A stretch of 64,000 bases of DNA from Actinomycetes bacterium (lineage in GTDB: Bacteria; Actinomycetota; Actinomycetes; JBBQFP01): contig JBBQFP010000008.1 of assembly GCA_038322045.1 (NCBI GenBank), positions 9,622 through 73,621 of the forward strand, in the 5' to 3' direction. Both the position numbers and the translations under genes were made by a program. The notes below the pieces were generated by a model. The model was not told the DNA's origin, did no database searches, and saw only the letters and a list, made by a program, of their open reading frames with translations. Shown here piece after piece: positions 1 through 64,000 of the stretch; positions within the stretch are counted from its first letter, which is position 1, and each line of letters opens with the position of its first letter.

Positions 1-169
1 ACCTGGCCTCATTTCGGTAACGGTTTGGCTTCATCGGCACCCTACGCTGCTGTCGAGGTGGTCGCACCCCTTGACTGGGGGGCTGATGGCAGGGAGGATC
101 CGTCCATCGGTCAGGTGTTTGACTTAATGGGCATCTGATCTTCGCCCGTCCGCCGTCCGGAGGCATTCC

Positions 170-1498
170 ATGAGTCACCACGACCTGTCTGCGCCCAACC
201 CCTCGATCGTGGCGCTGTCCCGGCGACGCCTTCTCGGCCTAGCCGGCGCGACCGGGATCGGCTTGACGCTCTCGGCCTGCGGCATCGGAGGCGGTGGTAC
301 CAGCAGCTCTGGTGGTGACAACACCGGAACGATCAATGCGCTGTTCATGAAACAGGCTGGCTTCAGCGAGGCCGACATCCTCGCGATGACGAAAGCCTTC
401 CAGGGCGTCAACCCCAAGATCAAGGTCAACCCCACGTTCGTGGCTTACGAGGCACTGCACGACAAGACGGTGGCCGCTGCCCCGGCCGGAACCTACGACG
501 TGGTGCTCATCGATGTGATCTGGCCTGCCGAGTTCGGCTCGAAGAAGATCGTCTCGGACGTCACCTCGAAATACCCAGACGCCTGGAAGGGGGAGATGTT
601 CGGCGGCGCGCTGCAGACGGCTCTCTACCAGGACAAGTACTACGGCGTCCCGTGGATCTTGGACACCAAGTACTTCTACTCGAACAAGGACCTGATGGCC
701 AAGGCCGGCGTCGAGCCTGCCAGCCTGGCCTCGTGGGACGGGGTCATCGCCGCGGCTCGACAGATGAAGTCGAAGGGAGTGGTGGACTACCCGCTGGTGT
801 GGAGCTGGTCGCAGGCGGAGGCGCTCATGTGCGACTACACCCAGCTGCTGGGAGCGTTCGGCGGGAAGTTCCTCTCTGACGACGGCTCGAAGGCCGCGTT
901 CAACTCCGGCGGCGGCGTCGCGGCCCTGGAGTTCATGCAGATGACCCTGAAGGACAAGTTGAGCAACCCCTCCTCGACCCAGGCCCTTGAGGAGGACGTG
1001 CGCAAGGTCATCAGCCAGGGTCAGGCGGCTTTCGCGCTGAACTGGACCTACATGTTCGGCATGGCCAACGACCCGAAAGAGAGCCAGGTCGTCGGAAAGC
1101 TGGCGATCGGTCAGACCCCTTCCGGGCCGGCTGGGCGCCCGGGGGTCAACGGCAGCATGGCCTTGGCGGTCAGCGCAGGAAGCAAGAACCAGAAGGCGGC
1201 CTGGACCTACATCGAGTTCCTTACCAGCCAGGACCAGCAGAACAAGTACGCCAAGGATTCACTTCCGGTGTGGAAGTCCTCCTACACCGACCCTGCGGTC
1301 ATCGAGACCAACCCGCAGACGGTGGCCGCCGCAAGCAAGCAGCTCGACTCCATGATCCTTCGTCCAACCGTGCCCAACTACAACGCTGTCTCCCAAAAGA
1401 TGCAAGCAGAGATCCAGAAATGCCTGCTTGGTAGCAAGACCGCGCAGCAGGCTCTGGACGACGCGGCCAAGGCTGCCGACGACATCCTGGCCAGCTGA
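170..1498 (+). CDS. ABC transporter extracellular solute-binding protein (family 1, sugar-type), Tat/lipoprotein signal
   Basis: 442-aa ORF. The N-terminus SRRRLLGLAGATGIGLTLSAC has a twin-arginine motif and a lipobox Cys. It is followed directly by two MalF/MalG-type permease genes. Confidence 0.85.
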   Translation: MSHHDLSAPNPSIVALSRRRLLGLAGATGIGLTLSACGIGGGGTSSSGGDNTGTINALFMKQAGFSEADILAMTKAFQGVNPKIKVNPTFVAYEALHDKTVAAAPAGTYDVVLIDVIWPAEFGSKKIVSDVTSKYPDAWKGEMFGGALQTALYQDKYYGVPWILDTKYFYSNKDLMAKAGVEPASLASWDGVIAAARQMKSKGVVDYPLVWSWSQAEALMCDYTQLLGAFGGKFLSDDGSKAAFNSGGGVAALEFMQMTLKDKLSNPSSTQALEEDVRKVISQGQAAFALNWTYMFGMANDPKESQVVGKLAIGQTPSGPAGRPGVNGSMALAVSAGSKNQKAAWTYIEFLTSQDQQNKYAKDSLPVWKSSYTDPAVIETNPQTVAAASKQLDSMILRPTVPNYNAVSQKMQAEIQKCLLGSKTAQQALDDAAKAADDILAS

Positions 1499-1503
1499 CC
1501 ATC

Positions 1504-2427
1504 ATGACCGGGCTCCGGCGGGCCGCCCGCAAGCGGCCCACCGGGGCTCGCATGGAGGCCAGGCTCGCGCTAGTCCTTCTGCTGCCCAGCGTGGTCGTGG
1601 TCTTCGGCATCGTTGTCTACCCGATGTTGCGCACCCTGCTCATCTCGTTCTTCAACGTGGATACTCCGTTCGGCGGGCGATTTCCCTTCGTGGGCCTGGA
1701 CAACTACACCTCGATCTTGACCAGCCCGGACTTCTGGGCGACGACCCGCCGCACTCTGTACTTCACGCTCGTCTCCACCGGCCTCGAGCTGGTCCTGGGG
1801 ATCGGCCTAGCCCTGCTGCTGATCGCCCCGTTGCGGGGACGCTGGCTCCTGCGGGCGCTGGTGGTTCTGCCCTGGGCCTTGCCGACGATCGTCAACGGCA
1901 GCTTGTGGCGATCGATCTTCGACGCGCAGTACGGGGCTCTGAACGCGGTCCTGACCCAACTGCACGTGACCGAGACCTACCACGCCTGGCTCGGCACGCC
2001 CTTCATGGCGCTGAACCTGGTGATCCTGGCGGACGTGTGGAAGAACACCTCACTGGTGGCGTTCTTCCTCCTCGCCGGCTTGCAGACCATCCCTCGCGAC
2101 ATCTACGAGCAGGCACGGGTGGACGGCGCTGGTGCGGTGCGCAGCTTCTTCTCCATCACTCTGCCGTTGCTGGTGCCGAGCATCTCGATCGTGCTGGTGC
2201 TGCGCACCATCGAGGCGTTCAAGGTCTTCGACATCATCTACATCATGACCCGCGGCGGTCCCGCCAGCGGAACGCAGACCATCGCGTTCTACACCTACCT
2301 GCAGGCCTTCTCCGACCAGCGCTTCGGCTACGGCTCAGCCCTGGCCTACCTGATCGTGGTGATCATCCTGATGCTCTCGGCCCTGTATCTGCGCCTGCTT
2401 CGCAGCAACGAGATGAGCGCGCTGTGA
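1504..2427 (+). CDS. ABC sugar transporter permease (MalF/UgpA-like)
   Basis: 307-aa multi-TM ORF with a permease EAA-loop-like region (YEQARVDGAGAVRSFFSITLP). Starts 5 nt after the binding-protein gene. Confidence 0.85.
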   Translation: MTGLRRAARKRPTGARMEARLALVLLLPSVVVVFGIVVYPMLRTLLISFFNVDTPFGGRFPFVGLDNYTSILTSPDFWATTRRTLYFTLVSTGLELVLGIGLALLLIAPLRGRWLLRALVVLPWALPTIVNGSLWRSIFDAQYGALNAVLTQLHVTETYHAWLGTPFMALNLVILADVWKNTSLVAFFLLAGLQTIPRDIYEQARVDGAGAVRSFFSITLPLLVPSISIVLVLRTIEAFKVFDIIYIMTRGGPASGTQTIAFYTYLQAFSDQRFGYGSALAYLIVVIILMLSALYLRLLRSNEMSAL

Positions 2428-3272
2428 AACCCCGACGCTCCTACCTGGTGTTCATCCACATCGCTGCGGTCGCGGTCGCAGGGCTCATCCTGGCTCCCTT
2501 CGGCTGGCTGCTGTTCGCCAGCCTGTCCAGCCAGAACGACCTGCTGGCCAGGCCACTGAGCTGGATCCCTCGCGACCCCACCCTGGAGCGATACCGGGCC
2601 ATCGCCACCACCAGTGGTGCTGACGTCGCGGGCGCGTTCCGCACGTCCTTGTTGACGAGCACCATCGTCGCGGGCTCGACGGTGGTCATCTCGATGTGCG
2701 TCGGCGTCTTGGGGGCCTACGCCTTCGCGCGGCTACGCTTCCGGCTGCGTCGCATGACCTTGGCCCTGTTCTTGAGCACCTACATGTTGCCGCCGATCGC
2801 GATCATCATCCCGATCTACCTGATTCTCTCCACGGTCGGCCTGCTCGACAGCAAACTGGGACTGATCATCGTCTACTGCTCTTTCGTCACCCCCTTCGTC
2901 CTTTGGATCATGAGCAACTTCTTCCTCAGCCTGCCCCAAGAGCTCGAGGACGCCGCCCGGGTCGACGGCTGCTCCCGACTGGGCGCGCTGTTCCGGATCG
3001 TCCTGCCTATCGCCCGGCCCGGCCTGTTCGCGACGATGATGTTCGCCTTCCTTCTGGCCTGGGACGAGTTCCTCTACGCACTCGTGCTCACGTCCTCGAG
3101 CAATGCGAAGACCGTGCCGGTGGCCATCGCGGAGTTCACCGGCCGGTTCAGCGTCGACTTCGGTCTGGTCGCTGCCGGGGGGGTGCTCGCGTCAGTGCCC
3201 CCGGTTCTGCTTGCGCTGGCTTTCCAGCGCTACATCGTCGGTGGACTCACATCCGGCGCCGTGAAGGGATGA
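2424..3272 (+). CDS. ABC sugar transporter permease (MalG/UgpE-like)
   Basis: GTG at 2424 overlaps the upstream stop (GTGA). The translation VKPRRSYLVFIHIAAV... is multi-TM and carries LEDAARVDGCSRLGALFRIVLP (EAA loop). The longer track ORF from 1428 is out-of-frame read-through of upstream genes. Confidence 0.85.
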   Translation: MKPRRSYLVFIHIAAVAVAGLILAPFGWLLFASLSSQNDLLARPLSWIPRDPTLERYRAIATTSGADVAGAFRTSLLTSTIVAGSTVVISMCVGVLGAYAFARLRFRLRRMTLALFLSTYMLPPIAIIIPIYLILSTVGLLDSKLGLIIVYCSFVTPFVLWIMSNFFLSLPQELEDAARVDGCSRLGALFRIVLPIARPGLFATMMFAFLLAWDEFLYALVLTSSSNAKTVPVAIAEFTGRFSVDFGLVAAGGVLASVPPVLLALAFQRYIVGGLTSGAVKG

Positions 3273-4294
3273 CCATGACCACCAGCTACACCAGCGTCGT
3301 CCGCGCTCAGGCCGAGAACCTGCGCAACTCAGCGCAGACCGTGCGGCAGTCACTCGACCAGCTTGACCTCGCCTCGTGGACGCAAGGACGGGTGGCGGTG
3401 GTCGGGATGGGCGCGAGCCATCACGCCGCGCACGCCTTGGTGGCTCATCTGCGCACGCACGGACGCAGCGCTTACGCCATCGGAGCCAGCGAGCTCATGA
3501 CGACGACGCCGTCGGACCTGGCCGAGCGCTACCTGGTGGTGTCCGAGTCCGGACAGAGCAGGGAGACTCTCGTCGCGCTCGAGCATCTGCAGGGCCAGCC
3601 AGTCCTCGCGCTCACCAATGATGCGAACTCGCCGGTTGCTCGACAGGCACCAGCCCACGTGACGCTGGGGTGCATGCCCGACAGCCCCGTCTACACCGTC
3701 GGCTACACCTCCACCCTGCAGGCGTTCGGCCTCATCGCCGAGCGCCTCGGCGCGCCCTCCGGCCCGCCGGAGTGGGACGCCCTGCCGGGGTGGTTCGACA
3801 CAGCACTGGCCGATGCGCTGCCCACCGCTACTGCCTTTGCCGCTTCGCTGGACGACACGACATCCTTCGACGTGATCGGCGCGGGGGCCTCATACGCGGC
3901 CGCCTGCGAGAGCGCGCTGCTGCTGCGCGAGGGTGCCCGGCAGCCCGCCACCGCGATCGAGACCTACGAGTATCTGCACGGGCCGATGGAACCCGTCACC
4001 GACGGCTTCGCGTGCATCATCTTCGGCGCGAGGCGTGAGGTCGAGCTTGCGGCGTACGCCGCAAGCATCAGGGCCCGGGTACTGCTCGTGACCACCTCGA
4101 CCGCCGCGCTACCAGACGACGTCACAGTCGTGCGACTCCCCGTCGCCAACCCGCTGCAGCAGGCGGTCTTGGAGATGCCCGCCATCCAGCTGCTCGTCGG
4201 AGAGCTCGCTCGTCGGCGCGGCCTGGCGATCGATGGGTTCCGCTACCACCAGGACGACACCAAGCTCACCACACTGCGCGCCAGGACAGCTTGA
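3269..4294 (+). CDS. SIS-domain sugar-phosphate isomerase/deglycase-like protein (GlmS C-terminal / FrlB-like)
   Basis: ATG at 3269 overlaps the permease stop (ATGA). Two SIS-like halves are present (VAVVGMGASHHAAHAL..., YLVVSESGQSRETL, FDVIGAGASYAAACESALLLRE). Confidence 0.75.
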   Translation: MTMTTSYTSVVRAQAENLRNSAQTVRQSLDQLDLASWTQGRVAVVGMGASHHAAHALVAHLRTHGRSAYAIGASELMTTTPSDLAERYLVVSESGQSRETLVALEHLQGQPVLALTNDANSPVARQAPAHVTLGCMPDSPVYTVGYTSTLQAFGLIAERLGAPSGPPEWDALPGWFDTALADALPTATAFAASLDDTTSFDVIGAGASYAAACESALLLREGARQPATAIETYEYLHGPMEPVTDGFACIIFGARREVELAAYAASIRARVLLVTTSTAALPDDVTVVRLPVANPLQQAVLEMPAIQLLVGELARRRGLAIDGFRYHQDDTKLTTLRARTA

Positions 4295-4295
4295 G

Positions 4296-5237
4296 ATGCC
4301 CGGTATCGCGATCATCGGCAACGTCAACGCCGACGTCCTGGTCTCCCCGGTGACCCGACTTCCCGTCCCGGGGGGCGACCTGCTCGTCGACGACATCGGC
4401 TTTCGCACCGCCGGCGCAGCCGGCAACGCCTCACTGGCCCTGCACACCCTCGGGGTCGAACACCAGCTGGTAGGGGTCGTCGGAGACGACCCTTTCGGCC
4501 GTCTCATGTTCGAAGAACTCGAAGCCAAAGGCCTCGCCGATCACGTCGCTGTCATCCCCGGTGGACACAGCGGGGTCAGCATCTGCCTCGAGGCCCCGCA
4601 GCGGGAGCGCGCCTTCTTCACCTCACACGGAGTACTCGCCAACTTTTCGCGAAGCTCCATCCCGGTCACCGTCGTCGACAAGGCCATCGTTCTCCTGACC
4701 GGCTATTTCACGCTCCCCGGGCTACGCAACGGCGACGCCACATCATTGCTGCGCGACGTTCGAGCCGCCGGCGGACGCACGATGTTCGACACCGGCTGGT
4801 GCCCCGACGACTGGCCCGCCAGTTCCATCACCGAGGTACGTGATCTGCTACCCCTCGTCGATGTCTTCCTTCCCAACGACGCCGAAGCCGCCGCGCTGAC
4901 CAACGGGGCCCCCCCGGAAACGGCCGCACGCATCCTCGCTCGCCTCAGCCGCGGAACCGTTGTCGTCAAGATCGGCAAGGACGGCGCACTCGCCAGCCGA
5001 TCAGGAGCCTCGACGGTGCATGTGCCGGCTCCCGAGGTCAGCGTTCAAGACACCACCGGCGCCGGCGACTCCTTCGACGCGGGGTTCGCGGTGGCGCTGC
5101 TCCAGGGCGCGGATCTCCGCGGCTGTCTCGAGCTCGGGGTAGAACTTGCTTCGGAGTTGGTGAGCCGGCCCAGCCGCGACCGGTACGCCACCCCCGCCGT
5201 GATCGCCTGCCAACCGAGAGGAAGGGTGGAGGTCTAG
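4296..5237 (+). CDS. PfkB-family carbohydrate kinase
   Basis: MPGIAIIGNVNADVL... N-terminus, and a C-terminal DTTGAGDSFDAGF motif typical of ribokinase/PfkB kinases. Starts 1 nt after the SIS gene stop. Confidence 0.8.
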   Translation: MPGIAIIGNVNADVLVSPVTRLPVPGGDLLVDDIGFRTAGAAGNASLALHTLGVEHQLVGVVGDDPFGRLMFEELEAKGLADHVAVIPGGHSGVSICLEAPQRERAFFTSHGVLANFSRSSIPVTVVDKAIVLLTGYFTLPGLRNGDATSLLRDVRAAGGRTMFDTGWCPDDWPASSITEVRDLLPLVDVFLPNDAEAAALTNGAPPETAARILARLSRGTVVVKIGKDGALASRSGASTVHVPAPEVSVQDTTGAGDSFDAGFAVALLQGADLRGCLELGVELASELVSRPSRDRYATPAVIACQPRGRVEV

Positions 5238-5473
5238 GCAAGGAGTTGCGCCTACGACGGTGCATCGTCACCAGCGGGGGACGTCGAGTTCGTCGAGGAC
5301 GAGCAGTCTCTGGTGGCGCACGTCCGGCTCACCCGCGGGGTGTCGGGCTGGTGTGGGCGACGTCAGCGTCGTTCGCCTTGGTATGACCCTGGTGGGGGAC
5401 GGCAGGCTGACGGCGAGAGGTCACCATGGCCCATCTCCACGTCGAGCCTTGCCAGGACCTTGATCAGTTCGTT

Positions 5474-5519
5474 CTTGAATCCCTCAGAGGGGTCGTGGGT
5501 TCGAGTCCACAACGCAGCC
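5474..5519 (+). other. tRNA-like 3' fragment (T-loop box GGTTCGAGTCC), not a complete tRNA
   Basis: The sequence is CTTGAAT CCCTCAGAGGGGTC GTGGGTTCGAGTCCAC AACGCAGCC. The GGTTCGAGTCC box lies at 5498-5508. The T-stem is imperfect (4 bp, 8-nt loop) and no 5' half or acceptor partner is present. It sits in a 550-bp non-coding gap. Confidence 0.3.
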
Positions 5520-5789
5520 TGGATCAGTTCTTGCCTCGGACAGGGGCTCGGGAAGAGTCTCAGCCTTGACATACCGATCGCCGGTCGTCCGGCCGACGAC
5601 GTCGAGGTCCGCAGTCGGTCAACGACCCATCGGGAGCGTCACATGCGCGTTACGAGTGACATACCCGCTTGAGCTGTGCGGGTCGCGGGATCAGCCCTCC
5701 AGCTGTGTCAGCCAGAGGTGTGCCTGGAGATTCGCGTTCAGCTACATCTCCTCACCGCCTCACCATCAGGTTCCGGTCGGCCCGCTAGC

Positions 5790-7301
5790 ATGCGCGGGAT
5801 GAGTAGCGCTTCCTTCGACCGGCTGAGGTTGTCGGCGCTGCGCTACGCCGTCAATGACGAGGCCGAGCAGTATGTCGCCGTGATGCGGGTCTTCACAGCA
5901 GGCACCGCTGGCCTGCTCTCAGACTTGTCCGCCCGCGAGGTCGCCGAACGCCTCGGCAACGAGCACGGCCTTGAGCTCGATGTTGACCTGGTCGACTCCC
6001 GGCTGTCGTACCTGGTCCAGTCGGGCAACCTGGCACGCAGCCCGCGCGAGACCGAGGCTCGCAGCATCCGGGAGTACCTCACGACCCGGGCCCGCTACCA
6101 GCTGACCCAACGCGGTGAGCTCGTCCACCGGCAGGTGGAGGAGCTGCTGAATGCCACTGATGAGGTCCGTGAGGTTTCCACCGAGATGCTCGGTGGTATC
6201 CTGACTGGGTTACGCACCCTGGCCGCATACGACGAGACGTCCCTAGCCGGGGTCGAGCCCGACGTCGTGGCTGCCCAGGTCGCCACGTTGTTCGCGCAGT
6301 TCGAGCGGCTCGTGACAAGCACCCGCGCCTTCTACGCCAGTCTCAGCCAGGTACTCGCGCGCTACGACCTGGGCCGGGAGGACTTCCAGGCCTTCAAAGC
6401 AGCGTTGCTCGACTACCTGCAGCGGTTCGTTGACCAGATCGCCCGCACGATGCCGCAGATCGGTGACCTCATTGAGGCCACCGATCCTGTTCCGCTGCTG
6501 GAGAGGGCCAACACCGGAGCGCGCCTGGTGAACCTCGACGGCTCGCGAGCGGTGCGCTCCACCGGACTGGCGGAGCAGGACTGGGCTGGGCTGACCGCCT
6601 GGTTCCTTGGGGCTCCGGGGCGACGCAGCGATGCCGAGGAGGTCCGGAGACTTGCGACGAAGGCGATGCGTGCCCTGTTGGTGAACCTGCGCAGGCTGTC
6701 GAGCAGCACCGACCGGGAGGTCAGCCGGTACGCCGACCTCCTTCGGCTGGCGCAGTGGTTCGACGCCAGCGACTCCGACCAGGCGGCTGCGCTGTGGGCG
6801 GCAGCGTTCGGCCTCTATCCCTCGCGACATCTGGGCTTCGCGGCCCAGGCCGACGGAGAACCGCTCCCGGCTACCAGCAGCTGGTGGCGGGCACCGGTGG
6901 CCGACGTCCCGGTCATGTTGCGCACCAGCGGAGAACGCAGGTCCACCGGGGCGACTGCCCGACGTGAGGACTTCACTGCCGTCAAGGCGAGACGCCTCCG
7001 CGAACGAGCCGTCTCCGAGGCGGGACGTGCCGCGGCCCTTGCTGAGCTGAAGTCTCACGCGGGCCGGCAGCTCCTGGACCTGCAGATCAGCGATGGGGCG
7101 AGGGTGCAGCTGCTGGAGCTGCACGCTCGTGCCCTGGCCGGTGCTGGTGGACCGCTGGCCGGCAAGGCGGTGGCGACCGCGGCGCTGCCGGACGGCACCG
7201 TCCTGGAGCTGCACGTCCGTCCTACGCCGGGCACGGACGCAATCATCAAGAGCCCGTCCGGCACTCTGCGTCTGCACGATCTGACCCTTGAGCTCGCATG
7301 A
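5790..7301 (+). CDS. jetA: Wadjet type II JetA (DUF2397/TIGR02677-like)
   Basis: About 500-aa helical protein starting MRGMSSASFDRLRLSALRYAVNDEAEQYVAVMRVF. It is the first gene of a four-gene, translationally coupled set (ATGA overlap with the next gene). The start could be 5790 or 5799. Confidence 0.8.
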   Translation: MRGMSSASFDRLRLSALRYAVNDEAEQYVAVMRVFTAGTAGLLSDLSAREVAERLGNEHGLELDVDLVDSRLSYLVQSGNLARSPRETEARSIREYLTTRARYQLTQRGELVHRQVEELLNATDEVREVSTEMLGGILTGLRTLAAYDETSLAGVEPDVVAAQVATLFAQFERLVTSTRAFYASLSQVLARYDLGREDFQAFKAALLDYLQRFVDQIARTMPQIGDLIEATDPVPLLERANTGARLVNLDGSRAVRSTGLAEQDWAGLTAWFLGAPGRRSDAEEVRRLATKAMRALLVNLRRLSSSTDREVSRYADLLRLAQWFDASDSDQAAALWAAAFGLYPSRHLGFAAQADGEPLPATSSWWRAPVADVPVMLRTSGERRSTGATARREDFTAVKARRLRERAVSEAGRAAALAELKSHAGRQLLDLQISDGARVQLLELHARALAGAGGPLAGKAVATAALPDGTVLELHVRPTPGTDAIIKSPSGTLRLHDLTLELA

Positions 7302-8467
7302 CGGTCGAGGACACTCAGGTGGCGGCCGAACGGCGAACCGCCTTGCGGGCGCTACTGATGCAGCCACTCCTGACGGACGAGCGGTCCGCTGACGACCTGC
7401 TGCTGGTACGGCGACACCGTGAGCACCTGATCCGGTTGTGCACCGAAGGCCTTGGTTACCGGCTGGTCGTGGAACCCAAGGCCGCCCGGCTCTACAAGGC
7501 TGGCCTCGGGCGCGACGCTACCCGTTCGTTGCGCAAGCCGATCACCCGCGGTCGGGGCCGGCGGTTCGAACCGCGCGCGTACGCCCTGCTGTGCCTGACT
7601 CTGGCAGCGCTGACCCGCTGCCCGGGGCAGCTGCTGCTCGACGAGCTCGTTGCCCAGGTCCGCAGTGCGGTCGCCGACGCCGGTCTCGACGTCGACCTCG
7701 ACAAGGCGGTCGATCGCCGAGCGATGGCGGCCGCGTTGGCGGTCCTGATTGCGCTCGGGGTGCTCGTCGAGCGCGACGGCGACTTGACCCGTTGGGTCGA
7801 GGACGGCGGGGCGCAGAGCCTGCTCGACGTACGTCGTGACCGGCTGACTCTCCTTGCCGCATCAGGCCTTTCGGGTGCGACAAGCCCCGCGGACCTGCTC
7901 GACGCGGCGGCGTTGCCGAGCGCCGCAGGTGGTGCCCGGGTCGCGGTCCGGCGGGCCTTGATGGAGTCACCGCTGCTGTCGCTGACCGACCTGACCGAGG
8001 ATCAGGCTGAGTGGTGGAGCCGCAACCGCAACCGCGAGACCGAGTGGTTCCGCGAACACCTCGGTCTCGAGCTGGAGCTGCGAGCCGAGGGAGCCCTGGC
8101 CATCGACCCCGACGAGACCCTCACGGACGTGGTGTTCCCGGGTACCGGCTCGCAGCGGCACGCCGCCCTCCTCGTCCTCGAGCAGCTCGTGGGTCTGGTT
8201 CGCGAGGATGCCCGGTCGGCCGAGCTCACCGACCGGGTATGGCGGGTCGTCCCCGAAGGCGCGTTCGAGCAGGCTGTCCGTTCGGTCGTCGCAGAGCACG
8301 GCCGCGGCCTGCGGAAGGCCTACGCAGACGCGGAAGTGCTCAGTGAGGACGTTCTCGACGTGCTGACCGAGTCAGGGCTGCTACGACGTACTGCTGACGG
8401 TCTAGCTGTTCACGCCGCGGCGGCGAGGTACGCGCCCCAGACTTCCTACGCAGAGGGACTCTTCTGA
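7298..8467 (+). CDS. jetB: Wadjet type II JetB (DUF2398/TIGR02678-like)
   Basis: 389-aa ORF between jetA and the SMC-like ATPase gene. Its start and stop overlap both neighbours. Confidence 0.8.
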   Translation: MTVEDTQVAAERRTALRALLMQPLLTDERSADDLLLVRRHREHLIRLCTEGLGYRLVVEPKAARLYKAGLGRDATRSLRKPITRGRGRRFEPRAYALLCLTLAALTRCPGQLLLDELVAQVRSAVADAGLDVDLDKAVDRRAMAAALAVLIALGVLVERDGDLTRWVEDGGAQSLLDVRRDRLTLLAASGLSGATSPADLLDAAALPSAAGGARVAVRRALMESPLLSLTDLTEDQAEWWSRNRNRETEWFREHLGLELELRAEGALAIDPDETLTDVVFPGTGSQRHAALLVLEQLVGLVREDARSAELTDRVWRVVPEGAFEQAVRSVVAEHGRGLRKAYADAEVLSEDVLDVLTESGLLRRTADGLAVHAAAARYAPQTSYAEGLF

Positions 8468-11400
8468 TGGCGCGCAACGCGTACCGCTACCGGCTGCACC
8501 GCGCCGGCATCCTCAACGTCTGGCAGTACGACGAGCAGGTGTTCGAGTTCGCCGACGGACGGCTGCTGCTCCGCGGCACCAACGGTGCGGGCAAGAGCAA
8601 GACCATGGAGATGCTCCTGCCGTTCGTGCTCGACGGGGACAAGGCGCGGATGACCGCGACCGGACGGCAGGGCAGCCAGCTGCTGTGGTTGATGAGCGAC
8701 GGCGCCGCCGCAGCGGGCACCCGCACTGGGTACCTGTGGGTCGAGTTCGCCCGCATCGATGCCGACGGCGCCCAGCACGTCGTCACCTGCGGCATCGGGA
8801 TCCGGCACTCGGCGAGTGCCAGGCAGGCCACCACCTGGCAGTTCACCGTGCCCACCACGGCACCGATGCTGTCCGAACCGGACGGCACTCCGCTGTCAGC
8901 GCCGCGCTGCCGCGAGCTCGTGGACTCCCTTGACGGCAGCAGCTTCGAGTCGCCTCGTGAGTACAAGCAACACGTGGGGCAGCTGCTGTTCGGTCTGGAG
9001 GCGCAGGCGTACGACGACCTGCTGCGACTGCTCTACTGGCTGCGGCAGCCGCAGGTCGGCGAGGACATCGACCCGGCCCGCCTGGTCGCGATGCTGGACG
9101 AGTCGCTGCCTGCGCTCGACGAGGACGCGGTCCGCCAGGTCGGCGAAGCGCTCGACGACCTCGCCGAGCACGGCGAGCGCCTCGACCGGCTTCGGGCGGC
9201 AGCGCAGGCTGTCGCACGTGCGGCCGACCTGTACGCGCGCTACGCGGCAACGCTGCTCCGTGAGCGGGCCGGCGAGGCGCTCAACGCGGAGAAGGAACGC
9301 GCGGTGCGGGCCAGGGCGGTGGGCCAGGAGGCGGCGGCGGTCACCCGGGTCGCCGAGGAGCTTGCCGCAGCCGAGGCCGCGCAGAGCCTGGCCCGTGACG
9401 AGGCAGCGAAGGCCGGGAGCCGGGTGCAGGCGCTCGAGGGCGGGCCGCTGGCACGCAACCAGCAGGTGCTCCGAGAGAAGCAGCGTCGTGCCGAGGAGCT
9501 CACCCACGCCTCCGTCGTGGCGCGGGCCGCGGCGGGGCGTGCGACGGACCGCGCCGAGGACGCCCAGGCACGGGTCACCCGCGGCGCAGGGCAGCTCACC
9601 GACCTCACCGACCAACTCAGTGCCGCCACCACGGAGGCCGGCGGTGAGCTCCGCGCCTGCGCCGTGGACGCTGCCCTGCCGACCGGGCTCCACGGGGTAC
9701 CGCAGGCCGTCGCTCTCAGCGCGGACGTGCCTGCCGTCAGGCAGTCAGTCAGCGCTGCTCGCGCGGCCGTGACCGTCGTGCGCGAGGCCACCCATCAGCT
9801 CGAGCAGGCGACCGCCCGACGTGACGCCGCCGCCCAGCGTGCCGCCGAAGCCGAGGCCCGCGAAGAGCAGGCGGCGGGCCGGCTCGCCGACAGTGAGCGG
9901 GACGCCGCAGGATTCGCGGCAGCCTGGACGGGGGCGGCCGCTCAGTGGCTGTCCGAACGACGCGACCTTGCTCTCGTCCTGCCACATCTGACCCCAGAGG
10001 CCTTGCAGAGGTGGGTTCTCACTGTCCGCGCGGCGGTGTCCCCGCTCGTGGAGCAGCTCCGCGACGAGCAGGCGACAGCGGCCGCGCGCGTCAAAGTGGC
10101 GACCACCTTGACCCGGACCCTTCGCGAACGCAGGGAACAGGTGCTCGCCGAGCGGGACCCGGCGCCTCCCGATGCCCAGCTGCCGAGGCCCGGTCGTGAC
10201 ACGACGAAAGGGACCCCGCTGTGGCGGCTCCTTGACATCAAGCCCGGCCTGGATGGCGCGCCTCTGGAGGCGGCGCTGCAGGCCTCCGGTCTGCTCGACG
10301 CCCAGGTGCTTGCTGACGGATCGGTCCTCGCAGCGGGTGACCTGGACACGGTGCTCATCCCAGCCCTCGGCCGGCAGATCCCCGGGTCAACGCTGGCAGA
10401 CGTGTTCCTCGCAGACCCGCCAGCTGGCAGCCCGGTGTCCGGGGCGACCGTCGTCCGGCTGCTCTCGTCGGTGGCACTCGTCGAGGCGGTTGGCCCGGCT
10501 GACGGTCCGGCGGTCATCGGGCGGGACGGTTCATGGCGCCTCGGTGCGCTGACCGGCCGGGCGGCCAAGCCCACCGCCCAGTACCTCGGAAGCGCAGCGC
10601 GCGCGGCCGAGCGCGCCAGGCGGCTCGCCGAGGTAGACCTGCTGCTCGAGACGGCGCAGGTAGACCTCACGGATGCAGTGACCGCGGCGCAGAAGGCTGC
10701 TCAGGAGATCGTCCGTACGCAGGACTGGAATGATCGGTTGCCCGCGTGGGAGGAGTTGCGGGTCGCCTGGGTCCGCATCGACGAGCGCAGCGCTGAGCGC
10801 GACCGGGCACAGGCCGAGGCGGGACGTCAGGCCCGGGTGCTCGCCGCCGCGACCGAGGAGTTCGCGCGGCGCACCGAGGAGCAGCGGCGGCTCTGCGCCC
10901 AGCACGACCTGCCCTCAAACCGAGCGGCACTCGAGGCGCGGGGCACCGAGCTAGCGCGGCTGGATCACCGGCTGCAGTCGCTCGGCGAGCAGGGCGAGCG
11001 TCTCCTGGTCGCGGCACGGCGGTGGGAGGAGGACAACGAAGCGGCTGAGCGGGATCAGGATGACGCACAGCTCGCCGACGTAGAGGCGAAGACCGCCACT
11101 CGGGTCGGGGAAGCTGCCGCGGGAGAGTCGAAGGCGTTGCTCGACACCCTGGGCGTCGAGGTGCAGCGGATGCAGGCCGAGCTCGACGTCGCCGCACGTG
11201 AGGCAAGTCGGGCCCGGCAGGCGCAGGAGCAGGCGGCCAAGCGGGTACTCGAGCTCACGGGCACCGCGGGGGAGCACCACGCGCGGCTCGAAGCCGCACG
11301 CCAACGGCTCGCCGACGCGCTTCCTGACGTCGCCGCCCGCTTCGGGGCAGCCGCGGCTCTGCGTGCTGTGCCTGGTCTGGTCGAGGCAGGCCTGGGACGG

Positions 11401-12462
11401 CCGCTGGAGGAGGGCGAGGCCCTGGGGCTCGACGGGCTCGACGTCATTCCCGCCCCGCGGGCGGCCCTGCAGGTCCTCAGCGGCTGGGCGGACCTGTCGA
11501 TCGACAGGCCGGTCGACGCGAATGCCGTTCACGCCGAGGTGCGCTCCCTCGCCATCGGGCCTGCCGCGGACGCCGAGCCGCGGGTCGTGCCGGTCGGCGA
11601 GGCGCTGTCGGTGCTCGGGCGGGACACCGCCGGTGCCGAAAGGCCGCTGGCCGATGTGTCTGTGAGGATGGCGGGTGAGGTGACCCGCGAGCAGGAGCTG
11701 CTCACCGAGAGGGAACGGACGCTGTTCGAAGAGCACCTGCTCGGCGAGCTGGGGGATGCGCTGCGTGCCCGCCGTCACGAGGCAACCGACCTGGTCAAGG
11801 GCATGAACGAGCTGCTCGCCGACGTCCGCACCTCACAGGGGATCCGGGTGCGTCTGGACTGGGCCTTGCGCGATGACGTCGGCGCCGATGTCCGCGAAGC
11901 GGTGGCGCTGCTCGGCAGGGCCCGCGGCTCGCTCACCCCCGACGAGTCAGACCGCCTTCGCGACGCCCTCGGGGGATTGATCGAGGTGCAGCGCGCAGCA
12001 GAGCCCGAACGGGGCTACGCCGAGCACTTGGCCCGCGCGCTGGACTACCGGCGCTGGTCCGCGTTCGCGGTCCGCCTTCACCGGCCAGGTGCGGAGACCT
12101 GGACCACCTTGACCCGTCGTACCCCGCTCTCCCAAGGCGAGCAGAAGGTCGTCTGTTACCTGCCGCTCTTTGCGGCGGCCGCGGCGCACTTCACCTCCGT
12201 CGCGGGGGCAGCTCCCCATGCCCCCAGGCTCATCCTGCTCGACGACGCCTTCCCGAAGATCGACGTGCGCACGCACCCGCTGCTGTTCGGGTTGCTCGTC
12301 GACCTTGACCTGGATTTCGTGCTGACCAGCGAGCGCCTGTGGGGCGACCACGCGACGGTCCCGTCGCTGGCGGTGTACGAGGCGCTGCGCGCACCGGGTG
12401 AGCGGGGGATCGCGCAGTACCGGTACACCTGGGACGGCCGCACCTTGGTCGCTGTTGGATGA
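8467..12462 (+). CDS. jetC: Wadjet JetC, SMC/MukB-like ABC ATPase with long coiled coil
   Basis: 1331 aa. N-terminal Walker A (LLLRGTNGAGKSKTMEML). About 900 aa of Ala/Glu/Arg-rich coiled coil. C-terminal SQGEQKVVCYLPLFAAAAA signature-like motif and Walker B PRLILLDDAFPKID. Confidence 0.9.
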   Translation: MARNAYRYRLHRAGILNVWQYDEQVFEFADGRLLLRGTNGAGKSKTMEMLLPFVLDGDKARMTATGRQGSQLLWLMSDGAAAAGTRTGYLWVEFARIDADGAQHVVTCGIGIRHSASARQATTWQFTVPTTAPMLSEPDGTPLSAPRCRELVDSLDGSSFESPREYKQHVGQLLFGLEAQAYDDLLRLLYWLRQPQVGEDIDPARLVAMLDESLPALDEDAVRQVGEALDDLAEHGERLDRLRAAAQAVARAADLYARYAATLLRERAGEALNAEKERAVRARAVGQEAAAVTRVAEELAAAEAAQSLARDEAAKAGSRVQALEGGPLARNQQVLREKQRRAEELTHASVVARAAAGRATDRAEDAQARVTRGAGQLTDLTDQLSAATTEAGGELRACAVDAALPTGLHGVPQAVALSADVPAVRQSVSAARAAVTVVREATHQLEQATARRDAAAQRAAEAEAREEQAAGRLADSERDAAGFAAAWTGAAAQWLSERRDLALVLPHLTPEALQRWVLTVRAAVSPLVEQLRDEQATAAARVKVATTLTRTLRERREQVLAERDPAPPDAQLPRPGRDTTKGTPLWRLLDIKPGLDGAPLEAALQASGLLDAQVLADGSVLAAGDLDTVLIPALGRQIPGSTLADVFLADPPAGSPVSGATVVRLLSSVALVEAVGPADGPAVIGRDGSWRLGALTGRAAKPTAQYLGSAARAAERARRLAEVDLLLETAQVDLTDAVTAAQKAAQEIVRTQDWNDRLPAWEELRVAWVRIDERSAERDRAQAEAGRQARVLAAATEEFARRTEEQRRLCAQHDLPSNRAALEARGTELARLDHRLQSLGEQGERLLVAARRWEEDNEAAERDQDDAQLADVEAKTATRVGEAAAGESKALLDTLGVEVQRMQAELDVAAREASRARQAQEQAAKRVLELTGTAGEHHARLEAARQRLADALPDVAARFGAAAALRAVPGLVEAGLGRPLEEGEALGLDGLDVIPAPRAALQVLSGWADLSIDRPVDANAVHAEVRSLAIGPAADAEPRVVPVGEALSVLGRDTAGAERPLADVSVRMAGEVTREQELLTERERTLFEEHLLGELGDALRARRHEATDLVKGMNELLADVRTSQGIRVRLDWALRDDVGADVREAVALLGRARGSLTPDESDRLRDALGGLIEVQRAAEPERGYAEHLARALDYRRWSAFAVRLHRPGAETWTTLTRRTPLSQGEQKVVCYLPLFAAAAAHFTSVAGAAPHAPRLILLDDAFPKIDVRTHPLLFGLLVDLDLDFVLTSERLWGDHATVPSLAVYEALRAPGERGIAQYRYTWDGRTLVAVG

Positions 12463-13601
12463 CCCTGCCCTCATGGCTTGCGGATCCATTGCTGGAGCCG
12501 GTGTGGCGCCGACTTCGGGCACCTGTGGAACGCGGGGCGAGGACGACCCGACTCGCGGGGCTGGACCGACCGACGCGGCATGCTCTGTCAGCTCTGCTGG
12601 GTCGCCCGGTCACCGGTGATTTCACCGTGGTGCTGAACGACTTGGAGGCTCTGCTGGAAGCACGGGCGGGGATCGGCCTCGCGGAGGTGGTCGAGGCCGC
12701 GACCGGTCCGTTGCGGGACCGCGCCGCCGAACGGGCCGCGAGACTGGCGCCGCTCTCAGCTCTGTCCGCGGTCGATCCGGAGTGGGCGCGGCGGGTGCGC
12801 AGCAGCGGGATCCTCACACGGGTTGTCGACCCCATAGGCCTTGTGTTGCAGGCGATCGCGATCCGGGAGCAGCTTCCCGGGGACCTCCGGCTTCGGACCG
12901 AGCTCGCGGCCTCGGTGACTGGTGACGCACACGCACTGGACGAAGGACGACCATTGGCGGGGCTGGTCCTCCGGGGTCTGCTGGAGACGCTGCCGGCCAC
13001 GAGCGGGGAACGGCGAGCCGTATGGGAATCGTTCGGCGTCCTGTCCGACACGGTGTCGACGTCCGTGCTCACCTTGGGACTGCGACCTCGAGCAGGCGGT
13101 GCGCGCGAGCGGGCACTGTGCGCAGCGGCCGAGGTCGGCGACCCAGTGCCCGTGACGCCTTGGACGCTTCGCAGGATGGGTTCTGACCTGGGAGTCGGCG
13201 CGGTGCTGGTCGTCGAGAACCCCTCAGTCCTGGAGGCCTTTGCCGGACGACATGGTGGGCGGTTCCCGGTGGTGTGCACGTCAGGATGGCCGTCCCTCGT
13301 CGCGGTCGATCTGCTCCGCAGGCTCGCAGGGCCGCTGAGCTACCACGGTGACTTCGACTGGCGGGGCGTGGAGATCTGCGGCTGGTTGCAGCAACAGGTC
13401 GGCGTCGTGCCCTGGCGGATGACTGTGGAGGATTACCGGGACGCCCCGGGCGGCGCCCCACTGGAGGGCAGGAGTGTGTCAACGCCTTGGGAACCCATGC
13501 TTGCGGAGGCGATGGCGCAGCGGGGGCTGGCCGTGCACGAGGAGCAAGTGGTTGGGTCACTGCTCGACGGCTGGATGAACGAGGCTGGGCCAACCGCCTG
13601 A
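12459..13601 (+). CDS. jetD: Wadjet JetD, Toprim-like nuclease subunit (DUF2399/TIGR02679-like)
   Basis: 380 aa with an ATGA overlap with jetC. The C-terminal LVVENPSVLEAF ... YHGDFDWRGVEI resembles the Toprim-type motifs of JetD/MksG. Confidence 0.85.
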   Translation: MTLPSWLADPLLEPVWRRLRAPVERGARTTRLAGLDRPTRHALSALLGRPVTGDFTVVLNDLEALLEARAGIGLAEVVEAATGPLRDRAAERAARLAPLSALSAVDPEWARRVRSSGILTRVVDPIGLVLQAIAIREQLPGDLRLRTELAASVTGDAHALDEGRPLAGLVLRGLLETLPATSGERRAVWESFGVLSDTVSTSVLTLGLRPRAGGARERALCAAAEVGDPVPVTPWTLRRMGSDLGVGAVLVVENPSVLEAFAGRHGGRFPVVCTSGWPSLVAVDLLRRLAGPLSYHGDFDWRGVEICGWLQQQVGVVPWRMTVEDYRDAPGGAPLEGRSVSTPWEPMLAEAMAQRGLAVHEEQVVGSLLDGWMNEAGPTA

Positions 13602-13747
13602 TGGTCACCCACCGGCTCGGCGGGTGCGGGTGATCTCTGGGTCGTTGTCCAAGCGGATGCGCCTGCTCGCACTTCTCGGCATGCGACCCCAGATCACCAA
13701 CGCCGACTGGGCCACTACTAGACAATGACAGGTACTGGGCATAGTGT

Positions 13748-14119
13748 GTGCACGTGACCCCGACGCATGACCCTCAACAGCTCAAGGGTGTCTTGTCGAT
13801 GCTGATCCTGCGCCTGCTGGCCGATCGCGAGTCCTACGGCTACGAGCTCGTCCAGCGGCTTCACGACGTGGGCCTCGCCGGCATCAGCGACGGCAGCGTC
13901 TACCCTGCGCTGGCCCGGCTTGAGCGCGAAGGACTCATCGGCTCCCGCCTCGTCGCGTCGACGTCGGGGCCGGCCCGCAAGTACTACCGCCCGACACCCG
14001 ACGGCTACGCCGCCTTGCACGAGCTGACCGGGAGCTGGCTCGCGCTGGCCGACATGGTCACGCCGGTCGTGACCGGTTCCGTCCCCGCCCACCCCGCTGC
14101 TGTCTCAGAGGAGCACTGA
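13748..14119 (+). CDS. PadR-family transcriptional regulator
   Basis: LKGVLSMLILRLLADRESYGYELVQRL ... GSVYPALARLEREGLI ... ARKYYRPTPDG is the classic PadR winged-helix signature. Confidence 0.85.
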   Translation: MHVTPTHDPQQLKGVLSMLILRLLADRESYGYELVQRLHDVGLAGISDGSVYPALARLEREGLIGSRLVASTSGPARKYYRPTPDGYAALHELTGSWLALADMVTPVVTGSVPAHPAAVSEEH

Positions 14120-14120
14120 C

Positions 14121-14683
14121 ATGTCCCGAACCGTCTCGACCTGGGACCGACTCCGTATCGAGCGGGCAGTCTGGAGCCTCGATGGCCGACTGCAGGACCT
14201 TCCCCGGAAGTCCCGCGTGGAGAAGAGGCGCGAGCTGCGCGCCAACCTGATCGACGCCACCGCCGATGTCGGTGCGCCCGAAGCGCTGCGCCGCGTGGGC
14301 AGCATCTCGCGGCTGCGGGTGAGTACCTCTCGGGCGAGTACGGCCACTGGACGAGGCGGCCCCATTGGACCGCGATGGTTGCCTGGCTCCTGCTGGGCTA
14401 CCTCGCACTGACGCTGCTCCTCGACGTCACGACCAACGCGTTCGCCGACGGTGTCCTCGCGGTCAATCCGCAGCTGAACGGCATCTCCGTGTGGGACGGC
14501 ATCACGCATGTGCTCGCGCCGGTCAGGGTGACGTTCTCCGAAGGTGAGGTCATCGGCCAGGTCGGCGGGGCGTGGGAACCGCTGGTGTACGTCGTCTATC
14601 TCGGCGGTGCGCTGCTCGTCGGTCGAGTCTGGCGCGCCTGGCCGGCGTGGCGAACCAATCTGCAGGAGCAGCACGTCAACTGA
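14121..14683 (+). pseudogene. PadR-associated membrane protein (DUF1700-like N-terminal helical domain plus TM region), apparently frameshifted near 14300-14310
   Basis: Frame A (14121-14411) reads ...KRRELRANLIDATADVGAPEALRRVGSIS and then degenerates. Frame B is open from about 14240 with no start codon until 14375. It reads LAAAGEYLSGEYGHWTRRPHWTAMVAWLLLGYLALTLLL..., a natural continuation. Confidence 0.5.
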
Positions 14684-14763
14684 CGATCCATCGCCCGGAC
14701 TGCCCCGACCAATGCGCGACGGTCGTCCGCGAGGTTCCCGAGTCGACGGGGGTGGGTGCCTGT

Positions 14764-15087
14764 TCAGCTCAGGCACCGGGGACGACAAGACCAGCCTCGT
14801 ACGCCGCGATGACTGCTTGAGTTCGGTCGCGCACCCCGAGTTCGGTCGCGCACCCCGAGTTTGGTGAGCACAGCGGTGACGTGTGACTTGACGGTCTCGC
14901 GACTCACGACCATGGACGCCGCAATCTCGTCGTTGGAGCAGCCCTGTGCCAGGAGCACGAGAGCCTCCCGTTCGCGCGTGGTCAGGGCGGCAACGCGAAG
15001 CGCCGAGGCCGCATCGATTCGTGCCGCTGAAGCGACAAGCTCACGGGTGGACTCGGGGACGACGAGCGAGTCACTGTCCGCGACCAC
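14764..15087 (-). CDS. Small LuxR-type HTH protein whose C-terminal helix is replaced after a 19-bp tandem duplication
   Basis: TTREREALVLLAQGCSNDEIAASMVVSRETVKSHVTAVLTKLGVRDRT is a LuxR/GerE HTH. After the duplication the frame reads RGARPNSSSHRGV.... Removing one repeat copy restores ...KLGVRDRTQAVIAAYEAGLVVPGA*. Confidence 0.7.
   Translation of the reverse strand: MVADSDSLVVPESTRELVASAARIDAASALRVAALTTREREALVLLAQGCSNDEIAASMVVSRETVKSHVTAVLTKLGVRDRTRGARPNSSSHRGVRGWSCRPRCLS
14819..14861. repeat. 19-bp tandem duplication (about 2.3 copies of GTTCGGTCGCGCACCCCGA) inside the LuxR gene
   Basis: Read directly from the sequence: units at 14821-14839 and 14840-14858, flanked by partial copies. Confidence 0.9.
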
Positions 15088-15329
15088 TGGTGCCGAAGTC
15101 GATACCGGCTCGGTCCAGCCCCTCGGAGATCGTCGCGTCGGCGCCAGTCAGCAGGAAGGCGACCCCGAGGACGATCTCGAGCGCGACGGCAATGAGCCAG
15201 TACTTCAGAACGGGCCGGCGAGGAAGCCTGACCTCGGCTGACTCGGCGGAGTGGGAAGGCTCGGGCGTTGGTCTGGACACCCCCCAACCGTGGAGCACGC
15301 GAGCGCGTTCCACATCGCGCAGTAGAGCG

Positions 15330-15540
15330 ATACCCAGCTCCCCCGGCTGGGGGATCGCCCTCAGCGTTGACGATCTTCGCGCGCTTCTCCCGCTTGGCTT
15401 CGGCCTGTCGGGCCGTCGCCCGCGTCAGTGCAGCACGTCGACGAACGGGATGATCAGGCGCGGAACCGGCCCCCGCTCCGCGACCACACGGCCGGAGTCG
15501 GTCGGGATGACGCCCCGTGCAACCGTGGGCCCGATCAACC
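15330..15540 (-). pseudogene. Remnants of an SPFH/band-7 (stomatin/QmcA-like) gene
   Basis: One reverse frame gives ...VIPTDSGRVVAERGPVPRLIIPFVDVLH* (SPFH N-terminal-like). A second frame, at 15354-15428, gives LTRATARQAEAKREKRAKIVNAEGD (the conserved SPFH C-terminal helix). The two pieces are out of frame and most of the domain is missing. Confidence 0.4.
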
Positions 15541-15771
15541 CGAAAGCGGCTGACGTCCAGCCGAGGTGTTTCGCAGCCGCAGGGTACGACGCACCGCGGC
15601 AGCGACAAGGATCGAGACGTAGCCGCGTACTTTGGCTCGGTCGTAGCGGCTGTTGGCGTTGTCCACGAGCGTGTGGATCTCGCTGGCGGATACCCGGGGG
15701 AACTCAGCGACGAGGTCTCGCTCGGTGTCTGCCAGCTGTCGGGCCGGGTCGATGTCGGTCAGTGAGGCCAT
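15535..15771 (-). CDS. Small hypothetical protein (three-helix-bundle dimerisation-domain-like)
   Basis: 78-aa ORF. ERDLVAEFPRVSASEIHTLVDNANSRYDRAKVRGYVSILVAAAVRRTL resembles small actinobacterial helical proteins. No stronger evidence. Confidence 0.45.
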   Translation of the reverse strand: MASLTDIDPARQLADTERDLVAEFPRVSASEIHTLVDNANSRYDRAKVRGYVSILVAAAVRRTLRLRNTSAGRQPLSG

Positions 15772-15958
15772 GTCATGAGCATGTCACCTTCCGGCGGCTG
15801 CGCATCGCGTTCGAGTGCCTGAAAGCATGGCTGCGATGGCGCAATCCCTTTGGAGGACAGGGTATTCCGTGACCGGGATGGCGGCGGTGACTCAGACCTG
15901 TTGTTCCGATGTTCATGTTGATCTCCTCCGACGTCCCGAGGAGGCCCGCGGATCGAGC

Positions 15959-16594
15959 TCAGGCTGGGCGGAGTACGGCGATGATGATGTTGCCACCTGC
16001 GATGGGGCGGGACATGTCGGTGGCCAGGCCGGCCGTGCTGACGAGCGGGTCGAGCCCGCTGGCCCGCAGGTAGTCCATCGAGTTGCGGGCATGATTCGGG
16101 CCGGCGGCCATCTCGGCGACCGCAGTGAGCCCGCGAGTGAGCCAGCCACGGGGTCCGTGGATCGGACCGGTCCCGAAGTCGGTCACGAGGATCCGGCCCG
16201 TCGGGGCCAGGACCCGCGCGGACTCGCGGAGCAGGCCGATCGCGGTCGGCCGATCCACGGAATGCAGCACGAGCGAGATCAGCACCAGATCGGCGACGCC
16301 GTCGTCGAACGGCACGCGCTCACCGTCGGTCTGGCGCAGGTCCGCGGACGGACCCAGTCGGGAGCGCGCCTGCCTGAGCATTGCTGGTGATGCGTCGGCC
16401 CCGAGCACTCGGCAGCCGGCGTCGCGGTAGTCCGCGAGTGCCGCGCCCGTCCCGCAGCCGATGTCGAGCACCACCGAACTCGGTGGCACTGGATGCAGGC
16501 GTCGGGCTATCTCTCGAAGTGGCGCGGTGAACGGCTCAAGCACAAGGTCGTAGACCCGGGCGGACAGCCCGTAGCCGTCCGATAGCACAAGCAT
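15959..16594 (-). CDS. Class I SAM-dependent methyltransferase
   Basis: Motif I VLDIGCGTGAALADY, the post-I acidic residue, and LVLISLVLHSV. Lies 59 nt downstream of the MBL-rhodanese gene on the same strand. Confidence 0.8.
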   Translation of the reverse strand: MLVLSDGYGLSARVYDLVLEPFTAPLREIARRLHPVPPSSVVLDIGCGTGAALADYRDAGCRVLGADASPAMLRQARSRLGPSADLRQTDGERVPFDDGVADLVLISLVLHSVDRPTAIGLLRESARVLAPTGRILVTDFGTGPIHGPRGWLTRGLTAVAEMAAGPNHARNSMDYLRASGLDPLVSTAGLATDMSRPIAGGNIIIAVLRPA

Positions 16595-16653
16595 CTACCT
16601 CCTCCGTCGCGTTGGTGGGACGACGCGACCGCAACGACTGGTCGGCGTGCGCT

Positions 16654-18081
16654 TCAGTCGGCGTAGGTTGCTCCGAGTCGGTGCCCGTGCTCGGGTGTGG
16701 TGATCGGTAGGCCTGCTGTGGCCGCGTTGGGGAAGTCGTCGTCGACATGCACCAGGTCGACTCCGGCGGGCTCGAGCAGTGAGGCGCCTACCGAGGCTCG
16801 GAAGCCGCTGCCGCAGTAGATCCAAACCGGTCCATGCGCGGAGTTCTCCGTCACCCAGGCCGTGACCTCGTCGAGGCGCCCGCGGAGCTCGTGCAGGGGG
16901 ACATGCTTCGCCCCGGCGACGTAGCCGTTGTCGTACTCGCTGTTGCGGCGAAGGTCGAGCATGGGGAGGTGGGCATCGTTGGCGAGTGCCTCGGCCATCT
17001 CGACGTGGGTAGCCCGGCGATACGACGACAGCGGGGCGGTGCTGCTCGCCCAGTCGGCCGGTGAGCCGACGGCGTAGGCCGCGGGGCGGTCGATGCCGAT
17101 CCGGACCAGCTCGCGCTGCATGTCGCTGACCTCGTCCAGGGTGGCGCCGATCAGGGTGAGCGGGGTGCCCCAGTCGATGAGCCATCCGAGGTAGGTGATG
17201 GCGTTGCCGTGGACGTCGAAGGACAGCGAGCCCTTGATGTGCCCGGCGGCGAACAGGCGGCGGTGGCGCAGGTCGACGACCCACTCGCCCGCGGCCACGC
17301 GTCGGGCGATGTCCTGGGCGGTGGCAACCTGGGGGAGGGACAGGTCGATGGGGCCGCCGCCGGCCTGGTTGGCTGGGCCCATGTGGGCGTAGTACGCCGG
17401 GAACGCGTCGAGGCCGGCGATGAGCTCCGAGACGAACGTCTCCTCGTCGACGGTGAACGCCGGGTTGCTCGCGATCTGCTCGGCGAGGGTCGAGGCGGTG
17501 CCGACGGTGGCCGTGGCGCTGCAGAAGGACCCGAACCCGTGGGTGGGGTAGACCTGCGCGGACGGGCTCACGTCGACGGCGAGACGGCGCATCGAGTTCC
17601 ACTGTGCCCGGGCCAGCGGCTCGGTGAGCTCAGGCCCGAGCAGGTCGGGGCGCCCGACGCTGCCGAAGAGCAGAGAGCCTCCGGTGAACAGCGCGAGGTC
17701 CTGGCCCTCGACGTTGACGGCGAAGGAGATGTGGTTGGGCGTGTGCCCCGGGGTGTGGATCACCCGCACGAGCCCGAGGTCAGCGTCGATCTCAGCCTTG
17801 TCGCTGAGGCGGTGGGCGTGGAAGCCGATGTCCATGCCGTGGGGGACGGCGTACTCGGCTCCGAGGACGCGGGCGAGCTCGAGGCCGCCGCTGACGTAGT
17901 CGTTGTGGAAGTGGGTCTCCAGCACGTGCGAGACGGTCCAGCCTCTGTCGGCGAGGACGGCCTCGACGCGGTCGATGTCGCGCTGCGGGTCGATGACGAT
18001 GGCGCTCCCACCGCGTCCCACGACGTAGCTGCGGTCACCGAGGTTCGCGGTTTCGATCGAGACGACGTCGAGCGTGCTCAT
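16654..18081 (-). CDS. MBL-fold hydrolase fused to rhodanese domains (persulfide-dioxygenase/CstB-like)
   Basis: 475 aa. N-terminal metallo-beta-lactamase fold (ETHFHNDYVSGG, HTPGHTPNH). The C-terminal rhodanese region ends with the active-site loop YCGSGFRAS. ATGA overlap with the upstream rhodanese gene. Confidence 0.85.
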   Translation of the reverse strand: MSTLDVVSIETANLGDRSYVVGRGGSAIVIDPQRDIDRVEAVLADRGWTVSHVLETHFHNDYVSGGLELARVLGAEYAVPHGMDIGFHAHRLSDKAEIDADLGLVRVIHTPGHTPNHISFAVNVEGQDLALFTGGSLLFGSVGRPDLLGPELTEPLARAQWNSMRRLAVDVSPSAQVYPTHGFGSFCSATATVGTASTLAEQIASNPAFTVDEETFVSELIAGLDAFPAYYAHMGPANQAGGGPIDLSLPQVATAQDIARRVAAGEWVVDLRHRRLFAAGHIKGSLSFDVHGNAITYLGWLIDWGTPLTLIGATLDEVSDMQRELVRIGIDRPAAYAVGSPADWASSTAPLSSYRRATHVEMAEALANDAHLPMLDLRRNSEYDNGYVAGAKHVPLHELRGRLDEVTAWVTENSAHGPVWIYCGSGFRASVGASLLEPAGVDLVHVDDDFPNAATAGLPITTPEHGHRLGATYAD

Positions 18082-18473
18082 GAGGTTGCCACCTTTGCTC
18101 CAGCCGACACGAGGTCGGCATATCCACCGGACAGGTTGGAGACGTGGGTGAAGCCGGCCTTGCCCATGGCGTCGGACGCGATCGTCGATCGGCGTCCGCT
18201 ATGGCAGTACACGGCGTAGGTCGCGCTCTTGTCGAGCTTGGCGAGCCTCGCGTCGAACGTGGGTGCCTCGACGTCGACGTTGATGGCACCCTGGATGTGG
18301 CCAGCGGCGTACTCGGACGGGGTCCGCACGTCGACCGTGACCGCGCCTGACTGGGCTGCGGTCGTCAGGAAGGTCCGGGGGTCGACGGACTGGACGCTGC
18401 CTCCGCTAGAGCCGCAGCCGGTGAGCAGTGCGAGGCCGAACAGAGCGGCCAGCAGGACGAAGATCTTCTTCAC
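18078..18473 (-). CDS. Rhodanese-domain lipoprotein (sulfurtransferase)
   Basis: Lipoprotein signal MKKIFVLLAALFGLALLTGC and catalytic loop CHSGRRS. Confidence 0.8.
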   Translation of the reverse strand: MKKIFVLLAALFGLALLTGCGSSGGSVQSVDPRTFLTTAAQSGAVTVDVRTPSEYAAGHIQGAINVDVEAPTFDARLAKLDKSATYAVYCHSGRRSTIASDAMGKAGFTHVSNLSGGYADLVSAGAKVATS

Positions 18474-18482
18474 GTCTCTCCC

Positions 18483-18845
18483 CTAGATGATGGTCGGGGT
18501 GCTGCCGGGATCGGCAGTGACTGGGGCCCCTGCGTCGCGCCAGGCCTGCATGCCACCGGCGAGGTTGACGGCGTCGACGCCCGCGATGCGCAGCATCGAG
18601 GTCGCGAACGCCGATCGGCGGCCCGAGCGGCACACGGCGATGACCCGTCGCTGCCGGTCCATGGTGCTTGTCGACTCGGACAGCACGCCCATGGGGATGT
18701 GCACGGCGTGAGGGGCGTGCCCGGCGTCCCACTCCCTGGGCTCGCGGACGTCGAGGAGCAGGGCGTCGCCCTCCAGGAGCGATAGGGCCTCCTGGACGTC
18801 CACCGTCGGGACCTCGGGCTGCAGCGGCGCCAGTGCGTCGGTCAT
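18483..18845 (-). CDS. Rhodanese-domain protein
   Basis: The start is taken at the ATG giving MTDALAPLQ.... Catalytic loop CRSGRRS. 4-nt overlap with the upstream rhodanese gene. Confidence 0.75.
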   Translation of the reverse strand: MTDALAPLQPEVPTVDVQEALSLLEGDALLLDVREPREWDAGHAPHAVHIPMGVLSESTSTMDRQRRVIAVCRSGRRSAFATSMLRIAGVDAVNLAGGMQAWRDAGAPVTADPGSTPTII

Positions 18846-19174
18846 CGCGCGGCCGTCGAGTGCAGGCCGCTCGCCACCGGCATCCCTGCTGCACGCCACG
18901 CGGCCATGCCGCCGCTGACGCTGCGGACGTCGAAGCCGTGCTGCGCGAGATAGGCGCACGCCTGGGCCGATCGGCCACCAGATTCACAGACGACGTAGTA
19001 GGTCTCGGAGCGGCTGAGCTCGGACGTACGCAGCGGCACGATGGGCAGGGGCACGAACGTCGCTCCCCCGATGTGGCCGCGCTCGAACTCGTCGGCGTTG
19101 CGCACATCGATGAACGCGCCGCGGCGAAGCGCCCGGGCTTGAGCGGCTTCCTGGACGGTGACGGTCTGGATCAC
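18842..19174 (-). CDS. Rhodanese-domain protein
   Basis: GTG at 19174 overlaps the thioredoxin stop (GTGA). VIQTVTVQEAAQA..., catalytic loop CESGGRS. Confidence 0.75.
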   Translation of the reverse strand: MIQTVTVQEAAQARALRRGAFIDVRNADEFERGHIGGATFVPLPIVPLRTSELSRSETYYVVCESGGRSAQACAYLAQHGFDVRSVSGGMAAWRAAGMPVASGLHSTAAR

Positions 19175-19527
19175 GCCGAGGCCACCTTCGCCTTGACCTC
19201 GGTCATGTCGAGGTCGCGCACCTGCTGGATCAGGTCCTCGAGGGCCTTCGCCGGCAGCGCCCCGGCCTCGCGGTAGAGCAGGATCCCGTCGCGAAAGACC
19301 ATGAGCGTGGGGATGGCGGTGATCTGCGCGGTCGCGGCGAGTGACTGCTCGGCTTCCGTGTCGACCTTGCCGAACGTGATGTCGGGGTGGGTCTCGGATG
19401 CCTTCTCGAAGATGGGTGCGAAGGCGCGGCACGGGCCGCACCAGGAGGCCCAAAAGTCGACGAGCGTGACGCCGTCGCCGGTCGCCTCCTCCTCGAAGTT
19501 CTGTTCGGTCAACTGAACGGTGGCCAT
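19171..19527 (-). CDS. trxA: Thioredoxin
   Basis: MATVQLTEQNFEE...LVDFWASWCGPCRAFAP carries the WCGPC active site. A GGAGCAAGG ribosome-binding site lies upstream of the ATG at 19527. Confidence 0.9.
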   Translation of the reverse strand: MATVQLTEQNFEEEATGDGVTLVDFWASWCGPCRAFAPIFEKASETHPDITFGKVDTEAEQSLAATAQITAIPTLMVFRDGILLYREAGALPAKALEDLIQQVRDLDMTEVKAKVASA

Positions 19528-19567
19528 GCCTTGCTCCTTCCGACGGGTCCTGTGCAGACCATAACAG

Positions 19568-19585
19568 CATACCCCCAGGGGTATG
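19568..19585. promoter_or_regulatory. CsoR/CstR-family-type operator palindrome, upstream of the trx-rhodanese operon
   Basis: CATACCCC-CA-GGGGTATG, with 8-bp perfect arms, 40 nt upstream of the trx ATG in a non-coding gap. Confidence 0.6.
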
Positions 19586-19695
19586 TTCCCGGTCTCGTTG
19601 TGGAGTGGACGTGGGGTGCCCATACGCGGGAGCTGACGGCGCCTCGCCGACGGACACGTGAAGGATGCGACGTCCTGGATCTCCCCGCCGGCGAG

Positions 19696-20046
19696 TCAGT
19701 CGATGTCGGTGATGGCGGCCACCAACTCGGCAAGCGCGTCGAGGCCGCCCGTCCGGTAGGCGACCCAGTCCACGCCGGCACCGCGGTCGGTCAGCCGGTC
19801 CAGGTCCTCGCTCCAGACACGGCGCACAGGCGCGGCCACGAGGCCGGCGTCCTGCGCCGAACGTCGGGCCTGACGCGAAACCTCGTTCAAGGCGGCCCAG
19901 CGGCCTTCGTGGTACTTGACTCCGGGAGCCGAGGTTCCCGCACGGCTCAGAGAGCAGACAGCGACACCACCGGTCGCCGCATCCAGGTCCCGTCCGGCCT
20001 GGGCTAGAAGCTCGGTCAGCACGCCCTCGGACCGTCGCGCGGTCAC
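19696..20046 (-). CDS. Hypothetical protein (116 aa), translationally coupled to the CPxC membrane protein
   Basis: GTG at 20046 overlaps the upstream stop (GTGA). Non-repetitive sequence: ...GVKYHEGRWAALNEVSRQARRSAQDAGL.... No family recognised. Confidence 0.5.
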   Translation of the reverse strand: MTARRSEGVLTELLAQAGRDLDAATGGVAVCSLSRAGTSAPGVKYHEGRWAALNEVSRQARRSAQDAGLVAAPVRRVWSEDLDRLTDRGAGVDWVAYRTGGLDALAELVAAITDID

Positions 20047-20537
20047 GTCGATACGTCCGCGCGGGTCGATGACCGCGGAGTCACCGGACAGGAGCGCTCT
20101 CCTGCCAGTCGCCGGCGCAACGCGTAACCGAGAAGGAGCATGCCCGCGACCGCGAGGACGGGCTGCACCGGAGCGAACCACTGGACGGATCCGGCGGCCC
20201 CGAGTGCTAGCAGCGCGACCTTGTTGCAGACCGGGCAGCCGACCGCGAGGTAGGTGAGGAACCCACCGGCGAGGCTCGATCGTGACGAGCTGTCCGGCGG
20301 CAACTCTGCCGGTGAGTGCACGTACGTCGCCGTCACCAGGCCGGACAGCGCAGCCGTCACGAGCAGAACCGGCCAGGCCCACCACGTCGGAGCGACCGCC
20401 CGCCCGAACCACGGATTGGGGACCAGGACTGTGGGCACGCCGACGACGAGCACCATGAGGAGTGTTGCGCCCAGCGACACAGCCCAACGACGCGCAGGCC
20501 ACGTTCGCATCAGGGCAGCACCTCGAGAACCAAGCAT
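20043..20537 (-). CDS. Integral membrane protein with an intramembrane CPxC motif
   Basis: About 4 TM helices. AVGCPVCNKVALLALGAAG lies inside a predicted TM segment. The start is at 20537 or the ATG at 20510. Confidence 0.6.
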   Translation of the reverse strand: MLGSRGAALMRTWPARRWAVSLGATLLMVLVVGVPTVLVPNPWFGRAVAPTWWAWPVLLVTAALSGLVTATYVHSPAELPPDSSSRSSLAGGFLTYLAVGCPVCNKVALLALGAAGSVQWFAPVQPVLAVAGMLLLGYALRRRLAGERSCPVTPRSSTRADVST

Positions 20538-20540
20538 GTC

Positions 20541-20568
20541 GGCACGATACCCTAGGGGGTATCGTGCC
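20541..20568. promoter_or_regulatory. CsoR/CstR-family-type operator palindrome, upstream of the CPxC membrane protein gene
   Basis: GGCACGATACCCT-AG-GGGGTATCGTGCC. The 16-bp core is at 20547-20562, with one central mismatch. The arms extend to 12 bp. Confidence 0.55.
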
Positions 20569-20627
20569 GAGTGTGCAGCTCGAGAGAGGCGCTCGCCAGG
20601 GTCGGCATCAGGGAGCCTCCCCTACGG

Positions 20628-21335
20628 TCAGCCGCCGAACGCGGCCAGGTGACGCTGCGACGCCGTGATCATGTTTGTGTAGACGCGCACGACGTCAGGA
20701 GCCGTGACCCCGGACTTCGCCGCGATGAGATCCGCGATGTCGGTCTTCTCCACGGTGACGCCGGCAGTCAAGGCCTTCGCGCTGGTGGTCGCTCCGGCGA
20801 GCAGACGGTCGTACAGGGACTGCGCCCGGGTGCTGGCGAACGTCCCCTCGGCCAACCCAGCGGTGGGATCGGTGATGCCGTAGCGCGTCATCAGCGTGCG
20901 GACCGCCGCGAGGTGCATCGACTCGGCGCGAGCGATACGTGAGAACTGGGTGTCGGCCGGGTACTTGGCACCGAGAGCGACGTAGAGGTCGTGGGCGAGC
21001 TTCTCCTCGTCGGCCATGGATGCCAGCGACGCCTTCTGGGTTGCGGTAAGGGTTCCGGAAGCCACGTCGGCCGGGCCCATCATCCTGCTGCCGCCACGCA
21101 TGCCGCCACGTTGACCACTCATCGTGGAGGTGTCCGGCACTCCGCTGACGTTGCCCCATCGACCCATGCCTGGGCCTGTGCCGGCGGGGCCCGTCCCGAC
21201 TCCGGTGCAGCTGCCACTGACTGACGCAGTGCCCGCGGCCCAGGGACCGGCCTGTGCGAGGGCTGGCGTGGCCATGAGAGCGATGGCGGTGACGCCGGCA
21301 GCGAGGCCGCCGGTGATCGTGAGATTGCGACGCAT
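20628..21335 (-). CDS. Secreted ferritin-like DUF2202-type protein with a Gly/Met-rich N-terminal region
   Basis: Signal peptide MRRNLTITGGLAAGVTAIALMATPALAQA. The C-terminal half LASMADEEKLAHDLYVALG...ARAESMHLAAVRTLM resembles the DUF2202 ferritin-like fold. An AAGGAG ribosome-binding site is present. Confidence 0.7.
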   Translation of the reverse strand: MRRNLTITGGLAAGVTAIALMATPALAQAGPWAAGTASVSGSCTGVGTGPAGTGPGMGRWGNVSGVPDTSTMSGQRGGMRGGSRMMGPADVASGTLTATQKASLASMADEEKLAHDLYVALGAKYPADTQFSRIARAESMHLAAVRTLMTRYGITDPTAGLAEGTFASTRAQSLYDRLLAGATTSAKALTAGVTVEKTDIADLIAAKSGVTAPDVVRVYTNMITASQRHLAAFGG

Positions 21336-21506
21336 GGTGTGCTCCTTCGACTGAGCCCGGCTGATGAGTCGGGTCGATGCGGTTGTTCGTCCACTGCTCA
21401 CGATGGGTCGGAGATCTGCATCCGGGATGTGGGCGATGTGGAGTTCCTGTGGAGATTCACCCGCGCGGACGCTGACACCGCTCTTGGCGCGGAGAGATTG
21501 GGCAGG

Positions 21507-22199
21507 ATGACAGGCGTGCCCACGATTCTGGTCGTCGAGGATGAACGCGACATTCGCGACCTTCTGCGTCGCTACCTCGAGCGCGCCGGTCATTGCGTGC
21601 TGAGCGCGTCCACGGGAGTCGAGGCGCTACGGATCCTCGAGGAGAGCCAGCCGGACCTGGTCCTGCTCGATCTCGGACTCCCGGACATCGACGGATTCGA
21701 TGTCCTCCGCACGGCGACGGCGACTTCTGTGCCGGTGATCGCGCTCACCGCGCGCAGCTCGGTCGAGGAGCGTATCGCCGGCCTCGAACGAGGAGCCGAT
21801 GACTACGTGACGAAGCCGTTCAGCCCGCGTGAGGTCGTGCTTCGGGTCAATGCGGTGCTCAGCCGGAACGACGTCCCGACAGACGTTGCGGTGGCCTCGT
21901 TCGGCGGGGGTCGGCTCACGATCGACACCGCACGGCACGTTGCGAGCCTGGACTCCGCGGATCTCGATCTCACTCCGACCGAGTGGGGGTTGCTCACGAC
22001 CCTGGCCGGCACCCCGGGGCGGGTCTTCTCACGCAGTGAGCTGGTCAACCGCGTTCGCGGCTACGCGTTCGCCGGATATGAACGAACCATCGATTCGCAC
22101 GTCAAGAACCTGCGCCACAAGCTCGGTTCGGACGGGGCGCAGATCCTTGAGACGGTACTCGGCGTCGGCTACCGACTGGGACTCAACCGTGACCACTGA
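21507..22199 (+). CDS. OmpR-family response regulator
   Basis: ILVVEDERDIRDLL...DLVLLDLGLPDIDG receiver domain, plus the winged-helix C-terminus ...LETVLGVGYRL. Confidence 0.9.
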   Translation: MTGVPTILVVEDERDIRDLLRRYLERAGHCVLSASTGVEALRILEESQPDLVLLDLGLPDIDGFDVLRTATATSVPVIALTARSSVEERIAGLERGADDYVTKPFSPREVVLRVNAVLSRNDVPTDVAVASFGGGRLTIDTARHVASLDSADLDLTPTEWGLLTTLAGTPGRVFSRSELVNRVRGYAFAGYERTIDSHVKNLRHKLGSDGAQILETVLGVGYRLGLNRDH

Positions 22200-23571
22200 G
22201 CCGCGACGCGGGCTCGGCCCGCTGGGACACCGCCTGCTTGCCGCGTTCGTCCTGGTCGCGCTGTCCTCCGTCGCCGTGCTCACGATTGCCGCGCTCGTTG
22301 GCACGGCCCGAGGGTTCGCGGCGGGGGAGGCGGCCGACCGCAGGGCTGCCGCGGCAGGAGCGTCATCGGCCGCCGCCGACGCGTACTCCCGTGCCGGGGG
22401 ATGGGACAGCGCCGATCTCTCGAGTGCCGACACCATCGCTGCCACAGCTGGCGCCCGCTTGGCGGTGCGTGACACGAACGGAACGGTGGTCAGATCCCCG
22501 AACGGTTCCACGATGGGCAACGGCATGGGTGGCATGGGCACGGCCGCGGGTTCCGGTGCCGTCGTCGCACCGGTGGTCGTGGACGGTGCGACGGTCGGAA
22601 CGGTCCGGCTCGCCTTCGGTTCTGCGTCTGCGGGCTCTGCGCAGCAGATCGCCTGGACGTGGATCCTCCTCTCGGCGGTGGCGGCGCTCGTCACGGCGCT
22701 CCTGGTGTCCTGGTACGTCACCCGCCGGATCTCACGACCCTTGGTCCGACTGTCCGTGACGACGCGTGCATTCGCGGCCGGGGACCGGTCGGCTCGGGCC
22801 GCAGCAGAAGACGTGTCCGCTCCCGGAGAGCTCGGTGAGCTCGCCCGAGCATTCGATGCCACCGCGAATGATGTCGAGAGATCTGAGATCGCCCGGCGCC
22901 ATATGGCTGCTGATCTCGCCCACGAGCTGCGAACACCGCTGGCCGCCCTGCAAGCAGGCCTCGAGGAGTTGCGCGATGGGTTCGTCGCGTCGGACCAACA
23001 GCGCCTTGCGGCTCTGCACGACCAGTCGCGCCGCGTGGCTCGAGTCGTTGACGACCTGGCCGAGCTCTCGGCTGCGGAGACGGCCTCCCTCTCGCTGCGT
23101 CGTAGCGAGGTCGACCTCGGCTCGCTGGTCGAGGACGCGATATCGGCTGCCCGCCCGGCAATGTCCGCGGCGGGGCTCGCGGTCGAGGCGCAACTCTCAC
23201 CTGGGGTGGTCGTGGACGGCGACCTGGACCGCCTGCATCAGGTGGTCGGGAATCTCTTGAGCAACACGGCGCGGCACTGTCGTCGCGGCGACACGGTGAC
23301 CGTGTCGGTGACGCGTCAGGATCCGTTCGCCGTTCTCGTTGTCGCGGACACCGGTCCGGGCATCGACGCGGCCGACCTGCCGTCGGTTTTCGACCGGCTC
23401 TGGCGGGGGCGCGCGGATGTCGATGCCGCCGGCTCGGGCATAGGACTCGCGGTGGTCCGCGAGCTGGTCAACGCACACGGAGGCACGGTCTCCGCCTCGT
23501 CGGACGGTCGGAGCGGCTCGGAGTTCACGGTCCGGCTCCCGTTGGCACCCGCTTCCGCGCAACGAAACTAG
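22189..23571 (+). CDS. Sensor histidine kinase (TM-HAMP-HisKA-HATPase)
   Basis: The GTG start overlaps the end of the response-regulator gene. H-box MAADLAHELRTPLAAL. The ATPase region has VADTGPGI and GSGIGLAVVRELV. Confidence 0.85.
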   Translation: MTTEPRRGLGPLGHRLLAAFVLVALSSVAVLTIAALVGTARGFAAGEAADRRAAAAGASSAAADAYSRAGGWDSADLSSADTIAATAGARLAVRDTNGTVVRSPNGSTMGNGMGGMGTAAGSGAVVAPVVVDGATVGTVRLAFGSASAGSAQQIAWTWILLSAVAALVTALLVSWYVTRRISRPLVRLSVTTRAFAAGDRSARAAAEDVSAPGELGELARAFDATANDVERSEIARRHMAADLAHELRTPLAALQAGLEELRDGFVASDQQRLAALHDQSRRVARVVDDLAELSAAETASLSLRRSEVDLGSLVEDAISAARPAMSAAGLAVEAQLSPGVVVDGDLDRLHQVVGNLLSNTARHCRRGDTVTVSVTRQDPFAVLVVADTGPGIDAADLPSVFDRLWRGRADVDAAGSGIGLAVVRELVNAHGGTVSASSDGRSGSEFTVRLPLAPASAQRN

Positions 23572-23650
23572 GAGCGTTGTCGCATCGGCTTCGCCCATGT
23601 TGGCGTCCCGGCTGCCCGTGCTCGAGCGGTCGGCGCGACGAGCAACAGGC

Positions 23651-24469
23651 TTACGGGGAGCCCGCGGCACGGACCCGATCCAGGATGCGCGCTGGGATGA
23701 CGTCGTCCGGGTCGCGCCGGTTGCTGAGGGTCGTGTGGACTCCTACGAGGCCCGCGTAGAGCGGCGGGCACGTCGGGCAGGCAGCGAGGTGCTGCTCGAG
23801 CAGCCCTCGCTCGCGCTCGGAGAGCTCGGCGTCGATGTAGTCGGACACCTTGCTGCGTGCGTCCCAGCACCGCATCGGCACTCCCGAAGGGAAGACGTGG
23901 TCCGACGGTCGGGCCAGCTCGGTGACGAGCATCATGCGGCCGCGTCGAAGCCGCTGCTTGGCCGCCGGGAGGCTGACCTGCTGGATCTCGGCGACCTGGG
24001 GCATGGTGAGGCCTTCAGCGTCGTGCAGCACGACAGCCGATCGATAGCCGACCGGTAGGCGCATGAGCCCGTCCTGGAGGCGCTCGCGCACCTCGGCCGC
24101 CTCGAGCACCACTGCGGCGTCGACGGTGTAGGTGTCGTCCTGCCAGAGCAGCTCGACGTGGCCAGCCACGTCCTCGGTGAGGTCAAGGGTGGCTTCTCGA
24201 ACCTTGCGTCCGCGGTCGACGGCGACGTTGTGCAGGATCCGGTGAAGCCACGTGGTCAGCGACGATTCACCGCGGAAGGTTGTTGCCTTCTCCAACGCTC
24301 GAACGACGGTGTCCTGCACGAGGTCTTCGGCCTGCCTGGAGTCGCGCACCAGGGTGCGCGCGTAGCGGAGCAGGCCCGGCACCTCCTCGACCAGCCGGTC
24401 CGCGATCTCATCGCTGCTGGCAGGCACCTCGCCCGAGGCCGCGCCGGACACGGCCACGGTCAGTGGCAC
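23651..24469 (-). CDS. ECF sigma factor with a C-terminally fused ZAS (zf-HC2) anti-sigma-like domain
   Basis: Region 2 (DLVQDTVVRALEK...TWLHRILHNVAVDRGR) and region 4 (GLTMPQVAEIQQVSLPAAKQRLRRGR) are followed by MRCWDARSKVSDYIDAELSERERGLLEQHLAACPTCPPLY, which has the H-x3-C-x2-C signature. Confidence 0.8.
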   Translation of the reverse strand: MPLTVAVSGAASGEVPASSDEIADRLVEEVPGLLRYARTLVRDSRQAEDLVQDTVVRALEKATTFRGESSLTTWLHRILHNVAVDRGRKVREATLDLTEDVAGHVELLWQDDTYTVDAAVVLEAAEVRERLQDGLMRLPVGYRSAVVLHDAEGLTMPQVAEIQQVSLPAAKQRLRRGRMMLVTELARPSDHVFPSGVPMRCWDARSKVSDYIDAELSERERGLLEQHLAACPTCPPLYAGLVGVHTTLSNRRDPDDVIPARILDRVRAAGSP

Positions 24470-24579
24470 ATACAGCGGTTCTCCTGCGGCACGTTACGCA
24501 GGACCTGGTCCACGTGCATGCCACAACCGGAGTAGGTGACCTTGCCACACGAACGACAGACGGCGGGACTGCACATCAT
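24460..24579 (-). CDS. 39-aa cysteine-rich mini-protein (paralog A)
   Basis: MMCSPAVCRSCGKVTYSGCGMHVDQVLRNVPQENRCMCH. A GAGAAGAGG ribosome-binding-site-like element lies upstream. The operator is 22 nt upstream. The stop overlaps the ECF sigma start by 10 nt. A paralog lies at 25811. Confidence 0.6.
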   Translation of the reverse strand: MMCSPAVCRSCGKVTYSGCGMHVDQVLRNVPQENRCMCH

Positions 24580-24601
24580 GGACCTCTTCTCTCGTGAACG
24601 A

Positions 24602-24639
24602 GTGACAACAGCATACCCCAGGGGGTATGCTGTTGTCAC
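24602..24639. promoter_or_regulatory. Extended perfect palindrome containing the CsoR/CstR-type operator core
   Basis: GTGACAACAGCATACCCC-AG-GGGGTATGCTGTTGTCAC: 18-bp perfect arms with a 2-nt spacer. The core ATACCCCAGGGGGTAT is at 24613-24628. Confidence 0.65.
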
Positions 24640-24652
24640 ATTCATCCAGCGA

Positions 24653-24877
24653 TCAGCGACCAGAGGTCCCACTCACGGCTTCCTTGTTCGTGCGGATGCC
24701 GAGGAGTCGGTACAGCGGGCAGAACCCGATGGCGGCCGTGACCAGCAGGATCCCTGCAACAACGGCGAGGACGATACCGAGGACGCTGGAGATGCCGACG
24801 ACGATGGCAGCGATGGCTACGACGACGCCGCCGACGGCGCGCAGCATCCGATCGAGGTTGCTCTCGTTGGTGAACAT
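24653..24877 (-). CDS. DUF2892 (YgaP C-terminal-like) small membrane protein
   Basis: 74 aa, two TM helices ending in GFCPLYRLLGIRT, the hallmark DUF2892 motif. GAAAGGA ribosome-binding site. Confidence 0.7.
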   Translation of the reverse strand: MFTNESNLDRMLRAVGGVVVAIAAIVVGISSVLGIVLAVVAGILLVTAAIGFCPLYRLLGIRTNKEAVSGTSGR

Positions 24878-24979
24878 GGTGGGTCCTTTCCTAGGGGTCT
24901 GCTGCATGGACGTTCGACCGGCCCGAAGCGATACATCGGGTCTGGCAGCCCCCCGCAGTGGGGGAGAGGAGCGGTGGTC

Positions 24980-25699
24980 ATGAACACCTCGCATACGGCG
25001 CACGACCTGCCAGGCTGGCACTCGGTCCTGGTGGTGGTGGCCCATCCCGACGACGAGTCGTTCGGCCTCGGTGCCGTGGTCGACAGGTTCGTCGAGTCCG
25101 GCGCCGCAGTCTCCGTCCTGTGCTTCACCCAAGGCGAGGCGTCGACGCTGCACGGAGTCGACGGAGATCTCTCGCAGATACGCGCGGCGGAGCTGGCGGC
25201 CGCGGCTGCGGTTCTCGGAATCACTGACGTTCGCCTGTTGTCCTATCCCGACGGTCGGCTCCGCGATGTCGCGATCGGTGAACTGGCGGAACTCGTCGTG
25301 GCGGAAGCCCTCGCCCGACGTGCTGACGGTCTGCTCGTGTTCGACGCCTCGGGGGTCACCGGTCACCCCGACCACGTACGAGCCACAGCGGCCGCGCTCG
25401 ACGCCGGCCACCAGCTCGGGCTGGGCGTCCTCGCGTGGACCTTGCCGAACCCCCTTCCGTCACAGCTGGCCGCCGAGTTCGGTACCGGCTTCACGGGCCA
25501 CGACCCGTCGGACGTCGACGTGGTTCTGCCGGTCACGCGCACTCACCAGCTTGAGGCGGTGACCCGCCATCCCAGCCAGGCAGTTCCCGGGAGCGTCCTG
25601 TGGCGACGGCTTGAGCTCCTTGGCGACGTGGAGCACCTGCGGTGGCTGCGACGCCCGACGGCCGCGCCCGCTCCGGCCCGCGATGGCCCCGGTCAGTGA
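24980..25699 (+). CDS. PIG-L/LmbE-family N-acetylglucosaminyl deacetylase (MshB/Mca-like family)
   Basis: VVVAHPDDESFGLG and GHPDHVRA motifs. The ATG at 24980 is preceded by a GGAGAGGAG ribosome-binding site. Confidence 0.8.
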   Translation: MNTSHTAHDLPGWHSVLVVVAHPDDESFGLGAVVDRFVESGAAVSVLCFTQGEASTLHGVDGDLSQIRAAELAAAAAVLGITDVRLLSYPDGRLRDVAIGELAELVVAEALARRADGLLVFDASGVTGHPDHVRATAAALDAGHQLGLGVLAWTLPNPLPSQLAAEFGTGFTGHDPSDVDVVLPVTRTHQLEAVTRHPSQAVPGSVLWRRLELLGDVEHLRWLRRPTAAPAPARDGPGQ

Positions 25700-25753
25700 G
25701 CGATCCGGGCGAGCGAACCGGTCCACTGCTGGGGCCATCGATTTGCTCGAGAC

Positions 25754-25769
25754 ATACCCCGGGGGGTAT
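25754..25769. promoter_or_regulatory. CsoR/CstR-family-type operator palindrome, upstream of Cys-rich paralog B
   Basis: ATACCCC-GG-GGGGTAT, 41 nt upstream of the ATG at 25811. Confidence 0.6.
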
Positions 25770-25810
25770 TCTTGCCGCCATCAGGAACCGCGACCAGAAG
25801 GGCCCTCTCG

Positions 25811-25978
25811 ATGTGCCGACAGGTGACGTGCCGTAAGTGCGGGAACGCGACGTGGTCTGGCTGTGGCCAGCATGTCGACCAGGTGATGCGCGGAGTGCCG
25901 AAGTCCAAGCGCTGCGTGTGCCCGCCCACGCCCTCGCTCGTCGAGCGCCTTTTCGGAGGCCGCAAGGCGAAGGTCTGA
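25811..25978 (+). CDS. 55-aa cysteine-rich mini-protein (paralog B)
   Basis: MCRQVTCRKCGNATWSGCGQHVDQVMRGVPKSKRCVCPPTPSLVERLFGGRKAKV. 22 of 38 aligned residues match paralog A, with all six Cys and the His conserved. Confidence 0.6.
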   Translation: MCRQVTCRKCGNATWSGCGQHVDQVMRGVPKSKRCVCPPTPSLVERLFGGRKAKV

Positions 25979-25989
25979 CGGTCCTTCTG

Positions 25990-27717
25990 TCAGACCGCAC
26001 GCACCGGGTGGTATTCACACCGCCACATGGCGTCGTGGACCCGAGACTCGAGGCTGTCGTCGACGGGTGCAGTCGCGACGCCGTCGGTCTGAGCGGCACG
26101 AGCCACGGCAATCGCGACGATGGCTGACGTGGCCGGCAGGTCGGCCACAGGCGGCAGCAGAGAGGCGCCCGGCCCGGAGGAATCGGCCTGTGCCGCCACA
26201 GCCTGCGCCGCGGCGAGGAACATGCCGTCGGTGATGCGGCTTGCGCGGGCCACGATGACGCCGAGCCCGAGTCCGGGGAACACGAGCGCGTTGTTGACCT
26301 GGGCGATCTCGTAGGTTGTGCCCTCGAACAGCACCGGCGCGAAAGGGCTGCCCGACGCCACCAGCGCTCGTCCGTCGCTCCAGGCGAGCAGGTCGGCCGG
26401 GAAGGCCTCGGCCAGGCTTGTCGGGTTCGACATCGGCATGATGATCGGACGGTCGACGTGGGCCGCCATGCCGCGCACGATCTCCTCGGTGAACGCCTGA
26501 GGTCGAGCAGAAGCACCGATGAGGATCGTTGGTCGCACCTGGCGCACGACCTCGCTGAGGCTGATGCCCCCGAGCTCGCTGTCGTGCTCCCAGTCGGTGA
26601 CTTCAGAGGTTGGTCGGGCATACGGCGCTTGGAAGTCGCGCAGATCGGCGCGGTCGCTGGTGAGGAGTCCGTGCCTTCCGACGCACCAGAACTGCCGCGT
26701 TGCGGTGTCGAACGGCATGCCGGCGACGCACATCGCGTCTCGGAGCCGGTCGGCAATGCCGATGCCAGCGGTCCCTGAGCCATAGACCACCACACGGTGC
26801 TCGGTCAGCGACTGCCCGCTGACGCGGCTCGCGGACAGCACGGCGGCCAGGCTCACGGCACCGGTGCCCTGCATGTCGTCATTGAAGGTAAGCGTCGAGC
26901 CTCTGTAGCGGTCGAGGATCCGGCGTGCGTTGCTTGTCCCGAAGTCCTCCCAGTGCAGCAACGCGTGCGGGAAGAGCCTGCCCACGGTGGTGACGTAGCG
27001 GTCGATGAAGTCGTCGTACACGGCGCGGCTGACGCGCGGGTGAGAGACGCCGAGGTAGAGCGGGTCGTCGAGCAGCTGCTGCCGGTTGGTGCCCACGTCG
27101 AGCATGACGGCGAGCGTGCGCGAGGGGTTGATGCCGGCCGCTGCGGTGTAGACGTTGAGCTTGCCGACGGCGATCTCGATCCCGCCTACGCCCCAGTCGC
27201 CGATGCCCAGGATGCCTTCGGCGTCGGTGGCGATGATCAGGTCGACGTCATCGGGACCTCGGCCGGCCGAGCGGAGGGCCTGCTCGATGCCGTCGGGATC
27301 CTCGACGGACAAGTAGACGCCGCGCGGGCGTCGGTACTCGTGGCTGTAACGCTGGATCGCCTCGCCGACCGTGGGCGTGTAGACGATGGGCAGCATCTCC
27401 GGCAGGTGGTCCCCGAGGAGTCGGAAGAACAGCACCTCGTTGCGGTCGTGCAGCGCGGTGAGGAAGACGTTCCTCGCCAGATCGCTCGGCTGCTCGAGAT
27501 ACAGGCGGTAGGCACGGCTCGCCTGCTGTTCGAGCGTCAGCACGCGTGGCGGAAGCAGCCCTACCAGCCCGAGCGCTTCGCGCTCCTCCGTCGTGAAGGC
27601 GGTGCCCTTGTTGATGTGCGGGTCGCTCAGCACCGCCCGGCCTCTCGCGGGGGTCTCCCAAGCCTTGTCCAGCGCGTTCCAATGGGTCACGGCCGATAGT
27701 CTGACAGAAGTGCCCAT
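25990..27717 (-). CDS. NAD(P)-dependent malic enzyme
   Basis: 575 aa. VLSDPHINKGTAFTTEEREALGLVGLLPP is the typical malic-enzyme N-terminus, followed by dinucleotide-binding VVVYGSGTAGIGIA. Confidence 0.9.
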   Translation of the reverse strand: MGTSVRLSAVTHWNALDKAWETPARGRAVLSDPHINKGTAFTTEEREALGLVGLLPPRVLTLEQQASRAYRLYLEQPSDLARNVFLTALHDRNEVLFFRLLGDHLPEMLPIVYTPTVGEAIQRYSHEYRRPRGVYLSVEDPDGIEQALRSAGRGPDDVDLIIATDAEGILGIGDWGVGGIEIAVGKLNVYTAAAGINPSRTLAVMLDVGTNRQQLLDDPLYLGVSHPRVSRAVYDDFIDRYVTTVGRLFPHALLHWEDFGTSNARRILDRYRGSTLTFNDDMQGTGAVSLAAVLSASRVSGQSLTEHRVVVYGSGTAGIGIADRLRDAMCVAGMPFDTATRQFWCVGRHGLLTSDRADLRDFQAPYARPTSEVTDWEHDSELGGISLSEVVRQVRPTILIGASARPQAFTEEIVRGMAAHVDRPIIMPMSNPTSLAEAFPADLLAWSDGRALVASGSPFAPVLFEGTTYEIAQVNNALVFPGLGLGVIVARASRITDGMFLAAAQAVAAQADSSGPGASLLPPVADLPATSAIVAIAVARAAQTDGVATAPVDDSLESRVHDAMWRCEYHPVRAV

Positions 27718-27850
27718 CCTTCGACCGCAGGACGCTCGCGGACGCGGTCACGCCTGTCCCTGGGAGGAGACACGCCCTAGGCGAGCGGTTCCTGAGTACG
27801 CCGACTACGCGCGCCCGACGCCACGGTTCATCCCTGGTACCCGACAGCTC

Positions 27851-28081
27851 TCAACCGTGGGAGCGCAGGATCATCCGGGTCATCCTCAGACTCACCGCCG
27901 CGAAGCGGTATGCCTGCACGGGCAAGTTGTTACGCATCTTGATCGTGCGCTCCGTGGGCATCGGTGCCTCATAGGCAGCCGGCTCGGTGAGTCCGGCGGC
28001 TGGGCCGCGCGGTTGGTCGGCGGGGGTCTGGGACGGGGTGGCGGTCATGGTGTCCTCGTTGCTCGAAGTCGCGTGGCTCAT
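27851..28081 (-). CDS. Small hypothetical protein translationally coupled to the SQR-like gene
   Basis: 76-aa ORF whose ATG overlaps the sqr stop (ATGA at 28078-28081). The C-terminal part is non-low-complexity (TIKMRNNLPVQAYRFAAVSLRMTRMILRSHG). No family recognised. Confidence 0.4.
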   Translation of the reverse strand: MSHATSSNEDTMTATPSQTPADQPRGPAAGLTEPAAYEAPMPTERTIKMRNNLPVQAYRFAAVSLRMTRMILRSHG

Positions 28082-29535
28082 TCGGGGATCATCGACCAGC
28101 CGACCTTGCCCTTGGCCTTGTAGATGAACAGGACGTGCAGCAGGTGCTTCATCCAGTGACCGGCGAGCCCGATCTCCCCCGTGGTCTCGGTGAGGCTGCG
28201 GCCGTACCCGGGGAACTTGTCATAGTCAGGAACCACGGGGAACATCGTCATCGACGCGGCGCTGCCCTTGGTGAACCCGACGCCGGCGGAGGCGACGCAC
28301 GCGGCACCCATGTTCGCCATAGAGGCGCGGTGCTCGGGTGCTCCCGCCTTGCCGGTGATCATGTCGGTGATGCTCATCGCGACCGCACGCCCCATGAGCC
28401 CCGACGGCATCCCGGTTCGCGGCGGGGCGGGGGAGATGACGGTGCCGTTGGGGGCCTTGCGCGGGACGGAGATCGGGTGCGGCGGTGCGAAGGCAATCCC
28501 GACGCCGAACACGTTGGGGTACTTCGGGCTGACGTAGGTGCTCGGCCAGTCCGAGGCCTTCCAGTCCTCCATCGGCTTGGCCGTGTAGTCGGCGTCGACC
28601 TTGAGGAACCCGTTGGGCGCGAAGACCTCGGCGGTGATCTCGGTTCCCTCGCGGTCGAAGGCCTGGAGGTCTACGCCACGGAACGGGGGGAGGAGCATGG
28701 CGAAGTCGAAGTCCAGGCTGTCTTCGGAGCCGTCGAGGGTCTCGTAGAAGAGCTTGCCCTCCTCCACGCGTTGTACGTGGGCGCGCAGGATGGACTTCAC
28801 GCCGCGCTCCTTGAACAGCGACTCGGTCCACAGCTTGCTGCTGGTCACGAAGCCGTTCTGCTTGAAGGTCAGTCCGCCGACACCGAAGTCGCCGAGCTCG
28901 TACTCGTTGGACAGGTAGACGACGTCGGCGAGCTCGCGCAGGCCGCGCGATCGCAGCTCATGCTCGACGTTGAAGGCGTACTCGAACGCCGCGCCCTCGC
29001 ACGTGCAGGTGCCGTGCCCGACGCCGATCACGAGTCGTTGGGGAGTGCCCGACTTGAGCTTGCGGATGACCTCGGCGAGCGCAGTCGCGGCCTGCTCCGC
29101 GTGGCCGGAGGTGCAGACCGACACGGTGTGCCCGTCCGGGCCGAGACCGGGAGTGGCGCCGAAGTTCAGCTTCGGGCCGGTGGCGTTGACGAGGTAGTCG
29201 TACTCGATGCACTGGGTCTCGCCCGCGCGCGTCGGGTCGGTAAAGACGACGTCGATGAAGCCCTTGCGCGTGTTGTCGTCGCCCTCGGGGTGCAGCGCGA
29301 CAGCCTTGGCCTGGCGGAAGTCGATGCCGTGCTTGTCGTAGACCGGCTTGAGCGGGAACGTCACCTGCTTGGCCTTCATCCGCCCGACCCCGACCCAGAT
29401 GTTCGACGGGATCCAGTTCCACTGCGAGTTCGGCGACACCACGATCACCTCGTGGGTCTTGTCGAGCAGGCGGCGCAAGTGCAGGGCTGCGGTGTGGCCG
29501 GAGATGCCGGCTCCCATCACGACGACGCGAGCCAT
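28078..29535 (-). CDS. sqr: Sulfide:quinone oxidoreductase-like FAD-dependent pyridine-nucleotide-disulfide oxidoreductase
   Basis: 485 aa. The N-terminal FAD fold is MARVVVMGAGISGHTAA. Length and layout are typical of SQR-type flavoproteins. It is preceded by an operator and a CstR-like repressor gene. Confidence 0.75.
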   Translation of the reverse strand: MARVVVMGAGISGHTAALHLRRLLDKTHEVIVVSPNSQWNWIPSNIWVGVGRMKAKQVTFPLKPVYDKHGIDFRQAKAVALHPEGDDNTRKGFIDVVFTDPTRAGETQCIEYDYLVNATGPKLNFGATPGLGPDGHTVSVCTSGHAEQAATALAEVIRKLKSGTPQRLVIGVGHGTCTCEGAAFEYAFNVEHELRSRGLRELADVVYLSNEYELGDFGVGGLTFKQNGFVTSSKLWTESLFKERGVKSILRAHVQRVEEGKLFYETLDGSEDSLDFDFAMLLPPFRGVDLQAFDREGTEITAEVFAPNGFLKVDADYTAKPMEDWKASDWPSTYVSPKYPNVFGVGIAFAPPHPISVPRKAPNGTVISPAPPRTGMPSGLMGRAVAMSITDMITGKAGAPEHRASMANMGAACVASAGVGFTKGSAASMTMFPVVPDYDKFPGYGRSLTETTGEIGLAGHWMKHLLHVLFIYKAKGKVGWSMIPE

Positions 29536-29579
29536 GTGCTCTCCCAGGTGTTCACGAGTCTTAGGCCTTGATCGTCATA

Positions 29580-29595
29580 TTACCCCTGGGGGTAT
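29580..29595. promoter_or_regulatory. CsoR/CstR-family-type operator palindrome, upstream of sqr
   Basis: TTACCCC-TG-GGGGTAT, 44 nt upstream of the sqr ATG at 29535. Confidence 0.55.
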
Positions 29596-29680
29596 ACGGA
29601 AGGCAAGGCTAACGTGAGCCGAGCGGATGTCCGAGCCCGCGCATTGAGGTGACGCCGTCCGGCCCGGTTCGCGGGATTCG

Positions 29681-29716
29681 CGTCCAGAGCGCCCAGAGCG
29701 CCCAGAGCGCCCAGAG
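29681..29716. repeat. 9-bp tandem repeat x4 (CGTCCAGAG, then CGCCCAGAG x3)
   Basis: Read directly. Lies 12 nt downstream of the cstR-like stop, in the cstR-sqr intergenic region. Confidence 0.85.
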
Positions 29717-29727
29717 GGTCCTGAGGA

Positions 29728-29997
29728 TCAGGCCAGCGACAGGAAGAGCTTCTCGAGGCGTGAACGATCCATGGGCGGGGGATCGCCGGCCGACTCGGCC
29801 TCGATGCACTGCTGCAGTCCGCAGGCGACGATGGTGAAGGCGGCACGGTCGACGGCCTTCGAGGCGGCCGAGAGCTGGGTGACGATGTCCTCGCAGCTGC
29901 GGCCGCTCTCGATCATCGCGAGGACGCCCTCGATCTGGCCACGGGCTCGGCGCAGGCGTGCGGCGACGGACTTGGCGGACTCGGTGTCGAGCTGCAT
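29728..29997 (-). CDS. CsoR/RcnR-family repressor lacking the Cu-ligand His (CstR-like persulfide-sensor candidate)
   Basis: MQLDTESAKSVAARLRRARGQIEGVLAMIESGRSCEDIVTQLSAASKAVDRAAFTIVACGLQQCIE. It aligns colinearly with the CsoR at 60691. The two Cys are conserved, and the His of EHLSHC is replaced by Gly (ACGLQQC). GAGGAG ribosome-binding site. Confidence 0.8.
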   Translation of the reverse strand: MQLDTESAKSVAARLRRARGQIEGVLAMIESGRSCEDIVTQLSAASKAVDRAAFTIVACGLQQCIEAESAGDPPPMDRSRLEKLFLSLA

Positions 29998-30155
29998 CGG
30001 GAACTCCTCGGTGGTCCGGCCCTCCGGAACGGCGACGGAGGTCACGATGCCACGAGCCGGCGCGCTTCGGTGCCAGCGGCGAGCCGAGGGTCGGGTCGGA
30101 CGGCTCGGAGCGTCCGCGGGCCCCAGCACCTGACGGGTGCGCAAGACGACAGGAG

Positions 30156-31151
30156 TCAGCCCCGGTGCTCGCCCGCCGGCGAGCCGGTGGCGGTGCCCTT
30201 GCCACGGCCGCGCGTGACGACGTGCATCACCGCGACGACGGCCGCTCCGACGACGAGACCGACGGCAGCCGAGACCGCCGTCCCTGCGAGCCAGCCGAGC
30301 AGACCACCCACGGCGGGTGCCCCCGACACGGCGTCCTCGAGGTGGTGAACGACGTCGGAGGGCCAGTCCCAGCCCAGCTCGTGCATCCCGTTGAGCAGGA
30401 TGTGACCACCAACCCAGAGCATCGCGACGACGCCGACAGCCGACAGGGCGGCAAGCAGTCGCGGCATGGCGGCGACCAGCCCTCGGCCGGTCCGTCGCGC
30501 TGCGGGCGACGTCCGTCCGGCGAGGTGGAGGCCGACATCGTCCATCTTGACGATCAGCCCGACGACGCCGTAGACGAGCAGGGTGATCGCCAGGGCGACG
30601 ACGACGAGGATCAGTGCGCGGGAGAGCAGCGCCTCGTCGGCGACCTCGTCGAGCGCGATGACCATGATCTCGGTGGAGAGGATGAAGTCCGTGCGGATCG
30701 CACCCGAGACGGTCGACCTCTCGAGGTCCTCAGAACCGGAGCCGTCTGAGTCGCCGGAAGCGGTCGGAGGTGCCGGATGCTCTTCCGCGCCGTGGTGCGC
30801 CACCCGTTCCCAGACCTTCTCGGCGCCCTCGTAGCAGAGGTAGGTGCCGCCGAGCATGAGCAACGGTGTGAGGACCCACGGCAGGAGCTCGCTCAGCAGC
30901 AGGATCGCCGGCAGGATGATGAGCATCTTGTTGCGCAAGGACCCTAGGGCGATGCGCCTGATGATGGGCAGCTCGCGGGCCGGGCTCAGCCCCTGCACGT
31001 AACGCGGGGTGACGGCGGTGTCGTCGATGACTACCCCCGCGGCCTTCGCGCTGGCCCGGCCCGCCGCCGCGGCGACGTCGTCGAGCGAGGCCGCCGACAG
31101 CTTCACCAGTGCTGCGACGTCGTCGAGCAGCGCGACCAGGCCGCCGCTCAT
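30156..31151 (-). CDS. DUF808 (YedI-like) inner-membrane protein
   Basis: MSGGLVALLDDVAALVKLSAASLDDVAAAAGRASAKAAGVVIDDTAVTPRYV is the characteristic DUF808 N-terminus. It is followed by several TM helices. Confidence 0.75.
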   Translation of the reverse strand: MSGGLVALLDDVAALVKLSAASLDDVAAAAGRASAKAAGVVIDDTAVTPRYVQGLSPARELPIIRRIALGSLRNKMLIILPAILLLSELLPWVLTPLLMLGGTYLCYEGAEKVWERVAHHGAEEHPAPPTASGDSDGSGSEDLERSTVSGAIRTDFILSTEIMVIALDEVADEALLSRALILVVVALAITLLVYGVVGLIVKMDDVGLHLAGRTSPAARRTGRGLVAAMPRLLAALSAVGVVAMLWVGGHILLNGMHELGWDWPSDVVHHLEDAVSGAPAVGGLLGWLAGTAVSAAVGLVVGAAVVAVMHVVTRGRGKGTATGSPAGEHRG

Positions 31152-31262
31152 CGCAGGCCGCTCTCGCCAGAGGTCATGGGGGAACGGTATCGGCGGCAGC
31201 GGCGCGCGGCGCGTTGCGGATGCCCGCGCGCGGGCGGTGCCTCGACCGCGCAGGATGGGGCG

Positions 31263-31994
31263 GTGCCCGGTCCTCTCGCGCTCGTCGGCTCCGGCGAGTA
31301 CCTGCCCGTGCTGGAGGACGTCGAGCGCGAGCTGCTCGACGCCGCAGCCGCTCGGGGGCGACCCCGGCGGTACGTGCAGCTGGCCACCGCTGCGGCACCG
31401 GAGGGTCCGGCGTCCCTTGCCCGGTGGCACGCGCTTGGCCTGGCCGCCGCCCGGCGCCTGGGGGCCGAGCAGATCGTCGTCCCCGTGGTGGACAAGGCGA
31501 GCGCCGACGACCCGCGGCTGGCCGACCTCGTGGCGGACGCCGGTCTCGTGTACCTCTCAGGCGGGAGCCCGGTGTTCCTCGCGACGACGCTGGGCGGGAC
31601 CGCCGTGTGGGCGGCGATCCATCGAGCCTGGCAGGCCGGCGCATCGCTGGCCGGGTGCAGCGCCGGGGCGATGGCGCTCACAGACCACGTCCCGGAGCTG
31701 TTCCACCCGCGTCGTCCCGCCCAGACCGGGCTTGGCGCGGTTCCGCACCTTCGGGTGCTGCCGCACTTCGACCGGTTCGCCAGCCGCATCCCCGACCTGC
31801 TCCTCACGCGCATCGTCGCCACGCCGCCCGGAGTGACCGTGGTCGGCATCGACGAGGACACCGCGCTGGTCGGCGGGCCCGAGCGGTGGCAGGTGCGAGG
31901 CAGGCAGTCGGTGTGGGTGCTCACCCCGGACGGGCGCACCGAGCACCCCGCCGGAAGCGAGCTTGTCACCCTGTCGGCGCCTGATAGCCCCTGA
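31263..31994 (+). CDS. Peptidase S51 / cyanophycinase-like (class I glutamine-amidotransferase-like fold) protein
   Basis: LALVGSGEYLPV...VYLSGGSPVFL...LAGCSAGAMAL layout. The start is uncertain (GTG at 31263 or upstream). Confidence 0.55.
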   Translation: MPGPLALVGSGEYLPVLEDVERELLDAAAARGRPRRYVQLATAAAPEGPASLARWHALGLAAARRLGAEQIVVPVVDKASADDPRLADLVADAGLVYLSGGSPVFLATTLGGTAVWAAIHRAWQAGASLAGCSAGAMALTDHVPELFHPRRPAQTGLGAVPHLRVLPHFDRFASRIPDLLLTRIVATPPGVTVVGIDEDTALVGGPERWQVRGRQSVWVLTPDGRTEHPAGSELVTLSAPDSP

Positions 31995-32014
31995 CATGCT
32001 GGGTCGCGGGCACC

Positions 32015-32716
32015 GTGACCCCCGAGGAGCAGCCGATGGCGACCATCTCCGTGCGTGGTGCGGGCCGCGTCGAGACCTCCCCTGACGAGGCGCACCTCGT
32101 CCTCCACGTCGGCACCCGCGGGGCGAGCACCGCGGAGGTCCTCGCCGCGCTCCGTTCCGACGCCGACCGCTGCGTCAGCCTGCTCGAGGCCGCCGGGGCC
32201 GTCCTCGCCGCGCCGGTCCAGCGCCCTCGCCTCGGCTACATGCGTTCCGGCGTGACGGTCGAGGAGCAGACCCGCTGGGACCAGCGCGCAGAGGAGCAGG
32301 TTCCGACGGGCTCCTTCGTCGGGACGGCGAGCGTCGAGGTGACGGTGCGCGAGTGGGCGCTGCTGCCGCAGGTGCTCGAGGTCGTCGCCCAGGGCGGCTC
32401 GGCCGTGGCGATGCGCGGGGTCGAGTGGACCGTCGACGACGACAACCCGACCTGGGCAGACGTCCGCGCTCTCGCCGTCGAGGACGCCGTGCGACGCGCA
32501 GAGCACTACGCGCGGGCTGCGGGCTGGGTCCTCGGGCCACTGGAGCAGCTCGCCGACGACGGCCTGAGCACCGACCTGCCGATGGCCCGTGCATCGATGC
32601 TCGGAGCGCCCCCCGGCCTGGTGTCGGGTGGCGGTGTGCCGAACCTCGACCCGCCGACCCAGGTGCTCGGCGCTGCCGTCGAGGCGCGCTTCGGCGCCTC
32701 CCCCGCACAGGCGTGA
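32015..32716 (+). CDS. SIMPL-domain (DUF541) protein
   Basis: MATISVRGAGRVETSPDEAHLVL... is the typical DUF541 opening. 233 aa. Confidence 0.6.
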   Translation: MTPEEQPMATISVRGAGRVETSPDEAHLVLHVGTRGASTAEVLAALRSDADRCVSLLEAAGAVLAAPVQRPRLGYMRSGVTVEEQTRWDQRAEEQVPTGSFVGTASVEVTVREWALLPQVLEVVAQGGSAVAMRGVEWTVDDDNPTWADVRALAVEDAVRRAEHYARAAGWVLGPLEQLADDGLSTDLPMARASMLGAPPGLVSGGGVPNLDPPTQVLGAAVEARFGASPAQA

Positions 32717-32765
32717 CATCTCCGCGGACGTGGCCGACGTACCCCAGTCTCGGCCGGGAGGGAGC

Positions 32766-34634
32766 GTGAGGAGACGGGTACACGGGCCGGCGCCGGTCTC
32801 GTGCCGCCGGGCCCTCGGCGCGGGAGTGTCTGCAGCTCTCCTGGCGATGCTGCTCTCGGCCGTCGGCATCCCTGTTGCGTGGACTGCCACCGTCGCGCCG
32901 ACGCCGATCGAGGCCACCGCGAGCGCCGGGCCGCTCGACCCGTCGCCCAGCGGCACGCCGCCCGGACCGAGCGGCTCGGCCACCGGCACCCCGACCGGCT
33001 CTCCCGAGCCCACCAGCGAACCCTCCGCCAGCCCCACGGGCACCTCCGGCTCGGCGGGCAGGGAGACCCCTCCTGCTCCCAGCCCGTCCGCGTCGATCGG
33101 CCCGTCGAGCTCGCCGAGCCGCTCGGCGCTCCCCGCACCGGGGCTCGTGCCGGCCCGTCGCGACTCGGGCATCTCGAGCACGTCCGTCGTCCTGGCGCTG
33201 CTCGTCCTCGTCGCCGCGGGGCTCGTGCTCCGGGCGGTCTTCTGGCGGGTCGGTGGCGAGCCGGTGGCGCAGGGGCCGCCCGTCGCAGCCCTTTCGCCGC
33301 CACGGGACGGCGTCACCTCGACGACGGATCCGGGGCCTGACGGCGTCTCGGTGACGACGGAGCCGGAGCCCGGTGACTCCACCATCCTCTTCCTCGTCGC
33401 CCTCGGCGAGGCGATGATCGACTCGTCGGCACCGGTCACCCAGGTGACCTCGAGCCTGCGGGCCGTCGCCGAGGTCAACGGCAAGGAGTCCGCCGAGCTC
33501 ATCGTCCTGTCCACAGCGCTCATGGTGTCGGTGCACGACGGCCGGTCCGTCCAGACCGCGGTCGCCGCCGCGGGTCAGTCACGGCTGCGGCTCGAGCAGG
33601 TCGACGCGGTCTTCGACGTCGTCTCCGCCGCCGAGCGGGGCGACGTCGGACCTGACGAGGGGCTGCGCCGCCTCGACGCGGCGCGCTCGATGCCAGCGAC
33701 GTTCGGCACTCGGGCCCGCGTCCTCGGCTACATCGTCATGACGGTAGGCCTGGCCCTCGTCCTCAAGGCCAGCTGGACCGGTCTGCTGCTCGCGGGCGTC
33801 CTCGGCGCCGGCGTCGCGTGCCTCCAGCTCGTCTCCGAGCGGGTGAGCTCGACCTTCCAGGCGTTCCTGCCGGTGGCGTCGTCGTTCCTCGTCTCCCTCG
33901 TCGTCCTGCTCGTGGCCAGGACGGGGCTCGACGTCGGAGTGTTCGCGCCGTTGGTGGCGCCCCTCGTGACGCTCTTGCCGGGCGCGCTCCTGACGACGTC
34001 GGTCATCGAGCTGTCCACCGGGCAGATGATCTCTGGGGCCGGTCGGCTGGCGGCAGGCGCCATGCAGCTCGTCCTGCTCGCTCTGGGCATCGTCGCCGCC
34101 GCCCAGCTCGTCGGCGTCCCGGCGACCACGCTCGTCGACGCCGCAGCCCAGCCGCTCGGCCCGGTCGCGCCGTGGCTCGGCGTGGCCGTCTTCGGGGCCG
34201 GGGTCGTCGTCAACCAGTGCGCCCGCCCCGCCTCGGCAGGGTGGATCATGCTCGTCCTCTACGTCGCCTACGCTGGGCAGGTCATCGGCGGCCTGCTCTT
34301 CGGCGCCCTGCTGTCAGGGTTCGTGGGTGCGGTGCTCATGACGCCGGTGGCCATGCTCGTCGCGACGAGACCGAGCGGTCCCTACCCGTTCGTCAGCTTC
34401 CTCCCGTCGTTCTGGCTGCTCGTGCCCGGTGCCCTGGGCCTCGTCGGGGTGACGAAGATCCTGGGGGACGACCGCATCGACGGCACGAGCTCCCTCGTGA
34501 CGACCGGCGTGACGATGGTCGGGATCGCGCTGGGGGTGCTGCTCGGCCTGGCGACCGGCACCGCCCTGGCGACGGCAGTCACGCGTCGCCGCTCGAGGCG
34601 CGCAGCAGCGGCCCCGGGCGGGCACGAGGCCTAG
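32766..34634 (+). CDS. ThrE-family (DUF1212+DUF3815) threonine/serine exporter-like membrane protein with a Pro/Ser/Thr-rich N-terminal extension
   Basis: GTG at 32766 follows GGGAGGGAG. The N-terminal TM and a PST-rich linker are followed by FLVALGEAMIDSSAPVTQVTSSLRAVA... and about 9 TM helices. Confidence 0.7.
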   Translation: MRRRVHGPAPVSCRRALGAGVSAALLAMLLSAVGIPVAWTATVAPTPIEATASAGPLDPSPSGTPPGPSGSATGTPTGSPEPTSEPSASPTGTSGSAGRETPPAPSPSASIGPSSSPSRSALPAPGLVPARRDSGISSTSVVLALLVLVAAGLVLRAVFWRVGGEPVAQGPPVAALSPPRDGVTSTTDPGPDGVSVTTEPEPGDSTILFLVALGEAMIDSSAPVTQVTSSLRAVAEVNGKESAELIVLSTALMVSVHDGRSVQTAVAAAGQSRLRLEQVDAVFDVVSAAERGDVGPDEGLRRLDAARSMPATFGTRARVLGYIVMTVGLALVLKASWTGLLLAGVLGAGVACLQLVSERVSSTFQAFLPVASSFLVSLVVLLVARTGLDVGVFAPLVAPLVTLLPGALLTTSVIELSTGQMISGAGRLAAGAMQLVLLALGIVAAAQLVGVPATTLVDAAAQPLGPVAPWLGVAVFGAGVVVNQCARPASAGWIMLVLYVAYAGQVIGGLLFGALLSGFVGAVLMTPVAMLVATRPSGPYPFVSFLPSFWLLVPGALGLVGVTKILGDDRIDGTSSLVTTGVTMVGIALGVLLGLATGTALATAVTRRRSRRAAAAPGGHEA

Positions 34635-34676
34635 AGTCACGAGTGCCGCGGGGTGGCCCGGCCGCGAGGAGGAGCC

Positions 34677-35357
34677 ATGAAGATCGCAGTACTCGGGACC
34701 GGCACGGTGGGTCGCGTCCTCGCCGGGGCCTTCGCCTCGCTGGGTCACCAGGTCACCGTCGGCACTCGCGACGTCGAGGCCACGATGAGCGGCGCCGATC
34801 CCGGAGCCGCGCGCGAGGACTCCTTCGCCGCCTGGGCGGCCACGGCGCCGGCGGTACGGCTCGCGACCTTCGCGCAGGCGACGGCCGACGCCGACGTCGT
34901 CGTCAACGCCACCAACGGTGCCGCGTCGCTCGACGCGCTGCGCTCGGCGGGCGAGGAGCACCTGGCTGGCCGGGTGCTCCTCGACGTCGCCAACCCGCTG
35001 GACTTCTCGGCGGGCTTCCCGCCCAGCCTGTTCATCAGCAGCGCCGACTCGCTGGCCGAGCAGATCCAGCGGGCGTTCCCGTCGGCCCGGGTCGTCAAGT
35101 CCCTCAACACCGTCACCGCGTCCCTCATGGTGCGGCCCCATCAGCTCGCAGACGGCCAGCACACCGTGTTCGTCTCCGGGGACGACGCCGACGCGAAGGC
35201 CCTTGTCAACGCTCTGCTCACCGACCTCGGGCACACCGACGTCATCGACCTCGGCGACATCACCACCGCTCGCGGTCCCGAGCACCTGCTCCCGCTGTGG
35301 CTGCGCCTCATGGGCGCGCTCGGCACCCCGCTCGTCACCGTCAAGGTGGTCCGCTGA
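34677..35357 (+). CDS. NAD(P)-binding oxidoreductase (F420-dependent NADP reductase-like family)
   Basis: MKIAVLGTGTVGRVLAGAFASLGHQVTVGTRD is a Rossmann N-terminus. AGGAGGAG ribosome-binding site. Confidence 0.75.
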   Translation: MKIAVLGTGTVGRVLAGAFASLGHQVTVGTRDVEATMSGADPGAAREDSFAAWAATAPAVRLATFAQATADADVVVNATNGAASLDALRSAGEEHLAGRVLLDVANPLDFSAGFPPSLFISSADSLAEQIQRAFPSARVVKSLNTVTASLMVRPHQLADGQHTVFVSGDDADAKALVNALLTDLGHTDVIDLGDITTARGPEHLLPLWLRLMGALGTPLVTVKVVR

Positions 35358-35518
35358 CGGTGACGAACGAGGGCCGGTCTCACCGCCGGTCGACCGGGGA
35401 CTTTCGGCTCTGAACAGCCGCCCGTGGGGCGACTACCGTGCTGGGCCGTCAGTGCACATACGGCCGCCTCTGGCCAGTTCCTCAGGAGCACATCATTGCG
35501 CGCACGGGTACCTCCGAG

Positions 35519-37702
35519 ATGCTCACCCTCTCGACCCGGCGCGGCTGGAAGTGGGTCGTCGTCGCGCTGTGGGTCGTCCTCATGGCCGTGCTCGGCATCG
35601 GCCTGGGGTCACGGCTCACCGACGTCGAGAAGAACGACACGAAGTCATGGCTGCCGGCCTCGGCCGAGTCGACCCGGGCGCTCGACGTCGCCGAGAGCGT
35701 GTTCCAGCCCGGCGACGACGTTGGTCTCGTCATCGCCTACGCCCGGGCGTCGGGCCCTCTGACAGAGGCCGACCAGTCGAAGATCCAGCTCGACCAGCAG
35801 TCGATCCGGCCGATCCTCGCCGGCGGGATCTCGCAGGTCCTCTTCTCCCCGGACGGCAGAGCCGCGATGATGACGGCCCGGCTGTTCTCGCAGGAGAGCG
35901 AGCTCAGCGCGTTCAACCGCACGGTGACGAAGATCAAGGATGTCGCGCACCACGGCACGCCTGCGGGGCTGACCGTCAAGGTCACTGGTGACGCGGGAGC
36001 CACCGGCGACTTCGCTGAAGCCTTCGGCGGCTTCGACTCCACGCTTCTGCTGGCGGCGCTCGGCATCGTCGCGTTCCTGCTCATCCTCACCTACCGAAGC
36101 CCCGTCATCTGGGTCGTCCCGCTGCTGTGCGCGTTCGTCGCGTCGCAGATCGCTGCCGGCGTCGTCTACCTGCTCGCCAAGGGCGACGTCATCACGGTCA
36201 ACGGGCAGTCCGCGGCGATCCTGCCGATCCTGACGATAGGCGTCGGCACGGACTACGCCCTGCTGCTCATCGCCCGTTACCGGGAGGAGCTCCACCAAGT
36301 CGAGGACCGCCACGCCGCCATGGCCGTGGCCGTCCGGCGCACGGCGCCCGCGGTCGTGGCATCCGCCTTGACGGTCGCCCTCGCCATGCTGGCGCTGCTC
36401 GTCAGCGAGCTCAACAGCAACAAGGGGCTCGGCCCAGTGCTGGCCATCGGGGTCGTCGTCGTCTTCCTCGCCATGATGACTTTCCTGCCGGCGATGCTCG
36501 TGTGCCTCGGCAGGTGGGTGTTCTGGCCGAACGTGCCGCGCCACGACGAGCAGATCGACACCGAGTCGCGCCATGCCCTGTGGTCGAGGATCGCCGGCTT
36601 CGTCGTCCGCAGGCACCGGCCGATCTGGGTCGTGACAGTCGTCGTCCTCGCGGCCTTCGCCGCCGGGACGACGGCGTTCGACCACGGCCGCCTGCCCAAC
36701 GGTGGCTTCACCAAGCACGTCGAGTCGGTCGACGGCCTGACGTTGCTGGCGAAGCACTTCCCGGCCGGTGCCAGCCAGCCGGTGGACGTCTACGCCAGCA
36801 GAGCCTCTGCGGACCGAGTGCAGGCCGCGGTCGACGCGGTGCCTGACGTCGCGCAGCTCCTGCCACCTGTCGTCACGGGCGACTGGGTCAAGGTCTCCGC
36901 AGTGCTCTCCGTACCTTCTGACAGCCCTGCGGCGTACGCGACCGTCGACAGGATCCGTGAGGCTGTCCGCGCGGTCCCCGGGGCGAACCCGCTCGTGGGC
37001 GGGCTCAGTGCCGTCAACCGTGACGTCAACCAGGCGGCGACGCGTGACCAGAACCTCGTCATCCCGTTGGCGCTTCTGCTCGTCCTGCTCGTCCTCTTCG
37101 TGCTGCTGCGCTCGGTCGCCGGACCGGTGCTGCTGTTGGCCACCGTCGCCCTGTCCTTCTACGCCTCGATGGGCGCTGCCGGGCTGATCCTGCGCGCCAT
37201 GGGGTACGCCAACATCTCCAGCGGGTTCTTCCTAGGCTGCTTCATCTTCCTCGTCGCCCTCGGGGTCGACTACACCATCTTCCTCATGACGAGGGCGCGG
37301 GAGGAGGTCCTCGCGCTCGGCGACCATGTCGAGGGCGTGCGCAAGGCGGTCGCCGTCACCGGTGGCGTCATCACGAGCGCAGGCCTGGTGCTGGCAGGGA
37401 CCTTCGCCGTGCTCGGCGTCATGCCGATCATCTTCCTGCTGCAGGTGGGCATCATCGTCGCCCTGGGCGTCCTGCTCGACACGTTCGTCGTCCGCACGCT
37501 GCTCGTCCCCGCCGTGGCGATCGAGGTCGGACGTCGGTTCTGGTGGCCGAGCGCGCTCGCGCGAGGCGGTGGCGGCGTCGCGCGGGAGGGTGCCGGGGTC
37601 AGCGTCGTCGTCGGCATCCCGTCCCAACCCGACCGGGGTGCGGACGACGTCGACCCGGCGGAGGGACCGCCTAGGTCAGGCGCAGCTCGATCCGACCGTT
37701 GA
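35519..37702 (+). CDS. MMPL-family (RND superfamily) transporter
   Basis: About 727 aa with two 6-TM bundles (GVGTDYALLLIARYREE and ALGVDYTIFLMTRAREE repeats) separated by extracytoplasmic domains. Confidence 0.85.
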   Translation: MLTLSTRRGWKWVVVALWVVLMAVLGIGLGSRLTDVEKNDTKSWLPASAESTRALDVAESVFQPGDDVGLVIAYARASGPLTEADQSKIQLDQQSIRPILAGGISQVLFSPDGRAAMMTARLFSQESELSAFNRTVTKIKDVAHHGTPAGLTVKVTGDAGATGDFAEAFGGFDSTLLLAALGIVAFLLILTYRSPVIWVVPLLCAFVASQIAAGVVYLLAKGDVITVNGQSAAILPILTIGVGTDYALLLIARYREELHQVEDRHAAMAVAVRRTAPAVVASALTVALAMLALLVSELNSNKGLGPVLAIGVVVVFLAMMTFLPAMLVCLGRWVFWPNVPRHDEQIDTESRHALWSRIAGFVVRRHRPIWVVTVVVLAAFAAGTTAFDHGRLPNGGFTKHVESVDGLTLLAKHFPAGASQPVDVYASRASADRVQAAVDAVPDVAQLLPPVVTGDWVKVSAVLSVPSDSPAAYATVDRIREAVRAVPGANPLVGGLSAVNRDVNQAATRDQNLVIPLALLLVLLVLFVLLRSVAGPVLLLATVALSFYASMGAAGLILRAMGYANISSGFFLGCFIFLVALGVDYTIFLMTRAREEVLALGDHVEGVRKAVAVTGGVITSAGLVLAGTFAVLGVMPIIFLLQVGIIVALGVLLDTFVVRTLLVPAVAIEVGRRFWWPSALARGGGGVAREGAGVSVVVGIPSQPDRGADDVDPAEGPPRSGAARSDR

Positions 37703-38345
37703 CCTCGACGACGCGAACCTGTGTCAGGTCGCCGACGACAGCGACGGCGCCGGCGGCCGTGAGCTCGTCCGGGCTCTGCGCCGTGGCGACGCCGAGCACC
37801 GTCGCCCCCGCAGCGACCCCGGCGATCACGCCAGAGGCGGCGTCCTCGACGACGACGCACTCAGCCGGGTCGATGCCGAGAAGCCCTGCGGCGTGCAGGT
37901 AGCAGGTCGGGTCCGGCTTGCCGGTCGAGACGTCGTCAGCCGTGACGACGACAGCGGGCAGCGTGAGACCTGCTGCCCCGCTCCGCGCGGTCACGAGCGC
38001 GAGCGACCCTGACGTGACGACAGCGTGCGGGACGCCAAGCCGTGACAGGGTCTCGAGCAAGGCGAGGGCCCCCGGCACCGGCACGATGCCTGAGAGCTCC
38101 ACGAGCTCGATCTCGTCGAGCCGCTCGGTCGCCCGGGGGGCGCGGTCCGCGGCGACAAGCTCGGCTATCGAGTCGGCGCTGCGGCGGCCATGGCTCAGGC
38201 TGATCGCGTGGTCGGCGTCGACCCCGTGCTCGGCCGACCAGATGACGTAGGACCTGTGGACGGCGTCCCAGGAGTCCACGAGCGTCCCGTCGGCGTCGAG
38301 CAGCACTGCCCGCGCGAGGAGCACGTGCCTTGTCGAGCCGTGCAC
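37671..38345 (-). CDS. HAD-superfamily hydrolase (beta-phosphoglucomutase/phosphatase-like)
   Basis: VLLDADGTLVDS (motif I), VVTSG (motif II), and VVVEDAASGVIAGVAAG (motif III/IV). Confidence 0.8.
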   Translation of the reverse strand: MHGSTRHVLLARAVLLDADGTLVDSWDAVHRSYVIWSAEHGVDADHAISLSHGRRSADSIAELVAADRAPRATERLDEIELVELSGIVPVPGALALLETLSRLGVPHAVVTSGSLALVTARSGAAGLTLPAVVVTADDVSTGKPDPTCYLHAAGLLGIDPAECVVVEDAASGVIAGVAAGATVLGVATAQSPDELTAAGAVAVVGDLTQVRVVEVNGRIELRLT

Positions 38346-38609
38346 GCCTCACACCTCACGTCAGTCCTGCGGCCACCCGCGGTCGGCCGATGAGCATGGG
38401 TGGTACCGCGTCCATGATCGCCGAGCATCCGGCCGACCAGCGTCGCAACAGTACCGAGCACGTCATGGCATCGGTCACCGGGAGACCGCCGTGGTGCCCC
38501 CACCGGCGGGAGCGACCTGGTACTAGTTCCATGGTCCGATGGCGGACAAGACCCGCCGTGCTCGCCAATGAGGAGCAGCCCGATCCACCGAACCCCTGGG
38601 AGCCCCGTC

Positions 38610-39101
38610 ATGAACCGAGCCATCGCCCTCGCCGCCCTCGGCGCCATCGCCACCGTCCCGGCCGTCCTCGGGCTGGCTGGCAACGCGTCCTTCGCCCAGA
38701 GCGTCCCCGTGCGGGTCCCCGCTCACGCGCAGCTCGTCGCCGACGACCACGGCCGCGGATCCCACGTCGAGCCAGGTGACGACAAGGGCGGTCTGCGGAC
38801 GACCGGCGTCAGCCCGACCGTGACCCCGCGTCCGCGCTCGACCGTCGAGCCAGGTGACGACAAGGGCGGCCAGCGCGCGGCTGAGGCGACACCTCGCCCC
38901 TCCGGCACCGTCCGGCCGACCGCCAGCGCGTCGAGGTCCGCCAGCGCGTCGGCGTCCGCCAGCGCGTCGGCGTCCGCCAGCGCGTCGCCGTCCGCCAGCG
39001 CGTCGCCGTCCGCCAGCGACGACAAGGGCGGCCGCCGCGGCGTCGACGGTGCAACCAGCGGCGGCGGGCACGGCGCTGACGACGACGCCGGGCACCGGTG
39101 A
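38610..39101 (+). CDS. Secreted low-complexity protein with three DDKGG motifs and an (Ala-Ser)n tract
   Basis: Signal peptide MNRAIALAALGAIATVPAVLGLAGNASFA. HVEPGDDKGG, TVEPGDDKGG and SDDKGG motifs. The stop overlaps the kinase start (GTGA). Confidence 0.6.
   Translation: MNRAIALAALGAIATVPAVLGLAGNASFAQSVPVRVPAHAQLVADDHGRGSHVEPGDDKGGLRTTGVSPTVTPRPRSTVEPGDDKGGQRAAEATPRPSGTVRPTASASRSASASASASASASASASPSASASPSASDDKGGRRGVDGATSGGGHGADDDAGHR
38921..39020. repeat. 18-bp tandem repeat, about 5.5 copies (CGCCAGCGCGTCGNNGTC), coding for the (SA)n tract
   Basis: Read directly: units at 38921, 38939, 38957, 38975 and 38993, plus a partial copy. Confidence 0.85.
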
Positions 39102-40546
39102 CGCAGCCCTCCGAACGCAGCGGCGCCGTCGTGGCCCCGGAGGCCGCGGCGGCGTCGCCGCGCGGAGCCGACCGGTCCGGCGGTTGGGTCGTCGTCGCGG
39201 ACGGCCGCGGCTCCGCACAGCGGGGGGACCGGCCGCTTCACCTGCGTCGGGTGCTCGCCCAGGTCCTCGCCGCCGCGCTCGCCGTCCTCGTCGCCGTCGC
39301 CGTCGTCGGTGCGGTGGCGAGCCGGCGGGTCGCCGAACGGCAGTCGGTCAACGACGCGGCCCAGATGACCGACCTGCTCGCCGACTCCGTCGTCCAACCA
39401 GCGCTCGAGGATGGCGTGCTCACCGGCTCGGCGGCCTCCCTCGCCCGGCTCGACGCGGTCGTGCGCAGCGCGGTCCTCGGGCCGCGGGTCGTCCGGGTCA
39501 AGGTGTGGACCCCGACCGGGCGGATCGTCTACTCCGACGAGCCACGGGTCGTGGGCCAGACGTTCGCCCTCGGTGAGGAGGAGCGCTCCGTCCTCTCTCG
39601 CCCGACGACCCACGCCGAGGTCAGTGACCTCTCCCGGCCGGAGAACCGCTACGAGCAGGGCAACCGCACGCTGCTCGAGGTCTACCGCCCGGTGTGGACG
39701 CCGTCCGGGCAGCCGCTGCTGTTTGAGACGTACCTGCCCTACACCGAGGTGACGAGGCGGACGGCGGAGCTGTGGCGGGGCTTTGCCGGCATCACTGTGA
39801 GCAGCCTCCTCCTGCTCATCACCCTCATGCTGCCGATCCTCTGGCGGCTGCTCGACCGGGTGCGGGCTGCCCAGGAGCACCGGCTCGGCCTTCTTCAGCA
39901 CGCCGTGGACGCCTCGGCCGACGAGCGACGGCGAATCGCGTCGAGCCTGCACGACGGCGTCGTCCAGGAGCTCGCCGCCGCCTCGTACGTCGTCGCGGGG
40001 GCAGCCGAGCGGGCCCGCGCCGAGGGCTGCCCTGGTCTGGGAGCGGACCTCGACGGGGCTGCCGGGACCGTGCGCGGCTCGATCGGGGGCCTGCGCTCGC
40101 TGCTCGTGGACATCTACCCGCCCAGTCTGAGCAGGGCCGGGCTCGCGGCCGCGCTCGAAGACCTCGTCGGCTCGGTGCGCACCCGGGATATCGACGTCCG
40201 GCTCGTCCTGCCGCCGGAGGGGAGGACCGGCCTCGACGAGGAGCAGGAAAGACTGGTCTATCGGGTGGCGCAGGAGTCTCTGCGCAACGCGGCCCGGCAC
40301 GCCGCCTCCCGCCGGGTCGACGTGGCTCTGGCCGGCGAGGGGGATCGCGTGACGCTGACGGTGAGCGACGACGGCGTGGGGTTCGACGTCGCGGCGACGC
40401 TGGCCAGCCCGCCGGAGGGGCACCTCGGCCTCCGGGTCATGACTGACCTCGCCGCGGCCTCCGAGGCCTGTCTCGAGGTGTCCTCGGCGCCGGGCGCGGG
40501 CACCGCCTGGCGGCTGACCCTGCCGGTCCTGCGTCGGGGCCGGTGA
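39098..40546 (+). CDS. Sensor histidine kinase (HisKA_3/NarX-type)
   Basis: H-box ERRRIASSLHDGVVQELAAA, ATPase region NAARHA...DDGVGF, two TM segments. Confidence 0.85.
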   Translation: MTQPSERSGAVVAPEAAAASPRGADRSGGWVVVADGRGSAQRGDRPLHLRRVLAQVLAAALAVLVAVAVVGAVASRRVAERQSVNDAAQMTDLLADSVVQPALEDGVLTGSAASLARLDAVVRSAVLGPRVVRVKVWTPTGRIVYSDEPRVVGQTFALGEEERSVLSRPTTHAEVSDLSRPENRYEQGNRTLLEVYRPVWTPSGQPLLFETYLPYTEVTRRTAELWRGFAGITVSSLLLLITLMLPILWRLLDRVRAAQEHRLGLLQHAVDASADERRRIASSLHDGVVQELAAASYVVAGAAERARAEGCPGLGADLDGAAGTVRGSIGGLRSLLVDIYPPSLSRAGLAAALEDLVGSVRTRDIDVRLVLPPEGRTGLDEEQERLVYRVAQESLRNAARHAASRRVDVALAGEGDRVTLTVSDDGVGFDVAATLASPPEGHLGLRVMTDLAAASEACLEVSSAPGAGTAWRLTLPVLRRGR

Positions 40547-41232
40547 CCGTGTCCGGGACACCCACCGCAGGCCCCGGCGACATGCCGACCGCGACGACGA
40601 CGGTGCTGCTCGCCGACGACCACAGCCTCGTCCGGGCCGGTCTAGCCGCGCTGCTCGCCAGCGCACCGGGGCTTCACGTCGTGGGCGAGGCGGCCGACGG
40701 TGCCCAGGCCGTCGAGCTCACCGACGCGCTCCAGCCCGAGGTCGTCCTCATGGACCTCTCGATGCCGGTCATGGACGGCGTCGCCGCGACCCGCGAGGTC
40801 ATGCGTCGCCGGCCGGGCACCGCCGTCGTCGTCCTCACGTCGTTCTCTGACCAGGAGCGGGTGACCGAGGCCCTGCAGGCCGGTGCCGTCGGCTACCTGC
40901 TCAAGGACTGCGACCCACGGGACCTCGTCGCGGCGGTGCGCTCTGCGGCGCGGGGCGAGTCCCCGTTGGACCCGCGGGTGGCTCGCGCGCTGCTGCCGCA
41001 GGGGAGGCCCACATCGCCGGCTGACGGGCTCAGCGGCCGCGAGCTCGAGGTCCTCCTCCTCGTGGCCAAGGGCCTGGCCAACAAGCAGGTGGCGCGCTCG
41101 CTCGGCATCAGCGAGCGCACGGTCAAGGCGCACCTGGGGCGGGTGTTCCGCCAGATCGGCGTGGCCGACCGCACGAGCGCGGCCCTGTGGGCGCGGGCGC
41201 ACCTGCCCGCCGAGCTCGACGGGCGTTCCTGA
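40543..41232 (+). CDS. NarL/LuxR-family response regulator
   Basis: VLLADDHSLVRAGL...VVLMDLSMPVMDG receiver domain. C-terminal HTH LSGRELEVLLLVAKGLANKQVARSLGISERTVKAHL. Confidence 0.9.
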   Translation: MTVSGTPTAGPGDMPTATTTVLLADDHSLVRAGLAALLASAPGLHVVGEAADGAQAVELTDALQPEVVLMDLSMPVMDGVAATREVMRRRPGTAVVVLTSFSDQERVTEALQAGAVGYLLKDCDPRDLVAAVRSAARGESPLDPRVARALLPQGRPTSPADGLSGRELEVLLLVAKGLANKQVARSLGISERTVKAHLGRVFRQIGVADRTSAALWARAHLPAELDGRS

Positions 41233-41377
41233 GGGAGGACACCTCGGCGCAGCACGAGGGCGCCGGAGCCGTCCGGAGATGCGGCCGGAAAAACTTGTTC
41301 GTAGGTTGTGCATCCAGAGAGCCCTTCGGGATGGAAGTAGCAGTGACAGCACATCCGCACCACCGATGGAGGACACG

Positions 41378-42199
41378 ATGCGCCGCACCCTCGCCCTCAC
41401 GACCGCCCTGCTCGCCCCGGCAGCCCTGCTGCTCGCGAGCTCTCCGGCCCAGGCGGCCGGCAACGACGCCATGGTCTCGGTGCTCCACGGCGTCCCCGGC
41501 GCCACGGTCGACGTCTACGTCAACGACAAGCTGACGCTGGACAACTTCACGCCCGGCACCCTCGCCGGACCGCTCGCGCTCCCGGCCGGCACGTACAGCG
41601 TAAAGATCACCGACCCGGCCGACGAGGCCAAGGTCATCATCGGCCCGGCGAGCATCCCGGTCGCGGCGGGCAAGAACTACACGATCGCGGCCTTCCTCGG
41701 CACCGACGGCAAGCCGACGGCCAAGGCGTTCATGAACGACACCGCCGCCCTCAAGGCTGGGGAGGGACGGGTCACCGTCCGACACCTCGCCAACGCCCCC
41801 GCGGTGAAGGTGACGGCTGATAGCGCGACCCTCGTGCCCAGCCTGACCAACGGCTCCGAGGCCACCGCCGTGGTGCCCGCGAAGAGCTACAAGGTCGGCG
41901 TGGCACCCGCTGCCGGCGGCGCAGCGGTCTTCTCCACCGACCTCCCGGTCAAGGAGGGCGCGCTGACCGTCGTCTACGCCTACGGCGACCTCGCCGGCGG
42001 CAGCTTCGCGGCCAAGGTGCAGACGGTGACCGCGGCCGGGATGCACTCCGCGCCGAGCGGCGTCCCCGCGGGCGAGGCCGGTCTGGCTCGCGACGGCGGT
42101 ACCGGGATGCCGGGCTGGGCGCTCGCGCTCATGCTGGCCGCAGGCATCACCGTGGCTGGCTCCGCCGGCCGGCTCGTGCGTCACCGCAACCAGGGCTGA
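41378..42199 (+). CDS. DUF4397-domain surface protein with a C-terminal TM anchor and basic tail
   Basis: Signal peptide MRRTLALTTALLAPAALLLASSPAQA. VSVLHGVPGATVDVYVND...AGTYSVKI matches the DUF4397 pattern. The C-terminus is ...GMPGWALALMLAAGITVAGSAGRLVRHRNQG. Confidence 0.7.
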   Translation: MRRTLALTTALLAPAALLLASSPAQAAGNDAMVSVLHGVPGATVDVYVNDKLTLDNFTPGTLAGPLALPAGTYSVKITDPADEAKVIIGPASIPVAAGKNYTIAAFLGTDGKPTAKAFMNDTAALKAGEGRVTVRHLANAPAVKVTADSATLVPSLTNGSEATAVVPAKSYKVGVAPAAGGAAVFSTDLPVKEGALTVVYAYGDLAGGSFAAKVQTVTAAGMHSAPSGVPAGEAGLARDGGTGMPGWALALMLAAGITVAGSAGRLVRHRNQG

Positions 42200-42258
42200 G
42201 CACCCGGTAGCCCGGCCGAACGACTACCCGAGGACCACCCCACGATGAGAGGACGACG

Positions 42259-43017
42259 ATGAGGACGCCGAGCACCCACCCCGCGATCCTCGGGCTGGTG
42301 CTCGGCGTCGCCGTCCTCATCGGGGTGCCGGTCGTGTGGTTCGTCACCGGCGCCGGGGGGCGGTCGGGCTCGGTGGGAACCCTGCCGGCACCCTCGGCGC
42401 CTGCTGCGTCGTCGGCCGGGTCGCCCGCCGCCTCGGGGCAGCCTGCGAGCCCACCCGTACCGTCCCCGGTTCCGTCTGCCTCGGCGGCCCGTCCGACGCC
42501 GGCCTCGACGCCGACGCCGACGCCGGCCGCACCGCCCGCGGCCGCGGACCCGGTGGCGGTCACCGGGCTCCGTGTCCCCGCAGCCAGGGTCGACGCCGCG
42601 GTCGTGTCGGTCGGGGTCGCGGCGGACGGGCAGGCCGAGGTTCCCGCGGATGCGAGGCGGGTCGGCTGGTACCGCTTCGGACCGGCGCCGGGCGAGCCCG
42701 CAGGCAACGCCGTCCTCATCGGGCACCGGGACTCCCAGGCGCTAGGGGCCGGGGCGCTGTTCCGGATGTCCGCGGTCCGTCCCGGTGACCGGCTCTCGGT
42801 GGTGCGTGCTGACGGCCGCGTGCTCGAATACCGCACGGTGGCTGTGCGCTTCTACCCGAAGGCGACAGCCCCCTGGGCCGACGTCTTCTCGCGCACCGGG
42901 CCCCCGGCGCTCGTCGTCGTCACGTGCGGCGGGCCCTACGACCGGGCACGCGGCGGCTACCAGGACAACCTCGTCGTCACGGCCCTCCCGGTCTCGGCCC
43001 CCGGCGCCGCCACGTGA
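42259..43017 (+). CDS. Class F sortase
   Basis: N-terminal TM, Pro/Ala-rich linker, then the catalytic domain with LIGHRD... and [11 protein letters not shown] (active-site Cys) ...YQDNLVV. Confidence 0.8.
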
Positions 43018-43604
43018 CCCGGGTGGCGTCGGCCGAGGCGCTCACCGACCCCGAGGTGGCCCATGGCTTCGCGCGAGGCGACGAGGCGTGCCTCGAGCAG
43101 GCCTACCGGCGGTGGTCGGCGCTCGTCCACACCGTCGCGCTACGGTCGCTGGGCTCGCGGCCGGACGCCGAGGACGTCACCCAGCTCGTCTTCGTCAGCG
43201 CCTGGTCGAGCCGCGAGCGCTACGACCCCCGCGCCGGCACCCTCGCCGGGTGGCTGCTCGGGATCACCCGCAACAAGGTCGCTGACCGGTGGCAGTCGAC
43301 CCAGCGCGACCGCCGCCTCGACGTCGTCCTCGCCGCCGACGCCGACGTCGCTGTGCTAGGCTCCGGCGTCGGGGCTGCTGCCTCGCCGGCGGAGTCGGTG
43401 ACCGACCGGGTGCTGCTCGCGGACGAGCTGGCTCGCCTCGACGACACGCCACGGCGGATCATGGAGCTGGCGTTCTACAACGACCTCACCCATGCACAGA
43501 TAGCAAGCGTGCTCAGCCTCCCGCTGGGCACGGTCAAAAGCCACATCCGCCGCTCGCTCGAGCGGCTGAGGACCCGGTTGGAGGTGGACGGTGCGGCACT
43601 GTGA
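43014..43604 (+). CDS. ECF sigma factor (SigK-like)
   Basis: The GTG start overlaps the sortase stop. Region 2 [22 protein letters not shown]...[14 protein letters not shown]. Region 4 [20 protein letters not shown]. Confidence 0.85.
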
Positions 43605-44304
43605 TGACGAGACGCTCGCCGTCCGCGCCCTGGGCGAGACGGTCGGCGACGCCTGGGACGACGGTCACCTCAGCGGCTGCGCCCGGTGCCAGAGCGAGCT
43701 CGACGAGCTGCGCGCGGTCGTCGCGACCTGCCGCGCGATCGCGCCGGACGACGGCCTCGTCCCAGCGCCCCCGGCCGTGTGGGACCGGGTCCGCGCGGAG
43801 GTGACCGCGCAGCCGACGTCGGCCCGGGTCATCGCGCTCGCGCCTCGCCGGTGGGGCGGCAGGGCGCAGGTCCTCCTCGCTGCGGCTGCGTGCCTCGTTC
43901 TGCTGACTGTCGGCGTCCTCGCCGGTGCGCTCGCCGCTCATCGCATCGACAGCCGGCCGGACCCGGTCCTCGCCCGTGCGCCGTTGACCGCAGTCGCGCC
44001 CTTGACGGCGCAGACCGTCTCGGGCAGCGCCGTCGTCTCACGCCACGACGGCCGGCTCGTCCTCACCGTGGCGGTCCGCGGACTGACGGCGACCCAGGGC
44101 AGCTACTACGAGGTGTGGATCATGGATCGCGGCCTCACGGTGCCCGTCGCGGTCGGCGTGCTCGGCGGTTCGCAAGGCAGCTTCGACCTGCCTCCCTCGG
44201 CCGCTCTGGACCGTTTCCCCGTCGTCGACGTCAGCCTCGAGCCGCTCGACAGCGACCCTGGCCACTCCTCGAAGAGCCTCGTCCGGGGAACGCTGCCCGT
44301 CTGA
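43591..44304 (+). CDS. Anti-sigma factor (zf-HC2 N-terminus, one TM, RskA-like C-terminal domain)
   Basis: [12 protein letters not shown] (H-x3-C-x2-C), [25 protein letters not shown], and C-terminal ...SYYEVWIMD...VDVSLEP typical of RskA. Overlaps the end of the sigma gene. Confidence 0.75.
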
Positions 44305-44320
44305 CCGTCGAGGGCATGCT

Positions 44321-44920
44321 GTGGCGCGGGCGTCCGTCGTCGCCGGCTTCGTCCTCCTGCCGTTCTCGGTCGCCAGCGTGACGGCCAGCCGGCTTGCCGC
44401 ATGGCTCGCGCGTCGGCTCTCGCCCGACCACGTGCTGCCGGTCGGCTCGGTGGTCTTCCTCCTCGCCATGCTCGGCTTCGTCGGCTGGCGGCACAGCCTG
44501 TGGCAGGTCGTGCTCGCCTTGACGGTCGCCGGGCTCGGGGTCGGCTGCACCTTTGCCGCGATGCCGAGCCTCATCGTGCGGGCCGTCCCGCCCGAGGAGA
44601 CCAGCAGCGCCATGAGCTTCAACCAGGTGCTTCGCTACGTCGGCTACTCCACGGGCAGTGCCCTGTGCGCGGCGGTGCTCCTCGCGCACACGGCTCCTGG
44701 CGCGGCCCTGCCCAGCAACGAGGGCTACCACGTCGCGGGCCTCATCGGCGCGGGGGTGTGGCTGCTCACCGCCGTCGTCAGCGTGGTGCTGCCGCTGCAC
44801 GGCCGCCGCCGGCGCGCCGCCGCCACCGCCCTGGGCCGCCCGGACGCGGTCGAGGAGGAGATGCTCGTCGAGGAGAGCGTCGCCGACGCGCTGCCGTACC
44901 CGCACCCCTCGGTCCGGTGA
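44321..44920 (+). pseudogene. MFS transporter, C-terminal half only (truncated)
   Basis: The 199-aa ORF has about 6 TM helices resembling TM7-12 of a drug/H+ antiporter-type MFS protein. No N-terminal half lies upstream (the anti-sigma gene ends at 44304). Confidence 0.5.
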
Positions 44921-46239
44921 CCGGCGTCGCGCCGCAACGGCGCTCCCGCAGCGCGTCCCGCACCCGGGAGCGGCTGCTCGAGGCCGCCCAGGAGCTCTTC
45001 GGCAAGCAGGGCTTCGAGCGCACGACGCTGCGCGAGGTCGCCGGGCGGGCCGGTGTCGACGCCGCGCTCGTGGCCCGCTACTTCGGCGGTAAGGAGCAGC
45101 TCTACCTCGCTGCGCTACGGGCCGAGGTCGGTCACGACCGGCCCGCCGACCTCACCGAGCCCGAACGCGTCGCCGAGCTCGTCGAGCGGGTGGCACGACG
45201 GGGGAGCGGACCGGTCCTCGGCTCGGTCCTGCGCCGGCCGGACGACGACGCCGTCGCCGCCGAGGTCGCAGCGCACCTCGACGCGCGCCTCGTGGCCCCG
45301 CTGCGCGACCGGCTGGCCGACGCGGGGCGTGCCGACGCGGACCTGCGCGCTGAGGTCATGGTCGCCGCTCTCCTCGGTGTCCTCGCTGCCCGGGAGGCGG
45401 GCACGTTGCCGCGGCTGGCCGAGCTGGACGACGCCACCGCGGCGGCGCTCGTCAGCGACCTGTTCGCCATGGCACGGGGCACCGCCGAGGGCAGCGGCGG
45501 CGGCACGGCGGGTCGTCGGGTTCCTCGACGCAGCCCTGCGACGCTGAGCCGTCCCGTCCCCGAGCCCTCCACGTACGGTGGCGGGATGGCGCGACCGACG
45601 AGATGGGCCACCGAGACCGGGGCCGAACACTCCCAGTGGTACATCGAGAGGTTCCGCACGATGGCCGCCGAGGGGGCCGACCTCGCCGGCGAGGCCCGAC
45701 TCGTCGACGCCATGCTGCCGCGCGGCTCGCGCGTTCTCGACGCCGGCTGCGGGACGGGCCGGGTCGGCGCCGAGCTGCACGCTCGGGGCCACGTCGTCGT
45801 CGGCGTGGACGCCGACCCCGAGCTCGTCGCGGCCGCGGCGCACGACCACCCAGGGCCGACGTGGCTCGTCTGCGACCTCGCCGAGCTCGACCTGCCGGCG
45901 CTGGGCCACGAGGAGCCCTTCGACGCCGCCGTCGTCGCGGGGAACGTCCTCGCGTTCGTCGCGCCCGACACCGAGCGCGCGGTGCTGCGCAGCATCGTCG
46001 ACCACCTGCGACCCGACGGCTTCTGCGCCGTCGGCTTCGGCACCGGCCGCGGCTACGACCTCGCGCGCTTCGACGAGGACCTCGAGGCGGCAGGGTTCAC
46101 CCTTGAGCACCGCTTCGCGACGTGGGACCTGCGCCCGTGGCACGACGGCGCAGAGTTCGCCGTCAGCCTCCTGCGCCGTCCGGCGGGTGCAGGCGCGCCG
46201 CGAGCAGCTGCGCAAGGTGAGTCCCGCGACGCTCGGTGA
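44917..46239 (+). CDS. TetR-family HTH domain and class I SAM methyltransferase domain in one uninterrupted reading frame
   Basis: Tet[46 protein letters not shown] at the N-terminus. From the ATG at 45586 an MTase follows ([15 protein letters not shown]...). No stop codon separates them. It could be a fusion or two genes sharing a frame. Confidence 0.6.
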
Positions 46240-49042
46240 GGTCGGCGAGCTGGGTGCGGCACGAGAACCCGTCGGCCAGGACGACGGCGTCCGGCCCCGC
46301 GGCCCGAACCGCCGGCAGCAGCTGCTGGCCGGCGACGGCCAGGGAGACGTCGCGGTGCCCGCGCTCCATCCCCCAGCTGCCCGCGAGCCCGCAGCAGCCC
46401 CCGAGCCGGGTGACCTGCGCGCCCGCCGAGGCGAGCAGAGCGGCGTCGACGTCCCAGCCCAGGACGGCGTGGTGGTGGCAGTGCGGCTGCGCCACGACCT
46501 CGGTGCCTCGCAGCGACGGCGGCTGCCAGCCAGGGGTCTCGGTGAGCAGCTCGGCCAGCGTGCGCGTGGCCGCGACGAGCCCGGCGGCTGGCCCGTCGGA
46601 CGGCAGCAGCTCGAGGGCCTCCGAGCGCAGGACGGCGAGGCAGGACGGCTCGAGCCCGACGACCGGCGCCCCCCCGGCGGCCGCTGCTGCCAGACCGGCG
46701 ATGGTGCTCCCAAGGATCCGACGGGCGGCGCCGAGCTGGCCCGTCGTGATCCACGTGAGCCCGCAGCACAGCGACCCCGGCGGCACGACGACGTCGTAGC
46801 CGGCGGCCTCCAGGACGGCCACGGCGGCGACGCCCACGCCGGGGGAGAAGTGGTCGGTGAAGGTGTCGACCCAGAGCACCACCGGGGGTCGGGGCGCGGC
46901 GCGGGCACGCGGGCGCTGCTGCCACCACCGGGTGAAGGTCCGCGGCGCGAAGGCCGGCAGGCTGCGCCGCGGGTCGACGCCGGCGGCGGCCAGCAGCACC
47001 GGCCCGAGCCTCGGTGCGGCGAGGGCGCGGTTGACCAGTCCAGGGGCGCGGGCGGCGACGTCGGCCCAGCGCGGCAGCCAGCCGAGGCTGTAGTGCGTCC
47101 GCGGCCGTAGCCTGCGCAGGTAGGCCTGGTGCAGCACCTCGGTCTTGTACGCCGCCATGTCGACGCCCGTCGGGCAGTCCCTCGAGCAGCCCTTGCACGC
47201 CAGGCAGAGGTCGAGGGCCTCGTGGACCTCAGGCGCGCGCCACCCCTCGACGACGCCGTCGCTGCTGAGGAGCTCCTGGAGCACGCGTGCCCGTCCGCGG
47301 GTGCTGTCCTTCTCCTCCCGGGTGGCGACGAAGGACGGGCACATGACGTCGTGCCCGCGGGGGAGGTCCGCCCGGCACCGGCCGACCCCGGTGCACCGGT
47401 GCACCGCCTCGGTGAGGCCGCCGTCGTCGTGCCGGTAGGCCAGCGCCAGGCGTCCGGGGGCCGGTCGGGCCGCCTGCAGCCGAAGGGCGGCCACCGGGTC
47501 GTCAGCTGCGACGAGGACCCCGGGGTTGAGCGCCCCGTCGGGGTCGAAGAGCGCCTTGACGCGGGCGAACAGGTCGAGGGCGGCGGGAGAGTACATCGCC
47601 CCGAGCAGCGCGCTACGGGCGCGGCCGTCGCCGTGCTCGCCCGAGAGCGACCCGCCGTGGGCGGTGACGAGGGCGGCGGCGTCGGCGAGGAACCGGGCGA
47701 ACCGCTCCGGCCCGTCGTCGGCGGTCAGGGGGAGGTCGAGCCGGACGTGGAGGCACCCGTCGCCGAAGTGGCCGTAGGGCAGCCCGGTGAGCCCGTGCTC
47801 GTCGAGGAGGGCGTCGAACTCACGGAGGTAGGCGCCGAGACGCTCGGGCGGGACGGCGGCGTCCTCCCAGCCGGAGTGCGCGGGCCGACCGTCCGGGGTG
47901 CGGGCCGCGAGTCCGGCGCCGTCCTGGCGGATGCGCCACACGGCCGCGACCTCGCGCGGGTCGGTGAGGACAGCGCTGTCGAGGGCTCCGGCGTCGGCCA
48001 CCAGCGCCGGTACCCGGGAGAGCGCCTCGCCCGCAGTGTCTGCCGACAGCTCGACGAGCAGCCACCCGGCGCCGCGGGGCAGCAGCGGCACCGAGCGGCC
48101 CGGGCGAGCGCGCAGCGGGTCGACGATCCTCGAGTCGAGGCCCTCGCACGCGGTCGGCCGGTGGACGAGCACGGCCGGGACGGCGTCAGCGGCGGTGGCC
48201 ATCCCCGGGTAGCCGAGGACGACGAGCACCCGGTGCGGCGGCTCCCTGACGAGGCGCACCGTCGCTGCGAGGACGAGCGCGAGGGTTCCCTCGCTGCCGG
48301 CGAGGAAGCGCTCGGTGCGGGCGCCCTTCTCGGGCAGCAGGTGCTCGAGGGCGTAGCCGGAGCCCTGACGCCCGAAGCGCCCGAGCTCGGTCCGGATCAC
48401 CCCGAGGCCGCCCGTGACGAGCTCCTCGAGGCCCCGGACGGTGTCGGTGGAGCCCTCGCCGAGCCGGAGCCGCCGTCCGCTTCCCGTGACGACGTCGAGG
48501 CCGACGACGTTGTCGCTCGTCCGCCCGTAGGCGAGCGCCCGGGAGCCGCAGGCGTTGTTGCCGATCATCCCGCCGATCGTCGCGCGGTCGGCCGTGCTCG
48601 GGTCCGGCCCGAAGCGCAGGCCGTGCGCGGCGACCGCCCGCTGCAGCCGTGCCTGGACGACCCCTGGCTGCACGGTCGCCGTCCGGGCCTCGGCGTCGAC
48701 GTGGAGCACCCGGTCGAGGTGGCGGCTCGTGTCGAGGACGACGCCCGGGCCGATGGCGTTGCCTGCGATCGAGGTGCCAGCACCGCGGGCAGTGAGGGGC
48801 ACGCCCATCGCGCGGCAGGCGTCGAGGGTGCCGAGGACGTCGTCGGCCGACCGCGGCCGGACGACGGCGCGGGGCGGGATCCGGTAGAGCGAGGCGTCGG
48901 TCGAGTACATCGCCCGGTCGATGGCCGCGGTCGAGACATCGGTGACGCCGTTGCGGCGCAGGGCGTCGAGCAAGGGAGCAAGGTCACCTGCGGCGCCGTC
49001 CACGACGGCACTCTCGCACGGCGCGACGACGTCGTCGCGCAT
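46163..49042 (-). CDS. FAD-linked oxidase (GlcD-like) fused to a 4Fe-4S/CCG domain (D-lactate/2-hydroxyacid dehydrogenase-like)
   Basis: 959 aa. FAD-binding PCMH domain ([10 protein letters not shown]...[16 protein letters not shown]), ferredoxin-type Cys clusters ([19 protein letters not shown]), and C-terminal Cys-rich CCG-like repeats. Confidence 0.85.
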
Positions 49043-49249
49043 GATGCCCGAGGTCGCGGACTCTCACGCTGCGTAGTCATTCGTTGACCATATGTGTTCG
49101 GCTTTGCACCAATATTGCGTCGATCGGGGTTCCTTGACTCGAAACCCTTGCCTGAGAGGGCCTGCGACGGATAGACCTCCCCCTTGCGTCGGCCAGGGCC
49201 CCACGGGGCGGCCCGTCCACCACCGGCTGGCGCCATAGGGAGGTTGTCC

Positions 49250-51481
49250 ATGCACCGACGTCATGTCCGGTGTGCCACGGTCGGCGTCACAGCCGCCGTC
49301 GTGGCTGCGCTCGTCGCCGTGCCTACCGGCGCGCAGGCGAGCACACCGAAGGTCGCCGCGCCGCAGGCGCTGGCTCAGGCCACCGCACCGGCCCCCCCCG
49401 CGGGGGACGTGCGCGAGATCCCATCCAGCAAGAAGTACCAGGTCAAGGACTTCACGACCCGGGGTACCGCCCTTCGGGCAGCGCCGCGGGCCCTCGCCGC
49501 CCCGACGACCCCGTCGGTCGGCACGAAGCGCCAGTGGATCGCCCTCGATGACCTTGAAGGCTCGCTCTACCGCAAGAACTACACGCTGCGCGGCGTCGGC
49601 AACAAGATCGAGGTCTGGGTCGCCGACGACATCGCGTTCCCGGCCGGGGACTGCCGGATGAGCACCCCCGGGTCGACGGAGGTCACCGACGCCCAGGTCC
49701 AGGGCCTCATCACCGAGTTCGACACCAACATGTTCCCCAAGGAGTCCGCGGCCTTCAGCGTGGCGCCGGACCGTGACGGGACGAACGCCCTCCTGGGCCC
49801 GGACAAGACCGGCAACGGTGGCAACTACACCGGCTCCGGTGACAAGATCGTCACGCTCGTCGACAACGTCCGCGACGACAACTACTACACGTTCCCGGCC
49901 GCGCCGACGTACATCGCCGGGTTCTTCTCCTCGCAGTTCAACGACCTGCTCGACCGCAACGTCATGACGATCGACGCGTTCGACTGGCTGCACCGCACCG
50001 GGGCCAACCCCGTGGACGCACCGACCGACGACCTCTGCACGAGCCGTCCGGCCCGCGAGCGCCTCTACGAGGGCGTCTTCGCCCACGAGTACCAGCACCT
50101 GCTGCAGTCCTACCAGGACCCGGCCGAGGTCAACTGGGTCAACGAGGGCCTCTCCGACTACGCCGAGACGCTCACCGGGTACGCCAACAGCAACGCGACG
50201 GTGTTCCAGAAGGGTGCCCAGAGCCACCTCTTCTGCTTCCAGGGCTTCGGCACGATCAAGACGCCGTACAACACCAACCCGCGCGCCTGCGGTGGTCCGG
50301 CGAACTCCCTGACCCTCTGGGGCGACCAGGGCGACGGCAACGAGATCCTCGCCGACTACGGCAACGCCTGGTCGATGATGCTCTTCCTCAGCGACCGTTA
50401 CGGGCTGCCGTTCATGAGCGCCCTGCACCGTGACGGCGAGCACCAGGGGATCGCCAGCCTGCAGCACGAGCTCGACAACTTCGCACCGGGTACGAAGGCG
50501 TACTCGGTGATCCACGACTTCCAGACGATGGTCCTGCTCGACCAGACCCTCGGCGGCCGCTTCGGCCTGCTCCTGGGCAAGGACCGTCGCAAGGTCACGA
50601 CGCCGAGCCTCACCTCGTCGGTGAACCTCGACAACCCGGCGTCCTACGCCGCCCCCGGTGCCGCTCCCAACGGTGCCGACTACGTGGCGCTGCGCAACGG
50701 CTCCGGTCGGGTCCTGCGAGGCAGCGAGCTGCGCTCGCTCTCGTTCTCGGGTGCCACCGAGCTGCCGACGCAGCCGCTCGTGTGGTCCGTCGTCAGCAAC
50801 GACCCCGACCGTGCCGGCAACCCGGTCCTGTTCTCCGGCAACACCAACAACACCGACGCCTCGGCCGTTCTCGAGGCGACCGTCCCGACGAGCGACCCCA
50901 CGCTGAGCTTCCTCGCCAAGTACGGCGCGGAGGAGGGCTACGACTACGGCTACGTCCTCGTCTCCACCGACGGCGGCGCGACCTACACGCCGATCGCTGG
51001 TTCGGACACCGTCGCGGGCCCGCTCGGCCCGGCGCTCAACGGCACCACCGTGGGCTTCGAGAAGCGCACCTACAACCTGTCGGCGTACGCCGGCCAGAAG
51101 GTGCTCATCGGGTTCCGGTACGTCAGCGACGGTGGCGTCAACGAGGGCGGTCTGCTCCTCGACGACATCACGCTCGGATCCACCGTGCTGAGCGACGGCT
51201 CGAGCCTCGCGCCGTTCCGCTCCTTCACCGAGGTGCGACCCACCAAGGTCGCGAACTGGAACGTGCGTCTCGTCGGCTACGACGAGAGGCTAAGGGTCGC
51301 CGCCTACCTCGAGGTCGACGGCAAGAACGCCTTCAGCCTCAGCCGGGGCCAGCTCATCCGGTTCCTCACGTTCCCGAAGGTCGTCGCCATCGTGGGCTAC
51401 GACGACCCGACGGAGCAGGTGCAGCAGAGCGCCGGCTACACGCTCACCGTCAACGGCGTGACCCAGCCGGGCGGGCGCTGA
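49250..51481 (+). CDS. Secreted M6 (immune inhibitor A-like) metalloprotease
   Basis: Signal peptide MHRRHVRCATVGVTAAVVAALVAVPTGAQA. Zinc site VFAHEYQHLL (HExxH). Size and layout match InhA-type M6 peptidases. Confidence 0.85.
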   Translation: MHRRHVRCATVGVTAAVVAALVAVPTGAQASTPKVAAPQALAQATAPAPPAGDVREIPSSKKYQVKDFTTRGTALRAAPRALAAPTTPSVGTKRQWIALDDLEGSLYRKNYTLRGVGNKIEVWVADDIAFPAGDCRMSTPGSTEVTDAQVQGLITEFDTNMFPKESAAFSVAPDRDGTNALLGPDKTGNGGNYTGSGDKIVTLVDNVRDDNYYTFPAAPTYIAGFFSSQFNDLLDRNVMTIDAFDWLHRTGANPVDAPTDDLCTSRPARERLYEGVFAHEYQHLLQSYQDPAEVNWVNEGLSDYAETLTGYANSNATVFQKGAQSHLFCFQGFGTIKTPYNTNPRACGGPANSLTLWGDQGDGNEILADYGNAWSMMLFLSDRYGLPFMSALHRDGEHQGIASLQHELDNFAPGTKAYSVIHDFQTMVLLDQTLGGRFGLLLGKDRRKVTTPSLTSSVNLDNPASYAAPGAAPNGADYVALRNGSGRVLRGSELRSLSFSGATELPTQPLVWSVVSNDPDRAGNPVLFSGNTNNTDASAVLEATVPTSDPTLSFLAKYGAEEGYDYGYVLVSTDGGATYTPIAGSDTVAGPLGPALNGTTVGFEKRTYNLSAYAGQKVLIGFRYVSDGGVNEGGLLLDDITLGSTVLSDGSSLAPFRSFTEVRPTKVANWNVRLVGYDERLRVAAYLEVDGKNAFSLSRGQLIRFLTFPKVVAIVGYDDPTEQVQQSAGYTLTVNGVTQPGGR

Positions 51482-51542
51482 CCGCACCGCCGTCTGCACC
51501 CGGCTGGCTGACTCGTCAGCCTCGTGCGGGCAGATGACGACC

Positions 51543-51579
51543 CAGCGGGGGTCGGGCCCATCGGGCCTGACCCCCGCTG
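51543..51579. terminator. GC-rich hairpin between convergent genes (candidate bidirectional terminator)
   Basis: CAGCGGGGGTC ... GACCCCCGCTG: 11-bp perfect arms around a 15-nt centre. Lies between the M6 protease stop (51481) and the APH stop (51580). There is no clear U-tract. Confidence 0.4.
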
Positions 51580-52800
51580 CTACGCCCGGAGGCTCTCGGC
51601 AGCCACACGGAGCCATGCGGCGGGGTCCTGAGCGTGGTAGACGCGCTCGTCGGGCTCGATCCGGTCGAGGAAGCCCTGGTAGACCACCGCCTGCCGCAGC
51701 GCGGCCAGCGGCCGTAGCAGCCGGGCCGCCGTCTCGGGGTCGCAGCCGGGCACCGCGCGGCGCCACGTGCCGGCCCAGTGACGGGAGACCGGTTCCCGGT
51801 CCTCCGCGGGGATGCGCGAGAGGAACGCCGCCTGGTCGAGCAGCGGGTGCCCGACGCCGCAGTCGCCCCAGTCGAGCAGAGTCAACCGGTCCTCGCCGCC
51901 GCGGACGTTGCCCGGGTGGAAGTCCCCGTGGACGAGTGTCTCGGGCAGGCCGGCCTCCTCGATCGCCCTGAGCCGCCCGGTCATCCCCTCGTCGAGGGCG
52001 GTGCCGAGGGCCATGACGTCCTCCCGGTCGAGCGCGGCTGCCTGATGGCGCAGGACCGGGGCCGCGGCCTCGACGAGGGCGCGGCCGCGCCAGTCAGGCA
52101 TCCCCAGACCGAGCAGCTCCGGGACCCGACCCGCCTGCGCCGACTGGAGCGCCACGAGGATGTCGACCATGGCGAGCAGGCGCTCCCGCGGGGCGTCGAA
52201 CTGGTCCGTCCCCGGCAGGTGAGCCAGCAGCATGCGGGGGCCGTCGGCCGCGAGGAGCTCGGGCACGGGGCCGCCGAGCCGGGCGATGACGGAGGCCTCG
52301 TGGGAGAAGAACGGCGGCACGGCCTTGAGCCACACGGAGCCGTCGTCGGTCGGCAGCGTCCACAGCGAGGACAGGTTCCACGTCTTCACCTGGCGGGCCG
52401 GGCCGCAGGGTGGCGTGCCGCGGGCGCGCAGGACGCCGCGCGCCCAGGCAAGGTCCGCGGCCGGGCCCCCGGGCTCCGCCCACGGCAGCCGCAAGGGGTG
52501 CGGGGTCAGCGGGTCACGGCCGCGCCAGGGCGCGACGGGTCGGCGCAGCCGCTGCGACGGGTCGCCGAGCTCCGCGAGGTAGGTCACGGCGCCGCCCCTC
52601 GGCGGCCGGTTCGGCGTGCGGCCGCAGAGCAGGCGCAGGAGGATGACGTCGGTCCCGAGGCGCTCGCGGGCTGCCCTCACCACACCGGCGGCTTCCGGCC
52701 ACCAGGGCAGCGGCACCGGGCCGAGGTCGACCGAGCCGAGGGTGCCCCCGCCCGCGCACAGCACGAGCGTGACATCCCGGTGGCTGGGGGCGTCACCCAC
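51580..52800 (-). CDS. Aminoglycoside/choline-kinase-type phosphotransferase (APH family)
   Basis: Catalytic loop LVHGDFHPGNV and LLDWGDCGVGHPLLD. The start is uncertain (GTG at 52800 or upstream to 52875). Confidence 0.7.
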   Translation of the reverse strand: MGDAPSHRDVTLVLCAGGGTLGSVDLGPVPLPWWPEAAGVVRAARERLGTDVILLRLLCGRTPNRPPRGGAVTYLAELGDPSQRLRRPVAPWRGRDPLTPHPLRLPWAEPGGPAADLAWARGVLRARGTPPCGPARQVKTWNLSSLWTLPTDDGSVWLKAVPPFFSHEASVIARLGGPVPELLAADGPRMLLAHLPGTDQFDAPRERLLAMVDILVALQSAQAGRVPELLGLGMPDWRGRALVEAAAPVLRHQAAALDREDVMALGTALDEGMTGRLRAIEEAGLPETLVHGDFHPGNVRGGEDRLTLLDWGDCGVGHPLLDQAAFLSRIPAEDREPVSRHWAGTWRRAVPGCDPETAARLLRPLAALRQAVVYQGFLDRIEPDERVYHAQDPAAWLRVAAESLRA

Positions 52801-52889
52801 CGAGACCGGCCGGGTGCTTGTTGCGAATGAGTTGCACCTGCGGGGTTCTCGCGCAAGGCTGACCCCACGCACCACCGAGGAGGTCCGCC

Positions 52890-53594
52890 GTGCACGTGCC
52901 CGATGGCTTCATCAACGCACCCGTGTCCGTTGCTGCCGGCGTCATCGCCGCGGGCGGCATCGCCGTCTGCCTGCGGGGCGCGAAGCGTGAGCTCGACGAG
53001 CGGACGGCGCCCATGGCCGGGCTCGTGGCAGCGTTCGTCTTCTCCGTGCAGATGCTCAACTTCCCCGTCGCAGCCGGCACGAGCGGTCACCTGCTGGGGG
53101 GTGCGCTCGCGGCGATCCTCGTCGGCCCCTTCACAGGGGCACTCTGCGTCGCCGTCGTCCTCCTCGTCCAGGGGCTTTTCTTCGCTGACGGCGGGCTGAC
53201 GGCGCTCGGCATCAACATCATCGACATGTCGCTCGTCACCGTGCTCGTGGGCTACGGCGTGTTCCTGCTCGTCCTGCGCCTCCTGCCGCCCAAGCACAGC
53301 AGCGTTGTCGTCTCCTCGTTCGTCGCCGCTCTCATCTCGGTTCCCGTGGCCTCGATGGCCTTCGTCCTCGCCTACGCCCTCGGCGGCACGACTGACGTCT
53401 CGATCGGCAAGGTCGCCACGGCCATGGTGGGGGTCCACGTGCTCATCGGCATCGGCGAGGCGTTCATCACGGCGCTGACTGTCGGCAGCGTCCTAGCCGT
53501 CCGGCCGGACCTCGTCCGTGGCGCCCGAGGCATCGGTCCGACGCTCGAGCTGCGGCCTGCGCCCGTCACCGTCCCGAGCAAAGGTCTGTCATGA
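52890..53594 (+). CDS. cbiM: ECF-type cobalt/nickel transporter substrate-capture subunit CbiM
   Basis: MHVPDGFINAPVS... is the invariant CbiM/NikM N-terminus. Also AAGTSGHLLGGAL and 6-7 TM helices. Confidence 0.85.
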   Translation: MHVPDGFINAPVSVAAGVIAAGGIAVCLRGAKRELDERTAPMAGLVAAFVFSVQMLNFPVAAGTSGHLLGGALAAILVGPFTGALCVAVVLLVQGLFFADGGLTALGINIIDMSLVTVLVGYGVFLLVLRLLPPKHSSVVVSSFVAALISVPVASMAFVLAYALGGTTDVSIGKVATAMVGVHVLIGIGEAFITALTVGSVLAVRPDLVRGARGIGPTLELRPAPVTVPSKGLS

Positions 53595-53938
53595 AGCGCA
53601 ACCGCGTCATCCTCGTCGCTGGCCTCGTGGTCGCGTTGTTCCTCGCGGGGATCATCAGCTACTACGCCAGCAGTGCGCCTGACGGCCTCAACCGGGTCGC
53701 CATCGACAAGGGCCTCGACGCGCAGCAGCGGACCTCCGCCTCCGACGGGTCACCCCTGGCCGGCTACTCCGTCAAGGGCGTGGAGAGCTCGCGGCTCTCA
53801 CGTGGGCTCGCGGGGGTCGCGGGCGTGGCGATCTGCTTCCTCATCGCGGGAGGAATCACCCTCGTCGTCCGCCGCAGGGCGGCTGCCGAGGCAGCGACGT
53901 CGGGGCCGGCAGCTCCTGCCGACAGCCTGCGGACGTGA
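53591..53938 (+). CDS. cbiN: PDGLE-domain protein (CbiN-like accessory subunit)
   Basis: N-terminal TM followed by ASSAPDGLNRVA (PDGLE motif) and a C-terminal TM. ATGA overlap with cbiM. Confidence 0.7.
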   Translation: MKRNRVILVAGLVVALFLAGIISYYASSAPDGLNRVAIDKGLDAQQRTSASDGSPLAGYSVKGVESSRLSRGLAGVAGVAICFLIAGGITLVVRRRAAAEAATSGPAAPADSLRT

Positions 53939-54702
53939 GTGGCGGCCACGCCCACCAGCTCTATCGCCCGGGGAGCAGCGTCGTCCATCGGCTGGCTCCG
54001 CAGTGCAAGCTCGCCGCGGTTGTCACGTTCGTCCTTGTCGTCGTCGCGACGCCTGCCCGTCAGTACTGGGCCTTCGGCTGCTACGCCGTGCTCCTCGCCA
54101 CGGTCGCCGCGCTCGCTCGTATCCCCGCGCCTGTCGTGGTCAGGCGGATGGCCGTCGAGGTGCCGTTCGTCCTCTTCGCCGTCCTGCTGCCGGTCATCTC
54201 CTCGGGGCCCAGGGTCGACGTGCTCGGCGTGAGCCTGAGCCAGTCGGGGCTGGTGGGCGCCTGGACCGTGCTGGCGAAGGGCACCCTCGGGGTCGTCGCC
54301 AGCATCCTGCTGGCCGCGACGACGGACGCGCGTGACCTCCTGCGCGGGCTCCAGCAGCTGCGGATGCCCTCGCTCATGGTGCAGATCATGACGTTCATGC
54401 TGCGGTACTCCGAGGTCATCGCCGCGGAGATGCATCGCATGCGGGTCGCCCGGGAGTCACGGGCGTTCCAGGGGCGAGACATCAGGCAGCTGCGTACCGT
54501 CACCGCCTCGGCGGGGGCACTGTTCATCAGGTCCTACGAGAGAGGTGAGCGAGTGCACCTCGCCATGCTCAGTCGCGGCTACACCGGCAGCCTGCCCGTG
54601 GTCGACGACGCACGGGCCGCCGCGTCCTCCTGGCTGACCGCGGCGGTCCTGCCCGCTGCGGCCGCGGCCGTGGCCATGTCCGCCTGGGTCGTGCAACGGT
54701 GA
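53935..54702 (+). CDS. cbiQ: ECF transporter T component CbiQ
   Basis: 255-aa multi-TM ORF with an Ala-Arg-Gly-like coupling-helix region (MRVARESRAF, RSYERGERVHLAMLSRGY). Overlaps both neighbours. Confidence 0.8.
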   Translation: MSGGHAHQLYRPGSSVVHRLAPQCKLAAVVTFVLVVVATPARQYWAFGCYAVLLATVAALARIPAPVVVRRMAVEVPFVLFAVLLPVISSGPRVDVLGVSLSQSGLVGAWTVLAKGTLGVVASILLAATTDARDLLRGLQQLRMPSLMVQIMTFMLRYSEVIAAEMHRMRVARESRAFQGRDIRQLRTVTASAGALFIRSYERGERVHLAMLSRGYTGSLPVVDDARAAASSWLTAAVLPAAAAAVAMSAWVVQR

Positions 54703-55508
54703 CCGCCCCGCTGACCACGGGGACGCAACGGGCGCCCGCCGGCCCGTCGCCCCAGCCGGCACCGCCGTCGCTGGAGGTCCACGACCTCGCCTTCGCGTAC
54801 CCCGACGGCCACCAGGCCCTCTACGGCGTCAACCTCACCGTTGCGCGTGGCGAGCGCGTCGCCGTCCTTGGTCCCAACGGGGCGGGGAAGACGACGTTCG
54901 TCCTCCACCTCAACGGCATCCTCACCGCAGGTCGAGGCAGCGTGCGCGTGGCGGACCTGCCCGTGGGCAAGGACACCGTGCAGGAGATCCGTCGCCGGGT
55001 CGGCATCGTCTTCCAGGACCCCGACGACCAGCTGTTCATGCCGACGGTGCGCGAGGACGTCGCCTTCGGCCCGGCGAACCTCGGCATGCGTGGGGCCGAG
55101 CTGCGCGCCCGGGTCGACGAGGCGCTCGAGCGGGTGGGCATGCTGAGCCTCGCCGACCGGCCCCCACACCACCTGTCCTACGGCCAGCGGCGACGTGTCG
55201 CTGTCGCCACCGTGCTGGCCATGGAGCCCGAGATCCTCGTCCTCGACGAGCCGTCGAGCAACCTCGACCCGGCCAGCCGCCGCGAGCTCGCGGAGATCCT
55301 CCTCGACCTCCAGGTCACGACGATGATGGTGACGCACGACCTGCCCTATGCCCTCGAGCTGTGCCCGCGCTCGGTCATCCTCGACGGCGGGGTCATCGCT
55401 GCCGACGGCTCGACGAGCGCCCTCCTGGCAGACGCCGAGCTCATGCGCTCCCACCGGCTCGAGCTGCCGTTCGGGTTCAACCCGGTGGGACTGGTCAGCC
55501 GCGGCTGA
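54699..55508 (+). CDS. cbiO: ECF transporter ATPase CbiO
   Basis: Walker A GPNGAGKTT, signature LSYGQRRRV, Walker B ILVLDEPSSNLD. Confidence 0.9.
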   Translation: MTAPLTTGTQRAPAGPSPQPAPPSLEVHDLAFAYPDGHQALYGVNLTVARGERVAVLGPNGAGKTTFVLHLNGILTAGRGSVRVADLPVGKDTVQEIRRRVGIVFQDPDDQLFMPTVREDVAFGPANLGMRGAELRARVDEALERVGMLSLADRPPHHLSYGQRRRVAVATVLAMEPEILVLDEPSSNLDPASRRELAEILLDLQVTTMMVTHDLPYALELCPRSVILDGGVIAADGSTSALLADAELMRSHRLELPFGFNPVGLVSRG

Positions 55509-55528
55509 CCCGTCCCACCGGGAAACGG

Positions 55529-57109
55529 TCAGGGGATGTCCGCCCGGTTCGCCTCGGCGACGATGTCGAGCGCGTCGTAGGACGTGATCGTGCGGTTGAC
55601 CACCGCCCGCGCCGAGTTGCGGACCACAGCAGCGACGTAGGCAGCGTGGCTCCGGTACAGCTCAGCGAGCTGCGAGGCAGGCAACGGGATCTCGTGCCCG
55701 GCGATGAAGCAGAACGACGCTCCCGTCGATCTCCCCGTCCAGGTGCTCGTGGGGACGTCGACATAGGGCGAGCGCAGGCCCCCGGTGACGTTGCCGAACC
55801 TGTCGAGCACCGGGGCGCCGCCGACCACAGTGATCGGGTCAGCGTGGGGCGGCGCGATGCCGTAGCGAACCCACCAGTCGAGGTTGCGCAGCGCGGCGTC
55901 GAAGAAGATCCGGCTCGGGAACCGGCTTCGCGGACCCTCGTTGCAGCTCATCGGGGGCACCGCCCTCCCGGCGCGGATGATGTCAGCCGGCGCAGCCGCG
56001 AAGTACAGCTCGTCAGGCGTCGCGTGCCCTGCCCCTGCCATCTCGTAGCTGCGGTACCGGTCCTGAGGTACGTCGCTGTCAGGACGCCGGGCACCGATGC
56101 CGATGAGGTAGTCCGACTGGGACATGATGTGGATGATCGGCACCCCGACGTCACGGAACTGCCGTCGGGGGTCGCCCAACGGCGGTGCCGGGACGCACTG
56201 GTTCATCGGCACGGCGCCGACGAACGCGCCGCCCGCCACCGCGACGATGTAGCCGTCGTACGTCGGCCTGCCGCCGTTGCGGGCGACGTCGAGCGGGTGG
56301 ATGGCGTTGATGTAGTTGTAGAGGAACCCGCCGGTCTGCGAGTAGCCGAAGCCGTAGACGTGCGTCACCGGGGGACGTCCGGACCGGCCGTAGGACAGCG
56401 GGTTCGCCGACCCGGAGCTGCGCAGCAAGGACCCGACCTGGCTGTTGATGTCCCACACCAGGCCGTTCTCGGTGGTGCGCGAGCTGTCAGCCGCCACGAC
56501 GGCGCAGTTGCGTGGGTCGCTCAGCGGGAGCGGGTTGGCAAACGACAGGGCCGCGTACCGCACGGGGTCGAAGTTCTTCAACGCCTGGACCGAGATCGGC
56601 TTGGCGGTGATGCCGACCCACGCATCGCCGTTGCGCACCATCTGCCGGTGGGCCATCGCCCAGCCGATGTTGAGGTCGAACAGGTTCGAGGGGTTGAGCA
56701 TCTCGACGACGACGTTTCCGCTGAACCGTGACACGTCTGCCGGACGCCGGACGAGGATGCGCGTCGTGTACGGCGCGTCAGGCGTGCGGACGACTGCCGG
56801 GCCGGGCGCCGGCCAGTCGTAGACGTTGGCCTTCCCGCTGACGAGGTACTCCTTCTCGACGTAGCCCACCGTCGAGAGGTCCTCGGGGACGAGGGTGTGG
56901 TCGGCGGCGCCGAAGGGGTACGACGTCGCCGTCGCGGGCAGCGGTCCGGTGACGTCGGGCAGCCACGGGGAGGTGGCCCGGACCGTCGTCGTGACCGCGG
57001 CCGCGGCGGTGGCGGCGGGTGCGGTTGCTGACGCCGAGAACGGCGTCGTCAGCACGAGTGCTGTCCCGAGCAGCAGGCCGAGGACCCCTCGGCGGCGTGA
57101 CCTCGTCAT
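55529..57109 (-). CDS. Secreted protein, probable alpha/beta-hydrolase-fold enzyme
   Basis: Tat-like signal MTRSRRRGVLGLLLGTALVLTTPFSASA, an AGGAGA ribosome-binding site, and 526 aa of non-repetitive sequence (…VVVEMLNPSN…GFGYSQTGGFL…). The family assignment is tentative. Confidence 0.5.
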   Translation of the reverse strand: MTRSRRRGVLGLLLGTALVLTTPFSASATAPAATAAAAVTTTVRATSPWLPDVTGPLPATATSYPFGAADHTLVPEDLSTVGYVEKEYLVSGKANVYDWPAPGPAVVRTPDAPYTTRILVRRPADVSRFSGNVVVEMLNPSNLFDLNIGWAMAHRQMVRNGDAWVGITAKPISVQALKNFDPVRYAALSFANPLPLSDPRNCAVVAADSSRTTENGLVWDINSQVGSLLRSSGSANPLSYGRSGRPPVTHVYGFGYSQTGGFLYNYINAIHPLDVARNGGRPTYDGYIVAVAGGAFVGAVPMNQCVPAPPLGDPRRQFRDVGVPIIHIMSQSDYLIGIGARRPDSDVPQDRYRSYEMAGAGHATPDELYFAAAPADIIRAGRAVPPMSCNEGPRSRFPSRIFFDAALRNLDWWVRYGIAPPHADPITVVGGAPVLDRFGNVTGGLRSPYVDVPTSTWTGRSTGASFCFIAGHEIPLPASQLAELYRSHAAYVAAVVRNSARAVVNRTITSYDALDIVAEANRADIP

Positions 57110-57251
57110 GTCGGTCTCCTGTCGTCGGTGGTGCGTGACGGACGGACGGAACGACCGGAACGTAGCAGCGGCGGACAACAGGGGTAAGTCCCTCGCCCGG
57201 GCAGATTCCGGACGGGTGTCCCGCGGGGTGCGCCCGCGCGGGCCGCTGAGG

Positions 57252-57941
57252 TCACGCCGTGGCGGCCTGGAGGTGCCCGTCGAGGATCTCGAGGTAGCGG
57301 TCGGTGTACTCGACCATCCGCAGGTCGTGGGTGACCATGATCCCGGTCTTGCCCCGCTCTTTGATCTCCCGGGCGAGAAGCTGGACGACCTGGCGGCCGA
57401 GGGTGGTGTCGAGGGCCGCCGTGGGCTCGTCGACGAGGACGAGGTCGGGGTCGTTCATGAGCGAGCGGCCGATGGCCACCCGCTGGCGCTCGCCGCCGGA
57501 GAGCTGCTCGGGGAGGTTGCCGGCGCGGTCGGCGAGGCCGAGCTCGTCGAGGAGCTGGTCGGCGCGGGCGCGCGCCTGCGCGGCGGGCACCTTGTGCCGG
57601 CGCAGGGTGTTCATGAGGACGAGGTTCTCGCGGGCCGTGAGGAACGGGACGAGGTTCGCCGACTGGAAGACGAAGCCCACGGTCTCGGCCCGGAAAACCG
57701 TCTGCTGCTTGGCCGAGAGCGCACCGACGTCGATGCCGCCGAGGCTCACCGTGCCGGTCGAGGGCGCGAGCAGCCCGCCGATGATGGACAGCAGCGTCGT
57801 CTTGCCCGACCCCGACGGGCCGAGCAGGGCGACGAACTCGCCCTGCTCGAGGCTCAGCGATGCGTGCTCGAGGGCCGTGACGGCGGTGTGGCCGGAGCCG
57901 TACACCTTGGTGACGCCGTCGACGGTGAGGATCTCGGTCAT
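57252..57941 (-). CDS. ABC transporter ATP-binding protein (MacB/LolD/FtsE-like)
   Basis: Walker A GPSGSGKTT, signature LSGGERQRVAIGR, Walker B LVLVDEPTAALD. Confidence 0.9.
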   Translation of the reverse strand: MTEILTVDGVTKVYGSGHTAVTALEHASLSLEQGEFVALLGPSGSGKTTLLSIIGGLLAPSTGTVSLGGIDVGALSAKQQTVFRAETVGFVFQSANLVPFLTARENLVLMNTLRRHKVPAAQARARADQLLDELGLADRAGNLPEQLSGGERQRVAIGRSLMNDPDLVLVDEPTAALDTTLGRQVVQLLAREIKERGKTGIMVTHDLRMVEYTDRYLEILDGHLQAATA

Positions 57942-59041
57942 TGCAGGGTTCCTCCGAGCGCGGTGGCGGGGTCGATCCGCGCGATGCGGCGCAGCGAGAA
58001 GGCGGCACCCAGCACCCCGGAGAGGATCGACAGGACGGCGACGACCCCGAGGGTCTGCGTCCGGAAGAGGATCGGCACCCCCTCGGGGATGACGAGGCCG
58101 AGCAGGCGCGCGAGGGCGGCACCCACGACGACCCCGACCCCGGTGGCCACGACGGCCTGGAGGAACAGGCCCGTGCCGAGGAGCCGGGTCGACGCACCGA
58201 GCGCCTTGAGCGAGGCCAGCAGGTCGCGGCGCTCGAGGGTGAGCAGGGCGAAGAACAGCCCGACGACGAGCGCGGCGACGAGGAGCGTCGTGTAGATGAT
58301 GGCGTTGAGCGTCGACCGCTGCTGAGCCGTGCCCGGGATCGCATTGATCGTCTCGTCCTTCGTGAGGACGCTGACACCGGCCGGGACCTGCACGGAGGAC
58401 GCCGAGACGCCGGGGTCGAGCCGCAGGGCGACGGCGGTGACCGACGACGTGTCGCCGCGAGTCTCCGGCCTAGCGGCGTGGCGCATCTCCCGCCACGTCG
58501 CGAGTGACGTGTAGAGCGTGGGCTGCCCCTGGTACGAGGCGTCCGAGACGAGCCCGACCACCTGGGTCGAGACGCCGGAGACTGTGACGGTGCTGCCGAC
58601 GCGCACACCCCGGGAGCGCAGCACGGAGTCGGCGACGGACTCGGTGGCGCTGCTGGGACGGCGTCCCTCGGTGAGCTTCCCGGGCACGCCCGCGCCGCGG
58701 GGGTCAGGGGAGCCGAGGACGGCGACGTCGAGCTCGCCACGGGGGCCGGCCCCGGTGGTGAGGAGCACCCCGAGGGGCGTGGCCTGCCGGACCCCCGGGG
58801 CCGTCGCGAGCTGGGCAGCGGCCTGCGCCGGCAGGCTCGAGCGAACCAGCGACCCCTTCGCGTCGGTGGAGAACGCGTAGGCGTCGGCCGGCGCCGAGCG
58901 CAGGGCTCCCGTGGCGCCGAAGTACAGCCCGTCGGAGATCGCCGAGAGGATGAGCACGAGGAACGCGATGAGGGCGAGCGCTGCGGTGACGGAGGCGAAG
59001 CGCCCCCGGTTGCGGCGCAGCTCAGCCAGCCCGAGCCTCAT
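57938..59041 (-). CDS. FtsX-like ABC transporter permease
   Basis: [29 protein letters not shown]..., a large extracytoplasmic loop, and three C-terminal TM helices. ATGA overlaps at both ends. Confidence 0.8.
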
Positions 59042-60129
59042 CGGACACCTGCCGCGCGCGCAGGGTCGATCTTCGTGATGCGTCGTACCGAGACGAGGGC
59101 CGCGATCAACGACCCGACGAGCACGGCGAGGACGACGGCCACGACGGTCACCGGTTCCACCGACACGGGGATCCCCGTGCTCACCCCGGCGATGGCCCCG
59201 TAGAGCAGCACGAGGGCCACGGCGCACGCGAGGAGGACGAGCGCGACGACCTGGGTGGCCACCGCAGCCGCCAGCGTGCCCGGGGTGGCACCGAGACCAC
59301 GGAGCAGGGTGAACACCCGCAGCTTCTGCACGGTGAGGATGAGGAAGAAGAACCCGACGACGACGACGCCGATGACGAACGTGATGCCCACGAGCAGGCC
59401 GAAGCTCTGGGTCACCGAGCTCACGCCGGGCAGGGCCGCCACGGCGGCGGTGCGCGAGAGGGCCTGTACACCGGGCACGGCCGCGTCGATCCGCGCGAGC
59501 ACCGCAGCGGCGTCGCCGTCGGTGCGCACGGCGACGAGGTTGACCGGCACGAACGGAGCCCCGGGGTTCGTGGCCGAGAGGACGCCGCGGTAGGTCTCGA
59601 GGGTGACCCAGCCGGTCGGCTGAGCGCTGAAGCGCGACTGGCGCAGGAGCCCGACCACCGTGAGCTGCGTCCCGGTGCGCGGCAGCTCGACGACGTCGCC
59701 GAGACGCACCGAGTCGCCGTCGATGGCGACCTCGCCGTCGGCCCGCGGGAGTCGGCCGTCGGAGACCGACGACGGCATGCCTGGGCCCCCCGGCAGGGCG
59801 CCGAAGAGGGAGAGGTCGACGTCGGTGCCCGTGATCCGCGCCGAGACGGTGCTGTTGCCGAGGCCTGCCGCCTGGCGGACGCCGTCGACGCGACCGACCT
59901 GCTCGACGACGCCGGGGTCGAGGCGGCTGCCCTGGAGGTTCTTGCGTGCCGTGGCGTTGTAGACGAGGCCGTCGGCGTCCATGCCGTCGAGGGCACCGGT
60001 GAACGACGAGACGAGCGCGCCCGAGAGCGTGCTGAGGAAGAGGATGAGGAAGACGAGCAGGCTCACCGCCCCCCCGAGCAGCCCGAACTTCAGCGGCGCG
60101 CGGCGCATCTCGCGCAGGGCCAGGAACAT
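59038..60129 (-). CDS. FtsX-like ABC transporter permease (second copy)
   Basis: [30 protein letters not shown]... has the same architecture as the downstream paralog. Confidence 0.8.
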
Positions 60130-60304
60130 GGATCAAGCATGTCGTGCCCGCGCTCCCGGCGCGATCCGGCTCGCCGCCGACGTGACGCTCGTCATCCTCC
60201 GCAGACGTCACAGGATTGCCGGGCGGGATGGGGGGTAACAACGACTCGCGCGGCTGGCACCTCGCCTCCGCGGCGCAACCGTCATCAACCTTCAGGAGGA
60301 TCCC

Positions 60305-60580
60305 GTGCTCGGCTTGATCATCAGCCTTATCGTCGTCGGTCTCATCGCAGGGGCCCTCGCCCGTCTGCTGGTGCCCGGTCGGCAGGACATGTCGGTGCCC
60401 GCCACCATCCTGCTGGGGATCGTCGGATCGTTCATCGGCGGCTTCCTCGGCTACCTCCTCTTCCACAAGGACGGTACCGACGGCTTCTTCCAGCCCGCCG
60501 GGATCATCGGCTCGATCATCGGCGCCGTCGTCGCCCTGCTCGTCTGGACCCGCATGGGCAGCCGCTCGCACGCCCGGTAG
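60305..60580 (+). CDS. GlsB/YeaQ/YmgE-family (transglycosylase-associated) small membrane stress protein
   Basis: [30 protein letters not shown]...[12 protein letters not shown] is the family hallmark. Confidence 0.8.
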
Positions 60581-60663
60581 AACCATCCGGCAGTCTCACC
60601 ACGACGGACCCCGCCCTCCCGGCGGGGTCCGTCGTCGTGTCAGGGAGCGGGCGCTGGCGCGTC

Positions 60664-60680
60664 ATACCCCAGGGGGGTAC
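60664..60680. promoter_or_regulatory. CsoR operator variant (17 bp), upstream of csoR-copZ-copA
   Basis: ATACCCC-AGG-GGGGTAC has a 3-nt spacer and a TAC end. It lies 10 nt upstream of the csoR GTG. Confidence 0.6.
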
Positions 60681-60690
60681 CCTCGACGAC

Positions 60691-60981
60691 GTGGACCTCG
60701 CCCCTGGTTACGCCGGCACGAAGGACGCCCAGCTCAAGCGGCTGAGGCGGATCGAGGGTCAGGTCCGTGGGCTGCAGCGCATGCTCGAGGACGACACCTA
60801 CTGCATCGACGTCCTCACGCAGGTCTCCGCTGCCACCCGGGCGCTGGAGTCCTTCGCCCTGGCCCTCCTCGACGAGCACCTGTCCCACTGCGTCACCCAC
60901 GCGATCGAGGCCGGCGGCGAGGAGGCCGAGGTCAAGCTCAAGGAGGCCAGTGCCGCCATCGCGCGCCTCGTCCGCAGCTGA
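60691..60981 (+). CDS. csoR: Copper-sensing repressor CsoR
   Basis: ...[54 protein letters not shown] has the canonical C...H-x3-C Cu(I) ligand set. Followed by copZ and copA. Confidence 0.85.
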
Positions 60982-61077
60982 CCGACGCTGCTCCACCCGG
61001 CCGCCACCCATCAGCTCGTCAGCGTGTCCGTCATCCCAGTTCCCGTCAGTTCCCGTCAGATCAACCGAGGAGTTCTT

Positions 61078-61296
61078 ATGAGCGCGACGACGACGTACCA
61101 GGTCGAAGGCATGACGTGCGGTCACTGCGTCAAGGCTGTGACCGACGAGATCAGCGCCCTGCCGGGCGTGTCCTCGGTCGATGTGCAGCTCGTCGAGGGC
61201 GGCGTCTCCCCAGTCGCCGTCACCTCCGAGGAGCCGTTGAGCCACGAGCAGGTCTACGGCGCCGTCGATGAGGCCGGGTACGTCCTCGTCGGCTGA
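61078..61296 (+). CDS. copZ: Heavy-metal-associated copper chaperone CopZ
   Basis: MSATTTYQVEGMTCGHCVKAVTDEI carries the MxCxxC HMA motif. 72 aa. GAGGAG ribosome-binding site. Confidence 0.85.
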   Translation: MSATTTYQVEGMTCGHCVKAVTDEISALPGVSSVDVQLVEGGVSPVAVTSEEPLSHEQVYGAVDEAGYVLVG

Positions 61297-61357
61297 GCCG
61301 ACCGCCAGCCGGCTGCGCTAGCAGCAGCCGCCCGCACCGCAGAGCAAGGAGCCCGTC

Positions 61358-63622
61358 ATGACCGTCGTTCCGCAGGCCGCCCCCGCCTCGGTGGATCTCG
61401 TCATCGGCGGGATGACCTGTGCGTCGTGCGCCGCCCGCATCGAGAAGAAGCTCAACCGGATGCCCGGTGTCGAGGCCACGGTCAACTACGCGACCGAGAA
61501 GGCGCGCGTCACCTTCGGCGACGGGGTGACCCCCGCGGACCTCGTCGCCACCGTCCTCGCCACCGGGTACACCGCGGCGCTCCCGGCGCCGCCGGAGGCC
61601 GAGCAGCCCGACGTCGCCGATCAGGCGGCCCCCGACGACCACGCCGAGGCCTGGCGGACCCGGCTGCGGATCTCCTTGGCGCTCACCGTGCCCGTGGTGC
61701 TGCTCGCCATGGTGCCCTTTCTGCAGTTCGACAGCTGGCAGTGGCTCTCGCTCACCCTCGCGTCACCGGTCGTCGTCTGGGGGGCGCTGCCTTTCCACCG
61801 GGCGGCCTGGACGAACCTCCGTCACGGTGCCGCGACGATGGACACCCTCATCTCCGTCGGTGTGGGGGCGGCGTACCTCTGGTCGCTGTGGGCCCTGTTC
61901 GTCGGCGACGCCGGCATGCCCGGGATGCGCATGAGCTTCACGCTGCTGCCCGCCCAGGGCGCCGGCCGAAACGACATCTACCTCGAGGTCGCCAGCGCCG
62001 TCACGGTCTTCATCATCGCCGGCCGGTACGCCGAGGCCCGGGCGAAGACCCGGTCGGGTGCGGCCCTGCGCGCGCTCCTGGGGATGGGTGCCAAGGACGT
62101 CGCCGTCCTCCGGGACGGAGTGGAGCACCGGGTCCCCGTGGGCCAGCTCGCCGTCGGAGACGTCTTCGTCGTCCGTCCGGGGGAGAAGCTGGCGACCGAC
62201 GGAGTCGTCGTCGAGGGCTCGTCGGCGATCGACGCGTCGATGCTCACCGGCGAGCCGGTGCCCGTCGAGGTCGCGGCCGGCGACGCCGTCGTCGGCGCCA
62301 CGGTCAACGCCGGCGGCAGGCTCGTCGTCCGCGCGACGAGGGTCGGTGCCGACACGCAGCTCGCGCAGATGGCGCGGCTCGTCGACGAGGCGCAGAGCGG
62401 CAAGGCCGAGGTCCAGCGGCTGGCCGACCGGGTCAGCGGCGTCTTCGTGCCGGTGGTCGTCGTCCTCGCGCTGCTCACGCTCGCCGGCTGGCTGCTCACC
62501 GGTGCCTCGGCGGCGACAGCGTTCACCGCGGCGGTCGCCGTCCTCATCATCGCCTGCCCGTGCGCCTTGGGGCTGGCGACGCCGACGGCGCTGCTCGTCG
62601 GGACAGGTCGCGGGGCCCAGCTCGGGGTCCTCATCCGGGGCCCGCAGGTGCTCGAGTCGACGCGGCGGGTCGACACGATCGTTCTGGACAAGACCGGCAC
62701 GGTGACGACCGGCCGGATGACCTTGACCGACGTCGTCGCCGGCCCGGGTGAGATCGAGGGGGACGTCCTGCGCCTGGCCGGTGCGGTCGAGCACGCCTCC
62801 GAGCACCCCATCGCCCGCGCCGTCGCCGCCGCCGCGGCCGCGGCGGGGACTCTGCCGGGCGTGGAGTCGTTCCAGTCGCAGGGCGGCCTCGGGGTCTTCG
62901 GCGTCGTCGAGGGCCGCGCCGTGGCCGTCGGACGAGCGTCGTGGCTGCGCGAGCAGTGGGCCCTCGAGATGTCCGAGGCGCTGGTCGCAGCCGTCGAGGC
63001 GGCGCAGGACCAGGGCCGGACGCCGGTCCTCGTCTCGTGGGACGGCGCGGTCCGCGGGCTCGTCGTCGTCGCCGACGTCGTCAAGCCGACGTCGAGGACG
63101 GCTGTCGAGGAGCTGCGGGGCCTGGGGCTGCGCCCGGTCCTGCTCACCGGCGACAACTCCCGCGCTGCGCACGCTGTCGCCGCCCAGGTCGGCATCGCAC
63201 CGGAGGACGTCGTCGCCGAGGTGCTCCCGGCCGACAAGGTCGACGTCGTCAAGCGGCTCCAGGCCAACGGTGCCGTCGTCGCCATGGTGGGCGACGGGGT
63301 CAACGACGCCGCCGCGCTGGCGACGGCGGACCTCGGGCTCGCGATGGGCACCGGCACCGACGTCGCCATCGAGGCCTCGGACATCACGCTCGTCAGGGGC
63401 GACCTCCGCGCGGCTGTCGATGCCATCCGCCTCGCGCGCTCGACGCTGCGGACCATCAAGGGCAACCTGTTCTGGGCGTTCGCCTACAACGTCGCGGCGT
63501 TGCCGCTCGCGGCATTCGGGCTGCTCAACCCGCTCATCGCGGGCGCAGCCATGGCGTTCAGCAGCGTCTTCGTCGTGACCAACAGCCTGCGTCTGCGCAG
63601 GTTCAGGGGCGTTGCGGGCTGA
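61358..63622 (+). CDS. copA: Copper-translocating P1B-type ATPase CopA
   Basis: N-terminal [21 protein letters not shown] motif [13 protein letters not shown], phosphorylation site DKTGTVT, and [12 protein letters not shown] hinge. Confidence 0.9.
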
Positions 63623-63624
63623 CG

Positions 63625-64000
63625 TCAGCCCGCGTGGTCTCGCCGCACCACGACGACGGTGTCCAACGCGGTGCGTTCGCCCTCGGGCGTCTGCGTCGGT
63701 CTGGTGCGACGTTCGGCGCGAACGACCGTCAGCCCCTCGAGGCCTGACAGGTCGCTGGCGACGTCATTTTCGGTGAACAGGCGGCTGACGTCCTGCGGCC
63801 CGCCCCACCCGTCGGTGAGGTTGTCGGTGTGGTGCGCGACGACGACAAGCGTCCCGTCAGGGGCGAGCGCCCCCGTGGCCGTGCGGTGCACGATCCGACG
63901 GGCCTCGGCGTCGAGGTGCAGGTACGCCAGGACGACGAGGTCGTAGCGCTCCTGGGGGCGGTAGCTCGTCAGGTCGGCCTGCACCCACGTGACGTCGACG
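63625..64000 (-). CDS. Class I SAM-dependent methyltransferase, C-terminal part (5' end beyond window)
   Basis: ...VDVTWVQADLTSYRPQERYDLVVLAYLHLDAEARRIV...GTLVVVAHH. The frame stays open to the window edge. Confidence 0.6.
   Translation of the reverse strand, partial: VDVTWVQADLTSYRPQERYDLVVLAYLHLDAEARRIVHRTATGALAPDGTLVVVAHHTDNLTDGWGGPQDVSRLFTENDVASDLSGLEGLTVVRAERRTRPTQTPEGERTALDTVVVVRRDHAG

Follow-up and report, generated by a model that had tools for sequence, protein, structure and literature searches.

An operon very probably encoding an intact type II Wadjet anti-plasmid system in an actinomycete, with a non-canonical Walker B motif in JetC

Wadjet is reported to occur in 42% of Actinobacteria (PMC10482375). 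The type II complex of Neobacillus vireti (nvJET-II) cuts circular and not linear DNA, for which both ATP and JetD are required (10.1101/2025.03.10.642339), and loss of EptABCD, an actinobacterial JetABCD of Mycolicibacterium smegmatis, raises plasmid transformation (PMC10586767; PMC11329512). The locus described here lies in the window, the whole stretch of 64,000 nt of DNA that was analysed, from a fragmented actinomycete genome assembly (105 contigs, 88.6% complete). Positions 5799-13601 very probably carry an intact type II Wadjet anti-plasmid system (JetABCD-II, EptABCD-type), with a mechanism deduced from homologous systems. The operon is an ordinary, textbook type II representative of a family of defence systems that is frequently found in Actinobacteria. 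Wadjet is among the commonest defence systems of this group and the locus itself is of little weight.

Four contiguous plus-strand ORFs are located where the first-pass annotation had placed them, as the ORF list confirms (Table 1); the first has candidate starts at 5676, 5790 and 5799. They are adjacent and co-oriented in the type II order jetA-jetB-jetC-jetD, with overlaps typical of translational coupling at every junction: 4 nt between jetA and jetB (GCATGACG, an ATGA overlap), 1 nt between jetB and jetC (TTCTGATGG, a TGATG with a single base in common) and 4 nt between jetC and jetD (GGATGACC, also ATGA). The initial proposal of a complete type II Wadjet is borne out by Pfam, by TIGR02677-02680, by PADLOC and by the Toprim residues. 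HMM searches matched the Pfam families DUF2397, DUF2398, SbcC_Walker_B and, in the last protein, DUF3323 plus DUF2399. The curated cut-offs of TIGR02677, TIGR02678, TIGR02680 and TIGR02679 are all exceeded by the respective proteins, and the PADLOC models JetA2, JetB2, JetC2 and JetD2 are each matched over essentially their full length. PADLOC gave no further match in a subset of eight other large ORFs on which it was run, which for that subset agrees with this being the only clear defence locus of the window. A consensus scan detected neither a sigma-70-type promoter nor an intrinsic terminator, which is weak evidence because the G+C content of the genome is 72%.

Table 1. Coordinates of the operon, its motifs and neighbouring features in the window.
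Feature	Position	Strand	Details
Nucleotidyltransferase pseudogene, AbiEii/DUF6036-like	5417..5694	-	divergent from jetA; tblastn of G023 homologue
T-arm-like motif GGGGTCGTGGGTTCGAGTCCA	5487..5510	.	within the nucleotidyltransferase remnant
Horizontally shared cassette, almost exactly the operon	5779..13607	+	blastn of L044 and L013
jetA, kleisin, DUF2397/TIGR02677	5799..7301	+	500 aa; alternative ATG start at 5790 gives 503 aa
jetB, tandem-KITE-sized subunit, DUF2398/TIGR02678	7298..8467	+	389 aa; ATGA overlap with jetA
jetC, SMC/MukB-like ABC ATPase, TIGR02680	8467..12462	+	1331 aa
jetC Walker A GTNGAGKS	8575-8598	+	residues 37-44
jetC signature LSQGE	12127-12141	+	motif position
jetC Walker B LILLDDAF	12229-12252	+	residues 1255-1262; D1259-D1260 at 12241-12246
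jetD, aCAP-like N-domain DUF3323 and Toprim DUF2399, TIGR02679	12459..13601	+	380 aa
jetD Toprim E253	13215-13217	+	ENPSV is residues 253-257
jetD Toprim D298-x-D300	13350-13358	+	YHGDFDW is residues 295-301

JetA matches DUF2397 (PF09660) with 362 bits for a cut-off of 28.5, TIGR02677 with 206.3 bits (cut-off 165.85) and PADLOC JetA2 with 532 bits. A phmmer search pairs it with the N. vireti JetA chain 9qe0_E (E=3e-16). The start of jetA is ambiguous between 5790 and 5799. Position 5799 is ATG or GTG in six of six aligned homologous loci and 5790 is ATG in four of the six; the 500-aa form agrees with the gene call of a relative and with the 500-residue N. vireti chain. JetB matches DUF2398 (PF09661) with 297.7 bits, TIGR02678 with 161.8 bits (cut-off 124.65) and PADLOC JetB2 with 342 bits. 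Its residues 36-346, out of 389, align to residues 37-338 of N. vireti JetB (9qe0_D), spanning both lobes (E=3.4e-05). Judged by its size and by this alignment, JetB has the double length of a tandem KITE protein.

JetC covers profile positions 1-1354 of 1356 in TIGR02680 (808 bits, cut-off 462.85) and 11-1352 of 1361 in PADLOC JetC2 (1058 bits), and matches N. vireti JetC (9qe0_A) with E=1.4e-75. The motifs initially quoted for this protein, GTNGAGKS and LILLDDAF, are both present. Walker A conforms to GxxGxGK[ST], with K43 and S44 invariant, and the signature serine and the D-loop are intact as well. The expectation that the ATPase catalytic residues are conserved holds for Walker A but not for Walker B, in which the canonical catalytic Glu is an Asp (D1260) fixed in the clade: LILLD-D (D1259-D1260) is found here versus LD-E in N. 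vireti JetC, LDDAF aligning opposite LDEAF. The signature LSQGE, compared to LSGG[EQ], keeps the Ser and the second Gly while the first Gly is replaced by Gln, and is invariant in the clade.

In ABC ATPases, a Glu-to-Asp change in Walker B usually lowers hydrolysis strongly. The operon could be viewed as a decaying or inactive relic whose JetC lost the catalytic glutamate, LILLDDAF standing opposite IISLDEAF of N. vireti JetC, in a neighbourhood of decayed genes (a nucleotidyltransferase pseudogene and a GerE ORF with a 19-bp duplication). This explanation is very unlikely in view of the phylogenetic distribution of the motif. D-D and SQGE occur in 119 of 119 close homologues and in all 74 complete loci of a clade that spans many families and includes the cultured genera Pseudonocardia, Nocardioides, Arthrobacter, Terrabacter and Nostocoides. 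The clade is deep and monophyletic (support 97/97), it makes up roughly half of the JetC-II sequences sampled from actinomycetes and its head domain is extremely conserved, whereas D-E is retained in sister clades and outgroups. Since D-D/SQGE is fixed in one deep clade, it does not reflect decay of JetC. The top-scoring TIGR02680 match (L015, 1451 bits) is likewise D-D, so that this Walker B form is irrelevant to membership of the family. Furthermore, none of the four genes is shortened relative to its profile, and their dN/dS versus five homologues, 0.09-0.20 overall and 0.15-0.20 for JetC, indicates purifying selection. No in-frame stops are found in the five homologues.

JetC is thus probably a working ATPase, kinetically altered rather than dead. 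In the D-D clade the Walker A and D-loop contexts are changed along with the Walker B Asp and SQGE. We tentatively advance, as a possibility that is still rather doubtful, that the clade has a remodelled ATPase site with an altered motor cycle and, as a second and weaker proposal, that the operon spreads as a bare cassette by allele replacement. If hydrolysis were slowed or re-gated at both symmetric sites, the cycle of extrusion and sensing could differ from those of nvJET-II and of type I systems; the DNA-size threshold might be shifted, or an engaged state of long duration might license JetD. The D-D/SQGE site poses a concrete question on ATP use by type II Wadjet motors.

JetD gives hits to both DUF3323 and DUF2399, to TIGR02679 (222 bits, cut-off 196) and to PADLOC JetD2 (333 bits). 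The strings ENPSV and YHGDFDW reported at first reading are present and the Toprim catalytic residues, E and DxD, are intact; neither E253-N-P nor G297-D-x-D-W varies among 20 homologues. The L013 homologue is 373 aa long, the '*' in its jetD row being its own stop codon. Sequence and profile searches of the PDB with JetD return nothing relevant, and its link to known JetD and MksG comes solely from structure prediction and Foldseek. The AF2 model (pLDDT 89) has MksG (8b7f), JetD (7til), topoisomerase VI-A and Spo11 as top Foldseek matches, with probability 1.0 for the first three.

The architecture of the complex, loop extrusion, the rule of size and circularity and plasmid restriction by this locus are inferred by homology to two reconstituted systems, type II of N. 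vireti and type I of E. coli. Two JetC ATPase dimers, with a kleisin JetA closing each of them and one tandem-KITE JetB bound to each, would be joined through JetA to form a double motor that loads onto DNA and extrudes loops with ATP. On a small circle, extrusion would run to completion and the stalled complex would license a JetD Toprim nuclease dimer. Its cut, made without sequence specificity, would linearise the plasmid and lead to its loss, while the large chromosome and linear DNA would be spared.

The suggestion of an island-like acquisition stands for horizontal transfer, which is real, and not for the tRNA scar adduced in its favour. Operon-precise copies with 89-91% nucleotide identity are found in unrelated contexts of distant actinomycetes, although the core proteins of these hosts share only 58-61% identity. 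In blastn against the host genome, the L044 copy aligns to C8:15400-23228 (window 5779-13607) with 88.8% identity and the L013 copy to C8:15400-23196 (window 5779-13575) with 78.8%. In alignments of the flanks, similarity sets in some 20 nt ahead of the start codon and breaks off some 6 nt past the stop. By these sequence comparisons, the operon arrived through horizontal transfer. The occurrence of the cassette in distant hosts without flanking mobility genes suggests that this operon-precise spread may proceed by homologous recombination, with incoming alleles replacing those of Wadjet loci already in place. The copies of about 90% identity in five unrelated contexts provide a clean natural example of a bare defence cassette on the move. 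The host assembly has a second, truncated copy of the operon in contig C48, 7 kb downstream of tRNA-Met and adjoining an rve/Mu-type transposase. JetC residues 391-1331 and JetD of this second copy are absent elsewhere in the assembly according to tblastn and blastn, and are missing from the bin.

Wadjet is related to MksBEF and MukBEF and domestication has been proposed, which raises the alternative of an MksBEF-like housekeeping condensin that organises the host chromosome and has no defence role. We regard it as extremely unlikely: jetD is full length, with intact Toprim residues, and translationally coupled to jetC, and the distribution of the operon is patchy. Of the 401 Actinomycetes genomes that were sampled, 66-72 have a TIGR02680 match, about 17%; none of the 400 other genomes searched is closer to the host than the same class. 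The pattern is that of an accessory, horizontally moving element because the operon is patchy, about 90% identical in distant hosts and found in five different contexts. An anti-plasmid function remains the reading that we favour.

The gap of about 550 bp upstream of jetA is real, but the tRNA-like fragment reported in it is coding sequence and not tRNA. Over 18-21 nt the motif matches nothing more specific than the generic T-arm consensus that several tRNAs have in common, and it cannot form a closed T-stem; neither ARAGORN nor Rfam calls a tRNA at any position of the window. Read on the minus strand, the motif gives the residues W-T-R-T-H-D-P of a nucleotidyltransferase, and it is kept in genome G023 as part of the intact ORF of this protein. 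A tblastn search with the 216-aa G023 homologue (L010:7927-8577) reveals a remnant in three pieces and three frames, with about 72 residues deleted: residues 1-20 at 5694-5635, with an internal stop, residues 66-102 at 5618-5508 (70% identity) and residues 175-216 at 5545-5417 (84% identity). The intact G023 protein matches DUF6036 and AbiEii weakly, just below the cut-offs, and PADLOC gives no match for it or for its 329-aa partner. The reading of the motif as a tRNA or attachment scar is ruled out because it is coding sequence of a decayed nucleotidyltransferase gene, gives no tRNA call and does not derive from tRNA-Met. It is a cautionary case in which a conserved 21-nt tRNA-like string is plain coding sequence. 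The least credible of the alternatives, that a tRNA-targeting integrative island carries the operon as cargo with this motif as its scar, draws some appeal from the setting of the C48 copy and from a tRNA-Met 3' fragment near the G023 copy, but it is contradicted by the origin of the motif, by the lack of any tRNA, integrase or direct repeat near the operon in the window, and by the loss of similarity to two other copies no more than some 20 nt beyond the ends of the operon. Downstream, the patch described as decaying is only partly so: the PadR gene is intact, while a 107-aa GerE ORF bears a 19-bp tandem duplication and the other ORFs scanned, at 14.1-15.9 kb, match no Pfam family.

Type I Wadjet and MksBEFG systems (E. 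coli GF4-3, P. aeruginosa JetABCD, C. glutamicum MksBEFG) share with this locus the logic of an SMC motor, a kleisin, a KITE protein and a Toprim nuclease, and MksG 8b7f and JetD 7til are the best structural matches of the JetD model. They differ in their Pfam and TIGRFAM families, in having a JetB with a single KITE (about 240 aa) and a shorter JetC, and in the N-domain of JetD. PADLOC type I models match JetD weakly (E about 1e-5 to 1e-6) whereas JetA, JetB and JetC are unmatched. EptABCD of M. smegmatis, the system of Panas et al. (2014), is presumably of the TIGR02677-80 type and is not among the best 80 loci of the D-D clade. The four families and the gene order are those of nvJET-II (PDB 9QE0/9QE1), with JetA of 500 versus 500 aa, JetB of 389 versus 388-389 aa and JetC of 1331 versus 1371 aa. 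JetB has the size of nvJetB, a tandem KITE of 388 aa, and the fold of the JetD model, aCAP plus Toprim, is the one predicted for type II systems. The nvJET-II chains are the only PDB sequence matches of JetA, JetB and JetC, yet they are distant, the JetB match reaching no better than the E-value given above, and the host is a high-G+C actinomycete, unlike N. vireti. The two JetC proteins differ in Walker B (L-D-D-A-F here versus L-D-E-A-F in nvJetC), in the signature (L-S-Q-G-E versus F-S-G-G-E) and in the D-loop context (PKID versus AGVD).

The four genes of the jet operon are joined by ATGA, TGATG and ATGA overlaps, precisely as the first-pass annotation had given them, and the motifs that it quoted were found both in JetC (GTNGAGKS, residues 37-44; LILLDDAF, residues 1255-1262) and in JetD (ENPSV, residues 253-257; YHGDFDW, residues 295-301). 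The locus is a further example of the already known type II Wadjet. This identity, first proposed from motifs and gene order, is borne out by all family searches: Pfam (DUF2397, DUF2398, SbcC_Walker_B and DUF3323 with DUF2399), NCBIfam (TIGR02677, 02678, 02680 and 02679, all above the curated cut-off) and PADLOC (JetA2, JetB2, JetC2 and JetD2, with nearly complete profile coverage for each). PADLOC gave no further match among the eight other large ORFs tested in the window. Comparison of sequences favours the jetA start at 5799 (500 amino acids) over that at 5790, because all six aligned homologous loci have ATG or GTG at 5799, 5790 being ATG in four only, and because JetA has 500 residues in one relative's gene call and in the Neobacillus vireti JetA chain. 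Among Actinobacteria, 42% are reported to carry Wadjet (PMC10482375); in the Actinomycetes genomes sampled here (n=401), the share with TIGR02680 is about 17%.

Coordinates of the operon and associated features (window positions unless a contig is named)
Feature	Position	Strand	Description
jetA	5676/5790/5799-7301	+	ORF call; candidate starts 5676, 5790, 5799
jetB	7298-8467	+	ORF call; 389 aa
jetC	8467-12462	+	ORF call
jetD	12459-13601	+	ORF call
PadR	13748-14119		Downstream of jetD; intact
GerE/LuxR HTH ORF, stand-alone	14764-15087	-	107 aa; 19-bp unit x 2.5 near 3' end
Gene pair of G023	L010:7927-9547 (JANMWN010000197)		Divergent from jetA; overlapping 216-aa DUF6036/AbiEii-like nucleotidyltransferase and 329-aa protein

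LILLDDAF had been taken for a normal Walker B motif of JetC, which is wrong: HMMER aligns L-D-D-A-F to L-D-E-A-F of the N. vireti protein (nvJetC), so that the catalytic glutamate is replaced by Asp (D1260). In the signature motif, JetC reads L-S-Q-G-E where nvJetC has F-S-G-G-E. DDAF and LSQGE are both present in 119/119 close JetC homologues, and the TIGR02680 proteins of the 401 sampled Actinomycetes genomes split into a D-D/SQGE and a D-E/SGGE group. A maximum-likelihood tree with 28 JetC proteins puts the 13 D-D sequences in one clade (support 97/97), which has deep internal branches and comprises at least seven families, D-E being kept by its sister clades and the outgroup. Of the clade's complete loci in the GTDB species set, all 74 keep both changes, among them those of cultured Pseudonocardia, Nocardioides, Arthrobacter, Pseudarthrobacter, Terrabacter, Knoellia, Microlunatus and Nostocoides. 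The JetC head domain is very strongly conserved inside the clade, which differs from the D-E clade in a coordinated manner at four sites: Walker A (G-x-N-G-A-G-K-S versus G-N-N-G-T-G-K-S), signature, Walker B and D-loop (P-K-I-D versus A-G-V-D). The pair D1260/SQGE is thus a clade-wide state and no lesion specific to this locus. A literature search found no paper that mentions it. An Asp at the catalytic Glu position of ABC ATPases is natural in low-turnover 'degenerate' sites and an engineered E-to-D exchange lowers hydrolysis; by this analogy, the kinetics of the D-D clade are probably altered.

A system dead owing to D1260 is nevertheless disfavoured, since the residue is shared across the clade and the jet genes show no decay. 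All four are full length against the family profiles, their dN/dS is 0.09-0.20 in pairwise comparisons with five homologous operons, and none of these five has in-frame stops; the single '*' in one jetD alignment row (locus L013) is that gene's own stop codon, as its JetD has 373 aa. On these grounds we read jetABCD as an intact system under selection. Non-synonymous divergence increases from the first gene to the last, with dN values against L013 of 0.074 for JetA, 0.075 for JetB, 0.12 for JetC and 0.16 for JetD; JetD and JetC thus change more rapidly than do the kleisin and the KITE protein. The PDB gave no match to JetD by sequence, also with a 20-sequence profile. A confident AlphaFold2 model from the 20-sequence alignment (mean pLDDT 89) has as best Foldseek matches, all with probability 1.0, Corynebacterium glutamicum MksG (8b7f), Pseudomonas aeruginosa JetD (7til), topoisomerase VI-A and Spo11. 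The Toprim catalytic residues, on which the Wadjet assignment had been made to depend, are invariant in the alignment (E253 of E-N-P; D298/D300, the DxD of G-D-F-D-W). A housekeeping condensin is likewise disfavoured. JetC, JetB and JetA have as sole PDB matches the chains of the N. vireti type II Wadjet (9QE0/9QE1).

On the upstream side of the jet genes are an operon for ABC-type sugar uptake, a SIS protein and a PfkB kinase, the last of which ends at 5237. The gap that follows had been described as holding a tRNA-like fragment, and the operon could accordingly be cargo of a tRNA-targeted island. The resemblance of the motif, GGGGTCGTGGGTTCGAGTCCA (5487-5510), to several tRNAs goes no further than their generic T-arm, and no tRNA or Rfam match was found anywhere in the window. 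At its homologous locus, a Sporichthyaceae MAG (G023, contig JANMWN010000197, here L010) retains the motif inside an intact minus-strand ORF of 216 aa, whose product has weak matches to DUF6036 and AbiEii nucleotidyltransferases, slightly under cut-offs. In the window, tblastn recovers three pieces of this protein, each in its own frame: residues 1-20, which include a stop, 66-102 and 175-216; about 72 residues are missing between the last two. Because the 'T-arm' encodes W-T-R-T-H-D-P within this fragmented gene, the gap is a nucleotidyltransferase-like pseudogene and not an attachment scar, and the tRNA-targeted island is disfavoured. The 329-aa partner in G023 gave no Pfam or PADLOC family; the pair may be a toxin-antitoxin-like module. 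Its decay differs between the assembly's two copies of the locus, from pseudogene in the window to deletion on contig C48, where the final 40 codons of the 329-aa gene are left.

Island-like acquisition thus loses its tRNA basis. Horizontal acquisition itself is well supported, by operon copies elsewhere. The G023 copy is 89% identical to the window over 7977 bases (nucleotidyltransferase and jetABCD), against only 58-61% identity between core proteins of the two genomes. The operon also stands in unrelated contexts on a 131-kb metagenome contig (L044, 88.8%) and in assembly GCA_038230355.1 (L013, 78.8%): in L044 it is flanked by an AMP-binding enzyme and a SIS/ABC sugar operon, and in L013 by TrwC relaxase with HipBA on one side and a HAD hydrolase on the other. 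Similarity spans window positions 5779-13607 against L044 and 5779-13575 against L013; its left edge is some 20 nt ahead of the start codon and its right edge, where the flank is alignable, about 6 nt past the stop. As similarity is confined to the operon in these contexts, what moves is a bare cassette. Within the window it has no integrase, transposase or repeat at its flanks, and it may have spread by homologous recombination that replaced the allele at Wadjet loci already in place. In the region L013:1975-7143, the TrwC-type relaxase and a divergent HipBA pair directly precede the Wadjet operon, which is therefore on or beside a mobilisable element.

The source assembly (3.04 Mb, 105 contigs, 72.4% G+C, 88.6% complete, 0.09% contamination), which contains the window as part of contig JBBQFP010000008.1, has a second copy at C48:17366-21288 (loci L007/L008). 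It comprises jetA, jetB and jetC codons 1-390, with 91.2% nucleotide identity, and runs off the contig end. Two Wadjet loci in one genome are plausible, since C48 holds core genes present only once in the assembly and several other Actinomycetes of the 401-genome sample have two full JetC-II genes. The C48 copy is 7 kb downstream of a tRNA-Met (C48:9999-10073), from which an rve/Mu-type transposase, an ABC-2 transporter pair and a beta-lactamase-family gene separate it. A tRNA-Met 3' fragment of about 53 nt with its downstream flank is found at L010:9766-9882 (87% identity to C48:10021-10137). No intact tRNA is present on L010, and the segment resembles the attR of a different element that has inserted at tRNA-Met in the G023 MAG.

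Downstream of jetD, the scanned ORFs of an approximately 1.8-kb stretch other than PadR and the GerE ORF, whose tandem duplication lies at 14819-14865, gave no Pfam match; a methyltransferase and then MBL-rhodanese follow. A short GC hairpin (CACCC...GGGTG, ~13606-13626) and a long inverted repeat (GGTGATCTCTGGGTCG ... CGACCCCAGATCACC, ~13629-13705) come right after the jetD stop, both without a T-tail. The G+C content is 63-71% over window positions 1-30000, compared with 72.4% genome-wide and 70-77% in the window's second half; all of the window's left part may be accessory DNA.

Only two points are of broader interest, the D-D/SQGE clade and the spread of the operon as a precisely bounded cassette. 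A working type II Wadjet is the best explanation of the locus. The N. vireti complex nvJET-II has been reconstituted, with a motor unit JetA1B1C2 and a tandem-KITE JetB of 388 aa; it cuts circular DNA at random positions, leaves linear DNA uncut, and requires ATP, JetD and Mn2+ (10.1101/2025.03.10.642339). JetB of the window aligns to nvJetB over both lobes. The system encoded here would extrude DNA loops and then cleave, as in nvJET-II and type I systems.

Follow-up and report, generated by a model that had tools for sequence, protein, structure and literature searches.

A stretch of 64,000 nucleotides of actinomycete DNA, referred to as the window, carries a gene in which an ECF sigma factor continues in frame into a ZAS domain of the anti-sigma type. 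The locus raises the question whether this sigma factor is controlled by its own C-terminal part and which signals might act on it. The protein is called sigma-ZAS in the following.

Domain make-up and conservation of sigma-ZAS

The initial annotation had described a 272-residue ECF sigma factor with normal regions 2 and 4, followed by an H-x3-C-x2-C ZAS motif of the RsrA type. Both parts of this description were borne out by domain searches, which gave the following features.

23651 to 24469, minus strand: gene for the ECF sigma factor with fused ZAS domain, GTG start, 272 amino acids plus stop
24194 to 24391, minus strand: sigma region 2, residues ~27-92 (Pfam Sigma70_r2; AlphaFold2 pLDDT 82-95)
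23909 to 24091, minus strand: sigma region 4, residues ~127-187 (Pfam Sigma70_r4_2; Foldseek)
23654 to 23875, minus strand: C-terminal ZAS or class I anti-sigma-like domain, residues 199-272 (zf-HC2, invariant ligands)

All three Pfam matches were above the gathering scores, with Sigma70_r2 at residues 30-89 (E 1.3e-15), Sigma70_r4_2 at residues 129-181 (E 1.6e-10) and zf-HC2 at residues 203-234 (E 3.4e-8, and 2.6e-9 in a second search). The core has the pattern of ECF group 4, with regions 2 and 4 only and neither region 1.1 nor region 3. A start far downstream, at the cost of region 2, had also been considered; the alternative in-frame starts V5 and V7 still lie upstream of this region. The only NCBIfam model that passed its cut-off was the ECF superfamily model TIGR02937 (71.3 bits versus 42.9). 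SigH and SigE, which both pair with ZAS proteins, were the nearest matches of the core, and in this respect sigma-ZAS resembles the actinobacterial thiol-oxidative stress switch SigR-RsrA/SigH-RshA (ECF12). The scores with the equivalog models of that system, however, stayed far below the cut-offs (TIGR02947 for SigH-SigR, 55.5 bits versus 251.55; TIGR03988 for antisig_RsrA with the extension, E 1.7e-6 and 28 bits versus 62.5).

The peptide MRCWDARSKVSDYIDAELSERERGLLEQHLAACPTCPPLY that had been quoted for the motif was found in the protein, and the complete signature reads C201-x25-H227-x3-C231-x2-C234. ZAS domains carry a further Cys or His ligand some 23-26 residues before the His of the motif, which is the place of C201. 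RsrA has the ligands C11, H37, C41 and C44. The two thus share a soluble ZAS domain, Cys-His-Cys-Cys ligands and a C-to-H spacing of 26, whereas sigma factor and ZAS are separate proteins in the SigR and SigH systems and form one polypeptide here. C201, C231 and C234 are the only cysteines of sigma-ZAS, so all of them lie within the extension, and the linker between regions 2 and 4 contains neither a cysteine nor a CxC motif. When the extension was searched against the PDB sequences, a weak match to RslA (3hug_B, E 0.004-0.007) was the only one obtained. No transmembrane segment was found in residues 188-272 (maximal Kyte-Doolittle mean over 19 residues, 0.98) and the chain ends about 38 residues after the CxxC motif (37-43 in most family members), which argues for a cytoplasmic protein. 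Beyond the stop codon there is nothing but a histidine kinase gene in convergent orientation, whose 3' end faces the sigma gene, in agreement with the claim that no separate anti-sigma gene follows at this locus. Judged by these matches, sigma-ZAS is a single-chain unit of an ECF sigma factor and a soluble, RsrA-like ZAS domain of about 75 residues at its C-terminus, predicted to bind zinc.

The fusion was found in at least 415 species-level actinobacterial genomes. Knoellia koreensis, Aeromicrobium flavum, Pengzhenrongella phosphoraccumulans and Arthrobacter sp. TB 23 are among the cultured bacteria that have it. In 118 homologues C201, H227, C231 and C234 were invariant and the C-to-H spacing was always 26. 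The mean column identity of the ZAS region (0.80) was comparable to that of region 2 (0.77) and region 4 (0.81), and the distance from region 4 to Cys201 was 21-24 residues in every one of the 118 sequences. The fixed distance and the conservation of the ZAS domain fit a constrained cis geometry in which helix 1 of the anti-sigma domain (ASD), the helix that binds sigma region 4 (PMC7406223), comes directly after region 4. A natural sigma-ZAS-rhodanese fusion also exists (P0051). By these homologues, sigma-ZAS is not a unique fusion but a member of a large, widespread and unstudied actinobacterial family.

The structure was predicted with AlphaFold2 from the alignment of the 118 sequences. The domains of the full-length protein were well folded and the inter-domain confidence was low (pTM 0.39), as it was for a construct of region 4 and ZAS (pTM 0.47). 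Four ZAS helices were predicted at residues 201-212, 218-230, 235-250 and 260-269 with a pLDDT of 54-88, the values for helices 3 and 4 being 54-76. ECF sigma factors were the top Foldseek matches, and region 4 matched that of SigL, SigE and SigR with target-normalised TM-scores of 0.76-0.81. With the full-length and the region 4 plus ZAS models, the matches in the PDB were confined to the sigma domains and none was to an ASD.

Promoter, operator and neighbouring genes

The initial annotation had placed the sigma gene together with a 39-residue Cys-rich gene behind the strongest operator palindrome and assigned the latter to the CsoR/CstR class. The region upstream of sigma-ZAS contains the following features.

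24460 to 24579, minus strand: Cys-rich mini-gene A, 39 amino acids from the ATG at 24579 or 38 amino acids from the ATG at 24576, MCSPAVCRSCGKVTYSGCGMHVDQVLRNVPQENRCMCH
24602 to 24639, no strand: candidate operator of the CsoR/CstR type, perfect 18-nt inverted repeat with the core ATACCCC-N2-GGGGTAT
24639 to 24610, minus strand: sigma-70-like promoter GTGACA-18-TATGCT, overlapping the candidate operator
24653 to 24877, minus strand: gene for a DUF2892 / YgaP-like_TM small membrane protein (Pfam PF11127, E 1.7e-18)
24909 to 24934, minus strand: predicted ECF-type promoter GTATCgcttcgggccggtcgaaCGTC, -35 GTATC, 17-nt spacer, -10 CGTC
29728 to 29997, minus strand: candidate operator repressor of the CsoR family (Pfam PF02583, E 7.5e-21)

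The DUF2892 gene encodes a protein of 74 amino acids with two hydrophobic helices, as judged by hydropathy, and a conserved GFCPLY cysteine motif; no match was found in the PDB. In 77 of 80 loci the gene immediately upstream of sigma-ZAS, in the same orientation, was a homologue. The gene also adjoins the sigma gene in relatives at 37-40% identity and is kept beside it, though inverted, in Arthrobacter. The cysteine was conserved in nearly all of about 75 listed homologues. In Azospira, H2S raises the expression of a DUF2892 gene about 10-fold (PMC5358917).

The predicted ECF-type promoter is located 31 nt 5' of the DUF2892 start codon. GTATC-N(14-20)-CGTC was present at this place in 69 of 74 related loci, and in 64 of the 69 the spacer measured 17 nt. 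GTATC-N17-CGTC occurred 73 times in 807 kb of related loci, and 67 of these occurrences were at the position upstream of DUF2892. Within the 64-kb window the extended motif had one exact match, and no second convincing target promoter was observed there. The near-invariant promoter in front of the DUF2892-sigma cassette suggests autoregulation, which is also a feature of the SigR and SigH operons. Promoter, DUF2892 gene and sigma-ZAS gene, in this order, make up the ancestral cassette, which is conserved across Actinomycetota. The ECF12 systems differ in their promoter, GGAAT-N18-GTT, and in their separate downstream anti-sigma gene, which is absent here, where the conserved partner is DUF2892. 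As a target motif, the SigR/SigH-type GGAAY-N17-19-GTT was rejected, since it was found five times with 2.1 expected. It had no match upstream of the DUF2892-sigma operon, and its match before the trx operon arose because an extended palindrome AAC...GTT surrounds the operator there. The conserved ECF-type promoter, the DUF2892 gene and the membership in a large family had been absent from the initial annotation.

The palindrome at 24602-24639 was indeed the longest perfect inverted repeat between 20 and 31 kb of the window. Inside its arms, at 24613-24628, lies a site of the ATACC-N6-GGTAT type, the operator form of CstR from S. aureus and of ScCsoR, the polysulfide-sensing two-Cys repressor of S. 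coelicolor (PMC7533328). ATACCC-N4-GGGTAT was observed five times in the window versus 0.34 expected. Matching operators front the genes for Trx, rhodanese and an MBL-rhodanese (persulfide-dioxygenase-like) protein and an SQR-like gene; the operator at 29580-29595 lies between the latter and the CsoR-family gene 29728-29997. The product of this gene has the pair Cys35 and Cys64, and Cys59 in addition; its Cu(I)-ligand position, four residues before Cys64, is not a histidine. CstR and ScCsoR are likewise two-Cys repressors without this histidine, and the protein is a candidate repressor of their type for the operator at 24602-24639. The window holds a second CsoR-family protein, RicR-like and encoded at 60.7 kb, and gene neighbourhood was the basis on which the operator was assigned to the first. 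The site form, the two-Cys protein and the sulfide-detoxification genes thus agree with the operator class that had been proposed. The CstR and ScCsoR regulons also contain rhodanese, persulfide dioxygenase, SQR and TauE genes (PMC7533328), whereas the regulon descriptions that we compared mention neither a sigma factor nor a Cys-rich mini-protein nor a DUF2892 gene.

By its neighbours, sigma-ZAS is placed in a predicted sulfide-stress gene set in the source genome. Among the 80 sigma-ZAS loci, 38 had such operators (0.9 expected) and 37 had homologues of CstR, rhodanese, PDO, SQR or Trx; in 12 an operator preceded the sigma gene by at most 400 nt. In about half of the loci, neither a CstR-type operator nor sulfur genes occurred within 6 kb; the link to sulfide therefore does not hold for the whole family.

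The stop codon of the mini-gene (24462-24460) overlaps the GTG of the sigma gene (24469) by 10 nt, as had been noted before, and the same overlap was seen in L001 and L003. The two genes are therefore probably translationally coupled. Of the two possible starts of the mini-gene, the ATG at 24576 agrees with the MCSP start of the homologues and lies at a more suitable distance from the GAAGAGG ribosome-binding site. The mini-gene family comprises at least 2548 clusters, none of which is annotated. The order of operator, mini-gene and sigma gene recurred in nine related loci (L001-L005, L008, L012, L016 and L044). By this comparison the operator, with its own sigma-70-like promoter, and the mini-gene are a lineage-specific insertion between the DUF2892 and sigma genes, a point that the initial annotation had not made. 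A scan of 19-31 kb with Rfam revealed no RNA family.

Proposed control of sigma-ZAS and alternatives

Two-layer control had been suggested at the outset, with transcriptional derepression followed by release of an intramolecular clamp. It is plausible because operators precede the sulfide genes and a two-Cys CsoR-family gene is nearby. In the model that we propose, the CsoR-family repressor would sit on the operator at 24602-24639 until, as with ScCsoR and CstR, persulfide or polysulfide frees the operator; transcription of the mini-gene and sigma-ZAS would follow. The newly made protein would be inactive, since its own ZAS domain, with zinc bound to C201, H227, C231 and C234, would hide the surfaces that bind RNA polymerase. 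By analogy, ZAS helix 1 would contact region 4 and helix 4 region 2. Oxidation, persulfidation or alkylation of the ZAS cysteines would expel the zinc and free the sigma core, which may then take RNA polymerase to GTATC-N17-CGTC and lead to more DUF2892 protein and, by read-through, more sigma-ZAS. DUF2892 would be the main conserved output or partner. We give this model in full, from the repressor to the autoregulated promoter, about an even chance of being correct.

A further proposal concerns the family as a whole. DUF2892 and sigma-ZAS may form an autoregulated two-gene module of Actinomycetota in which the three cysteines directly sense reactive sulfur or thiol stress. The DUF2892 cysteine would pass a sulfur signal from the membrane or from outside the cytoplasm on to the ZAS domain, or else DUF2892 would be a dedicated protective output. 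This we put forward tentatively, as possible but on balance improbable.

The ZAS domain could also inhibit in cis with a zinc site that is only structural. The release would then be by regulated proteolysis or by an interaction with DUF2892, which might sequester the protein at the membrane or exchange thiols through its conserved cysteine, and not by modification of the ZAS cysteines. The CHCC site of RsiW is purely structural and does not sense, so the motif is no proof of redox sensing (PMC7406223). Proteolysis is the mechanism proposed for ECF48, ECF52 (SCO4117) and ECF53, which also have a C-terminal zf-HC2 domain fused to the ECF core and occur only in Actinobacteria (PMC8999054, PMC5826349). 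DUF2892 is the best conserved neighbour of the sigma gene, kept even when inverted; this and the conservation of its cysteine would fit such an interaction as well. However, in ECF48, ECF52 and ECF53 the ZAS domain is followed by transmembrane helices and extracytoplasmic parts of up to ~400 amino acids, both of which sigma-ZAS lacks, and no protease gene was conserved near the sigma-ZAS loci. Soluble ASDs are enriched in zinc motifs, consistent with cytoplasmic redox sensing (PMC7406223), and the first place of DUF2892 in a sigma-dependent operon is equally explained by a mere output gene. We regard the structural site as unlikely.

Alternatively, the Cys/His extension might activate the sigma factor, its metal- or redox-dependent folding being needed for the binding to promoter or core, so that the protein is active only with the site occupied, as in CorE and CorE2 (ECF238). 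These proteins, like ECF287, which is actinobacterial, and ECF288, are one-component ECFs that have cysteines in a C-terminal extension and lack an anti-sigma gene, and activation by such extensions is documented (PMC8999054, PMC7826278). AlphaFold2 gave no confident inhibitory docking, and the extreme conservation of the extension is expected for a functionally needed part. [quoted passage not shown] An activating role is quite unlikely in our view.

An assembly or frameshift artefact, by which two distinct genes for a sigma and an anti-sigma factor had been joined, was considered solely because a sigma gene and the gene for its ZAS anti-sigma factor usually lie side by side; no supporting point was found, and it was rejected as practically impossible, given a single ORF with fixed linker length in the 118 independent sequences and in at least 415 genome loci that include complete genomes such as Pengzhenrongella NZ_CP144210.

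Implications for ECF sigma factors

Among sigma factors, ECF proteins that carry their own regulatory domain are the "one-component systems", and to our knowledge very few of them have been studied experimentally. ZAS fusions as such were already known from the membrane-anchored ECF48, ECF52 and ECF53; compared with the published descriptions, we rate the soluble, DUF2892-paired form as new. It is a compact subject for experiments, with ~260 soluble amino acids, three cysteines, a sharply defined candidate target promoter (GTATC-N17-CGTC) and a near-invariant DUF2892 partner, and about half of the genomes that were compared link it physically to CstR-type sulfide/persulfide regulons. If the model is false, the sigma-ZAS family is one more uncharacterised ECF group. 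If the cis clamp and the thiol switch are correct, sigma factors would join repressors as sensors of persulfide, DUF2892 and perhaps the Cys-rich mini-proteins could be placed in a physiological setting, and a minimal orthogonal redox-gated sigma factor might be available for synthetic circuits. Should the two-gene module hold true, persulfide signalling would for the first time involve an ECF sigma factor, and a first function would be assigned to standalone DUF2892 proteins.

A sigma factor and a predicted zinc-binding anti-sigma domain in one chain

The gene under study encodes sigma-ZAS, an ECF sigma factor with a predicted C-terminal zinc-binding anti-sigma (ZAS) domain.

23651-24469, minus strand: sigma-ZAS, open reading frame with a GTG start, 272 aa

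The proposal that an ECF core and a ZAS domain share one chain was borne out by Pfam, which detected Sigma70_r2 (residues 30-89), Sigma70_r4_2 (129-181) and zf-HC2 (203-234), each hit exceeding its gathering score. With NCBIfam, the generic ECF superfamily model was the sole one to pass its cut-off, and the scores for the named equivalogs, including SigH, SigE, SigM and SigW, were far under theirs. The extension contains only three cysteines, C201, C231 and C234, which together with H227 form the motif C-x25-H-x3-C-x2-C, and it has no membrane-spanning hydrophobic segment. When searched in isolation, it matched zf-HC2 (E 2.6e-9) and, under cut-off, the RsrA and anti-sigma-E models, and a PDB search showed a weak similarity to RslA, a ZAS protein of M. 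tuberculosis. As the initial annotation had stated, no separate anti-sigma gene was found downstream of sigma-ZAS; its 3' side holds just the last part of a histidine kinase gene in convergent orientation.

All of the 120 best database matches share this three-domain architecture and are about 255-273 aa long. When 118 of them were aligned, no variation was seen at C201, H227, C231 and C234, nor at W202, R205 and the PPLYA stretch; the C-to-H spacing is always 26, and 21-24 residues separate the end of region 4 from C201. Conservation of the ZAS region is on par with that of regions 2 and 4. The closest relative (76% identity) is found in a Candidatus Nanopelagicales MAG. A scan with one genome per species gave at least 415 sigma-ZAS loci, the best 80 of which belong nearly all to Actinomycetota (Nanopelagicales, Micrococcales including Dermatophilaceae, Propionibacteriales, Kineosporiaceae and others); one small contig carries the label Hyphomicrobiales. 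Distant single-chain proteins, for example in Arthrobacter (30-40% identity, 250-290 aa), keep C-x25-H-x3-C-x2-C and have short tails; RefSeq gives none of these a name beyond "sigma-70 family RNA polymerase sigma factor". Judged from these sequences, sigma-ZAS is a family member and not a one-off fusion. An assembly artefact has a negligible probability and was excluded as the origin of the fusion, since near and distant homologues alike have the domains in a single chain.

Fused ZAS domains have already been recognised in the actinobacterial groups ECF48, ECF52 (SCO4117) and ECF53, where transmembrane helices and large extracytoplasmic regions come after the ZAS and proteolytic release was proposed (PMC8999054, PMC5826349). 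This post-ZAS part is missing from sigma-ZAS. The fusion of a ZAS to an ECF sigma factor is therefore already known, whereas the form predicted here is soluble and differs in having no membrane part. The ECF classification also lists the actinobacterial ECF287 with a "Cys-rich C-terminal extension" (PMC7826278), a candidate group for the sigma-ZAS family. The searchable literature yielded no experiments on soluble sigma-ZAS fusions or their pairing with DUF2892, and none on a sigma factor that belongs to a CstR-type regulon.

Operators and sulfur genes

Palindromes of the type ATACC(C)-N-GGGTAT occur in the window at 19569, 20547, 24613, 25754 and 29580 (0.34 expected by chance), and a 17-nt variant, ATACCCCAGGGGGGTAC, at 60664. 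The genes behind them and a further CsoR-family gene are as follows.

16654-19623, minus strand: operon of thioredoxin, two rhodaneses and an MBL-rhodanese fusion (CstB/PDO-like); operator 19569-19584
20043-20537, minus strand: predicted membrane protein, 164 aa, GCPVCNK motif; perfect operator 20547-20562 with 14-nt arms
24460-24579, minus strand: mini-gene A, Cys-rich mini-protein of 38/39 aa, directly behind an ATACCCC-N2-GGGGTAT operator; with sigma-ZAS behind the putative CsoR/CstR-type operator 24613
25811-25978, plus strand: mini-protein B, 55 aa, paralogue of A, directly behind an ATACCCC-N2-GGGGTAT operator
28078-29535, minus strand: pyridine-nucleotide-disulfide oxidoreductase in SQR-like position; operator 29580
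29728-29997, minus strand: CsoR-family gene with Cys35 and Cys64 and no His at the Cu(I)-ligand position
~60660-63622, plus strand: RicR-like CsoR, HMA-domain CopZ-like protein and P-type ATPase (CopA); variant operator

The palindrome described upstream of mini-gene A is present with perfect arms of 18+18 nt and overlaps a sigma-70-like promoter, GTGACA-18-TATGCT. The 10-nt overlap of mini-gene A with sigma-ZAS was likewise found. Mini-gene A itself stands, but its length is probably not 39 aa: the second ATG, giving 38 aa, is favoured by the start of the homologues and the position of the ribosome-binding site. The mini-proteins share the invariant residues M1, C2, C7, C10, G11, G17, C18, G19, H21, R34 and C35. 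Clustering at 90% identity divides their family into at least 2548 clusters, mostly of 52-57 aa. Neither Pfam nor NCBIfam has a model for it, and the source names, where given, are nearly always 'hypothetical protein'. They are possibly metal- or sulfur-binding peptides of a CstR-type regulon. The 164-aa GCPVCNK protein also has no Pfam family.

The MBL-rhodanese fusion resembles persulfide dioxygenase (PDO), and its operon and the SQR-like gene together seem to make up a full set for sulfide/persulfide detoxification. The CsoR-family protein at 29728-29997 resembles CstR and ScCsoR of S. coelicolor. For the latter, ATACC-N6-GGTAT is the binding site, polysulfide causes release, and pdo-tauE and a rhodanese gene are targets (PMC7533328). 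The label "CsoR/CstR-type operator" is well supported by the analogy with the ScCsoR sites and by this two-Cys gene, and the gene content points to persulfide-sensing rather than copper-sensing. The RicR-like CsoR reached 149.9 bits, below the RicR cut-off of 175. The window has CsoR-family systems of both the copper type and the persulfide type; their operator half-sites are nearly identical, and cross-talk between them is conceivable. Around the operator of the thioredoxin operon, GGAAC-[operator]-GTT (19563-19589, minus strand) resembles a SigR/SigH-type promoter; this resemblance probably follows from the extended palindrome, an overlapping ECF promoter being a possible alternative.

Among the best 80 loci, 38 have at least one ATACC-type operator (0.9 expected) and 37 have CstR-like, rhodanese, PDO, SQR or Trx homologues, so the sulfur link is frequent, not universal. 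The operator lies within 400 nt 5' of the sigma gene in 12 of the 80. In L044, a locus with five operators, the 405-aa protein P0051 is a natural triple fusion of ECF sigma factor, ZAS and rhodanese domain. In the closest MAG (L082, 10823-19534), sigma-ZAS is followed by TauE, Hdr-like Fe-S/FAD oxidoreductases, DsrE, FlpD, TusA and another CsoR-family gene; the corresponding side of the window holds a convergent two-component system (21339-23571).

The DUF2892 cassette and its promoter

The operator had been noted initially, but the conserved promoter and membrane protein gene upstream of it had been overlooked.

24877-24653, minus strand: DUF2892/YgaP-like_TM small membrane protein, 74 aa (Pfam E 1.7e-18)
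24934-24909, minus strand: ECF-type promoter motif GTATC-N17-CGTC, upstream of DUF2892

A word-pair enrichment 5' of the sigma genes proved to be DUF2892 coding sequence. A DUF2892 homologue lies immediately 5' of sigma-ZAS on the same strand in 77 of the best 80 loci, and the cysteine of its CP[LI]Y motif is kept in nearly all of the approximately 75 homologues listed. The pair is retained at 40% identity, where the genes overlap. In Arthrobacter (L086/L087, 4690-5768), a sigma-ZAS of 37% identity adjoins a YgaP-like_TM gene inverted to a divergent position; linkage kept through rearrangement argues for a functional tie. The intergenic region there retains a -10-like CGTCtaac, but its -35 differs. 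The window's own order, DUF2892, operator, mini-gene, sigma, recurs in nine of the 80 loci (L001-L005, L008, L012, L016 and L044), and operator and mini-gene seem to have been inserted, specifically in this lineage, into an older DUF2892/sigma-ZAS cassette.

GTATC(C)-N17-CGTC(t/c)atg precedes DUF2892 in 69 of 74 loci, with a spacer of exactly 17 nt in 64 of these and a distance to the start codon of mostly 31-46 nt. In 807 kb of related loci (both strands), 67 of the 73 occurrences of GTATC-N17-CGTC are upstream of DUF2892, and the extended motif has a single exact match in the 64-kb window. A 40%-identity relative has the variant GTACA-N17-CGTCta. A bipartite motif with fixed spacer and CGTC -10 before the sigma factor's own operon typically marks an autoregulated ECF promoter, and by this analogy we infer such a promoter for the sigma-ZAS operon. 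Autoregulation and DUF2892 linkage together are held to be very probable. Two more copies, GTATCCCT-N-CGTCaatg, are found in L029 (5422 and 2657, minus strand), one before a second DUF2892 paralogue and the other divergent from the main operon; they are candidates for further regulon members. In Azospira, a DUF2892 gene ranks with the most abundant transcripts, and H2S raises its expression about 10-fold (PMC5358917).

Inhibition in cis by the ZAS extension

In the full-length AlphaFold2 model from the 118-sequence alignment, region 2, region 4 (pLDDT above 90) and the first ZAS helices (about 80-84) were well folded, and Foldseek recognised just the sigma parts. The docking of the ZAS on the sigma core was not confidently placed, as the low overall scores of the full-length model (pTM 0.39) and of the somewhat better region 4 plus ZAS construct (pTM 0.47) indicate. 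Indirect support for a clamp in cis comes from the extension, predicted to be a complete four-helix unit like an anti-sigma domain (ASD) of the CHCC subclass as in RsrA, from the fixed linker length and from the placement of ASD helix 1, which binds sigma4 in class I pairs (PMC7406223), straight after region 4. Further support comes from the enrichment of zinc motifs among soluble ASDs (PMC7406223) and from the sigma core, which is nearest to SigH and SigE, both with ZAS partners. Inhibition of the sigma factor in cis, relieved by thiol chemistry, has in our estimate an even chance. A structural zinc site, with release via proteolysis or through DUF2892, is unlikely; its precedent, which counts against the clamp, is the purely structural zinc motif of RsiW (PMC7406223). 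Activation by the extension, known from other ECFs such as CorE and likewise a point against the clamp, is quite improbable here; CorE-type proteins have a short Cys-rich extension and a linker CxC motif, and sigma-ZAS has neither.

Alongside the observed gene order, promoter and operator elements, conservation and ligand set, inhibition in cis would be one step of a longer chain, the whole of which we consider evenly balanced. A persulfide-sensing CsoR-family repressor would gate transcription of mini-gene A and sigma-ZAS. The sigma-ZAS protein would be made self-inhibited, and modification of its three cysteines would release the sigma factor. The free sigma factor would then drive the GTATC-N17-CGTC promoter, and the levels of DUF2892 and sigma-ZAS would rise.
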